Position numbers and translations under genes: made by a program. 64,000 nt of DNA, from positions 1-64,000 of the forward strand of contig JBHLRS010000012.1 in assembly GCA_048882325.1 (NCBI GenBank), in the 5' to 3' direction. Each line of letters begins with the position of its first letter. The stretch's first letter is position 1. The notes beneath the pieces are model-generated. The model had not been told where the DNA came from and ran no database searches. It worked only from the letters and a program-made list of their open reading frames with translations. Shown in pieces: positions 1 to 64,000 of this stretch. Source of the DNA: Candidatus Thorarchaeota archaeon. GTDB taxonomy: Archaea; Asgardarchaeota; Thorarchaeia; Thorarchaeales; Thorarchaeaceae.

Positions 1-185
1 GTTCCATCTCCAGTCCAGGAATCACCAAACTCATAATCAGATGAAATAACAATCTCACGGGCAAATTGGGCATTTTGTTTTGTTTCGATTCCTGTGGGAG
101 AGAAAGCAATAGCATTAGCAATCGGTAGAATTGTCAAGAATAGTAGTAATGACACAAATGTCAATGACACCCACTTCTTTACCAT
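1..185 (-). CDS. Partial (runs off window) third paralog of the beta-helix surface protein array
   Basis: Reverse strand reads MVKKWVSLTFVSLLLFLTILPIANAIAFSPTGIETKQNAQFAREIVISSDYEFGDSWTGDGT, nearly identical in pattern to the N-terminus of 283..1581; not in ORF track. Confidence 0.85.
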   Translation of the reverse strand, partial: MVKKWVSLTFVSLLLFLTILPIANAIAFSPTGIETKQNAQFAREIVISSDYEFGDSWTGDG

Positions 186-282
186 TCACTTTCCACCACT
201 TTGAGTATGTAATATTGCAAATTCACTCAATATTCTTTCGACTATATGTTCCATTAATCACCTTCATTACTATCATTTCTTT
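186..282. repeat. Duplicated intergenic/promoter unit, copy 1
   Basis: ttccaccac...caaattcactcaata...tcga...ttcattactatcatttcttt is repeated at 1582-1676 and partly at 3003-3060. Confidence 0.85.
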
Positions 283-1581
283 TCAGCTCTCTCTGGCTTT
301 GCAAATATAAACAAGCACTCCAACAGCGAGAGCTATGAAAATCCCCACAGTCAGGTATGTGAAAGGGATATCTCCATCCGACGATGGAGTTGTTGATGAG
401 CCTGTGGTGTATCCCTCATAGTAGTATTTCATAAGGTAAGACGTCCAAGCATTTCCTTCTGTATCGTTAGCCCAGACATAATACAATTCATTAAAATAAT
501 AATAATCGTCTGTAAAGGTGTATGTATATACGTCACTTTCAGAAGATTGAGTCATTTCGTACCACTTTAGATATATTCCAGCACTTATACAGAGATACAC
601 ACTGTCAATTCCGGACTCATCGATAACCATTGCATCAAAGGAGGGAGTCACTGGTCCTGGGCCTGCAGTTACACAAACCGTGGTATAAGGGCCCCATCCA
701 TAGTTAGGACTTAGTTCAATATCAGGAGGCAAAACGTCCTGGGTCAATAACTGAGGAAATCTATCATAGTTGGAACCCATTCCAGTGATGTTATAGACTC
801 CACTCTCATCATAGTCATCCCAATAATTTCCTTGAGTGCCTTCGTCCCAAACTGTTGAATTTTCGTAATCTAGTGCGTTCAATACACCGTTGTAACCAAG
901 ATAGTTACCGTTTATTGAGGAATTGCGACTTTGTTCGAGTATCCGAATTCCATATTCGGCATTCTCAATGATTTTATTGTCGAAGACAGTGGTGTTGAAC
1001 GATCCATCAATGTCAATTCCAATGCTATTTCTCAGAATTTGATTACCTGTGACAAATGTGTTTGATGAGTCACTTATCCAAAGACCCCTGCCTGAATCAG
1101 ATATCATGCAGTCTTCAACTACGATTCCCGACGAGTTATCGATTTTGATTCCGGTGATATCATCCAAATCATAGGGAAATCCATAAGGCCATAGGAATGC
1201 CTTGATTACACTATTCACTATAACGCCGTTTGTGACATTGGAAAGCTCAAGGGGAAAAATACCAGATTCTGTGTAATTAGGATCGCCATGAGCCTCGATT
1301 ATGAGGTCCGTGATGACGAAGTGACTAATCGTATTTCTGATTTCGATATAGCTTCCGTAAAACATCTTTGGAATCAACACGTACGGATCTTCATCCGTTC
1401 CATTGCCAATCCAATAACGGTCATCAAACTCATCATCGGATGTAACCCTAATTATGTAGTTATAATACGAGTTTTCTTTTTCGACTCCAGTGGGAGAGAT
1501 AGCGATGGAATTCATAATGGGTAGAACCGTCATGAAGAGTAGCAATGACACAAATGACAATGACACCCATTTCTTTACCAT
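283..1581 (-). CDS. Membrane-anchored parallel beta-helix (NosD/CASH-like) surface protein
   Basis: Signal peptide; GNGTxEDPY motif; GIxIxxSxNxxIxxNxI repeats; GNYWDDY motif; Ig-like segment; Thr/Ser linker; C-terminal TM and YICKARES tail. Confidence 0.85.
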   Translation of the reverse strand: MVKKWVSLSFVSLLLFMTVLPIMNSIAISPTGVEKENSYYNYIIRVTSDDEFDDRYWIGNGTDEDPYVLIPKMFYGSYIEIRNTISHFVITDLIIEAHGDPNYTESGIFPLELSNVTNGVIVNSVIKAFLWPYGFPYDLDDITGIKIDNSSGIVVEDCMISDSGRGLWISDSSNTFVTGNQILRNSIGIDIDGSFNTTVFDNKIIENAEYGIRILEQSRNSSINGNYLGYNGVLNALDYENSTVWDEGTQGNYWDDYDESGVYNITGMGSNYDRFPQLLTQDVLPPDIELSPNYGWGPYTTVCVTAGPGPVTPSFDAMVIDESGIDSVYLCISAGIYLKWYEMTQSSESDVYTYTFTDDYYYFNELYYVWANDTEGNAWTSYLMKYYYEGYTTGSSTTPSSDGDIPFTYLTVGIFIALAVGVLVYICKARES

Positions 1582-1676
1582 TCACCTTCCACCACTTATT
1601 ATGTAATAGTACAAATTCACTCAATATTCTCTCGACTATTTATTCCACTATTCAGCTTCATTACTATCATTTCTTT
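1582..1676. repeat. Duplicated intergenic/promoter unit, copy 2
   Basis: Near-identical to 186-282. Confidence 0.85.
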
Positions 1677-3002
1677 TCAACGCTCTCTGGCCTTGCAAAT
1701 ATAAACAAGCACTCCGACAACTACAGTAATGATAACTCCAATGGTGAAGTACATGATTGGAAAATATCCAACTGGATATGTTGGGCTTGTTGGCTCTGTC
1801 GTTCTGGGATACCCCAAATAACGGAATTCCCGTACGATAGATATCCAGACATTACCTGCGGTATCATTAGCCCAGACATAGAACAATACATGAAAGTCGT
1901 AGTACTCATCTGGAAATGTGTATGTGTATCTATCACTTCCTGCATTCTTGGTCATCTCATACATCATTAACGAGTTGTTCTCATCATTCGTACAGAGATA
2001 AACGCTGTCAATTCCTGACGCATCAGTGACGATTGCACTAAAGGAGGGAGTCACAGGATAAGGGCTAGCTGTTAAAGTCCAAGTGAATGTAGTGTAAGGA
2101 CCCCACCAGTAGTATTTACTGCCAAGTTCAAGTTCAATATCTGGAGGCGAAACATCTTGGTCCAATAGTTGCGGAGATCCATCAAAGTTTGACCCTAGTC
2201 CGGAGATATTGTAAACACCACTCTCATTATAGTCATCCCACCAATTTCCTTCTGCGTCTATGTTCCATGTGGTTGAGGTTTCGTTATCTAGTGCATTTGA
2301 GATGCCATTGTAACCAAGATAGTTCCCAACTATTGTGGAGTTGTGACTGCCCTCGAGTATCCGAACTCCATAGTCTGCATTCTCAATGATTTTGTTATCT
2401 ATGACAGAGGTGTTAAGGGATGCATCAATATCAATACCAATTCTGCTTCCTTGAATTTGATTGTCTACGACGACTGTGTTTGATGAGTTTACTATCCAGA
2501 GTCCTCTACCTGCATCTGCTATGATGCAGTCTTCTACCACTATACTCGTAGAGTTGGTTATTGTGATTGCTGCGATGTAATCAAGATCATCGGGGGGACC
2601 TGGAGAAAATAAAGATGGTTTTATGGAACTGTGAACGATTATACCGTTTTTGACATTGAGAAGCATAATCGATTTGTCAGGATTTCTAGTATAGTAGTCC
2701 TCATGAGCTTGTAGTATTATGTCCTTTATCACGAAGTGACTAACGGTATTTCTGATTTGAATATGGCTGCCATAGAACATCCGAGGAATCAGTACATATG
2801 GATTCTCAGCTGTTCCATCTCCAGACCAATAAGGACCGATAAAATCGTCATCAGATGAAACTACGATATCTAGACGTTGAAACCAATGTTGTGGTTTCTT
2901 TTCTACACCTGTGTCATTCACAGAAATAGAATTCACAACAGGTATGAGTGCCACAAAGAGCAATAGAAACACAAACAAAGTAGACATCCGCTTCCTTGAC
3001 AT
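1677..3002 (-). CDS. Membrane-anchored parallel beta-helix (NosD/CASH-like) surface protein, paralog
   Basis: Collinear with 283..1581 (GDGTAENPY, GNWWDDY, VLVYICKARER); ATG at 3002 (GTG at 3005 alternative). Confidence 0.85.
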   Translation of the reverse strand: MSRKRMSTLFVFLLLFVALIPVVNSISVNDTGVEKKPQHWFQRLDIVVSSDDDFIGPYWSGDGTAENPYVLIPRMFYGSHIQIRNTVSHFVIKDIILQAHEDYYTRNPDKSIMLLNVKNGIIVHSSIKPSLFSPGPPDDLDYIAAITITNSTSIVVEDCIIADAGRGLWIVNSSNTVVVDNQIQGSRIGIDIDASLNTSVIDNKIIENADYGVRILEGSHNSTIVGNYLGYNGISNALDNETSTTWNIDAEGNWWDDYNESGVYNISGLGSNFDGSPQLLDQDVSPPDIELELGSKYYWWGPYTTFTWTLTASPYPVTPSFSAIVTDASGIDSVYLCTNDENNSLMMYEMTKNAGSDRYTYTFPDEYYDFHVLFYVWANDTAGNVWISIVREFRYLGYPRTTEPTSPTYPVGYFPIMYFTIGVIITVVVGVLVYICKARER

Positions 3003-3060
3003 CACCTTCCACCACGTTGATTGTGTGATATTGCAAATTCACTCAATACTCTTTCGATTA
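3003..3060. repeat. Duplicated promoter unit, copy 3 (partial)
   Basis: caccttccaccac...atattgcaaattcactcaatactctttcga matches copies 1 and 2. Confidence 0.75.
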
Positions 3061-3137
3061 TCTGGTGGATTGATTTCCGTCGATGGATATATCTGGATGA
3101 GCACTAGACTGCTTCAGTTATACATAGGTGCTCTCGC

Positions 3138-4379
3138 ATGAAAGCGATAATGTACGACCTCAAGATTAGTAAAGTCGTTCGAAAGAAGATGAAACTAGCT
3201 GGAAAATATACCATGATCAAGTATCAAGAGGACTGGCCAACACCAACCATTAAACATCCACGACAGGTGATAGTGCGACCAGTCATCTCGGGCATATGCG
3301 CTTCAGATGTCAACCAGATAAATGTCAATGTTTCATACTCTACAACAATTCTTGCAAGAAAGGACAGTCCATACCCATTGGGTCATGAAGTCGTTGGAGT
3401 TGTGGAGGAGGTTGGGAGTGAGGTCGAGAATCTGAAGGCGGGAGACCGAGTCGGTCACTCTCCAGTGGTTTCATGTGAGTGTTATGGCTTCGAATACTGT
3501 GAGAGTTGTAGAAACGGTAAACCGGAAACCTGTCAGGCCATCGTAGGAATTGGTGATGACTCTCACCTTGAGGAGCAATATGGCGGGAGACTTAATTTTG
3601 GTGGGTTTGGGAGTGGGGCATTTAGTGAATATTTCACCACATATGCGGGTCAACTGCAGAAGATACCTGAAAGTGTTCCAGATGAGATAGCACTGCTTGC
3701 TGAACCTCTGGCAGTCGCAATTCATGCGGCAAATAAAAAGCCACCTTCCAATGATGATACTGTCGTTATCTTTGGATCAGGGATTATTGGTTTATTATTA
3801 ATTAGAGCGATTAGAGGTATGGGGTCAAAGTGTAAGATAATTGTCATATCTCGATATCCGTTTCAAGAGGAGGCAGCTAAGCGACTCGGTGCAGATGAAG
3901 TGATATCTGAAAGTAATAAGGATGCATTGTTTCAATCGGTAGCAGATAGTACTGGTGGTCATCTATTGAAACCAGCGAGAGGGAACAAAATACTCTATGG
4001 AGGCGTTGGACCTGACATCATATTCGATTGTGTCGGGACAGACTCGACCCTGGATGATTCCCTACGTCTTGTCAGGAACAATGGAACTATAGTGTTAGTG
4101 GGTATGAGTTTTGGAGTGACAAAGAAGACTGATTGGATTCTAACAATATACAAACAAGTCAATGTCTTAGGTTCGATGATGCACGGTCTAGAACACCGCG
4201 ATGGTAAGGAAGTTGACACCCTCGAAATTGCCTTAGAGATACTCGGAGAGACCCCTTCACTTTTCGAAGGACTGGTCACTCACAAATACAAAATCGATGA
4301 ATACAAGACTGCATTCTCTGTTGCTGCAAACAAGGGAAAGAATCGTGCTATCAAGGTTGCTTTCGATTTTAGGGTGTAG
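3138..4379 (+). CDS. Zinc-dependent alcohol dehydrogenase (MDR family)
   Basis: GICASD; GHEVVGVVEEVG; structural-Zn Cys cluster (CEC...CESC...C); Rossmann GSGIIG. Confidence 0.9.
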   Translation: MKAIMYDLKISKVVRKKMKLAGKYTMIKYQEDWPTPTIKHPRQVIVRPVISGICASDVNQINVNVSYSTTILARKDSPYPLGHEVVGVVEEVGSEVENLKAGDRVGHSPVVSCECYGFEYCESCRNGKPETCQAIVGIGDDSHLEEQYGGRLNFGGFGSGAFSEYFTTYAGQLQKIPESVPDEIALLAEPLAVAIHAANKKPPSNDDTVVIFGSGIIGLLLIRAIRGMGSKCKIIVISRYPFQEEAAKRLGADEVISESNKDALFQSVADSTGGHLLKPARGNKILYGGVGPDIIFDCVGTDSTLDDSLRLVRNNGTIVLVGMSFGVTKKTDWILTIYKQVNVLGSMMHGLEHRDGKEVDTLEIALEILGETPSLFEGLVTHKYKIDEYKTAFSVAANKGKNRAIKVAFDFRV

Positions 4380-4382
4380 AGG

Positions 4383-5183
4383 ATGATATTCGATATTGGC
4401 AGACCACTCATTATGGCTCACCGTGGAGAGTCTGGAAATATACCAGAGAACACGATTCTTGCGCTTCAGGCTGCTGTAGACATAGGTGTAGATGTACTGG
4501 AGTCTGACATACGTTTTACAAAGGACAATGTACCAATCCTCTATCATGATGAAGACCTAGTTCGCATAACTGGAAAGGATGAGATGGTCCGAAAGAAGAC
4601 ATTGGATGAGTTGCTCCAATTCGATTTGGGATATAACTTCACGACAGATGCTGGGCGAACCTACCCATTTAGAGGAAGAGGACTCGCAGTTGTGACGCTA
4701 GAGGAGGCACTCAAGAGGTTCCCAGACACCATCCTCAACCTAGACATAAAAGACACATTCAGAGAAGCACCTGATGAAGTGGCTCGGATCCTGTTGGAGA
4801 ATCAGAGAACAGAGAATATAATGATAGCTTCGTTTCATCCGAAGCAATTGAAAGGATTCAGAAAGAAAGCTCCTATGATACCCACGTCTGCTCATCCAAA
4901 TGAGGTACGTAACTTCGTTATAGGAACCCGCTTGAAAGCGATGAGGATGTTTGTGCGCTCTGTAGCGTATAAGGCGTTTCAAGTTCCTGAGCGGATGGAA
5001 TCGTTTCAAATTGTCACACCAGATTTTGTGAGGGCAGCCCATGAAAGAGACATAGCGGTCCATGTATGGACAATCAACAACAGACCGGACATGGAGCGGA
5101 TGATAGACATGGGAGTTGATGGTATATTCACAGACTTCCCAGCTGTCCTAAGAGATGTCCTAGATGAAAGAGGTTACCTTTGA
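4383..5183 (+). CDS. Glycerophosphodiester phosphodiesterase (GDPD)
   Basis: AHRG, PENT, ESD, HD, HVWTIN, GVDGIFTDFP motifs. Confidence 0.92.
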   Translation: MIFDIGRPLIMAHRGESGNIPENTILALQAAVDIGVDVLESDIRFTKDNVPILYHDEDLVRITGKDEMVRKKTLDELLQFDLGYNFTTDAGRTYPFRGRGLAVVTLEEALKRFPDTILNLDIKDTFREAPDEVARILLENQRTENIMIASFHPKQLKGFRKKAPMIPTSAHPNEVRNFVIGTRLKAMRMFVRSVAYKAFQVPERMESFQIVTPDFVRAAHERDIAVHVWTINNRPDMERMIDMGVDGIFTDFPAVLRDVLDERGYL

Positions 5184-5309
5184 TACGAGGAGAGCTATAC
5201 TAGAAGGCAATCAGCCGAAATAGCTTAATATGCGCCAGACGTGAGGTCCGTGTAACAGTCCGAGGACAGTGGGACCAAGGACTAATGACCAAAATTGGAA
5301 GAATGTGCA

Positions 5310-5444
5310 ATGACCTGTCCAGAATATAATGCGGCCGAAGGAAAATGCGGTGTTGACGGATTCAAATTCTACACTGGGATGAACAAACCCTGTGAAACCC
5401 CCGGTATAAACAAAGACAAGTGTCCTCGTTTTGCCATGCAATAA
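5310..5444 (+). CDS. Small four-cysteine protein (44 aa), probable metal-binding
   Basis: Hand translation MTCPEYNAAEGKCGVDGFKFYTGMNKPCETPGINKDKCPRFAMQ*; CPxY...C...C...CPxF; fills a 340-bp gap; below ORF-track cutoff. Confidence 0.6.
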   Translation: MTCPEYNAAEGKCGVDGFKFYTGMNKPCETPGINKDKCPRFAMQ

Positions 5445-5524
5445 TCAGTCAAAGCTAAGTTTTCTTTTCCTCAAAGTTAATTGGGTAGCTCTGGCTGCCC
5501 ACTACGTTTCTATTTTCAGTTTCA

Positions 5525-5893
5525 TCATGATTGAGAGTTGTCGTACTTGGCAACCTCTTCTGCTACTAGCTTCTCAATTGAACTGACATTAAACTCAATA
5601 TACTCCAAGAACAGTCCCTCTGCTACAGGATTGTCGACAGTAAGAATATCTAGAAATTGATGGAATGGATTTCTTGTTTCATCTCTCGCCAGACTATACT
5701 CGTTTTTTCCTGATGCTGTATCAAGATACTTGCGAAGGAGTCTATTCTTCTCCTCAAAACCCACAGCAGAGAGTAGTTCCTGTAACAGCATTATCATGTT
5801 TCGTTTGTATTGCTCAGTACATGGAGGTAATTGATTTTCGATATCTTTTAGTCTGTTCATAAGATGCAATTTCTTTGCTGCTGCGTCACTCAC
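5525..5893 (-). CDS. Hypothetical alpha-helical protein
   Basis: ORF 5525..6031; likely true start GTG at 5893 preceded by GGGAG; the upstream extension overlaps the terminator hairpin. Confidence 0.6.
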   Translation of the reverse strand: MSDAAAKKLHLMNRLKDIENQLPPCTEQYKRNMIMLLQELLSAVGFEEKNRLLRKYLDTASGKNEYSLARDETRNPFHQFLDILTVDNPVAEGLFLEYIEFNVSSIEKLVAEEVAKYDNSQS

Positions 5894-5959
5894 AGAATAC
5901 TCCCAAAACTCACTACATATTCTCAGAATATATGTGTAATCATGGATATCGACAAGATA

Positions 5960-6014
5960 TCTGGGGAACGAAAAGATGACAAAGAACAAAGGGTGGCAAC
6001 CCCGAAGGGTTGCC
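5960..6014 (-). terminator. Hairpin with C(UUCG)G tetraloop plus T-rich tract downstream of the Rab-like gene
   Basis: Minus strand ggcaaccc-ttcg-gggttgcc (5995-6014) followed by ctttgttctttgtcatcttttc. Confidence 0.6.
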
Positions 6015-6048
6015 GTGTAATGAAAGGGCATGTAATTATAGTTGGCAA

Positions 6049-6585
6049 TCAGTTGTCTACTAAAGACGCGTGTTTCTCGAGTGCTATTTTGGCAGCAGCC
6101 TCGAACATCTCTTTGACGCCTTCACCGGTCTTGGCAGAAACCTCCATGACCTCGGCACCATACTTGCGCGCCATCTCGGCAGCTTCCTCTATTTGGACTC
6201 CGCTGCCGTTTTCCCTTTCATCAATCTTGTTTCCGACAAAGATGATCTGACACTCAGGAGCATTCTCCTTGACTCTACCAAGCCAATCGGTGAGTCGTTG
6301 GAGTGAGAATGTCCGTGTGGCATCGTAGACTGCAATAGCAATCCTTGCACCTTTGAAGTAGTCTGAGATGACCTCTCTGAACCTGGGCTGGCCACCGAGG
6401 TCCCAGAGCATCAGTGTGACGTTGTTTTCATCAATCGTCATCTTCTTGGAAGCAAAGTTGACACCTATGGTCATCTTCATCTCTTCATCGAACCGGTTCT
6501 CGGTGTAGCGGATGGTGATGCTGGTCTTGCCAACACCACCTTCGCCCACGAGTACAGTCTTGTAGATCGGTAGTCTCCCCGCCAT
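6049..6585 (-). CDS. Rab-like small GTPase (Ras superfamily)
   Basis: G1 GEGGVGKT, G2 TIGVNF, G3 WDLGGQ, RabF-like RF...YFKGA, G4 NKID, G5 SAK; no C-terminal Cys. Confidence 0.95.
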   Translation of the reverse strand: MAGRLPIYKTVLVGEGGVGKTSITIRYTENRFDEEMKMTIGVNFASKKMTIDENNVTLMLWDLGGQPRFREVISDYFKGARIAIAVYDATRTFSLQRLTDWLGRVKENAPECQIIFVGNKIDERENGSGVQIEEAAEMARKYGAEVMEVSAKTGEGVKEMFEAAAKIALEKHASLVDN

Positions 6586-6597
6586 CTCGTATCACCT

Positions 6598-7980
6598 CTA
6601 TACACTAGATACGGTAGTCCCGAGTAACAGGTCTGCTCGACCGGTCACACCCAACCACCAGACTCCGAAAGCACTCAGAATAAATGCTGATGAAAGGAGA
6701 GTGTCAGCATTACCACCTGCTGTTCCGAGGATGAGGAACACGACTCCAAGAGCAAGGAATAGTGCTCGACTTCGACCAGGTGCACCTACTCTTCTCATTC
6801 TCCACCAAAGTAGACCATAAAGCCCCAATGGAACTACTGTTTGAAGGATGCCAGTCACTGCCATGACTATGCTACGATTTGGTATAGAATCTAGCGGGAT
6901 TGGAGGATTGGCGGTCCATCCTCCAAGCATCATAATGAATGGTGCAGCCATGATTAGCAATGGGAGAAGTATAGCTCGTTTCCAGTCTAATGCAACAATC
7001 GAACTCAAATTGAGAAGCATTGGAGAAATAAGGCCTAGAGCTAAAGCGATATACTGCGCATTAAGTCCCCCAAGAAACTCTACATGATTCAAAGCTACTA
7101 TCAACCAAGAGAATCCTGAAACGAAGAAGAAAACCCCAAGTGTGAGTGTCGCTTGGTTCCTACTCTGGCTCCATCTTGTAAATGCATAAGCACCGGTTCC
7201 GATGGACAGAATAGCACCCACGGCAATGAACGTTACTGATGTCATCCCTGCAACATCTCCAACAACAGGAGACACCAGTAGATAGCTCATGAAGTATAGC
7301 AGTGAACTAATCGTGAATGAATAGGCAATCAGCTCTGGACCAATCCTCGATCTAGGAAGAACCAAGGCGGTGATTAGTATCGCAGGTCCATAGAGACGTA
7401 GTCCTAGAACTGCAGTCACAATGGAAGGGTCTGTGAACGAGGTCGCGACTAGAATTGTAGGGTAGGTGAGTGAGAGCACCGCCAATGCAAAGCTTGTAAT
7501 TCTCTTTGTCGTTACTGTCAGGTACGCGAAGAGACCAAACGGTATGCTGAACAGAATCAGTGCAAAAATGTTCACTGCATAGTCAGTGAATCCACCCAAC
7601 ACAGATCCAGCTCCAATTTGTGTTTCTGCAAAAGCGATAAAACCAAGGACACCCATCATCGTGATTGGTATCGCGTAAAGTTTCTTTGACCCCAGAATCA
7701 TCAAAGCTGAAATCATTAGAAGTCCAGCGCCAAGAATTGCGGTTATATACCAAAAGACCTCTGCCAGACCAATTCCAGTTCCATACCAGTAGTTACTCAG
7801 AGAGGCAGCACCTAAGAAGAAAACACTAGCAACGGCAACCCACAGGGGCCGTCCAAGGTTTTTCTCTTCGGGTGGAAGGTCCTTGACTCGATTCCATGTA
7901 AATCTGAAAAGCAGAATGGTTATCAAAAAAAGACCAACTGCTGTTATCAGTTCCGAAGCATATTGTACGACTAATTGCAT
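6598..7980 (-). CDS. Polytopic membrane protein, about 15 TM (two 7TM-like units)
   Basis: About 15 hydrophobic segments with short loops; no soluble domain. Confidence 0.8.
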   Translation of the reverse strand: MQLVVQYASELITAVGLFLITILLFRFTWNRVKDLPPEEKNLGRPLWVAVASVFFLGAASLSNYWYGTGIGLAEVFWYITAILGAGLLMISALMILGSKKLYAIPITMMGVLGFIAFAETQIGAGSVLGGFTDYAVNIFALILFSIPFGLFAYLTVTTKRITSFALAVLSLTYPTILVATSFTDPSIVTAVLGLRLYGPAILITALVLPRSRIGPELIAYSFTISSLLYFMSYLLVSPVVGDVAGMTSVTFIAVGAILSIGTGAYAFTRWSQSRNQATLTLGVFFFVSGFSWLIVALNHVEFLGGLNAQYIALALGLISPMLLNLSSIVALDWKRAILLPLLIMAAPFIMMLGGWTANPPIPLDSIPNRSIVMAVTGILQTVVPLGLYGLLWWRMRRVGAPGRSRALFLALGVVFLILGTAGGNADTLLSSAFILSAFGVWWLGVTGRADLLLGTTVSSV

Positions 7981-7991
7981 TGTCTACACCC

Positions 7992-8381
7992 CTAAAGCAT
8001 CTTTGATGCCCATTCATTTGCGCGCTTCATTGCACTCTGTGCCTCACTTGCGGCAGCCTTGATTGTCGAGATTGTTTCATCAGTAACAATCTCACCGAGT
8101 GTGCCTTTGCACAGCTCGCTAATCTTGGAGTTCAGTGCGGCAGCATTCTTATCGTCCAAGTCGTGAATGGTGACCAAGAACACTCGGTCAGTTTTGGAGA
8201 TAATGATACGATAATTCTCAAGAGAGAGTTCACTGACATTCTTGCCTGAGATCTTCTTGCTGTACATCTGAATCGCTGATAGAAATCCTCCAAACAGAGC
8301 TTCGTCTATTTGGAAGTCTCCAATCGGTATGGAGGCGATGGTTTCACCGCCTTCATTCACTAGATACACACTTTGAATCAC
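7992..8381 (-). CDS. Longin-like domain protein
   Basis: MIQSVYLVNEGGETI...ALFGGFLSAIQMYSKKISG..VSELSLENYRIII, the pattern typical of Asgard longin domains. Confidence 0.75.
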   Translation of the reverse strand: MIQSVYLVNEGGETIASIPIGDFQIDEALFGGFLSAIQMYSKKISGKNVSELSLENYRIIISKTDRVFLVTIHDLDDKNAAALNSKISELCKGTLGEIVTDETISTIKAAASEAQSAMKRANEWASKML

Positions 8382-8395
8382 TATTCTTGCATCCC

Positions 8396-8650
8396 CTAGA
8401 AACTATCCATCCATTTCAGAGCCTTGTCGACTGACCCATCGTCATCAACCACTTCACCAGCGAGTTCAACGTCTCGAACAGTGAAAGTCTTGTCAACGAA
8501 TAGGATCACATTGTGACCATTGCCACATTTTGCAGGAACTAGAACTGGAATACGCTTGGCATTAGTGATCGAGTCTTCCTCAACCACAATTCCATCTATT
8601 GGCCCCCTACATTCGGGGCATGGTAGGCTATTCAGTGTCTTTTTTCCCAT
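8396..8650 (-). CDS. Small Zn-finger protein
   Basis: CPEC...CGNGH ligands; FVDKxFxVR motif; amphipathic C-terminal helix. Confidence 0.75.
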   Translation of the reverse strand: MGKKTLNSLPCPECRGPIDGIVVEEDSITNAKRIPVLVPAKCGNGHNVILFVDKTFTVRDVELAGEVVDDDGSVDKALKWMDSF

Positions 8651-8876
8651 TTAGGTCACCTCTATGCAGAATGACTTCTGCAATATCGTGCGCTGCTAGT
8701 TTGGCTGTTTCTTTGCGAAACTAACAACTAATATTCAAAAATATTCCTATATATACAATTCTAGTTGGAATTAATTGCGAAAATCGCAAAATTTACGACG
8801 TTTATTGCGGCCAAGAACAAGAAGCAAGAGTTATCAGTTTGATGATGTGAGGACGAAATATCCTGTGGCGATGCAA

Positions 8877-9143
8877 ATGGTAAAAGCCTACATTTTGATT
8901 AAGGCCACTGTTGGGCAGGAAGACGCAGTCCTCAAAGAAATGCTATCCCTCTCAGTTACAGAAGAGGCACACAAGGTTTTCGGACCCTATGACATCATGG
9001 CAGAGGTAAGAGGCCGCGACATGGAAACTTTAGTTGAGATCATCACCGAAAAGGTCCGAAAGATAAAGGGCATTACGGACACCCAATCACTTCTCGTTAT
9101 TGACAATGAGATTGATATGACCTCAACGAGTATAGGGTCCTAG
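8877..9143 (+). CDS. Stand-alone Lrp/AsnC ligand-binding (RAM) domain protein
   Basis: KAYILIK...VFGPYDIMAEV...VRKIKGITDTQS; probable start ATG 8871 or 8877. Confidence 0.85.
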   Translation: MVKAYILIKATVGQEDAVLKEMLSLSVTEEAHKVFGPYDIMAEVRGRDMETLVEIITEKVRKIKGITDTQSLLVIDNEIDMTSTSIGS

Positions 9144-9229
9144 CTAAGTCCTTTACATCGAAGATTTTCTTTTATACAATGGTCGGACAAGGGGTAGTGG
9201 GATTACATTTTCGGAGGTATCTGATTTTT

Positions 9230-10060
9230 ATGAAGACCCTTTCAAGAAAACCGTTCATGCTTATGTTGAGAGATGACTCTGGTGAGATTACTACTGTCAA
9301 GCTAGATCCTACTCTGGTCAACAGTGATAATGCACTCATTGTGCTTGACGAGTATAATGACACATGTTGGGCCTGGGTAGGTCGCAATGTGCCAATGCCA
9401 ACTCGAATGCATGCCCTCAGAATCGCTAGAGGTTTGCAGAAGTCCGGGTACCAGGTAGGGATTACAACCATTGGTCTTGCAGCATCTAGATTTGTTGAAA
9501 TGATGGAGAAAGATGATTCAGATCAGGAAGTCGCAAACAACATCGCAGAGTTCAGAGGTGCAATAGATGGTAGATGGGCCTTTGACGATGGCGTACTTGC
9601 CTTCAGAGGAGAAGCAAAGAAAGCTGAACCCATCGCTGGAGCTCCTACAAAGAAGATACTGCCCGAAGTGGAGCCAGAACCAGCGGTCAAGCTGCAAAAA
9701 CCAGAAGCTGAACCAGAGCCTATTGCTGGAGCTCCGAAACTAAAACCGAAACCAGAACCAGAGCCCACTTTGGTAGCTGAAACCATTGCAGAATCACCTC
9801 CACCAGCTCCATCGGCCTCTCTAGCAGAGAAAAAGATGGCATACCTGATGCTCTCTGTCACACGTAACTCAGATCTTGTCTACACCGAGCGATTCGAACG
9901 TGGTGGAAAGTCAGGTCTGAAGATTGAATCTCCAGGCATCATGGTCATCGAAGCTGTCCTTGATGGGAACGACCTGACAATTACTCCAGGAGACTTTGGT
10001 GGCTCAGACATCGGTAAGAAGATTAAATCAGAATACGAAGGTATGGCTAGCAAGCTATAG
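9230..10060 (+). CDS. Single gelsolin-domain protein with Pro-rich linker and C-terminal domain (1DGelX-like)
   Basis: LVNSDNALIVLDEYNDTCWAWVGRNV...RMHALRIARGL matches the gelsolin repeat consensus; GGAGGT RBS before ATG 9230; EPIAGAP x2 and PPPAP linker. Confidence 0.75.
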   Translation: MKTLSRKPFMLMLRDDSGEITTVKLDPTLVNSDNALIVLDEYNDTCWAWVGRNVPMPTRMHALRIARGLQKSGYQVGITTIGLAASRFVEMMEKDDSDQEVANNIAEFRGAIDGRWAFDDGVLAFRGEAKKAEPIAGAPTKKILPEVEPEPAVKLQKPEAEPEPIAGAPKLKPKPEPEPTLVAETIAESPPPAPSASLAEKKMAYLMLSVTRNSDLVYTERFERGGKSGLKIESPGIMVIEAVLDGNDLTITPGDFGGSDIGKKIKSEYEGMASKL

Positions 10061-10074
10061 TACCTATAGAGTAA

Positions 10075-10102
10075 AGCAGGTGTGAGTTAACATCCACCTG
10101 CT
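10075..10102. terminator. Inverted repeat between convergent genes
   Basis: agcaggtg-N12-cacctgct in the 44-bp gap between two stop codons. Confidence 0.45.
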
Positions 10103-10104
10103 AT

Positions 10105-10863
10105 TCATTCTTCATCCAACTTTCTATACCAGTAGTTGTATGCAGATTGAAAACCAAGTTTAGCGTAGAGCTTCAATGCAGGTATATTCTCAGACTCCAC
10201 TTGGAGATAAGCAGACCTGGCCCCATGCTGCTTCCCCCATTTCGCAAGTGCGGTATTGATAGCCATAGCAACTCCTCTCCCACGCATTGAGGGATGAACT
10301 GCTATATTGAAGAGCCCTAGCCATTTGCCCTCTATAACTCCAAACCCAACTCCCGCAAGATCCCTATCAATTTTAGCAAGGGCAAATCCTTTGGTAAGAC
10401 TGGTTCGTTTCATCAGACCTTTCCGTATTTCCATTGAAGATTCAGCATAGCCAGATGACTTGCTGTAGACATCCATCCACCCATCAGAAATGTCATTCGA
10501 GATCATAACATCAATAGCCGATTCCTTTTGCATCAAATGATTGATGGCTGCAGTGTGAATTTCAACCTGGAGACCTACTGAGAATCCTCGTTCTGATAGG
10601 TCTCTATCAAGTTCAACAGGTTTGCTGATTTCAGTCATTTGGAACCGAGGGATGAGGTTTCTCTCTTTGTAGAAGGAGATTACATGTTCTATTGCATCCT
10701 CTGTAGGTGGAGGTGGTGGGCCTAGAGGAAGAACACTATTTGCACGGCGTGTGATCCCTTTATTTGCTCTAAGAAGCCATCCCCCAAATCGGCCCTCTTC
10801 TTCTGCAACCCAAGCATTGGAGGCTACTTGCTCCAGTTCAATGATTTGTGATTGGTCCGCCAA
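10105..10863 (-). CDS. GNAT family N-acetyltransferase
   Basis: GITRRANSV N-terminal motif; VHPSMRGRGVA motif A; YLQV...N..ALKLYAKLGF. Confidence 0.9.
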   Translation of the reverse strand: MADQSQIIELEQVASNAWVAEEEGRFGGWLLRANKGITRRANSVLPLGPPPPPTEDAIEHVISFYKERNLIPRFQMTEISKPVELDRDLSERGFSVGLQVEIHTAAINHLMQKESAIDVMISNDISDGWMDVYSKSSGYAESSMEIRKGLMKRTSLTKGFALAKIDRDLAGVGFGVIEGKWLGLFNIAVHPSMRGRGVAMAINTALAKWGKQHGARSAYLQVESENIPALKLYAKLGFQSAYNYWYRKLDEE

Positions 10864-10979
10864 GGTACAAAGCCCCCTGTTTGTTGCAAATCACTGCTGT
10901 TGTATTAGTCATAACCCCCAAATAATTCAAACGATTGATATTGAAGACATGTTTTTTCACCTGTGAGTGTGAAAAACGA

Positions 10980-11687
10980 ATGGTAGAACCATCCGAGATT
11001 CAGAGTATCGTCAAAAGATATGCTCCAATACTCCACTTCCACCCTGATGAAGGTGATTTTTGTTGTTACCCTTCTGATGCAGAAGAGGTCTATTCACAGT
11101 TCCATGGAGATTGGGACTTATTTGTTGAGGATAGAAGACCCAAAAAGTTGCGTTCCTCTACTCCCTGTTACTATGAATTTTGGGAAAATTCAAAACTGAC
11201 TCAGATTCGGTATTGGTTTTGGTATCGTTACAACGACTTCCCCGGAGCTCCACTAGGTCTAGGTAAACATGTTGGAGACTGGGAGTGTGTTGAAGTCAGG
11301 TTCTTTGGTTCTGTGACTGTTGAAGAAGCGATATGGATTCTCTCAAATCATCTTGAGGCAAGATTGGCTGCAATCTCCAGTACCATTCCGGGGTTTGTTC
11401 GAGAGGATGCTATTGTTGACGATGAACAGCTCAATGTCTGGTCTGCTTTAGGTAGTCATGCAAATTACCCATCTCCAACAAGTAAGCCGCGATGCTACGC
11501 TAGAATCTTCTGTGATAAGATTGCAGATGGAGGACTCATATGGAACACACAGGACAATCTTAGACTTTTGAGTGAGACAAACTTCAGTACTTTCGATGGA
11601 AGGTGGGGCGACAAGAAGGCACCAAGAGGACCTGCTAACGAGTACAACAATCGTTGGCGAAATGCTCCAGATCACAATCCAGTCTAG
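10980..11687 (+). CDS. Vps62-like protein
   Basis: RYAPILHFHPDE, YWFWYRYND, HVGDWE, GSHANYP, FDGRWG...GP motifs; probable start 10980. Confidence 0.75.
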   Translation: MVEPSEIQSIVKRYAPILHFHPDEGDFCCYPSDAEEVYSQFHGDWDLFVEDRRPKKLRSSTPCYYEFWENSKLTQIRYWFWYRYNDFPGAPLGLGKHVGDWECVEVRFFGSVTVEEAIWILSNHLEARLAAISSTIPGFVREDAIVDDEQLNVWSALGSHANYPSPTSKPRCYARIFCDKIADGGLIWNTQDNLRLLSETNFSTFDGRWGDKKAPRGPANEYNNRWRNAPDHNPV

Positions 11688-12199
11688 CTGTTTCTTGAGG
11701 GTTTCCATGGGGTACGTCTAGGCAACCATCTTGGAACATTGTCGAAGTATTCAACATATTCCTGCCCAAACCGTTTCAGCAATCCGGGTTCCTCCGACCT
11801 GATGAAGTTGATGTGATTCCCCAAGAAGGAGATTAGGAACCAGAGAAACACAGCATAGTTGGAGAGAATGATTGACTCACCCAAGAGACCGAAAAGGACT
11901 CCAGTTATCATAGGATTCCGCATATACCTATAGACACCAACCACAACAAGTTTCTGAGGTGGGGCCCAAGGCGCTAATGTTCCCTTGCCAATGCTATTGA
12001 ACAATCTAATACAGGCAGCCATCAGAATTACGCCAGTGACTAAAATGGTAAACCCCGTCAGCAATATGAGTAGGTCAAAAGACCAAGATAGAGACCATCC
12101 TAAAGTAGTATCAGCAGTAATCCACATCAATATCCAGGGCACGAGGATCATCACAGAAAATGGAAGCAGGTATGAACTAGCATGATCCCGTATTCTCAT
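11684..12199 (-). CDS. Isoprenylcysteine carboxyl methyltransferase / PEMT family membrane protein
   Basis: GKGTLAPW..P.KLVVVGVYRYMRNPM; EE..L..RFG.EY.EY...VPRW. Confidence 0.88.
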   Translation of the reverse strand: MRIRDHASSYLLPFSVMILVPWILMWITADTTLGWSLSWSFDLLILLTGFTILVTGVILMAACIRLFNSIGKGTLAPWAPPQKLVVVGVYRYMRNPMITGVLFGLLGESIILSNYAVFLWFLISFLGNHINFIRSEEPGLLKRFGQEYVEYFDNVPRWLPRRTPWKPSRNS

Positions 12200-12212
12200 C
12201 GCAACCTCTCCA

Positions 12213-13799
12213 CTATTCTATTGGTGTGTATCCCTTTCTCATAATCATGTCAACTACCTCATCTGCTTTCCCCGGGTAGTCAATGTTGTAATGAGCCCCT
12301 CTGCTTTCTCTTCTCATCCGTGCCATTTTGATGATGAGCTCCGCGACAAGAGCGATATTCCTGAGTTCAACGAGGTCAGGAGTTATCTTGAAATCCCAGT
12401 AGAACTGATTGATCTCTCTCTGTATGAATCCTATACGGTTTCTTGCGCGAATAAGTCGCTTGTTCGACCTTGCAATTCCGACATAGTTGATCATTATCCT
12501 ACGTATCTCCTCCCAGAGGTGAGAAATGACAACGAGCTCATCTGGATCTGTTGCCTCTCCAGGATCCCATGGGGGAATATCCACAGCGTTGGTCTTAGTC
12601 TTGATCTCTTCTGCCGCTGCAACAGCGGCATTATGCGCGAGGACCGAAGCTTCAAGCAATGAATTGGAAGCCAGTCTGTTGGCGCCGTGGAAGCCAGTGC
12701 AAGTGGTTTCACCAATGGCATAGAGCCCTGAAACATCGGTTCGTCCATGAATGTCAGCCTTTACTCCACCCATTATGTAATGCGCAGCAGGTACAACTGG
12801 AATCGGAGATTTTGTAATGTCAATTCCAGCCTCAAGACAGGTTTCATAGATAAGTGGAAATCGGTCCTTGACATATCCAGAGTCTTTGAATGAGATGTCC
12901 AGCCAGACATGGTCAGCTCCGGTTCGTTTTAACTCTGTATCAATAGCTCGCGCAACAACATCTCTAGGGGCAAGTTCAGCGGCCTCATGGTAATCTTGCA
13001 TGAACCTCTTTCCATCCGGTCCGAATAGATGGGCTCCCTCTCCTCGTAGCGCTTCGGATATGAGGAATGAACGAATTTTATGATGATAAAGTAGTGTTGG
13101 ATGAAACTGTACCATCTCAAGGTTCATCACAGTGGCTCCAGCCCGAAAAGCCATTGCAATACCATCTCCAGTTGCTACATCAGGGTTGCTAGTGTATAGA
13201 AAGACACGTCCAGCGCCACCGGTAGCAAGAATTACAGTCTTGGCAACAAAACGTTCAACCTCGTTTGTGTTAAGATCCAAAACATATGCACCATAGACCC
13301 GATTGTTTCGAACAAACAGATTGACAGCCATATGATTCTCATGTATCGTGATATTCTTGCCAGACTCCACCTGCTTTGTAAGGGCCAGTTCAATGTCCTT
13401 TCCAGTGTGATCCTTCACATGTAGAACTCGTCGTTTGCTATGCCCTCCTTCGAGACCGAGCTCGTATTCTCCAGATGACCTTTCTTCACTGAACTGAACT
13501 CCGAGGTCTACTAACTGATCAATTATGGATGGACCAGCTTCGACTATGGCCTGCACAACGTCACGATGACAAAGACCATCTCCAACTCTGATTGTGTCCG
13601 CTATATGCAACTCGATTGAGTCTTCTGGAGAAACAACTGCTGCAATACCTCCTTGTGCCCTCATTGTGGATGAATCAGTGAGCAGCCCCTTGGTCACAAG
13701 ATTGACTGAGCCATGTTTTGAGGCCTTCAGAGAGAACAGCTGACCAGATAAGCCACTGCCTATCACTAGAAAATCAGATGAGTAGACCTTGTCAGACAT
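12213..13799 (-). CDS. nadB: L-aspartate oxidase
   Basis: GSGLSG FAD motif, AQGGIAA, LEGGHSKRRVLH, QFHPT, LAPRDVVARAI, AAHYIMGG, HGANRLASNSLLE, ESRGAHY. Confidence 0.95.
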   Translation of the reverse strand: MSDKVYSSDFLVIGSGLSGQLFSLKASKHGSVNLVTKGLLTDSSTMRAQGGIAAVVSPEDSIELHIADTIRVGDGLCHRDVVQAIVEAGPSIIDQLVDLGVQFSEERSSGEYELGLEGGHSKRRVLHVKDHTGKDIELALTKQVESGKNITIHENHMAVNLFVRNNRVYGAYVLDLNTNEVERFVAKTVILATGGAGRVFLYTSNPDVATGDGIAMAFRAGATVMNLEMVQFHPTLLYHHKIRSFLISEALRGEGAHLFGPDGKRFMQDYHEAAELAPRDVVARAIDTELKRTGADHVWLDISFKDSGYVKDRFPLIYETCLEAGIDITKSPIPVVPAAHYIMGGVKADIHGRTDVSGLYAIGETTCTGFHGANRLASNSLLEASVLAHNAAVAAAEEIKTKTNAVDIPPWDPGEATDPDELVVISHLWEEIRRIMINYVGIARSNKRLIRARNRIGFIQREINQFYWDFKITPDLVELRNIALVAELIIKMARMRRESRGAHYNIDYPGKADEVVDMIMRKGYTPIE

Positions 13800-13911
13800 C
13801 GTGACTTCTCCTCTTTTGACTCATCACACTTGGCTCATAAGGCTTCGTGAAGGTAGTAGGAAGACATTAACCTCAGGGTTGTTAATTAGTACGTGACTGG
13901 ACTGATGAATA

Positions 13912-14625
13912 ATGACCAACTGCGAGGAATGTAAACGGTTTGGATATTCTCGGACAAATCAAGAGGTGTTTCCATGTGCCCTTTGTGGTGAACTGAGATG
14001 TGAGGACCATACAATCTGGGTCCCGGCGCATGAGATTGACCGTCCATTCGATGAGAATCAAGCCCTGCTCAAGCTGATGGGAAAGAAGGTTAAGCAAGGC
14101 GGTTGGTACTGTTTTTGTGGAAGACCCTCGCATGTCCCACGAGGAGTTCCGTATCGTGCAGGTCCCAACAAAGAGGGCGGAAGGATAATCACCCCAATTC
14201 TTGAGCATGAAAAGAAGAAAGGACTCGAGATGTTCAGAATGTGGGAAACAGGTGTCATTGAGGATGGATATGAGAAAGCATGGGACACAAAACACTATGC
14301 ATTGTCCTGTTCAGTAGCCACCATTATGGTGCTCATAGCAAATCTTCATGCGACCCAAGGAACGACACCCGGATTTTTGGATACTATCTACCGTACAGCC
14401 ATCAGTGCCTTTGGCGAGAAGAAAGACACATTCTTCGTGCCTTCAAAGAATATGCTGGATGTGGTTGTTAGCAAATATCCTGAGATGAGAGTGATTGTGG
14501 AGTTCGTTTGTTCGAGGTGTGCAGTTGTACCATGTCTAAACAGACAATCTCCGTTCTACGACCAGAAACTCTTCAAGAAACTTGTCAAGACTCCCGAGGC
14601 ACTCTTCCCCGAGGAGGAGGTTTAA
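13912..14625 (+). CDS. Cys/His-rich (multi Zn-finger) hypothetical protein
   Basis: CEEC, CALC...CEDH, CFC...H, CSRC...PC. Confidence 0.75.
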   Translation: MTNCEECKRFGYSRTNQEVFPCALCGELRCEDHTIWVPAHEIDRPFDENQALLKLMGKKVKQGGWYCFCGRPSHVPRGVPYRAGPNKEGGRIITPILEHEKKKGLEMFRMWETGVIEDGYEKAWDTKHYALSCSVATIMVLIANLHATQGTTPGFLDTIYRTAISAFGEKKDTFFVPSKNMLDVVVSKYPEMRVIVEFVCSRCAVVPCLNRQSPFYDQKLFKKLVKTPEALFPEEEV

Positions 14626-14692
14626 ACTCGATTTAACAAACCAAGATAGTATTAAATATCAACTATTCTTTCTCTTCTTGGAGCTACAAGAG

Positions 14693-15571
14693 ATGGATAT
14701 CGAAGGGATTATAATATTTGACTCAGTAGCAGGTGTTCCACTCTTTTCACGAATGAAGACAAGAACAGATCCATCACTGTTCTCGAGCTTCATAGCTGCA
14801 ATTGGTCATTTCTCAAAAGAACTGAAATTCGGAGGCCTTTCCTCATTTACAACTGAGGAGAAAGTCATCTATCTTGCTCCACGAGACAAAATCATCACAG
14901 CACTAATTGCTCCTAAGAAAAAGGAGTACCAATTGGCATACTCATTGGCAAACGAACTTGGGAGACAGTTCGAAGAGAGCGAGATAGCTGCATCAGGGTC
15001 CAATCGTGAGGCATATAATGAGTTCACCGAGATAGCAGATCAGTATCTCAGAAAGATTCAGAATCCCTTCATAACTAGGGTTTCAGATTTTATTCAGAGC
15101 CACTACCCAGGAAAAGTATCTATCAGACCACACCTCATGAAGCGAGATGGCTCGCAGGGGACAATAGATATGCTAATAGATGCTGGGAAAAAGAAGGCGA
15201 ACGGTGGAGAGTTATCAGGTCAGTTTGGTGAAAACTACAGCTTCGTCAAAGTTGTTGACACTAGAGTAGGGAGAGTTCATGTTATAGACTTCATTGACAG
15301 CCTTGACAATTTTGGAGTTCTTGCAATGAAAAAGGATGAGATGATCCTTGAACCCTATTTCCCTGCAAAGGCAATAATAGTTGGAAGAGAGTATGATTCC
15401 GGAGCCCTTGAGTTCCTCAGCAAACTCCCTGAGAACAAGACGGGCAAATATATAGACGGGGCATACATCTTTGCAGGTTTCAAGCTCAGAGGAATTCCAA
15501 AGGAAACTCGCTGTTTGATAGATGTGTGGAAATGGAATGACGATACTGAGCCAGAACGCGTCGACTTTTAG
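14693..15571 (+). CDS. Longin-like domain fused to a degenerate Mrr/PD-(D/E)xK-like domain
   Basis: N-term IIIFDSVAGVPLFS...DPSLFSSFIAAIGHFSKEL; C-term GTIDMLI...FVKVV...V...HVIDF...KAIIVGREYDSGALEF; start ATG 14693. Confidence 0.65.
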   Translation: MDIEGIIIFDSVAGVPLFSRMKTRTDPSLFSSFIAAIGHFSKELKFGGLSSFTTEEKVIYLAPRDKIITALIAPKKKEYQLAYSLANELGRQFEESEIAASGSNREAYNEFTEIADQYLRKIQNPFITRVSDFIQSHYPGKVSIRPHLMKRDGSQGTIDMLIDAGKKKANGGELSGQFGENYSFVKVVDTRVGRVHVIDFIDSLDNFGVLAMKKDEMILEPYFPAKAIIVGREYDSGALEFLSKLPENKTGKYIDGAYIFAGFKLRGIPKETRCLIDVWKWNDDTEPERVDF

Positions 15572-15574
15572 TTT

Positions 15575-16261
15575 CTATCCAGCAGTTGTCCCACAGTATT
15601 CACATGTAGTGGTTCTTTTGGACTTCAGAGCAGAAACTTGTTCAGCCTTGAACTTTGAACCACACATTGGACACAACCAGATGCGAATTTCATCTGTAGT
15701 GCCTGGTTCAACCTCTGTTTCTCCACCAATCTCTTGAAGTGCTTTCTCAGCCCATGATTGGGCAGAGGGTTGGTCAAGGTCTTTAAACACACTAACTGCT
15801 TCTTGCAAAAGGGGACGTGCTTCAGCTACACGACCTAGACCACGTAAGGCTAAAGCAAATCCAAATGCATTCCAGGCAATATACCACTTATCAGCGATAC
15901 TTCGTGCGAGATCTAGACCCTGCTCAAAGTGATTCACTGCCGCTGGATAGTTCATTCCCCTAAAAGCCACTTGTCCAAGACCCCAATGAGCTGCAGCCTG
16001 ATACCACTTATTGGAAAGTTCCACTCCTTCTTTCCAAAGCTCATTGTAAAGTTTCTCAGCCTTCTTCAGTTCGTGTGTATTGACAACACAATCACCCATC
16101 ACACGAAGCGCTTCTATAGCTCTATCCAACCGACCTTCCTTTTGGAACTTCTTTCGAGCCTTTTCCGCTGTCTTCATGCCTTTCTTAAAATCTGAAAGAG
16201 AATGTAATCTTGCAGCTTCTTGTAAGAGTTCATCAGGTGTGGGACTCATGCCACTATACAA
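15575..16261 (-). CDS. TPR protein with C-terminal Zn ribbon
   Basis: AAAHWGLGQV...A..HFEQGL.LAR TPR repeats; CPMC...CEYC. Confidence 0.85.
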   Translation of the reverse strand: MYSGMSPTPDELLQEAARLHSLSDFKKGMKTAEKARKKFQKEGRLDRAIEALRVMGDCVVNTHELKKAEKLYNELWKEGVELSNKWYQAAAHWGLGQVAFRGMNYPAAVNHFEQGLDLARSIADKWYIAWNAFGFALALRGLGRVAEARPLLQEAVSVFKDLDQPSAQSWAEKALQEIGGETEVEPGTTDEIRIWLCPMCGSKFKAEQVSALKSKRTTTCEYCGTTAG

Positions 16262-16299
16262 AAATGAGCGGATATAAAGGAAACGTCATTCTAGCATGT

Positions 16300-18609
16300 C
16301 TATCGATGATATGTCAAAGTGACATCATTTGACAAGGGAACTAATTTGAGGTGGGGTGACTGGTTTTTCGCAGCTCTGGCAACAATGCTTCCACCATATG
16401 CCTTCACCATGCGAATAGGAACAGTTTCAGGCACATGAATTTCAACCTCATCGGGTAAAATCTCCATCCCAGTCTCAATCTGATGTTGATTGGCAGATAA
16501 CCCAATCTCGATTCGAGTTTTTCCAAAACGAGTGTGAAGGCCCTTTATCATAAGGGGTTTCGTTCCTGAATACCATTCACTAGGGACTCCAGCGAGGAAC
16601 ACGAGGTTATTCTTGTCCTCTAAGACCAGCATATCACTGAGAAGTAGAATAATGTCAGCTGCCGCCAACACACTAGTTCCAGCACCTCCACTGCCACCAA
16701 AAGTACGAGTATTGACAAACTCTGGAAATAGGTAGTCTTCAGAGAGGAATTCAAGTGCTCGTAAGAGTAGTGGTTCAGCTGCATCTCGTTGTTGATCCCA
16801 GACATGAAAGTGCGCAATTCTTAAGGCGAGATGACTGGAGAACAGTTCTGTAGGTTCTTGAATCTTCCAGAGATTTCGAATAACGCGTCTTTTGACAGTT
16901 TTCTTGCAGAGTTCCCTTAGGAATTTCTTGTCGAACCTGTCTATTTTGAGCTGGACAATACTGGTCAGAATATCAAGGATAGCCATGTCAATCTCGTGCA
17001 TCTTGGGGTCATTGGGTCTTGGCCATCGGGCACTTCGAATTTCCTCAAATTTCTGTTGAACACGTGCATCAACAATAGGCAGGATTTCTTTTATTTTCTC
17101 AACCAGACTGACTTTGGTCAGAGCAAAATAGCTGAGTCCTTCTTGGAGTGCTTTGAGATCCCAAAGAAGTTCATTAAACTCCCGCAATAGTGTAGCGTCT
17201 AGAACGAGGTAGTGTTCAAGAGGAGAGTCGTCAAGCTCAGCTTCCCGATCGGAGGTTTCTAGCATTCTTTTCCTTGGTCTATCAACAGCAAGAGTGGACA
17301 CCAAGCTCTCTGTTAATTTTCCCAGATACTCTATGTTCTCCTGAATGGACTCTTTCTGAATGGAATACCCTTGCAGTTGTAGAAGACCCCAAAGTATCGG
17401 ACTGAAGATGGTCGTGTCCATGGATTTATCCAGATCGCTGAACATCTGAGCGGCTTGATTCGTGATCTTACTAGCTACATCAATTCCACCAGATTTAATC
17501 AGTGCATAGAGAACTCGCATTCTGTCTCGCCAATTGAGTGAATTGTCTTCTAGATCATCTGGAAAGAGAATCGATTGTGATTGGATTGCTAGCGTAACGG
17601 CTGCTTGTGCAAGAACTCCATTGAATTTCTCATCTGGAAAGACAGCCTCAATCCTTTTCTCTGAGAAATCGTACCAGTCTCCAATTGACTTGTCCCTATC
17701 GTGACTGTTAGGATAAATTTCCTTTCTGTCAGAAGAAGATGCGAGTGATGACGCAAAGACAACAGATCTAGTTCCAGCAGCAGAGAGGTCGATATTGAAC
17801 CTGAGAATTGCTGTGGAAAGACCTTCCTTTGATTCACTTTTGTAGTCGTACCTGATTTTGTCAGACTGGATGACCTCAGGGATTGCAGTATCATTGGCAT
17901 CTACGATGTACACAGCAGATGGAGCCATATCAACGTGCAAAGCTAGAATCTCATTTGCTAGGACTTGGTTAGTGTTCGCATCAAACTCAATGCTCTCAAT
18001 TGGCTCAAAACCAAGTACTGACAGAGGTCTTACAGCCGCAAAGAATGTGACACTTGTTTCTTCGAGTGCGATGTTCTTCATCACCACTTCATTGTACAGA
18101 TACTCCACACCGTCTTTCTCAACATAGTATTGCAATCTGGTAAACTCTACTGACTCCACATCAGTCTTCCACTCGTATAGTTGGTCCTCAGACGAAACCA
18201 ACCTCATCTGTGGACCGTCTTTACCTAAGAGTGCTGGGAAAATGATACCCTCAGAACCAAGAACCCAAATATCCAATGAACCGCCATCAGAGAGGGCAGT
18301 TGAGAGCCCACGAGAGTCGGTCATCCCAAATCTCTTAGCACCGACGCCACCAATCAAGGACCAGTTTCTGTAGGAGTCATTTGGCAATTTGGAAATGAGA
18401 GATGACTCTTTATTGAGTCCTTTCAGTGTTAGGTGTACCCAAGAGGGAAGCATCCAAGACTCGGCCTCAAGAAAGATAGATGCATTGAGTTGCTCTCGTA
18501 AAAGCTCAATCTCATCCTTTGCAAGCATGCCAGTTTCAGGGAGTGGAACATCATGATTCAATGCTACTCTTCTGAAACGTTTCAATCGAGCAAGATCGTT
18601 ATTGGCCAA
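16300..18609 (-). CDS. Six-hairpin glycoside hydrolase-like protein, possibly degenerate
   Basis: N-terminal beta-sandwich; WRD motif; helical barrel; C-terminal LVFLAGVPSEW...LHTRFG typical of (alpha/alpha)6 GH tails. Confidence 0.55.
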   Translation of the reverse strand: MANNDLARLKRFRRVALNHDVPLPETGMLAKDEIELLREQLNASIFLEAESWMLPSWVHLTLKGLNKESSLISKLPNDSYRNWSLIGGVGAKRFGMTDSRGLSTALSDGGSLDIWVLGSEGIIFPALLGKDGPQMRLVSSEDQLYEWKTDVESVEFTRLQYYVEKDGVEYLYNEVVMKNIALEETSVTFFAAVRPLSVLGFEPIESIEFDANTNQVLANEILALHVDMAPSAVYIVDANDTAIPEVIQSDKIRYDYKSESKEGLSTAILRFNIDLSAAGTRSVVFASSLASSSDRKEIYPNSHDRDKSIGDWYDFSEKRIEAVFPDEKFNGVLAQAAVTLAIQSQSILFPDDLEDNSLNWRDRMRVLYALIKSGGIDVASKITNQAAQMFSDLDKSMDTTIFSPILWGLLQLQGYSIQKESIQENIEYLGKLTESLVSTLAVDRPRKRMLETSDREAELDDSPLEHYLVLDATLLREFNELLWDLKALQEGLSYFALTKVSLVEKIKEILPIVDARVQQKFEEIRSARWPRPNDPKMHEIDMAILDILTSIVQLKIDRFDKKFLRELCKKTVKRRVIRNLWKIQEPTELFSSHLALRIAHFHVWDQQRDAAEPLLLRALEFLSEDYLFPEFVNTRTFGGSGGAGTSVLAAADIILLLSDMLVLEDKNNLVFLAGVPSEWYSGTKPLMIKGLHTRFGKTRIEIGLSANQHQIETGMEILPDEVEIHVPETVPIRMVKAYGGSIVARAAKNQSPHLKLVPLSNDVTLTYHR

Positions 18610-18839
18610 ATCAAAGAACCTCTTCAGGAACGCGTTCGTATCATGTGTGGGATAGATGGAAAGGGTTCTAGTCCTTTATTTGTTTGTTTAGGCTAGCTAG
18701 CGAAAAAACGACCAGATTCTTTTTCCACGAATTCTACTATAGGTGGTAAACCCTTAATAGAGTTCAACCAGAGGTTGCCTTCGTCAAGTAAAGAGTCGTA
18801 AGATGAATCCAGAACCACCTGAGCACAGAGGGAAAAAGA

Positions 18840-39074: not shown

Positions 39075-42000
39075 TCACTCTATCCTTTCAGGGAGGGCCT
39101 TCAGCATTTCTACTGTATCCACATCTTTTGAGATGACAAGGTAGCTGACTATGTCTGTGCTCTCACCGGGCTTTAATGCCCGTCTCTCACGGACCCCGAA
39201 TATCTGAGCCTTCTCGCTAAGCGTGTCAATGTACATCATTTCGTCAGATTTGTATGCAGAGATGATTCCTAATACCGTTCCATCACTCGGACTCTTGAGG
39301 GCACCCCAACCTGACCTACCCACAAACATGTCAACTCCACTTGTGTGTGGTTCATAGATTAGTCTGTGACCTTCTTTCTCTGTGTACACGAAACTACAAC
39401 CATCCCCACCAGGCATCGGGATTCCTCTGAACCCCAAGAGAGCACGCTTCCATTGTTTGCTGGTGTTTGAGAAAGACGCAGTCACACTCAGCAATGGTGT
39501 TCCTGGTAGTATAAGATATGTCATAGAAACCTCCACACCCTTTAGACCAGGACTATGTTGAAACGTTGAGGTTGTCTTGTATCCTACCCAGGGTCCAGAC
39601 TTCATATCGGATATGCTCCAGATTTCCTTTTGTAGAGCAGTTTCCCAGTCCCAGACATTCCAGCCTACAAACAATGGACTTAATCCACTATGGACCCGAT
39701 TTGACCACACCCAGGGGCCCACTTCTGGAAAGGTATCATAGAGTACACTCTTTGCTCCTTCTTCACCATATCTGACCAGAGTACCACCATGTTCGGGACA
39801 CGCTGATATTGAGTATCCACTAGTGTTGAGTGTATGTAGATGAACGCCCTCCACCTCGGTGATCTCTCTCTCGACAGTCGCTGAGGAATCGAAGACAACT
39901 GCAGTCAGTGGCAGCCTGAAGATTCTTGACTTAAAGCGAATCTCAATCTCTCCATTCTTTCGGAACCACGTGGATTCATCGGATACTGATATTCTCAGAG
40001 GATAGGCAAAGGGCTTGTCGAGACCAATCTCCTCAGCCTTGAACTCAATCTCACTCTTACCGTCCACAGTCAGACCATCTGGCAGTCTGAGCCGAAACTC
40101 AGCACCTATGGGGGTTTCATGGATAAGACGCAGGCGAAGTTCATGTTCGTTCTCCTTTGCCTTATCGACAAGGATTGGACTTGGAACTTTCCTCATTTGA
40201 CTACTGCTTTTGGGAGTAATTTCCACTTCTAGATCTGACCTGATGTCAACAATCTCTGTTACTGGATCAATTATACCATTCAGTTCTCTGTAGAGTGCTC
40301 GAACCTTACGCCAATCGCCATCCCCAATATACATGCTAAGAGGTTTCTTTGTGATTGTTTCACCTGGCTCCAAGTCAGGCAAACTATATTCTACTCGAGA
40401 AACGTCCCAACCTCGAATGAGTCGCGCATCCTTAGCGTGTTCTGATTCCCAGATGTAGCCAATGAGGTATCTCTCTTGATGTCGATGCATTGCCATCCAT
40501 GACTCATGATATTCCTTTGCAGGCTTTGGTAACTGTCTCCAACCACCCCAGTCTACCGAATCTAAACAATAGATACTTCCACGTAGAGGTACATATCCCT
40601 GATCGAAGACTCCTCCGAACCAGCCAATGCAACGCAAACCAAAGTTCTCAATAGGGGACGTGCCCCGATTTTCGAGCTTGGAGATGGTTTCGAGAAGATT
40701 AGGTCCAGAGTGTAGACGATAAGTAAGCGTTTGATGAAGTCCAGCTCGCTCTTGATAGTCCCCCGTGAGTCGGACATCTGCATACTCTGTGCAATACTCC
40801 AACTCAATCTTTGGAGTGAGACGGCTCCATTCACCGCCTTCACCTGGAAAAGGATACCCTACTTCTACACCCATCACACTCCAACCGCCAACATACCTAT
40901 TCAATGGTTTATACTCGAAGCCAACAAAGCCCTGTGTAGGACGAGTGTTCATTATCGCGCGGATGTCCTGTGTTTCAAGAATCACCCTGTCATCCATACT
41001 CTTGTATGCAACCGCTCCTTTCATTCCTAAAACAGGAATGTTGAATTGCTTTGAAACAACTGTAACAAGGGATCCTTCATCCTCTAGACTGAGCGAAAAG
41101 CCAAGTGAGAGGAGGTGACCAATTTCTCCTTCAACCTCAATCGAGAGGGTTTCTTCAAAGACCTGTCCAGGTTTCAACTTAAACGGAATTTTTAGAGGTG
41201 TGACCTTTACCTGCTCAGGTGGTGAGAGAACCATCTCTCCTTTGAGATCTACACTTGTGTTGTTCCTAGCCCCTAGACCAACTTCTTCATTACCTAAAGG
41301 TCTCAGAGTGGGATATAATGGGCCAGGTGTCACCGTCACAGCCTCAGCCGGGATGAGACCACTATAGAGTGTGATTGACTGTTCGCCTAGTTCGATGGAC
41401 CACTCTCCATAGGTCGGGACCTTCTCATCAGCATTTGTTTCTCTTTCAATTGGTCGTGCAGTATTTGAGATTGAATAATGGCCAGTGGTCTTGAAAGATT
41501 CTCCGGCAGGAACAACACCAGCGCTATTTTCAGAAAGATGGATGTCTACATTCTTCTCTGGCGTGACACTGATGTTATAGGAAAGATCCGTTTCACGACC
41601 ATTCTCAATTGTAAGTTCAACCGGAACCTTCCCATATCCAATGTATCCTGTATGGACTGAAGGTTGGACTTTGGCAGATAGTGTCTGACCGCCCAGAGAC
41701 AAGTGAAAGCCACAGATACCCTTTGCCTCTCTATCTACTGTGATATCTAGAAGGTCACTGTTCTCACCTTCAAAATGATACTTGAATACACCAATATCAT
41801 TCTCAACAATATCATCCACTTCTTGACGTATCTCTCGTTTAAATGAATCATACCAGTGATATTTCTCAAAGAAGTCCTTAAACATGGGATTTCCGATTAT
41901 CCCTGGAATATGTGACTCCATGAGGACTCTGGTTCCTGGCACCCAATTGTAGCCAGTCCGCTTGTAGAGTGGAAGTGCCTTCAGGTTTCCAGCCCAAGTG

Positions 42001-42380
42001 TGAAGGTCGATTCTCCGTTTTCCAGCATCAGCAGCTGTCTGAGCAGCCTCAATCAATAGAGCCTTTCCAAATCCCTGTTTCTGGTATTGGGGGTTCACAC
42101 CTAAGAGACCCACATATGCTGCTTCTTTGTCTAGACTTGCTTCACACACATTACAATGTCCTACTATCTTGTCTTCTGTGTGAGCCACAATCACGCGAAT
42201 ATCTTTTCTCTTCTTCCAGTCATCAAGCACTCGTTGTGCAGTGAATGGATTGCCGCCTGTGAATCCTCCTGGCCAACTGTCAGAGTCATCGAAGGAGTTC
42301 AGGCATTCCGCAAGCCGACCACCATCTTCTAGTGTAAACTGGAAGTCGCGTACCTTACCTTGTGTATGTGTATCACTCAT
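39075..42380 (-). CDS. Large multidomain GNAT acetyltransferase
   Basis: VNPQYQKQGFGKAL, LHTWAGNLKALPLYKRTG; about 930 aa of beta-rich C-terminal domains; ATG 42380 (TTG 42407 alternative). Confidence 0.85.
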   Translation of the reverse strand: MSDTHTQGKVRDFQFTLEDGGRLAECLNSFDDSDSWPGGFTGGNPFTAQRVLDDWKKRKDIRVIVAHTEDKIVGHCNVCEASLDKEAAYVGLLGVNPQYQKQGFGKALLIEAAQTAADAGKRRIDLHTWAGNLKALPLYKRTGYNWVPGTRVLMESHIPGIIGNPMFKDFFEKYHWYDSFKREIRQEVDDIVENDIGVFKYHFEGENSDLLDITVDREAKGICGFHLSLGGQTLSAKVQPSVHTGYIGYGKVPVELTIENGRETDLSYNISVTPEKNVDIHLSENSAGVVPAGESFKTTGHYSISNTARPIERETNADEKVPTYGEWSIELGEQSITLYSGLIPAEAVTVTPGPLYPTLRPLGNEEVGLGARNNTSVDLKGEMVLSPPEQVKVTPLKIPFKLKPGQVFEETLSIEVEGEIGHLLSLGFSLSLEDEGSLVTVVSKQFNIPVLGMKGAVAYKSMDDRVILETQDIRAIMNTRPTQGFVGFEYKPLNRYVGGWSVMGVEVGYPFPGEGGEWSRLTPKIELEYCTEYADVRLTGDYQERAGLHQTLTYRLHSGPNLLETISKLENRGTSPIENFGLRCIGWFGGVFDQGYVPLRGSIYCLDSVDWGGWRQLPKPAKEYHESWMAMHRHQERYLIGYIWESEHAKDARLIRGWDVSRVEYSLPDLEPGETITKKPLSMYIGDGDWRKVRALYRELNGIIDPVTEIVDIRSDLEVEITPKSSSQMRKVPSPILVDKAKENEHELRLRLIHETPIGAEFRLRLPDGLTVDGKSEIEFKAEEIGLDKPFAYPLRISVSDESTWFRKNGEIEIRFKSRIFRLPLTAVVFDSSATVEREITEVEGVHLHTLNTSGYSISACPEHGGTLVRYGEEGAKSVLYDTFPEVGPWVWSNRVHSGLSPLFVGWNVWDWETALQKEIWSISDMKSGPWVGYKTTSTFQHSPGLKGVEVSMTYLILPGTPLLSVTASFSNTSKQWKRALLGFRGIPMPGGDGCSFVYTEKEGHRLIYEPHTSGVDMFVGRSGWGALKSPSDGTVLGIISAYKSDEMMYIDTLSEKAQIFGVRERRALKPGESTDIVSYLVISKDVDTVEMLKALPERIE

Positions 42381-42458
42381 GAGCGTTGTCCTCTCAGAAA
42401 TCGTCAATCAAGCCGACTAGAAGTTGTTAAAGAGGTTTACGGACCAAGTACTTCCTGA

Positions 42459-43103
42459 TTACATATCTTCCCTAGCAGCTGCTTTTTTTGCTTCTTTTTC
42501 TTCCTTTGCTTTCTCCCGAAAATAATCCTCCATCTTCTGTTCTAGAGCAATTATGTACTTCACATCAGAGTATTTTGTTTGCACAAAGAGTTCAAAGATA
42601 CCAAAGAGGATGAGCATGAGAAATACATGAAGGAAGAGCAATCCTAAGTATATGATGGTAATCAGTTCAAGTATTTGAGCGAAATCACCAGCTAAATCTA
42701 AGATGAATGAAGCGGCCCTCGTCCAGATCATTTGGGTGACTATCAAAGAGATATATCCTGAAATCAGAAGCTCATAACGATGTATTCGATAATACTGTAA
42801 GAACCGATCGGTCTCAAACTCAGGAATCATGCTAATTCTAGTGATATAAGGAATAAACTGATTCTGAAACCATGTGGTTCCGGTAGTAATCCCATAGAAA
42901 CCACCAGTAATTGCCAGTAGTAATGGAGGCATTGCACCAAGGCGCAACCCCCAAGACACCCATCCTTCGGAGAGACTCAGAATCGAGATAATAATACCAA
43001 TGATGATGTGAGCGACAAAAACGTAGAGGTGATAGGGATCGGGCTTTGGATGTTCAAGTTCAGACCATTCATATTCTCGCCCTTCACTATCTCCAGAGTC
43101 CAC
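42459..43103 (-). CDS. Hypothetical membrane protein (4 TM)
   Basis: Four hydrophobic segments, charged C-terminal tail. Confidence 0.7.
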   Translation of the reverse strand: MDSGDSEGREYEWSELEHPKPDPYHLYVFVAHIIIGIIISILSLSEGWVSWGLRLGAMPPLLLAITGGFYGITTGTTWFQNQFIPYITRISMIPEFETDRFLQYYRIHRYELLISGYISLIVTQMIWTRAASFILDLAGDFAQILELITIIYLGLLFLHVFLMLILFGIFELFVQTKYSDVKYIIALEQKMEDYFREKAKEEKEAKKAAAREDM

Positions 43104-43280
43104 TTCAGAACCTCCGAGGGATTTGAAGTAGATAGTGTAGTATGTCTATTAATCCATCGTTGCGTCAAGTCCATTCCTTTCCAAGCTTTATGTGACGTTG
43201 CACATCTGAAAATAGAAAATATCTACTGTGAGAGTGAAAGAAAAAGAAGAGAAGTGAGGGGAAATCCCCCCAAATCAAAA

Positions 43281-44042
43281 CTAAGTAAAGATGGCGTCTA
43301 TGCCACCAGTCGAGGTTTCAATGACAACAGTGAGTGTCTGTGAAGCTGTGTCATAGTCCGATGACTCGTAGTGGTTAGAGGTAATCTGTGTCCAACCAGT
43401 AGCAGTGATGTCAACACTACCAATGCCAGTGGCACATTCCACACTTCCTCCAATACCAATCGGAAGATCGACAATGACTTTGACACCGCCTGTGGTAGCT
43501 TCCAAGTCAAATGTGGCATTACCTACTAGGACAACAGCATCAGTCATCCCAAAATCAATACCACCAGTCTCCGTTAAGATTGAAATGTCTGCGACATGTG
43601 CGCCAGCAACCAGATCAACATCGACACCACCTGTTGAAACATCTACATCAATAGTATAGTTGAGACCACTTCCAAGTGTGATATTCACACCAGCAGCTGT
43701 ATAGTCAAGTGCGATGATGTTACTCGTAAAGGTGACTGATGGCGCTCCATCCCTCTCCAGAGTAGTGTTCTGGACCCGCATTTCAATGTCGTACAACAGA
43801 GTAGCATTGTCCACGAATGTTATTGCGACACCACCTGTTGCTAGGTTGATGTCCAAGGTTACTGTACCAGTGGTGGCTCCGACCTCAGCATCAAATGAGA
43901 AGTCGGTGGAAGCTGTACTCCAGTTAAACCAGCTATTGCCATAGAAGGATAGTGCTCCTACCCCAATAGCGCCTATAATAATAACTGCAAATATACAGAC
44001 AACCATGCTTGTGTTTCTTTCATAATTACTCATTTCATACAC
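43281..44042 (-). CDS. DUF4097/LiaG-like beta-strand repeat membrane-anchored protein
   Basis: N-terminal TM; repeated xTGGV/I motifs (ATGGV, STGGV, ETGGI, TTGGV, STGGI). Confidence 0.75.
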   Translation of the reverse strand: MYEMSNYERNTSMVVCIFAVIIIGAIGVGALSFYGNSWFNWSTASTDFSFDAEVGATTGTVTLDINLATGGVAITFVDNATLLYDIEMRVQNTTLERDGAPSVTFTSNIIALDYTAAGVNITLGSGLNYTIDVDVSTGGVDVDLVAGAHVADISILTETGGIDFGMTDAVVLVGNATFDLEATTGGVKVIVDLPIGIGGSVECATGIGSVDITATGWTQITSNHYESSDYDTASQTLTVVIETSTGGIDAIFT

Positions 44043-44661
44043 CTTTTCTGTGAGACCTTAGGAATGCGTGCCATTTCGACCTCAGGTCTCTATATTGCGA
44101 ATCTTCTTCCAGAGCAAAGCGACGCATGATTCGCGAAGCATCGCCTCTAACAGAGGACTGCAGTCTATCGTAGTCCTCCTCATTCACGATAAGATTACGA
44201 GAACTAATTTCGTTCTCGTGATCTATCAATGCCGTCATCAGTTCCATGCCCTTCTCAACCTGATCCTCTGGAACATCTATACCATAGACTGAGAGGCTTC
44301 TAATTATGGACTTCAGGCGTTTTGTTGTGTCATCCCCAGTGGCTTGTACCATTTCACTGATACCCATCCTGTACTCACGTGCAGATGCCCGATAGTACCT
44401 CTGGACTATGCCTGTCTGAGTCTGTTCTGTTCGTTCTTCAAAGACAAGACCAACCTCCTTCAGCTTCTGTATATGGTGAAGGATAGTACCTGGATTCTTG
44501 CCTGTCACCTCTGATAACTGTTTGACCGTCATCGAGTCTTTCACGAGATAGTCGAACATTATCTTGGCTCGTGTTGGCTCCATTAGTAGTTTGATCAGGT
44601 TCTTGTCTTCAATAACTTCCATGTCTTTTATTCGTCGTTTTCGTTTTTTGGAGCCGCTCAT
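44035..44661 (-). CDS. ArsR/HTH_20-like winged-helix transcriptional regulator
   Basis: EPTRAKI...MTVKQLS...PGTILHHIQKLKEVGLV...YYRA. Confidence 0.88.
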   Translation of the reverse strand: MSGSKKRKRRIKDMEVIEDKNLIKLLMEPTRAKIMFDYLVKDSMTVKQLSEVTGKNPGTILHHIQKLKEVGLVFEERTEQTQTGIVQRYYRASAREYRMGISEMVQATGDDTTKRLKSIIRSLSVYGIDVPEDQVEKGMELMTALIDHENEISSRNLIVNEEDYDRLQSSVRGDASRIMRRFALEEDSQYRDLRSKWHAFLRSHRKGV

Positions 44662-44663
44662 TT

Positions 44664-45623
44664 TTACAGTCCTCCTATAAAGGTTGGACCACTCTCATCT
44701 TCATCTTCTGTGAGGATGTAGTCTTCGTCATCTGCCGATAGAATCATGTATGCTCTTGTGAGACCTATGGACAAGGCAGGTAGTAGAATGAATATCAAGA
44801 ATAAGATCATTACAAGTGCGTAGATTCCCAGGGCTACTAGGATAGAGGTGAGTCCGATGTTGTTCCACAAGAATGGAGTTGCCATGAGTATCAATGGTGC
44901 AATGAGTGCAAGGATGAGGATGATGTAGGACAACCACACTCCAAACACTCGATCAAAGTACTTGATTCCCATGCTAACTGACTTCTTTGCTGCAGCAATA
45001 ACCGAATGACCATCGATTATGGCAGGGAACATCATTGTCATCAATCCTGAACTAAATGTGAACCATACAACACCAAGGGCAGCGAGAATTGGATTCATTG
45101 AACCTATTGTTCCTCCACCAATGAATGCAAGATTCAGGATTTGATCTCCAAACAAGGCCACTCCGCCTATGATGACTAACATGACAGGTCCCAGAATGAA
45201 GAGGAACACCATGATTCCTCCACCTGCGAGTGAGAAGAATTTCTTTCTATACCATGTAAAGACACCCTCTGCGGAGGTTCCTTCACTTTCCACTATCTCG
45301 CGGCTCATCCCGAAAAGCGCTCCAGTTGCTACAAAGAATGGCGCAACAAAGGGGAGTGCCAGGAGAAAGATGCCAGTAGCGATTGTTAGTCCGTTTGCAG
45401 TATTCCAGGTATTGAATGACTCTGCCCAGATTGTAAAGCCTTCAATGCCCCCTGGAGTCAGAAACATTGGAACAAATACAAACGCCGCTACGATAGCTAT
45501 AAGGATGAAGGTGACGATAAAGACTCCAAAAATCGCAAGCACGTAGGAAATCACGTTTTTCATTGCAAACCTAATGCTGATCTTCAGGTCATCAAGAAGA
45601 GTCTGAAAGCTCGCGTTTTTCAT
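44664..45623 (-). CDS. Membrane protein, paralog of 45703..46611
   Basis: Multiple TMs; LDDLKISIRFA, GALFGMSRE, YFDRVFG shared with neighbour. Confidence 0.8.
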   Translation of the reverse strand: MKNASFQTLLDDLKISIRFAMKNVISYVLAIFGVFIVTFILIAIVAAFVFVPMFLTPGGIEGFTIWAESFNTWNTANGLTIATGIFLLALPFVAPFFVATGALFGMSREIVESEGTSAEGVFTWYRKKFFSLAGGGIMVFLFILGPVMLVIIGGVALFGDQILNLAFIGGGTIGSMNPILAALGVVWFTFSSGLMTMMFPAIIDGHSVIAAAKKSVSMGIKYFDRVFGVWLSYIILILALIAPLILMATPFLWNNIGLTSILVALGIYALVMILFLIFILLPALSIGLTRAYMILSADDEDYILTEDEDESGPTFIGGL

Positions 45624-45650
45624 TGTTTATTCACTCCGATAAAGTTGGTA

Positions 45651-45689
45651 GGAGAGTGTCTTATCAGTTTCCATCAAAGGACACTCTCC
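45651..45689. other. Intergenic stem-loop between the paralogous membrane genes
   Basis: ggagagtgtc-N19-gacactctcc, a perfect 10-bp inverted repeat. Confidence 0.6.
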
Positions 45690-45702
45690 AGATTCATCGC
45701 AC

Positions 45703-46611
45703 CTAGACGATGGGCATATCGACAACACTCTGTGTTGCGATCTCTCCACCAGTGAGTTCTTGGTATACCTTAACCCAGGCGATCCTAACCATAGGCAAGA
45801 ACAGCAAGAGCCAGAGAAACACCATAATCACTGTGTAGAGTCCAACAGCTACGAATAGTGGGACGAATGCCAGCGCGACTGATGGTAGAGTCGAAGCAAA
45901 GCTTAGACCAACGGCGATAACAGGACCGACGGTGGCGGCTAGTAATAGTACAATAGCAGTCAACAGACCGTATACACGATCGAAGTACTGGATGGAAAGA
46001 GAGAATGATTCCCTAAAGGCGTCCTGTACACCTTTACCACTAACAACAGCAGGCCAGACCAGTGAAGTCAAACCAGCGGTGAAGTACACCCACACAAATG
46101 TGAATGCAGCGAGGAGGTAGGAGGCTGGCGCGGTTATTACGTAACCCATCGCATATGAGGTGAGTCCCCAAGCGATGGTTGGTGGCAACAGAACAATGAT
46201 AGTGAGAATAGCTCCAGCACCAATGAATGGTAGGAACTTGTGACGGAGATAGGAGAATGCTAGCTCAGCCTTTGTTTCACCCTTAGTGACCAGATCGTGA
46301 CTCATCCCGTAGATTGAGCCGCTAACAACCATGAAGAGTGAGATGAGAGGGACTAAAACCAGAAGACCGATTCCTCCGGCGAGGAGTGGGTTGGCAGCGG
46401 CCCAGTCAGCTAGAGCACTCATTGTGGCGTTTGTGAATGGCGCGAGGGCAACCCATACTACTACGAGTACGGGGATTGCGATGATTCCAAGAAGAATCAC
46501 CATGACGATCAACATGCCTAGATTAGCAAGGAAATAACTTAGCATGCTCTTCCAAGCAAGCTTGAGGCTTGTCTTCATATCGTCGAGAATGGTTCCGAAA
46601 GTTGTAGACAT
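45703..46611 (-). CDS. Membrane protein, paralog of 44664..45623
   Basis: LDDMKTSLKLA, GSIYGMSHD, YFDRVYG. Confidence 0.8.
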   Translation of the reverse strand: MSTTFGTILDDMKTSLKLAWKSMLSYFLANLGMLIVMVILLGIIAIPVLVVVWVALAPFTNATMSALADWAAANPLLAGGIGLLVLVPLISLFMVVSGSIYGMSHDLVTKGETKAELAFSYLRHKFLPFIGAGAILTIIVLLPPTIAWGLTSYAMGYVITAPASYLLAAFTFVWVYFTAGLTSLVWPAVVSGKGVQDAFRESFSLSIQYFDRVYGLLTAIVLLLAATVGPVIAVGLSFASTLPSVALAFVPLFVAVGLYTVIMVFLWLLLFLPMVRIAWVKVYQELTGGEIATQSVVDMPIV

Positions 46612-46644
46612 TGTTTACACCATATTATTGTCCGCAAACGCTTA

Positions 46645-46739
46645 GCTTGTTACTTACCAAACGTTTGACACATATCAAACTATAACTCATTCCCTTATAA
46701 ATTGTTTGGTGAACGCCAAACGTATCAATAACATCAAAC
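46645..46739. promoter_or_regulatory. Two pairs of GTTTG-N8-CAAAC operators flanking a TATA-like element
   Basis: gcttg-ttacttac-caaac (46645), gtttg-acacatat-caaac (46663), gtttg-gtgaacgc-caaac (46704), gtatc-aataacat-caaac (46722); cttataaa at 46694. Confidence 0.75.
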
Positions 46740-47663
46740 GTTGGCCTTCTCGCGTTCTCTAACCATCTGAACTAGCTTCTTGTGACGATAGCTCGAGAAG
46801 TACTTGTGGTAACCCCCAATCAGAGCTTTCGCACTAGCCACATGCTTGTTCTGTCGAATTACCCGGACGGTTTCAGTGAGGTCGGTGAGATCATCAGCTA
46901 CAAGAAGAGTGAAGAGAATAGGCTCAGAGGCAGAGACATAGGTTTCCCAGTGCTTGAGAGCAAAGTCTTTACTCAACCAGTCGGTGATGGTCGAATAGGT
47001 GACCATCTTCTCGTCCCACGTGATTCTAACAATATATGGCAGACTTGTAGCAGCACCAAGCTCAGCCAAAGCGCTGAATCGGATAGCTCCACTCTCTTCT
47101 AGCTCTCTGATGAGTCGTCTCACTCTGCGAGCTGTTAGCCCAGTCTTCTGAGCGATTTCTACGATGGGAAGACGTGGATCCTCAAGGAGAGGTTCCAAGA
47201 CACGAAGATGAGTCTTGGTCAAATTCATCTTATCTCCCCAAGTTCGTATGAATGTGTGAAGCTCCGCTGTTTGTACACCATCAAGTGTCCTGAGAAATTT
47301 ACCAAGTTCCTGTAATTCTTGAAGACCGTTATACTCAGCCACCAACGCATAGACACCATCGGTGTAGGCTGCAGCGGCTAACACGTTCCTACTAGAACCT
47401 ATCTCGTCAACCATCTCGACCTCATCACGGGACCCATCGGTTTCAAGAAGTGCAAAGAGAAAATCAGTATCAGTCATTGCTGGTGAAAGTGCTATCGAGT
47501 ATCCAGAGATTACACCAGATTCTTCCAAGTTCATAATGCGTCGCCGAATTGCATTTGCGGATATTCCATACTTGCGTGAAAGTTCTTGGTAACTGATCCT
47601 ACAGTTCCGTCGTAGGTCAATCAGAATGCGCTTATCCAGTTCATCCAAGAGTCCCACTTCCAC
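46734..47663 (-). CDS. Tandem (double) Lrp/AsnC transcriptional regulator
   Basis: Two HTH+RAM units: LDELDKRIL...CRISYQELS and LTKTHLRVL...PRLPIVEIA. Confidence 0.88.
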   Translation of the reverse strand: MEVGLLDELDKRILIDLRRNCRISYQELSRKYGISANAIRRRIMNLEESGVISGYSIALSPAMTDTDFLFALLETDGSRDEVEMVDEIGSSRNVLAAAAYTDGVYALVAEYNGLQELQELGKFLRTLDGVQTAELHTFIRTWGDKMNLTKTHLRVLEPLLEDPRLPIVEIAQKTGLTARRVRRLIRELEESGAIRFSALAELGAATSLPYIVRITWDEKMVTYSTITDWLSKDFALKHWETYVSASEPILFTLLVADDLTDLTETVRVIRQNKHVASAKALIGGYHKYFSSYRHKKLVQMVREREKANV

Positions 47664-47732
47664 ATGAGCTTGCTATTCTCCTGTGGGCATGATATTGAAA
47701 TTTATGCATTCCTAACTACGCGCAGGTCAGAT

Positions 47733-48983
47733 TCATGTGGCAACAGTTTGACGAAGATGACTCAAAATGGCCTCTCCTGTAGAATACCTCTGTGTCTTGT
47801 TCTTCCGAGCATCATACACCACCCTCTCAATTGTTAAGTCTTGATCAATCTCCTCCAAAGCCTTGTTAATTTCAGAAAGTTGATCCTTTGATACGTATCG
47901 CTTGACTCCCATGGCTGTGAGGATTTTGTTACCATAACTTGTGAGCCAAAGAGGAAATAGATCTACTCTACCGGATCTGTCAAACAAAGTCACCTCCTGG
48001 ATTTCAGCTGGCCTACGTGACAAGACAGAAGGAATGAGGACACTACCCGGAGTCGTGGATAGCGCGTTTAAGTCGAAATAGAGGGTGCTGCCGCCACGCC
48101 TGAGTTGCGCATCAAGAAGATGTATCATCTCAGTGTATAGATGCTGAATGCCATTATCGTAAGACCCATCCTTCAGTAGGAGTTTTACAATATCTCGAAC
48201 CCTTCCATCGTAACATGCGAGTTCAGGCATACCAAATGCATCAAGGATAATCTTCTGGGCCTCAAACTCCACGCCAATTCTCAGTTTCTTTGATAGAGCC
48301 ACTAGATGCTTCTTGACTTCAGCCCATCCAAACTCAGTAACGAGCTCACGATATGATCTTGGCGAATATCTAATCTCTGTGTTCTTGTCATAAAGCCATT
48401 CTGGAACCTTTCCAGCCCTATAGTCTGTGAAGAATGCAAAGAGTCTGTCATTGAGGTTGGGAGGAACATTACTCATGAAGGAATCAATAACGAGTTTGGG
48501 TCTCTGCCCCCTGTGTCGCAGTTGGAGCACTGCAGAACTCAACTGCTTGAGCTGCATTAGTGGTGCGATATTGATCTTGGGAAAGGAGTTTTCCTGCAGG
48601 TAGAGGTAGACTAAGTTTTCACAACCAGCCAACGGTGTGAGGTCGACTTCCTTGAATCTATTATGAGACAGGTCTAAATGTCTTAGGTTCTTCAGGTTCT
48701 GAAGAGGTGTGAGGTCAATAGTTTCAAGCTTGTTCACGGCAACACTCAGATATTCAAGACTCTCACAACTTTCTAGGGGACTGAGGTCGATATCCGTTAA
48801 CCAGTTTCCACTGATATCAATTCGAATTGGGTTGCTTATGTCTTCAACCCACTTCAGGTTTGATTTTCGAAGGAAGAATTCACTTCCCTCATCCGCAGGA
48901 GTCTTGAAGATGAAATGATAGTTCCGGTTAGGTGCCTTTGCACAACGTACAACCAGTAATAGCTCATTCTGCATGTTACCCAC
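47733..48983 (-). CDS. Leucine-rich repeat protein
   Basis: LxxIDLxPLxxxxxLxxLxLxxN repeats (about 4-5) plus a helical C-terminal domain. Confidence 0.85.
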   Translation of the reverse strand: MGNMQNELLLVVRCAKAPNRNYHFIFKTPADEGSEFFLRKSNLKWVEDISNPIRIDISGNWLTDIDLSPLESCESLEYLSVAVNKLETIDLTPLQNLKNLRHLDLSHNRFKEVDLTPLAGCENLVYLYLQENSFPKINIAPLMQLKQLSSAVLQLRHRGQRPKLVIDSFMSNVPPNLNDRLFAFFTDYRAGKVPEWLYDKNTEIRYSPRSYRELVTEFGWAEVKKHLVALSKKLRIGVEFEAQKIILDAFGMPELACYDGRVRDIVKLLLKDGSYDNGIQHLYTEMIHLLDAQLRRGGSTLYFDLNALSTTPGSVLIPSVLSRRPAEIQEVTLFDRSGRVDLFPLWLTSYGNKILTAMGVKRYVSKDQLSEINKALEEIDQDLTIERVVYDARKNKTQRYSTGEAILSHLRQTVAT

Positions 48984-49089
48984 CTCTCCTGTATACTAGT
49001 CGATAGTTTCTGTATATTAAGCACCCAAAACTATCCAGACTGAGAACACTAATAGACATTCAAGCCAAAGGTTGAATGAAGTGATGTAG

Positions 49090-49617
49090 GTGGACTATTT
49101 CGTAGTAGGTTGGACTCTTGCAATTGTATGGATTCTAGTCCTTTTTCTTGATTGGATCCAGTCCTTCATCATTGGACCCGAGAGAATTGCACGAATACTT
49201 TGCAGGGTCTTCAGCAACAGAATTCGTAGTTTGCTAATATATTGGCCACTGTACACCATAACAACAGTTGTGTATATTCAGGGTATAATTGAAACCCGAA
49301 CAATTGTAACTGATGGTCTAATATTCCAAGCATTCTTTGAACTTCCAATCTCACTTTTATTAGTACCACTCATCGTGTACATGCATACAGATGAGGAGGA
49401 TGTCATAGCTAGGTGGGTTGAATATAAGCTTCGAAAATCTGAAACCCTCGAAGAGGATGTGAAATCGCTTCTTGTTAGGAAGGACAAAGAAGCGGATCCA
49501 AATAGAGCAAAACTACTTACTAGTGTCATTCGAACAGTCTGCCGTAATGGTGACACATTTGGATACAATGTCCGCAAAATTGTTGAGGATCACGAACAAT
49601 CTAGATTAGCTTCTTAA
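49090..49617 (+). CDS. Hypothetical membrane protein (3 TM)
   Basis: Three hydrophobic segments then a charged domain. Confidence 0.65.
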   Translation: MDYFVVGWTLAIVWILVLFLDWIQSFIIGPERIARILCRVFSNRIRSLLIYWPLYTITTVVYIQGIIETRTIVTDGLIFQAFFELPISLLLVPLIVYMHTDEEDVIARWVEYKLRKSETLEEDVKSLLVRKDKEADPNRAKLLTSVIRTVCRNGDTFGYNVRKIVEDHEQSRLAS

Positions 49618-51382
49618 ATTCCTCAAGGAATCTATCTGCTTGTTTTGCACCGAGTTCCCAGAACTTGGGATTCGCAATGTCAAAGCCAAAGTCCAAAAGG
49701 TGCTGGCGAACACTCTTTGTGTTTCCTCCAGCCAGTAACTCTTTGAACCGCTCAACAAAGACTGAACCTTCCTGTTTGTACACCTCATACAGTGCAAATA
49801 CGAGGAGCTGAGCAAAGCTGTAACTGAAGTTGTAGTATCTACGATTCGGAAGGAATGTGTGCCCAAAGCGAGCCCACTCATACTCCATGTGATCCTTCCA
49901 GTCGACACTGTCCCCAAAAACTCTCTTCTTCGCAGCGTTCCAGAGTTCACATGCAATATCTGCATCAAGGAACTTACCAGCCATAATTGTATCATATAGA
50001 CTAGTCTCAAAGAGTGCCCTCAGACCAACATAGTAGACCACGTAGAAGTAGTCACCCAAGACATAGGAGAGAATCTCTATCTTTTGCTCCTTTGTCTCAG
50101 CCATCGAGAGAATCTTGTCCGTGAGGAGAAGCTCCCCGAAGATTGATCCCATCTCAGCCAGACAGGATGAGGTGCGAGTGTTCAGTAGACTCTGCTTATG
50201 TTGGGTGAGATGACTTTGCACAGAGTGTCCAAGCTCATGAGCTAGGGTATAGACATTTGACATCGTGTCTGTGTAGGACAGCAGGACAAAGGAACTCTTG
50301 GCTCCAGGATGTTGGGCGCAAAACGCTCCATAAGCTTTGCCAGTACGATTCGCCGCATCAATCCGATGATTGGTGAACATCTCATCTACGACCATACCAA
50401 TCTCGGGGTCGAAGACCGCGAAAGAATCAACCACGATCTTACGAGCCTCATCCCAACTGAACTTCCATACTGGCTCAGTAGTGAATGGAGCTATCACATC
50501 ACAGCCCTCAAGCCGTTCCACACCCATGAACTTGGCTTTCAAAGAGAGAAAATCTTGAAACTTGTCAGACGTGTTCTCAATCATTGACAGTAGTGAACCG
50601 ATTGTTTCCTCATCAACATCCTGATCTAACAGAGCCTGCGTCATCGGAGTGGGTTGACCTCGGAGCTTGGTCATAGCCACATGATCTGCACAGATTGACC
50701 GAAGTGCACTGCCATGAAGGAGCTTGTCTTCAGCGAGGCTCTTGTACAGTTTTTCAGTGGCCATCCTTCGAGTTTCGCGGTCGGGATTCATTCTTAGGGA
50801 ATCAAATTGAGGGAAGGGAATTGTCTTCATCTCTCCCTCATGTTCAATTTCAAAGGTCTTCTCTGATACCCAAGAGGTGCGCAGTTGGGAAATCAGCTTG
50901 ATACCATAGAGGTCCTTCTGAATAATGGCCCTTTCCTCAGCCTCTGAGAGTCTGTATGGCGCCTCGTTCTTTCGCCGGTCCAAGAAGTGACGATAGGCAA
51001 TGAGGTTCTCATCATCAAGAAGTTCTGGTTTTTCAGATGCAAGTCGACCCAATCTCAAGTAAAGGGATTCCTTTACTTGATACAACTTGGTCTCAGCTTG
51101 GCGGGCCCAGTCGTTCAGCTGAGCAGCTTCCTTGTCCGTAGATTGAGCACTATAACGAAGCCTCCCATATTGTATGGCATCCATGATCTTGACAAACAAA
51201 CCTTCATACTCACCCAGCATTTGCTTGAGTTCAGAGGAGGTCATTGATGCTATTTTGCCTAGGTTATTTGCATCAAAACCATCAATCTTCTGTGTGAGAT
51301 TGTCAATAAGTTTCTTCACTTCAGGTGCGGCTGCCCCATCTACCAAGGGAGAAAGATTCCATGAGACCTCTGTGTCTGTCAT
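49601..51382 (-). CDS. pepF: Oligoendopeptidase F (M3B)
   Basis: WNLSPL N-terminus, GKAYGAFC, TLAHELGHSVQ, LAEMGSIFGE, YYNFSYSFAQL. Confidence 0.9.
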   Translation of the reverse strand: MTDTEVSWNLSPLVDGAAAPEVKKLIDNLTQKIDGFDANNLGKIASMTSSELKQMLGEYEGLFVKIMDAIQYGRLRYSAQSTDKEAAQLNDWARQAETKLYQVKESLYLRLGRLASEKPELLDDENLIAYRHFLDRRKNEAPYRLSEAEERAIIQKDLYGIKLISQLRTSWVSEKTFEIEHEGEMKTIPFPQFDSLRMNPDRETRRMATEKLYKSLAEDKLLHGSALRSICADHVAMTKLRGQPTPMTQALLDQDVDEETIGSLLSMIENTSDKFQDFLSLKAKFMGVERLEGCDVIAPFTTEPVWKFSWDEARKIVVDSFAVFDPEIGMVVDEMFTNHRIDAANRTGKAYGAFCAQHPGAKSSFVLLSYTDTMSNVYTLAHELGHSVQSHLTQHKQSLLNTRTSSCLAEMGSIFGELLLTDKILSMAETKEQKIEILSYVLGDYFYVVYYVGLRALFETSLYDTIMAGKFLDADIACELWNAAKKRVFGDSVDWKDHMEYEWARFGHTFLPNRRYYNFSYSFAQLLVFALYEVYKQEGSVFVERFKELLAGGNTKSVRQHLLDFGFDIANPKFWELGAKQADRFLEEFKKLI

Positions 51383-51469
51383 ATTGAAAAGCACATCTTG
51401 ACCTACATAAAAGACTAGTCTATGGCAGAGGGGTTGAGTTAAATTGTGAAGTAAAGTCTGAAAGGTGAA

Positions 51470-52126
51470 ATGACAAGAGGACTCGAGGACTTACATATTC
51501 ATTCAAAGTATTCTGATGGAGTATCAGAGATAGAAACAATCGTGAAAAGAGCGGCAACTCTCAAACTAAAGACAATAGCAATTGCAGACCACTTCTGGCC
51601 ATCGATGGGATCACGGAAAGGGGGAGAAAAACTAATTCAACAAAGACGTCATGAAATACACACTTCTAGGAATGAGTTTCCAGACCTTCAGATTCTTGAT
51701 GCTGCGGAAGTTGATATTCAGTCGAATGGAGATTTGACCTCAGTCGCTGGAGGTCTTGATCAGTTCGACCTTGTCATTGGGTCATTTCACTGGTATATGG
51801 ACTCAACAAGATGGGCATCCGCCTTGGTGAAGGCACTAAGGAGAAGTGAGTTCCAGATCCTGGGACATTGGGATGGATATCTCTCGACATACAGAGATGA
51901 GGATGGGAGAATCGCAGCTAAGGCACTTGCTGACTCAGGTGTTGCAATTGAATTGAATGGGCGATACTCAGTTGAACATATGGAGTTCCTTGAGCTGGCA
52001 AACTCACTGGGATGTGTTTTCTCACTTGGAAGTGATTCCCATGATGTGTCTACTGTGGGAACCCTTTCATTCCAGGAGAACATAGCTACCAGTATGAATC
52101 TGAGCATAATGAAAATCAGGCCATAG
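51470..52126 (+). CDS. PHP domain hydrolase
   Basis: DLHIHSKYSDG, IADH, GSFH, ILGH, GSDSH. Confidence 0.9.
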   Translation: MTRGLEDLHIHSKYSDGVSEIETIVKRAATLKLKTIAIADHFWPSMGSRKGGEKLIQQRRHEIHTSRNEFPDLQILDAAEVDIQSNGDLTSVAGGLDQFDLVIGSFHWYMDSTRWASALVKALRRSEFQILGHWDGYLSTYRDEDGRIAAKALADSGVAIELNGRYSVEHMEFLELANSLGCVFSLGSDSHDVSTVGTLSFQENIATSMNLSIMKIRP

Positions 52127-52187
52127 ACAAATCCAGAAGCCTTTTCATTCACTAGTGATAGAACATCATTGTTGGAGGAAACAAATT

Positions 52188-52604
52188 ATGAGTGACAAGC
52201 TTGAATTCCCCTCAGATGAATGGATTGAACTTTACATGGAACTCCTGAACAAGAACGAACGCTATGAAGACGCAGCTAAGACGTGGGAGGGTGACTTCGT
52301 TTTTGAAATCACAGCTGATGGAGATACTGTAAAGGAACCAATCAGGTTCTACATGGACCTCTGGCATGGCAAGTGTAGGGAAGCACGAATGGCAGGACCC
52401 GATGACACTGCTGAATTCACCTACTCAGGCCCTTACAAGAACTGGCGTGCCTTGTTTGATGGGAAGATTGACCCAATTAAGGGTATCATGGCTCGTAAGT
52501 TCAAACTTGATGGAGACATGGGCAAAGTAATGCGGTATACAAAGGCAGCTCTTGAGCTAGTAGCCACCACAAGACAAGTTCCTACAAAATACCTCGATGA
52601 GTAG
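52188..52604 (+). CDS. SCP2 sterol/lipid-binding domain protein
   Basis: FPSDEW...WEGDF...LWHGKC...GKIDPIKGIMARKFKLDGDM; GGAGG RBS before ATG 52188. Confidence 0.88.
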   Translation: MSDKLEFPSDEWIELYMELLNKNERYEDAAKTWEGDFVFEITADGDTVKEPIRFYMDLWHGKCREARMAGPDDTAEFTYSGPYKNWRALFDGKIDPIKGIMARKFKLDGDMGKVMRYTKAALELVATTRQVPTKYLDE

Positions 52605-52637
52605 AAACTTAAATCGCAGGCTGTGATGTGAGGGACT

Positions 52638-53729
52638 ATGTCTCTGTTACACACTGAGCTCTGTGATATAGTTGGAATCAAACACCCAATACTTCAGGGA
52701 GGTATGGGTCCGTATAAGACAGAATCATTGGCAATCGCTGTGTCTAATGCTGGTGCACTTGGGATAATCAGCTGCATTGGAATGGCTGCGACAATGATTC
52801 CTGAAGCCGCTCCTATTGATGCTGTGAGACTCTTTGGTTCTGACCCTCCTGCAGTGATTCTTCAGAAATCAATTGAAGCAGTCACAAAACAGACCCGGTC
52901 CTCAGGAGGTGTCTTTGGAGTAAATGTACCAGTGGCTGCAGAGTTCGTTCTTGCTTCAAAGATGTTCGTTGAACAGACTATCGAGGCCTGTAAAGCAGAC
53001 TCGGATACTGAACGTTCACTTAGGGTCGTAGTCACATCTGCTGGCAATCCAAAGCCCTGGTCAGTCCTTAAGGATGAGGGATTTGTCTGGGGGCATGTGG
53101 TGCCTAGTCGATATCATGCTCTTAAAGCTGAAACTGCAGGAGCTGATTTCATAGTCGCCTCAGGACATGAAGGGGGAGCTCATGTTGCGTGGGATCCTGT
53201 TCATTCCATGGTACTAGTGCCGGAGGTCGCTAAGGCAGTGAAGACACCCGTAGTGGGAGCAGGCGGATTCTGTGACGGACAAACTCTAGCTGCCGCTCTG
53301 TGCCTTGGGGCTGTGGGGATACAGATGGGAACTCGGTTCATAGCCACAAGGGAGAGCGATTTCGAGCCCATGTGGAAACAGGCAATCCTAGACAGGGAGG
53401 AGCGCCAGACACTGGTTGGTAGGGGTCTCTTTGGACCAATGAGATTCCTTCGAAACAAGCGGGCTGAAGAGATTGTCACTCAGACGTTAGAGGACCTCCC
53501 AAACTTCTACCTTGGTGAACCTCTAGATTCGAATGAGAAGATTCTGGAGCTAGAACAGACGGGATTCGATAACCTCCTAGATAAGAAAGAAGACACTGCA
53601 TTGATGTTTGGCGGAGAGGTGGCTGGGAGAATCAGAAACCTCCCCACAGTTGCTGAACTCATAGACAACATAATTTCAAAGGCGTCAGAAGTTCTCGAAG
53701 AGGTCCCAAAATTCATTGTTAAGAAGTAG
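52638..53729 (+). CDS. Nitronate monooxygenase / FabK enoyl reductase family flavoprotein
   Basis: PILQGGM, AVSNAGALG, GHEGGAH, AGGFCDG, MGTRFIAT. Confidence 0.88.
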   Translation: MSLLHTELCDIVGIKHPILQGGMGPYKTESLAIAVSNAGALGIISCIGMAATMIPEAAPIDAVRLFGSDPPAVILQKSIEAVTKQTRSSGGVFGVNVPVAAEFVLASKMFVEQTIEACKADSDTERSLRVVVTSAGNPKPWSVLKDEGFVWGHVVPSRYHALKAETAGADFIVASGHEGGAHVAWDPVHSMVLVPEVAKAVKTPVVGAGGFCDGQTLAAALCLGAVGIQMGTRFIATRESDFEPMWKQAILDREERQTLVGRGLFGPMRFLRNKRAEEIVTQTLEDLPNFYLGEPLDSNEKILELEQTGFDNLLDKKEDTALMFGGEVAGRIRNLPTVAELIDNIISKASEVLEEVPKFIVKK

Positions 53730-53805
53730 ATTCCTCCAGTGATAGGAAATAAAGGGGACCGAGTCCAACAGTTGGTAGTATAATGCTGAACGAGGTGAGT
53801 CCTAC

Positions 53806-54981
53806 ATGGTCTGGTGGTTCTATGTACCGAATATCGTGTTCGGTGATGATGCTCTATCAGAGCTTGAAACAATTAGTGGAAGTAAAGCATTCATTGTGAC
53901 TGACAAGGTGATTAACAGTCTTGGTCTTGCAGAGAGGGTTTGCTCAATTTTGACCGAGAGGCAATGGGAAGCGGCGATTTGGGATGGAGTTGAACCAGAC
54001 CCGAAGGTGTCAACAGTCAAAGCCGCTGCTGAGGCAATCAAGAGATTCGGAGCAGATTGGATAATCGCTGTCGGGGGAGGTAGTGTGATGGACACTGCAA
54101 AAGCTGCGTGGGTCTTATACGAGAAACCTGATGTCGAACTGCATGCTCTGACTCCATTCGATGAGTTAGGTCTACGGGCCAAAGCGAAACTAATCTGTAT
54201 TCCAACAACAACAGGAACAGGGTCAGAGGCGACCAAAGCGATTGTAATCAGAGAAGATGAAACTGGAAGAAAGTTTGCTACTATAAATCCAGAATTGACT
54301 CCAGACATCGCAATTCTTGATCCTGAGTTTGTTGTAGGACTACCAAAAGAACTCACAGCATATACCGGAATGGATGCGTTAACCCATGCTGTTGAAAGCT
54401 ATGTGTCTGTTTGGAAGAATGACTTCTCTGATGGATGTTCGCTGCAGGCAGTCAAGATGGTCTTTGACTGGCTCCCAAAATCAGTTGAAGACTTAACTGA
54501 TCTAGAAGCTAGGGAGAAAATGCTCATTGCTGCATGCCTCGCAGGGATGTCATTCGGTAACTCTCAGGCAGCTCTTGCGCATTCACTCGGTCATAGTACG
54601 GGCTCTGTCCTGAGGACTCATCACGGCATGTCAGTAGGAATGGCTCTACCATATACTGTGGAATTCAACTGCTTGGACAACGAGGATGCGGCTAGACAAT
54701 ACTCAGAACTAGCGGCACTTTTGGGAATCTCTGGCAAGGATGACAAGGACACATCTATGAAATTCGCAGAAGCAATTCGGGAACTGATGATCAAGATTGG
54801 GTGTCCCACGAGTTTCAAGGAAGCAAAGATCAAGAAGAAGGACTTCACCGCAGCACTAGAGAAAATGGTGGAGTTTGCAATGATGGACACAAGCTTGACT
54901 ATGAATCCAAGAAACACCGATAGTGATGAAATTAGAAAGTTGTACAAGTACATGTTTGATGGGAAAACTATAGACTTCTAG
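53806..54981 (+). CDS. Iron-containing alcohol dehydrogenase
   Basis: GGGSVMDTAK, PTTTGTGSE, DALTHAVE, AHSLGH, HG. Confidence 0.93.
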   Translation: MVWWFYVPNIVFGDDALSELETISGSKAFIVTDKVINSLGLAERVCSILTERQWEAAIWDGVEPDPKVSTVKAAAEAIKRFGADWIIAVGGGSVMDTAKAAWVLYEKPDVELHALTPFDELGLRAKAKLICIPTTTGTGSEATKAIVIREDETGRKFATINPELTPDIAILDPEFVVGLPKELTAYTGMDALTHAVESYVSVWKNDFSDGCSLQAVKMVFDWLPKSVEDLTDLEAREKMLIAACLAGMSFGNSQAALAHSLGHSTGSVLRTHHGMSVGMALPYTVEFNCLDNEDAARQYSELAALLGISGKDDKDTSMKFAEAIRELMIKIGCPTSFKEAKIKKKDFTAALEKMVEFAMMDTSLTMNPRNTDSDEIRKLYKYMFDGKTIDF

Positions 54982-54994
54982 GGGGCTAGTTAGG

Positions 54995-56815
54995 ATGAAT
55001 GGCTATCGTGGGAAGATTCTCCGAGTGGATTTGAGTAAAGGTTCAACGTCTGTTACATCACTAGATGAACATCTGCTACGAGCATTCATCGGGGGAGCTG
55101 GATTAGGAGTCCGTCTCCTCTATGACATGATTGACCATGATACCAATCCACTCGGACCTGAGAACCCGCTTTTGTATCTCACAGGTCCACTCTGTGGAAC
55201 AATGGCTCCAACAGGTAGCAAGTCAACATTCTGCTCGAGGGCCCCCAAGACTGGTCTTCTTGGATACAGTACTGTGGGAGGTCATTTGGGAGCTGACTTG
55301 AAGTTTGCAGGTTTTGACGGGATTATCATCACTGGAGCTGCAGAAGAACCATCATATCTTCTAGTGGAGGACTCAGATGTTGAGATCAGAGATGCACGAC
55401 ATCTGTGGGGGAAGAATACAGAACAAGTATGGGAGGAGTTGAAGACTGAGACCGGTCACAGGAACGCAGGGATTGCTAGAATCGGTATCGCTGGAGAGAA
55501 TCTTGTCAAGTATGCCAGTATTATTGTGGATCATTATAGGGCCGCTGGACGGACAGGACAAGGCGCAGTCATGGGCTCTAAAAAATTGAAAGCCATAGTA
55601 ATCCATGGTACAGAACGCAAAGTTCCAGTTGCAGATGAGAAAGGCATGCAGGAGTATGCTTCTGAACTAAATGAAGACAAGAAGGAAGACCCGACCTTTC
55701 GCATGTACTCAGACCTTGGCACAGCAGGATTCACAGACATGGCTAGTATGATGTGGGGGTCACTCCCTGCTGGGTATTACACGGTTCCTGATTTTGATAC
55801 ATACAATCTGAGTGGTACAAGTGTGAGAGAGACCATCTTGACTGGCAAATCAGCCTGTTATAGATGCCCGATTGGATGCGGACGAGTTATTGAGATTCCC
55901 GAGGGCAAGTACAAGATGGAAAAGTATGCAGGACCTGAGCTTGAAGTGACAGGAACCATGGGATCTCTACTCCTGAACAACAATGTTGAGGCAGTGGCCT
56001 ATGCAAACAGAATACTCAACCAACTTGGGATAGACACAATATCTGGAGGGAATACAATTGCATTCGCATACTATCTCTTTAAGGAAGGAAAAATATCTGC
56101 TGAGGACTTGGATGGGATAACACCAGAGTGGGGCGAGATTGATTCAGCGGTGGCTCTGGCGGAGAAGATAGCTAGACGTGAAGGAATCGGAGATGTGATG
56201 GCTGAAGGCTCGGTTGAATTTGGGGAGAAGTTTGGTGTGTCTGAACTTGCAGTCCATGTGAACAGTCTTGAGTTTCCGATGCATGATCCGCGAGGATTTT
56301 CAGGACATGCCATTGGATACGCAACATCACCACGCGGTGCCTGTCATATGAGTGCAGACATGTACAATGTGCAGATGGGACAACCTAATGAGGCATTCCG
56401 GATTGAGAGCGAAGACAGATTCGCAAATGAAGCAGATTTAGTTGCTAGACTCCAAGATTTTCGAGCCCTGACTAACTCCTCTGTATTGTGTAATTTCTAT
56501 CCGGTTGATGGAGACCAACTCTTGAAGCTCCTTCAACTTGCAACGGGGTGGGACATCGACATTGAAGAGCTAGTGCAGACTGGTGAGAGGATTTTCACTA
56601 TGATGCGTTTACTCAATCTCAAGCTTGGTTATGATTCAAAGAAAGAAGGACTCCCAGAACTAATTCTGAAACCTCTTGAGGGAGCCACCGAGGGTCATGT
56701 TCCGGACATAGAGGCTCAGCTCAATACGTGGTACGAGTATCGAAACTGGGATAGGAACTCAGGCAAGCCCTCTAAGGAAAAAATAGAGAAGCTAGGTCTT
56801 GAAGACCTCACCTGA
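54995..56815 (+). CDS. Aldehyde:ferredoxin oxidoreductase family (W-dependent)
   Basis: ILRVDLS, AAGRTG.GAVMGSKKLKAI, CYRCPIGC, GPE, DTIS, RGACH. Confidence 0.93.
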   Translation: MNGYRGKILRVDLSKGSTSVTSLDEHLLRAFIGGAGLGVRLLYDMIDHDTNPLGPENPLLYLTGPLCGTMAPTGSKSTFCSRAPKTGLLGYSTVGGHLGADLKFAGFDGIIITGAAEEPSYLLVEDSDVEIRDARHLWGKNTEQVWEELKTETGHRNAGIARIGIAGENLVKYASIIVDHYRAAGRTGQGAVMGSKKLKAIVIHGTERKVPVADEKGMQEYASELNEDKKEDPTFRMYSDLGTAGFTDMASMMWGSLPAGYYTVPDFDTYNLSGTSVRETILTGKSACYRCPIGCGRVIEIPEGKYKMEKYAGPELEVTGTMGSLLLNNNVEAVAYANRILNQLGIDTISGGNTIAFAYYLFKEGKISAEDLDGITPEWGEIDSAVALAEKIARREGIGDVMAEGSVEFGEKFGVSELAVHVNSLEFPMHDPRGFSGHAIGYATSPRGACHMSADMYNVQMGQPNEAFRIESEDRFANEADLVARLQDFRALTNSSVLCNFYPVDGDQLLKLLQLATGWDIDIEELVQTGERIFTMMRLLNLKLGYDSKKEGLPELILKPLEGATEGHVPDIEAQLNTWYEYRNWDRNSGKPSKEKIEKLGLEDLT

Positions 56816-58310
56816 GGACCAGTTTCTTGAGGTTTGAAAGGTCTTCTACAATTGCTTTCAGAACGTTATAGAGTATCTCTACATCTATAATTCGGAGTTT
56901 CTCATCAGGTGTATGAGGGTTCTCCATATTCGGGCCTATCGACACCATCTGGATTCCTGGAATCTTGGATCCAATAATTCCGCACTCTAAACCAGCATGG
57001 ATGGCTTCGATCTTGACATCTCTCCCAGTAATCGTTTCGAAGTGTTTTCGCACAAACGAGAGAAATGGACTCTTTGGCTCAGGATTCCAACCGGGGTAAA
57101 CCCCTTTCAGTGTCACTTCCCAACCACTCAGTTCCGCAAGATCTGCAATACCACGTCTAAAGGCATCTAGTTCAGAATCAATGCTACTTCTTGTGGAAAG
57201 GAGAACTGATATTTCAGGACCATCGGTCTTGACCACTGCAACATTGTTTGAGGTCTCGACTAAGCCCTCTACGTTTGGAGAGAATCGGATAGGACCATGA
57301 GGGATGTTGTTTATCGATTGAATTATCTTCTTTGACTCTTCCAGCGAGAATGCGGGCTCTGCAGACGATTTCTCCCAGCTGATTTGAAGGTCTGGTTCAA
57401 GCTCTTTGTAGTATTCAGTTATGTCTGCTCGATTAGCTTCAAGAAGCTCTTCAGTCTCTGCTGCCTTACCTGTTTCCACTGCGAATTTTGCAGTGGCCTC
57501 TCTAGTTATTGCATTGCGTTTACTTCCACCATTCCAATTAAGAAGATGGACATTCATTTCAGCCACAATGGATGAGAGAATTCTTGCTACAATCTTGTTG
57601 GCATTTGCTCGATGTTTGTCAATATCAACACCGGAATGTCCACCGAGGAGGCCTGAAACGATAAGGTCATAGAAAATTGCATCCCCAGTGATTTCTTTGA
57701 GTTGGAGCTTCTTCACCAGGTCCGAATCGCCGCCCCCTGCAGATCCAATCGTGATGATGCCCAGACTCTCTGAATCGATATTCACCATGAGTTTGCTTTC
57801 TATACCGATCTTTTCAGGTTCAAGTGCAAATGCGCCTACAAGACCTGTTTCCTCATCCACGGTGATGAGCAGCTCAAGTGGTCCATGCTTCACCTCAGGA
57901 TCTAGCATCAGCGCTAGACCAAGAGATGAACCGATCCCATTGTCAGCTCCGAGGGTCGTACCATCCGCATCTACCCATTCTCCATTGTCTTGGATTCGAA
58001 TGGGTATTGGATTGTTGTCGAAGTCAAATCCATCAGGTCTGTCTGTTTCGCAGACCATGTCCATATGACCTTGGAGAAGGAGAGGTTGAGTCGACTCCAT
58101 CCCCTTGGTAGGACCCTTCTTGAGGAGTAGGTTTCCAGCTTCGTCCTCAATGATACTGATATCAATGCCTAATGATTTTGCACGTTCGGGAATCCATCTC
58201 TTCAGTTTCGCACGAATTTTGTCTTCCTTCTTTGACTCCCGGGGCGTCTTTGTGAAGACGTCTTCAAATATCTCCCAGACAAGTTTTGGCTCCAAGCTCT
58301 CAAAGACCAT
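56808..58310 (-). CDS. pepD: Aminoacyl-histidine dipeptidase (M20)
   Basis: QGHMDMVCE, TTLGADNGIG, DEETGL, NIDSE, GGHSG, IHAGLECG, HTPDE; start ATG 58310. Confidence 0.92.
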   Translation of the reverse strand: MVFESLEPKLVWEIFEDVFTKTPRESKKEDKIRAKLKRWIPERAKSLGIDISIIEDEAGNLLLKKGPTKGMESTQPLLLQGHMDMVCETDRPDGFDFDNNPIPIRIQDNGEWVDADGTTLGADNGIGSSLGLALMLDPEVKHGPLELLITVDEETGLVGAFALEPEKIGIESKLMVNIDSESLGIITIGSAGGGDSDLVKKLQLKEITGDAIFYDLIVSGLLGGHSGVDIDKHRANANKIVARILSSIVAEMNVHLLNWNGGSKRNAITREATAKFAVETGKAAETEELLEANRADITEYYKELEPDLQISWEKSSAEPAFSLEESKKIIQSINNIPHGPIRFSPNVEGLVETSNNVAVVKTDGPEISVLLSTRSSIDSELDAFRRGIADLAELSGWEVTLKGVYPGWNPEPKSPFLSFVRKHFETITGRDVKIEAIHAGLECGIIGSKIPGIQMVSIGPNMENPHTPDEKLRIIDVEILYNVLKAIVEDLSNLKKLVLR

Positions 58311-58431
58311 TAGAGAACCTCCGCGATGATTGTTGATTTCAACCACCACTATAAGGTTTTGTCTTTGAACAAACAGACTTTTCTCTCGCCAAAGACATAT
58401 GGGACACCTCCTGTCAGGAAGGATAAAGTAG

Positions 58432-59304
58432 ATGCTATTTGATCCAGGACTCACTGATGTTCTCAGAGACGCATTACCAGGCTTGGGAGACCTATTCTTC
58501 TGGATTTCCCAAATCGGTGGTACGTTATTCTATGTCATTGCATTACTAGTCGCTTATTGGGCATACAACAAGAGGGAAGCCATCATTCTAACCTATGTAC
58601 TCGTCGTTTCCATCATCTCAGAATACTACCTGAAAGTGATTATTGCTAATGATAGACCACCAGCGAGCAACTGGTATCCTGGAGTGGATCCTCCCAATTT
58701 CAGTACACCAAGTGGACATGCTCAGAACTCAGCGACTCTTTATGGATGGCTAACTGTGCGAATCAAGACTTGGTGGATGTCATTGCTAGCTGTCATACTA
58801 GTTGTACTGATAGGGATTTCAAGGATTTACTTGGGAGTTCATTATCTCGGAGATGTTCTCCTTGGATGGGGCATTGGTATTGTGATTGTGCTTCTGTTTG
58901 CTTACTTAGAAAAACCAGTCAGGAACTACTTATCGAAATACCAGACAGAGCATCTGTTGCTAATCTTACTGATCATCGGATTCTTGGTGACTCTGATTGC
59001 AGCAGTACTTCCGCAACCACCCAACGACAACCTCGGAGCTTATGGAGGTTTGACAATGGGACTTGCGATAGGTCTCATTCTTGAGATGAAGTTTGTGAAC
59101 TTCACAACTCAACCATACAATGGGGAGAAGTGGCGCCTCGCTGCACGGATTGTAATCGGATTAGTACTCGTTATCTGTGTAATGTACGGTCTCTCACCTA
59201 TTCTTCCTAGTGAGCAGATTTGGCTTCGAGCAGTAAGGTATTGCCTTGTAGCGGTCACTGGGATATTCGTTTGGCCTGCTATATTCAAGAGAGCAAACTT
59301 GTAA
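58432..59304 (+). CDS. PAP2 family membrane phosphatase
   Basis: K......RP, PSGH, SRIYLGVHY..D. Confidence 0.92.
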   Translation: MLFDPGLTDVLRDALPGLGDLFFWISQIGGTLFYVIALLVAYWAYNKREAIILTYVLVVSIISEYYLKVIIANDRPPASNWYPGVDPPNFSTPSGHAQNSATLYGWLTVRIKTWWMSLLAVILVVLIGISRIYLGVHYLGDVLLGWGIGIVIVLLFAYLEKPVRNYLSKYQTEHLLLILLIIGFLVTLIAAVLPQPPNDNLGAYGGLTMGLAIGLILEMKFVNFTTQPYNGEKWRLAARIVIGLVLVICVMYGLSPILPSEQIWLRAVRYCLVAVTGIFVWPAIFKRANL

Positions 59305-59350
59305 TCTCGGCAGATTCAATAATGGGCATCACAGTCAAGTCAGGTGAAGA

Positions 59351-60073
59351 ATGATGACGAAGGGGAAAAGTGCACCTCTGCTATCACCACATTATCCGAG
59401 ACCGCCATATCACTACACAGATTCAAGATTGTTTTTGGCGATGTTCAATCCTCCTGAGGATGCAATCCAGGACTTGCTTCCAGCTCCACTACGACCATCA
59501 CAGATGCCACTGGCAGCCTTGATGTTTGGAGAAATGCCATGCAGGGAAACTGGTACCTTTATGGAGTCTGCGTTGTTGGTACAGTGCATCTTTGACAACC
59601 CAGAGACAAAGGAGGAGGAAGTCGGAGTTTACTTCGCTTACAACTATGCAGATACAGATGTCGCTCTGACATCAGGTCGTGAGATATGGGGGTATCCTCG
59701 TAAACTAGCGGACATCTCACTAGACTGGAAGAAAGACACGATTACTGGGAAGGTTAAGCGAGGTGGAACTACGATTTACAAAGCCACTTGCAAGATGGAG
59801 GACGAAGGAGCTTGGATTGATAGCGGACCCAACATCAACGTTAAAGTGATACCGAGTCCATCAGACGAGGGGTATGACGTGGCAGTTTTGACTGCTGCAT
59901 ATCTTGAATATACAACAAGGAACGGACGTTCAGGCGAGGTAGAGATTGAAATCAACGGTGGACCTGATGATGACTTCAGTCTTGTCAAAATAGAAACACC
60001 GATGATAGGGCAATACTTTGACTGTGACATATTGCTCCCAACCGCAAAGGTGGTAGCGAAGTTGAAGCTGTGA
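59351..60073 (+). CDS. Acetoacetate decarboxylase-like superfamily protein
   Basis: P.PPYHY, LLPAPL, GREIWGYPRK. Confidence 0.85.
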   Translation: MMTKGKSAPLLSPHYPRPPYHYTDSRLFLAMFNPPEDAIQDLLPAPLRPSQMPLAALMFGEMPCRETGTFMESALLVQCIFDNPETKEEEVGVYFAYNYADTDVALTSGREIWGYPRKLADISLDWKKDTITGKVKRGGTTIYKATCKMEDEGAWIDSGPNINVKVIPSPSDEGYDVAVLTAAYLEYTTRNGRSGEVEIEINGGPDDDFSLVKIETPMIGQYFDCDILLPTAKVVAKLKL

Positions 60074-60076
60074 GTC

Positions 60077-61795
60077 TCAGAGATAGTCTGATGCTTCTTT
60101 CTGGGTCAACTTTTTGCCTGCGCTTCGAGCATAGTGTCGAGATAGACTGAGGCATACCAGTACAAATGGTCCAATTGCCAAATACGCATATAATGGACCT
60201 AGGAAGATACCTAATCCCAGAATTACTGAAAGTCCCATGAAACCAATCAAATTGGGTATAAGTTGAGCTCTAAGAATTGACCAGCCTCTGATTGGCATCT
60301 GGACTTGTGCACCTCTTTGTCTAGTTATTATCCGTTCTGCGCGAAAATCACCACCTATGGCTGCGGCATTGGCTGCAATTCCTCCAGCAGCTTGATTGAT
60401 AGCAACAGCGGAGAGTATCAACACGGGCATGTAAATCCACAAACCGGGAGCAATAACGGTAACTAAAATTGACAGAATGGTACTTGCAACGAGAGCGAAT
60501 GGTGCCGAACTATAGATCTTTCCCATTACATAGTCGTACATGCTCATTGGAGCAAGCTGGAGATTCATCAGATTCCGACCTTCGTAAACGAGCTCATAAC
60601 CTGCAAAACTGACTCCATAGGATATGACGAAGGGAACAATGATTGCGATGACAAGGAACTGTGTGAAGCCCATCATCAGTTCACCACCAGCAAATAGCCC
60701 GAAAAGAATGATGACAATGAACCTTAGTGGGCCAACGAGATACTGGGCGAGTACTCGCCCCTCGCGTCTGATGTTTGTGATGTTGTACCAAATTGATGTA
60801 CTTGTGGCCGTATTGAAAGAGAAACCAGGGATTAATTGAGGGTTCCAAAGGTCGTGTACTATTGGTTCTTTGGTCTTTGAGGTTCTCTTGGATCCACTAG
60901 CAAGCCAACCACTATAATGAGCAGTTTCACTCACATAGGCATTCAAATTCACGAGGAAAAAAGCACTAGCGCCATAGAGAAGAGCCAGAAGGACATCATT
61001 TACGATAATAGGTTCTCCAACGAGTAGACTCAAAGACAACGCACTGGTTGCAGCACCTGGACTTAGTCCTGATGTGAACCCAAGCGCTTCTGCAATCTCA
61101 AATAGGACCGGGAAGAGATTCGCAAATCCTCCATCATCTAGGAAGAAGAAGTAATAGTAGAGTGCACTACCAAGGACTGCTAATGAAGTGCCTATGAACC
61201 ACCCAACCTGTTTGAGTCGTCTTCTACCTGCAAGAAAACGAGAGATCATCAGTCCGACGAGTCCTCCAATTGAAACACCAAGGGTTGTTATAACAAGCAT
61301 CATGAAAACAAATGTCGGAATTGAGAGAAGTGCGAAAGCGGCATTCGAGACCATGCTGAGGCCAATGAATATTGGAGTACCAATCGCTAGAAACAACATC
61401 GAGCTATAGAAAATCACAATGATGGTCTTTTCGAGAAACAGGGTTCGCAGAGAAATTGGCATTGTCATGAGATATTCCATACGAGAGGAGTTTCCAACGG
61501 TTGTTGTGCTGAACATTATGGAACTAATAAAAGAAAACAACAGTAGAACATTGAATAATGATGACCCGGCGCCAATGTTTTCGGAGAGTAGTGTGTCAAG
61601 TGCCACCCAACCAATGAGAGGAACAGCCCAGTTGATTATGACAATGATTAGAATTCCAATAGATACTATTACTATTGGACCCAACAACCTGCGAATCATA
61701 CTCTTCTGTTCTGTACGTTTCCCTTTTGCGCCAGAAACTCTGTAACTCTGTGTAAGGTCCTGTCTGAGTAGGACCCATAACTCGGACAGTGTCAC
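60077..61795 (-). CDS. ABC-2 type exporter permease (large)
   Basis: Many TMs; EYLMTMPI...LFLEK and EGRNL..LQLAPM...GK repeats; overlaps the ATPase gene. Confidence 0.85.
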   Translation of the reverse strand: MTLSELWVLLRQDLTQSYRVSGAKGKRTEQKSMIRRLLGPIVIVSIGILIIVIINWAVPLIGWVALDTLLSENIGAGSSLFNVLLLFSFISSIMFSTTTVGNSSRMEYLMTMPISLRTLFLEKTIIVIFYSSMLFLAIGTPIFIGLSMVSNAAFALLSIPTFVFMMLVITTLGVSIGGLVGLMISRFLAGRRRLKQVGWFIGTSLAVLGSALYYYFFFLDDGGFANLFPVLFEIAEALGFTSGLSPGAATSALSLSLLVGEPIIVNDVLLALLYGASAFFLVNLNAYVSETAHYSGWLASGSKRTSKTKEPIVHDLWNPQLIPGFSFNTATSTSIWYNITNIRREGRVLAQYLVGPLRFIVIILFGLFAGGELMMGFTQFLVIAIIVPFVISYGVSFAGYELVYEGRNLMNLQLAPMSMYDYVMGKIYSSAPFALVASTILSILVTVIAPGLWIYMPVLILSAVAINQAAGGIAANAAAIGGDFRAERIITRQRGAQVQMPIRGWSILRAQLIPNLIGFMGLSVILGLGIFLGPLYAYLAIGPFVLVCLSLSRHYARSAGKKLTQKEASDYL

Positions 61796-62556
61796 CTCAC
61801 ATCACCAAGATATTCTGCAATCTTCTGCATATCGGGTCCACCTGTCAAGGACAGAAAAATCTCTTCCAGGGACTCCTCACCCTTTGCTTGTACTCTGAGT
61901 TCAGCCATTGAGCCTTCAGCAACCATCTTTCCCGCATTGATAATCCCGATTCGGTCACAAAGCTGTTCAGCTATTTCTAAAATGTGAGTGCTCATCAGAA
62001 TTGTAGCACCTTTTGCTCGAAGTCCATTAAGTATCTCCTTAATTGTTGCAGCACCTCGTGGATCAATACCAGCTTGGAGCTCATCAAGAATCAAGACTTT
62101 TGGCTGATGTATTAATGCAGCAACAAGACTGATTTTCCGAGACATACCCTTCGAATAAGTCTCGATGAGGTCATCACTTGCATCCTTGATGTCTAAGAGA
62201 GTTAGAAGTTCGTCTAGCTCTTCCTCTCGTTCAGGACCTCTTGGTACACGCCAAATATCGCTGACATAGTTTGCATACTCCCATCCAGTGAGTCGCTCAG
62301 GAAGGACTGGTTCTTCAGGAACATATCCCATCATCATCTTTGCTTCAACAATCTCATCTCTGATGTCAAATCCCATTACTTTAGCTGTTCCCTCTGTCGG
62401 TTTCAATAGCCCGAGCAACATACGCATTGTCGTCGACTTTCCGGATCCGTTGGGACCGAGTAGTCCATAGATTTCCCCGGGGCGCACCTGAAATGAGAGA
62501 TTGTCAACAGCTGTGAACTCGCTGAACATCTTCTTTAGTCCAATGGCTTCAATCAT
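61792..62556 (-). CDS. ABC ATP-binding protein
   Basis: GPNGSGKST, YSKGM, ILDE, STH; probable start 62556. Confidence 0.93.
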   Translation of the reverse strand: MIEAIGLKKMFSEFTAVDNLSFQVRPGEIYGLLGPNGSGKSTTMRMLLGLLKPTEGTAKVMGFDIRDEIVEAKMMMGYVPEEPVLPERLTGWEYANYVSDIWRVPRGPEREEELDELLTLLDIKDASDDLIETYSKGMSRKISLVAALIHQPKVLILDELQAGIDPRGAATIKEILNGLRAKGATILMSTHILEIAEQLCDRIGIINAGKMVAEGSMAELRVQAKGEESLEEIFLSLTGGPDMQKIAEYLGDVR

Positions 62557-62664
62557 CAGAATCGAGGGTCGTTCCTCTGGGGACCATTTATGCCTTAGCA
62601 TCTAAACAAGAACACTTAGTTTCATTTGGTAACTGATATAAGAAGAACTCGTTGGCAAGAAACT

Positions 62665-63759
62665 ATGACACTTGAGAGTTGGAGACTTCTCGATTTAGGA
62701 CCAATCGCCCCAATCGAGACCCAAATTAACTACGATATGATTGCTCAAGGAATTACAGAAGGAGAGTCAGAAAACACCCTCATTATATGCTGGCCAGCTA
62801 AACCTCTCGTGAGTCTAGGGTACTTCCAAGAGATTGAGGCTGACCTTGACACCAAATTCTGTGAGGAAAACGACATTTTCTACACTCGCAGAACTGTGGG
62901 TGGCGGCGGTGTCTATTTAGACGATGGACAAATGTTCTATCAATTGATTGGCAGCCAAGACAGCCCCACCACACCAAAGCGAATCGATGATTATTATGTC
63001 AAGTTTCTTGAAGCGCCAGTTCAAGCCTACAAGAACCTTGGAATTCCAGCAGAATTCAAACCTGTAAACGATATTATCGCAAACGGCAAGAAGATTTCAG
63101 GTAATGGAGCAGGAGATATTGGAGATGCTAGGATTCTCGTTGGCAACTTGATCTTTGACTTCAATTTTGACATGATGGTGAAGGTCTTGAAGGTCCCTGA
63201 CGAGAAGTTTAGGGACAAGATAGCTCAGAGCCTTCGAGAGAGAATGTCAACAATCCTACTGGAAACTGGTAAAATGCCAGAGAGAACCGATGTAAAAGAA
63301 GACTTGTTGCGGCTCTACGAGGAAACACTCGATATTGAGTTGGTTCCTGGAAAGTTCAACAAATGGGAGATAGGAAAGGTCAACGAACTCAAACCGAAGT
63401 ATATGTCCGATGAGTGGCTTCATTGGAGAAGGGGTGGAAGAATAGATGCTAGAACTGTCAGAATCTCAGCCTCGACGAGTGTTGGCACCTCAAACTACAA
63501 AGCACCAGGAGGCCTCATGCGGATAACTGCTGAAGAGGTCGATGGAAAACTGAACGAATTAGTCATCAGTGGCGACTTTTTCATGTTGCCAATGGATGCA
63601 ATCTCCAACCTGGAGAAGACACTCATTGGTGCAAAGACTCAGAATGGCGATATTCGGGTCAAGATTGAGGAAGCCTACTCTAAATTCAATATCGAGTCTC
63701 CAGGTGTTACGCCTGAAGATATAGAAACTGCGATTAAGCTAGCCTTCGAGCAAAAATAA
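62665..63759 (+). CDS. lplA: Lipoate-protein ligase A family
   Basis: SLGYFQ, RRTVGGGGVYLD, NDI..NGKKISGNG, KAPGG...GDFF C-terminal domain. Confidence 0.85.
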   Translation: MTLESWRLLDLGPIAPIETQINYDMIAQGITEGESENTLIICWPAKPLVSLGYFQEIEADLDTKFCEENDIFYTRRTVGGGGVYLDDGQMFYQLIGSQDSPTTPKRIDDYYVKFLEAPVQAYKNLGIPAEFKPVNDIIANGKKISGNGAGDIGDARILVGNLIFDFNFDMMVKVLKVPDEKFRDKIAQSLRERMSTILLETGKMPERTDVKEDLLRLYEETLDIELVPGKFNKWEIGKVNELKPKYMSDEWLHWRRGGRIDARTVRISASTSVGTSNYKAPGGLMRITAEEVDGKLNELVISGDFFMLPMDAISNLEKTLIGAKTQNGDIRVKIEEAYSKFNIESPGVTPEDIETAIKLAFEQK

Positions 63760-63822
63760 CTTCAGAAGCATCCATAAGGATGAGAGGGAGAATCAGGACC
63801 CAACAGAGAGGAGACTAAACTG

Positions 63823-64000
63823 TTGAGCAGCGATTCTCTATTATCCTTTCGTGTGAACGCACCAGGAAGAGTCTGCCTGTTTGGCGAACATAGCGATTAC
63901 TTGGGATTGGATGTTATTGCAGCTGCGATAGACATGTCAATCGAGATTATCGCAAAGCCGCGTGACGACAACACCATTTGCGTGAATTATCTAGATCTTC
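63823..64000 (+). CDS. GHMP kinase (galactokinase-like), partial
   Basis: Hand translation ...APGRVCLFGEHSDYLGLDVIAAAID; GAGGAG RBS; runs off window. Confidence 0.85.
   Translation, partial: MSSDSLLSFRVNAPGRVCLFGEHSDYLGLDVIAAAIDMSIEIIAKPRDDNTICVNYLDL

What the first reader, a model, noticed from the sequence alone, without database searches (positions are those of the whole stretch)
6049..8650. Candidate membrane signalling module: Zn-finger, longin, double-7TM protein and Rab-like GTPase in one operon
Four co-oriented genes with 11-14-bp spacers. In eukaryotes longin domains are core parts of Rab GEFs (Mon1-Ccz1, TRAPP, DENN). This Rab lacks a prenylation Cys and would need a protein anchor, which the adjacent polytopic protein could supply. 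Inference: a receptor/anchor, GEF and GTPase switch, a prokaryotic analogue of membrane-coupled small-GTPase signalling.
Basis: partly seen in the sequence, partly recalled or inferred. Interest (0 to 1): 0.85.

Follow-up and report, generated by a model that had tools for sequence, protein, structure and literature searches.

The report
Asgard double-7TM, longin, Rab-like GTPase operon
A Thorarchaeota (Asgard archaeon) genome keeps one Rab-like GTPase switch in a tight, widely conserved operon with a longin-fold protein, a small zinc-ribbon protein and a 15-helix membrane protein modelled as two receptor-like seven-helix bundles. This names a testable switch, likely regulator and likely membrane partner in close relatives of eukaryotes.

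Summary
On the minus strand at 6049-8650 lie four co-oriented genes separated by 14, 11 and 12 bp, each preceded by a Shine-Dalgarno-like motif.

- **Zn-ribbon protein, 84 aa:** invariant CPxC...Cx3H.
- **Longin-fold protein, 129 aa:** the AF2 model has bb-a-bbb-aa topology. The best structural match is TRAPPC4/Trs23, Z 13.
- **Membrane protein, 460 aa, 15 TM:** built as 7+1+7. Both halves match 7TM receptor folds, and the halves align to each other.
- **Rab-like GTPase, 178 aa:** G1-G5 motifs are intact and there is no C-terminal Cys.

The four families travel together. Order ZnF-LONG-MEM-GTP was complete in 23 fetched loci from Thorarchaeia and Atabeyarchaeia. A paralogous cassette with permuted order, GTP-ZnF-LONG-MEM, occurs in many genomes, including this one. 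ZnF, longin and membrane-protein trees each split the two cassette types with support 99, so the cassette duplicated as a unit. The membrane family is tiny, with 62 clusters among 1.84 billion representatives.

Not shown: GEF versus GAP activity, Zn binding, and docking on the membrane protein. For docking, a membrane-protein/longin complex prediction gave weak support only.

I found no paper describing the module. The closest known analogue is the actinobacterial conservon. This scan has already reported the same module on other genomes and on another contig of this genome.

The parts
8651..8774 (-). Upstream intergenic region shared with a divergent gene. It holds an AT-rich TATA-like box (tatatata, about 8755-8748) and a GAGGTGA ribosome-binding motif just before the first start codon.
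   Evidence: Read directly from the sequence. Promoter function is inferred only.
8396..8650 (-). Zn-ribbon protein (84 aa): CPxC (11-14) ... Cx3H (42-46), a conserved VD..RD.E strand region and a C-terminal Trp motif.
   Evidence: ORF. C11, P12, C14, C42, H46, R, D, E and W are at least 90% conserved in 39 relatives. Only sub-threshold Pfam zinc-ribbon hits, E 0.03-0.045. No fused longer forms found.
7992..8381 (-). Longin-fold protein (129 aa) with an invariant C-terminal ...A..WA.K.L tail.
   Evidence: AF2 model with pLDDT 84 and strand/helix order bb-a-bbb-a-a. VIA best match 2j3t_D (TRAPPC4/Trs23): Z 13.0, 117 residues aligned, rmsd 2.8. Roadblock chains align only to residues 1-96. Foldseek gives longin and roadblock hits at E 6e-6 to 3e-4. 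No Pfam hit above cut-off.
6598..7980 (-). 15-TM membrane protein (460 aa): 7TM unit 1 (about 1-207), connector TM (215-234), 7TM unit 2 (about 243-446). Both units are N-out/C-in, and the cytoplasmic loops are highly conserved.
   Evidence: - AF2 model with pLDDT 86.
- C-half versus GPCR folds: Z 15.8, 204 residues aligned.
- N-half (1-211) matches HlyIII/PAQR, GPCR and 7TM sensor models; C-half matches HisKA_7TM and 7TMR-DISM models.
- Halves align to each other: E 4.4e-5, 132 columns in register.
- 20 K/R on the assigned inner loops versus 1 on the outer loops.
- Inner face 77% versus outer face 54% mean identity.
6049..6585 (-). Rab-like small GTPase (178 aa): G1 GEGGVGKTS, switch I Thr, G3 WDLGGQ, G4 NKID, G5 SAK. 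No C-terminal Cys and no hypervariable tail.
   Evidence: Pfam Ras 1.1e-44. The best PDB relatives are Rab6B, Ypt6, Rab18 and Thorarchaeota Rab 7ezb, at about 1e-32. Motif conservation across 38 cassette GTPases and the tails are.
5970..6014 (-). Terminator-like hairpin GGCAACCC-TTCG-GGGTTGCC followed by a T-rich tract, 35 nt after the GTPase stop codon.
   Evidence: Function is inferred.

Best explanation
The four genes are one operon encoding a membrane-associated small-GTPase switch module.

- **Membrane partner.** The 15-TM protein is a covalent tandem of two receptor-like seven-helix bundles with a variable outer face and a strongly conserved, positively charged cytoplasmic face. It is read as the sensor and/or docking site.
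- **Regulatory platform.** The longin-fold protein, probably as a dimer and together with the Zn-ribbon protein, is read as the platform that binds the Rab-like GTPase. It would set the GTPase's nucleotide state, as GEF or GAP, at the cytoplasmic face of the membrane protein.
- **Switch.** The GTPase has no lipid anchor. It is read as the diffusible or membrane-recruited output.

Shown here: operon structure, fold assignments, intact GTPase motifs, and co-inheritance and co-duplication of the components.

Inferred: who binds whom, the direction of signalling, and GEF versus GAP.
For: 1. **Tight operon.** Gaps are 14, 11 and 12 bp, each gene has an SD-like motif, and a hairpin follows the last gene.
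2. **Conserved order.** ZnF>LONG>MEM>GTP is complete in 23 fetched loci from several Thorarchaeia genera and from three Atabeyarchaeia genomes. This holds even where the membrane protein is only about 30% identical.
3. **Permuted paralogous cassette.** A cassette with the same four families in order GTP>ZnF>LONG>MEM occurs in at least 9 loci. One is in this genome at G000:C1:93175-96568.
4. **Co-duplication.** ZnF, LONG and MEM trees each separate the two cassette types with SH-aLRT 99.
5. **Dedicated GTPase subfamily.** The Thorarchaeal cassette GTPases cluster apart from 16 other Ras-family paralogues of this genome (support 84).
6. **Longin fold.** Best match TRAPPC4/Trs23 at Z 13. Other matches include Mon1-Ccz1, BLOC-3 and CPLANE longins and MglB/LAMTOR roadblocks, all of which are GTPase platforms.
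7. **Conservation on the cytoplasmic face.** Of 95 membrane-protein positions at least 90% conserved, 39 lie in the cytoplasmic-face segments and 7 in the outer-face segments. Each face makes up about 20% of the residues.
8. **Complex prediction, membrane protein plus longin: weak support.**
   - ipSAE 0.43, best control 0.00.
   - The mark was reached by 58 of 80 solved complexes and 2 of 110 mismatched pairs. At 0.60 or under, only 7 of those 80 solved complexes reached it, as did both mismatches that passed.
   - The three runs agree in at least 97% of contacts, and the partner's pLDDT is at least 72.
9. **GTPase looks functional.** Motifs G1-G5 and the catalytic Gln are conserved, and there is no prenylation Cys.
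Against: - No biochemical or expression data exist. No RNA run was listed for this DNA.
- The longin protein has no sequence-level match to any curated longin family. 8 of 30 orthologues have sub-threshold hits to Fuz_longin_1, and the window's copy has none.
- The wider neighbourhood (GDPD, RAM-domain protein, gelsolin-like protein, GNAT) is also syntenic among Thorarchaeia. Type A synteny alone would therefore be weak evidence.
- Two loci have ZnF-LONG-GTP without the membrane gene (L047 and the first copy in L039). The soluble trio can therefore be encoded alone.
- The module is patchy: the membrane family is found in 14 of 27 genomes of the same genus.
- The GTPase tree does not resolve the A/B split.
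- 7TM folds also occur in enzymes and transporters, so 'receptor' is an inference.
Confidence: 0.55

Rival explanations
1. Same complex, opposite logic. The membrane protein is the effector or target rather than the sensor: a transporter, channel or membrane enzyme whose activity or placement is gated by the GTPase. The longin and Zn-ribbon proteins serve as the GTPase's regulators. This resembles G-domain control of FeoB, or Rag/Ragulator acting on SLC38A9 and LYCHOS.
For: - The Foldseek top hits for the whole membrane model are LYCHOS/GPR155, though weak (E 0.07, TM 0.3-0.38).
- The N-half matches the HlyIII/PAQR fold (TM 0.58 by the match).
- An invariant Arg195 sits inside TM7.
- Nothing tested here fixes the direction of signalling.
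Against: - No Pfam transporter or enzyme family matches.
- No invariant His for a PAQR-type metal site.
- Conservation is concentrated on the cytoplasmic loops rather than in a membrane-embedded pathway.
- The best fold matches are receptor-type 7TM bundles.
Confidence: 0.17
2. The longin protein is an MglB-like GAP or polarity factor, not a GEF. The membrane protein merely localises GAP activity, so the module marks a membrane zone from which the active GTPase is excluded.
For: - MglB and Asgard roadblock chains are among the best structural matches (Z 10-11 over residues 1-96; Foldseek E 5e-5).
- In prokaryotes, the characterised partners of small GTPases with this fold are GAPs (PMC4316618; PMC10933270).
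Against: - The topology is longin, with no N-terminal helix and with C-terminal helices present.
- The best match and the longest alignments are with Rab-GEF longins: TRAPPC4, Mon1, HPS1/BLOC-3 and Fuzzy.
- The GTPase is Rab-like, not MglA-like.
Confidence: 0.18
3. A targeting or biogenesis device rather than a signalling switch. By analogy with the SRP receptor, where the longin-like SRX domain of SR-alpha binds the membrane-anchored GTPase SR-beta, the longin-GTPase pair would deliver or assemble the polytopic protein or its cargo in the membrane.
For: Longin plus small GTPase plus membrane component is also the SR-alpha/SR-beta logic (established knowledge). The longin gene always sits directly upstream of the membrane gene.
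Against: - No SRX or SR-beta chain was among the listed matches.
- The GTPase has no TM anchor.
- Cassette-specific co-duplication fits a dedicated partner set better than a general insertion machine.
Confidence: 0.05
4. The four genes are neighbours without a shared function.
For: The whole region is syntenic among Thorarchaeia, so conserved order of type A alone could reflect slow rearrangement.
Against: - The same four families recur in a permuted paralogous cassette and in another Asgard class, in unrelated neighbourhoods.
- Three of the four families co-duplicated.
- Spacers are 11-14 bp with internal ribosome-binding sites.
Confidence: 0.03

Closest known systems
Actinobacterial conservon (CvnA-CvnB-CvnC-CvnD; Mfp operon), as summarised in PMC4316618
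   Same: A four-gene prokaryotic operon that joins a membrane sensor protein, a roadblock/longin-superfamily protein, a small protein of unknown function and a small Ras-superfamily GTPase. It is multiplied as paralogous cassettes within genomes. It was proposed to resemble a receptor-coupled G-protein system.
   Different: - The membrane component here is a tandem 7TM protein with no histidine-kinase/ATPase domain.
- The platform has longin, not roadblock (Robl_LC7), topology.
- The small protein is a Zn-ribbon, not DUF742.
- The GTPase is Rab-like, not MglA-family.
- No component is a sequence-level homologue.
Eukaryotic longin-platform Rab GEFs: TRAPP core (TRAPPC1/C4 = Bet5/Trs23) and tri-longin GEFs (Mon1-Ccz1, BLOC-3, CPLANE)
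   Same: A longin fold paired with a Rab-type GTPase. The best structural match of the 129-aa protein is TRAPPC4/Trs23 (Z 13.0, 117 residues aligned). Mon1, HPS1 and Fuzzy longins follow at Z about 10.
   Different: - A single 129-aa longin domain, not three domains or a multi-subunit TRAPP.
- No Bet3/TRAPPC3 gene in the operon.
- No sequence-level family membership.
- GEF activity is untested.
- The partner membrane protein and the Zn-ribbon have no counterpart in these complexes.
MglA-MglB and Asgard roadblock proteins (PMC10933270)
   Same: A small GTPase encoded next to a protein of the roadblock/longin superfamily. The structural core of residues 1-96 superposes at Z 10-11.
   Different: - Longin rather than roadblock topology.
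- Rab-like rather than MglA-like GTPase.
- An added membrane protein and Zn-ribbon.
- PMC10933270 states that MK-D1 GTPase genes are generally not in operons with roadblock or longin genes, and lists longin homologues for Loki and Odin only.
LYCHOS (GPR155) / SLC38A9 with GATOR1-Ragulator-Rag on lysosomes
   Same: A polytopic membrane protein with a GPCR-like bundle that communicates with longin/roadblock complexes controlling a small GTPase. LYCHOS chains are the top Foldseek hits for the whole membrane model.
   Different: - The match is weak: E 0.07, TM 0.3-0.38, rmsd above 12 A.
- Here there are 15 TM made of two 7TM units, not a PIN-like transporter plus 7TM plus DEP domain.
- The GTPase is Rab-like, not Rag.
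- This is an analogy only.
Prokaryotic 7TM sensor modules (HisKA_7TM, 7TMR-DISM_7TM) and eukaryotic GPCR/PAQR folds
   Same: Each half of the membrane protein superposes on these seven-helix bundles over about 200 residues. Orientation is N-out/C-in.
   Different: - No sequence match to any of these families.
- Two bundles are fused through a connector helix.
- No fused output domain (kinase, GGDEF). The output would have to be the separately encoded longin/GTPase set.

Membership tests
Ras superfamily, Rab-like small GTPase | G1-G5 nucleotide-binding motifs with a catalytic Gln in G3 | tested here: met
   GEGGVGKTS, T39, WDLGGQ, NKID and SAK are present and at least 90% conserved across 38 cassette GTPases. 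Pfam Ras 152 bits against a cut-off of 21.6.
Ras superfamily, Rab-like small GTPase | Closest relatives are Rabs rather than Ras, Rho, Arf, Rag or MglA | tested here: met
   All of the best 60 solved chains are Rab/Ypt/Sec4, including 'Thorarchaeota Rab' 7ezb. Placement in a tree with eukaryotic Rabs was not done.
Ras superfamily, Rab-like small GTPase | C-terminal hypervariable tail ending in prenylatable Cys (CC, CxC, CaaX) | tested here: not met
   The protein ends 8 residues after the G domain with ...KHASLVDN and has no Cys there. None of the cassette GTPases ends in such a motif.
Longin domain | Fold order beta-beta-alpha-beta-beta-beta-alpha(-alpha), with no N-terminal helix | tested here: met
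   AF2 model: E2-9, E14-19, H27-45, E51-54, E57-63, E67-74, H80-91, H101-128. Longin chains align over 1-117/122, best Z 13.0. This rests on a predicted model.
Longin domain | Sequence match to a curated longin family (Sybindin, Sedlin_N, Longin, Fuz_longin_1, Clat_adaptor_s) | tested here: inconclusive
   No hit above cut-off. 8 of 30 orthologues hit PF19036 Fuz_longin_1 at best E 0.0046, and the window's copy does not.
Longin domain | Dimeric platform that binds a small GTPase | not tested
Longin-longin and longin-GTPase were not modelled.
Roadblock/LC7 (MglB, LAMTOR) | N-terminal helix before the first strand (alpha-beta-beta-alpha-beta-beta-beta) and a Robl_LC7 profile match | tested here: not met
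   The model starts with a strand at residue 2. Roadblock chains align only from their residue 17-28 onward to model residues 1-96. No Robl_LC7 hit.
Conservon (CvnA-D) | Histidine-kinase-type membrane protein, Robl_LC7 protein, DUF742 protein and MglA-family GTPase | tested here: not met
   Pfam finds no HATPase/HisKA, Robl_LC7 or DUF742 in the window's proteins. The GTPase is Rab-like. The likeness is in architecture only (PMC4316618).
7TM receptor fold (GPCR-like / prokaryotic 7TM sensors) | Seven-helix bundle, N-terminus outside and C-terminus inside | tested here: met
   - Residues 237-453 align to GPCR chains at Z 15.8 to 10.7 over 195-210 residues.
- Residues 1-211 align to HlyIII, GPCR and sensor 7TM models.
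- Positive-inside count is 20 versus 1.
- The tool notes that helical models often reach Z about 14, so this shows a shared fold only.
7TM receptor fold (GPCR-like / prokaryotic 7TM sensors) | Sequence membership in a known 7TM family (7tm_1-3, HisKA_7TM, 7TMR-DISM, HlyIII) | tested here: not met
   No Pfam or NCBIfam hit for the 460-aa protein. A profile search of 1.84 billion representatives finds only 62 clusters. All matches among 400 Asgard genomes are in one Thorarchaeia family and in Atabeyarchaeia.
PAQR/HlyIII hydrolases | Conserved His/Asp metal site inside the bundle | tested here: not met
   No His among the invariant or nearly invariant columns of alignment A2.
Zinc ribbon | Two knuckles providing four Cys/His ligands | tested here: met
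   CPxC and Cx3H are at least 90% conserved in 39 relatives. The fold was not modelled and metal binding was not measured. Pfam zinc-ribbon hits are only sub-threshold.

The most novel reading that the evidence does not exclude
The tandem-7TM protein is a true ligand- or state-sensing receptor. Its conserved cytoplasmic loops would recruit a longin/Zn-ribbon platform that acts as exchange factor for a lipid-less Rab-like GTPase. That would be an archaeal receptor-to-small-G-protein pathway in which a protein anchor replaces prenylation, and a possible forerunner of longin-based Rab/Rag activation on eukaryotic membranes.
Probability: 0.25. Interest if true: 0.9.

Novelty: new variant of a known kind. 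Interest (0 to 1): 0.72.

Why it matters
Asgard genomes encode dozens of small GTPases and longin/roadblock proteins; this genome alone has 33 Ras-family matches. Which regulator serves which GTPase, and how GTPases without lipid anchors reach membranes, is open. PMC10933270 states that genome layout in MK-D1 does not help to pair them.

This cassette gives a defined set: one GTPase subfamily, one longin, one Zn-ribbon and one receptor-like membrane protein. The set is co-inherited and co-duplicated, so it can be expressed and assayed directly. If the longin proves to be a GEF working at a 7TM protein, that would place longin-based Rab activation and receptor-coupled GTPase signalling before eukaryogenesis.

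Tried and rejected
- **RNA evidence.** No RNA holder was listed for window 5900-8800. Only DNA contig runs from two studies appeared.
- **Fused forms of the Zn-ribbon.** None found among longer proteins. The tool rates this as weak evidence.
- **Longin profile against PDB sequences.** Only chance-level hits, E at least 0.19.
- **PF19036 against the whole genome.** It picks other longin-containing ORFs, not the window's 129-aa protein.
- **Foldseek of the whole membrane model.** Nothing at E 0.001 or better. The LYCHOS hits at E 0.07 are treated as analogy only.
- **PAQR-type enzyme reading.** Rejected for lack of conserved His.
- **Roadblock reading.** Rejected on topology.
- **GTPase tree.** It did not resolve the type A and type B cassettes.
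- **Literature.** Searches for Asgard with longin/GTPase, GPCR/Rab, 7TM, Thorarchaeota/longin and Rab-like/operon/transmembrane found no description of this module. The library is not complete.
Full report
**1. What is there**

The window comes from a Thorarchaeota genome. Homologues carry the name 'Candidatus Thorarchaeota archaeon', and the window is G000:C12. On the minus strand, one search lists four ORFs:
- 8396-8650, 84 aa (here ZnF)
- 7992-8381, 129 aa (LONG)
- 6598-7980, 460 aa (MEM)
- 6049-6585, 178 aa (GTP)

The gaps are 14, 11 and 12 bp. Each start codon is preceded by a GAGGTGA/AGGGGTG-type motif 5-8 nt upstream. Upstream of ZnF is a 124-bp AT-rich intergenic region with a tatatata box, shared with a divergent gene. 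Thirty-five nucleotides after the GTPase stop lies the hairpin GGCAACCC-TTCG-GGGTTGCC, followed by a T-rich tract. This is the anatomy of one transcription unit. No RNA data could be found.

**2. The four proteins**

*GTP.* Pfam Ras scores 1.1e-44. The 60 best solved relatives are all Rab/Ypt/Sec4 proteins, among them the 'Thorarchaeota Rab' 7ezb. G1-G5 and the catalytic Gln are conserved across 38 cassette GTPases. The protein ends right after the G domain with no Cys.

*LONG.* There is no Pfam or NCBIfam hit.
- An AF2 model from 30 orthologues has pLDDT 84 and the element order bb-a-bbb-a-a.
- Foldseek returns both longin and roadblock chains at E 6e-6 to 3e-4.
- In the VIA second look, the best match is TRAPPC4/Trs23 (2j3t_D): Z 13.0, 117 residues, rmsd 2.8.
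- Other longin chains (COPI, AP sigma and mu, Mon1, HPS1, Fuzzy) align over residues 1-117/129.
- Roadblock chains (MglB, LAMTOR2, Asgard roadblocks) align only to residues 1-96, and only from behind their own first helix.

That is the difference between longin and roadblock described in PMC10933270. The fold is therefore longin. At sequence level, only 8 of 30 orthologues give sub-threshold hits to Fuz_longin_1, and the window's copy gives none.

*MEM.* There is no family hit. The AF2 model (pLDDT 86) has 15 long helices.
- Residues 237-453 align to GPCR-type bundles at Z 15.8 (ADGRL3, 204 residues) and downward.
- In the ESM Atlas, residues 1-211 match HlyIII/PAQR, class A GPCR and 7TM sensor models. 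Residues 238-459 match HisKA_7TM and 7TMR-DISM models.
- The two halves align to each other in register, TM1-5 with TM9-13: hhalign E 4.4e-5, probability 69%.
- K/R residues lie almost only in the odd-to-even loops, 20 versus 1. Both units are therefore N-out/C-in, and the connector helix keeps them parallel.
- Conservation is concentrated on the cytoplasmic face. Mean identity is 77% there versus 54% on the outer face. Of 95 positions at least 90% conserved, 39 lie in the cytoplasmic-face segments and 7 in the outer-face segments.

*ZnF.* CPxC...Cx3H, a VD..RD.E strand region and a C-terminal Trp are conserved in 39 relatives. Only sub-threshold zinc-ribbon Pfam hits were found.

**3. Do the genes belong together?**

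Around LONG orthologues in 20 genomes, the order ZnF>LONG>MEM>GTP is kept wherever the contig allows. This holds even where MEM is only about 30% identical. The flanking genes are also syntenic, so that alone would be weak evidence. The decisive evidence is threefold.

(a) A phylum-wide search with the MEM profile covered 400 Asgard genomes. It found the family in only one Thorarchaeia family (43 of 85 genomes) and in all three genomes of another family. Source names identify that second family as Atabeyarchaeia. There the same four genes lie in the same order, in a different neighbourhood.

(b) Many Thorarchaeia carry a second cassette with the same four families in permuted order, GTP>ZnF>LONG>MEM. 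One lies in this genome at G000:C1:93175-96568, with an extra LONG downstream.

(c) Trees of MEM, LONG and ZnF each split type A (plus Atabeyarchaeia) from type B with SH-aLRT 99. The cassette therefore duplicated as a unit.

The GTPase tree is unresolved for that split. Against the other Ras-family paralogues of this genome, however, the Thorarchaeal cassette GTPases form their own group (support 84), and 16 other paralogues group apart (support 98).

There are exceptions. ZnF-LONG-GTP occurs without MEM in two places (L047, and the first copy in L039). One orphan cassette-type GTPase lies on G000:C5. The module is also patchy: MEM is found in 14 of 27 genomes of the same genus, some of them over 90% complete.

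A profile search of 1.84 billion representatives finds only 62 MEM clusters.

**4. Binding**

One complex job, MEM plus LONG, gave weak support.
- ipSAE was 0.43, 0.38 and 0.43 in the three runs, and all three controls scored 0.00.
- The mark was reached by 58 of 80 solved complexes and 2 of 110 mismatched pairs.
- At 0.60 or under, only 7 of those 80 solved complexes reached it, as did both mismatches that passed.
- The runs agree in at least 97% of contacts, and the partner's pLDDT is at least 72.

With the strong genomic prior I read this as a modest plus, not as proof.

**5. Mechanism**

Most likely (0.55), this is a membrane-associated GTPase switch.
- The tandem-7TM protein offers a conserved cytoplasmic docking face.
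- The longin protein, as in other longin/roadblock platforms and perhaps with the Zn-ribbon, binds and regulates the Rab-like GTPase.
- The GTPase has no lipid anchor, so it would depend on protein contacts for membrane association.

Whether the longin is a GEF (as in TRAPP and Mon1-Ccz1) or a GAP (as in MglB) cannot be told from sequence. Nor can it be told whether the membrane protein is the sensor or the target.

**6. Comparison with known systems**

The closest known architecture is the actinobacterial conservon. It combines a membrane histidine-kinase-like sensor, a roadblock protein, a small unknown protein and an MglA-family GTPase, and it also occurs as paralogous cassettes (PMC4316618). 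None of the four components here is a sequence-level member of those families.

Liu et al. (10.1101/2020.10.19.343400) predicted a different Asgard operon: LAMTOR1-like protein, Rab-like GTPase and DENN protein.

PMC10933270 reports that MK-D1 GTPase genes are generally not in operons with roadblock or longin genes. It lists longin homologues for Loki and Odin only.

I found no paper that describes this cassette.

This scan has already reported the same module on other genomes and on contig C1 of this genome. I reached the same reading from my own tests and took from those notes the conservon comparison and its reference.

**7. Verdict**

This is a new variant of the known theme 'small GTPase with a roadblock/longin regulator and a membrane sensor'. 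Its value is that it names a testable partner set in Asgard archaea.

Noticed in passing
G000:C1:93175-96568 (locus L063:3176-6569): A paralogous cassette in the same genome with permuted order GTP>ZnF>LONG>MEM, plus a second, very divergent LONG 97 bp downstream. The GTPase ORF is longer (234 aa by the longest start).
   Followed up: yes
window 8775-9143 (+): The divergent neighbour matches only the AsnC/Lrp ligand-binding (RAM) domain at residues 41-109. Orthologues align only from about residue 35. It is therefore probably a stand-alone RAM protein of about 88 aa without an HTH, and the 122-aa TTG start is doubtful.
   Followed up: partly
window 9179-10060 (+): A 293-aa protein with no Pfam hit. 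It has only weak PDB hits to villin and to a gelsolin-like domain protein 7c2f_B (E 0.45 and 0.86), both over residues 32-108. It is a conserved divergent neighbour of the type A cassette in most Thorarchaeia loci, but not in Atabeyarchaeia.
   Followed up: partly
window 5525-6031 (-): A 168-aa ORF directly after the GTPase with no family. The terminator-like hairpin lies inside its first codons, so its real start, if it is a gene, is probably further downstream. A 29%-identical counterpart was seen in only one other locus (L037).
   Followed up: partly
G000:C5:51957-52430 (locus L097:1405-1992): An orphan GTPase that falls inside the cassette-GTPase clade. It has no ZnF, LONG or MEM gene next to it. 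Its neighbours are a PhzF-like protein, an unknown 244-aa ORF and a GNAT.
   Followed up: partly
The genome's other weak hits are at G000:C2:55576-55854, C2:56632-56844 and C6:84991-85167.
   Followed up: no
L038:2381-2545 (G039:C262): A 60-residue GTPase fragment (48% identity to residues 1-60) lies between MEM and the full-length GTPase. It may be a remnant of a tandem duplication.
   Followed up: no
L039 (G017:C194) and L048 (G024:C3): Tandemly duplicated type A cassettes. In L039 the first copy lacks MEM. In L048 a second LONG-MEM pair follows the GTPase.
   Followed up: partly
window 7992-8381 and 8396-8650 (-): Both soluble partners end in a conserved Trp-containing C-terminal segment: ...EWASKML in LONG (W124 invariant) and ...KWMDSF in ZnF (W at least 90% conserved). 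Its role is unknown.
   Followed up: partly
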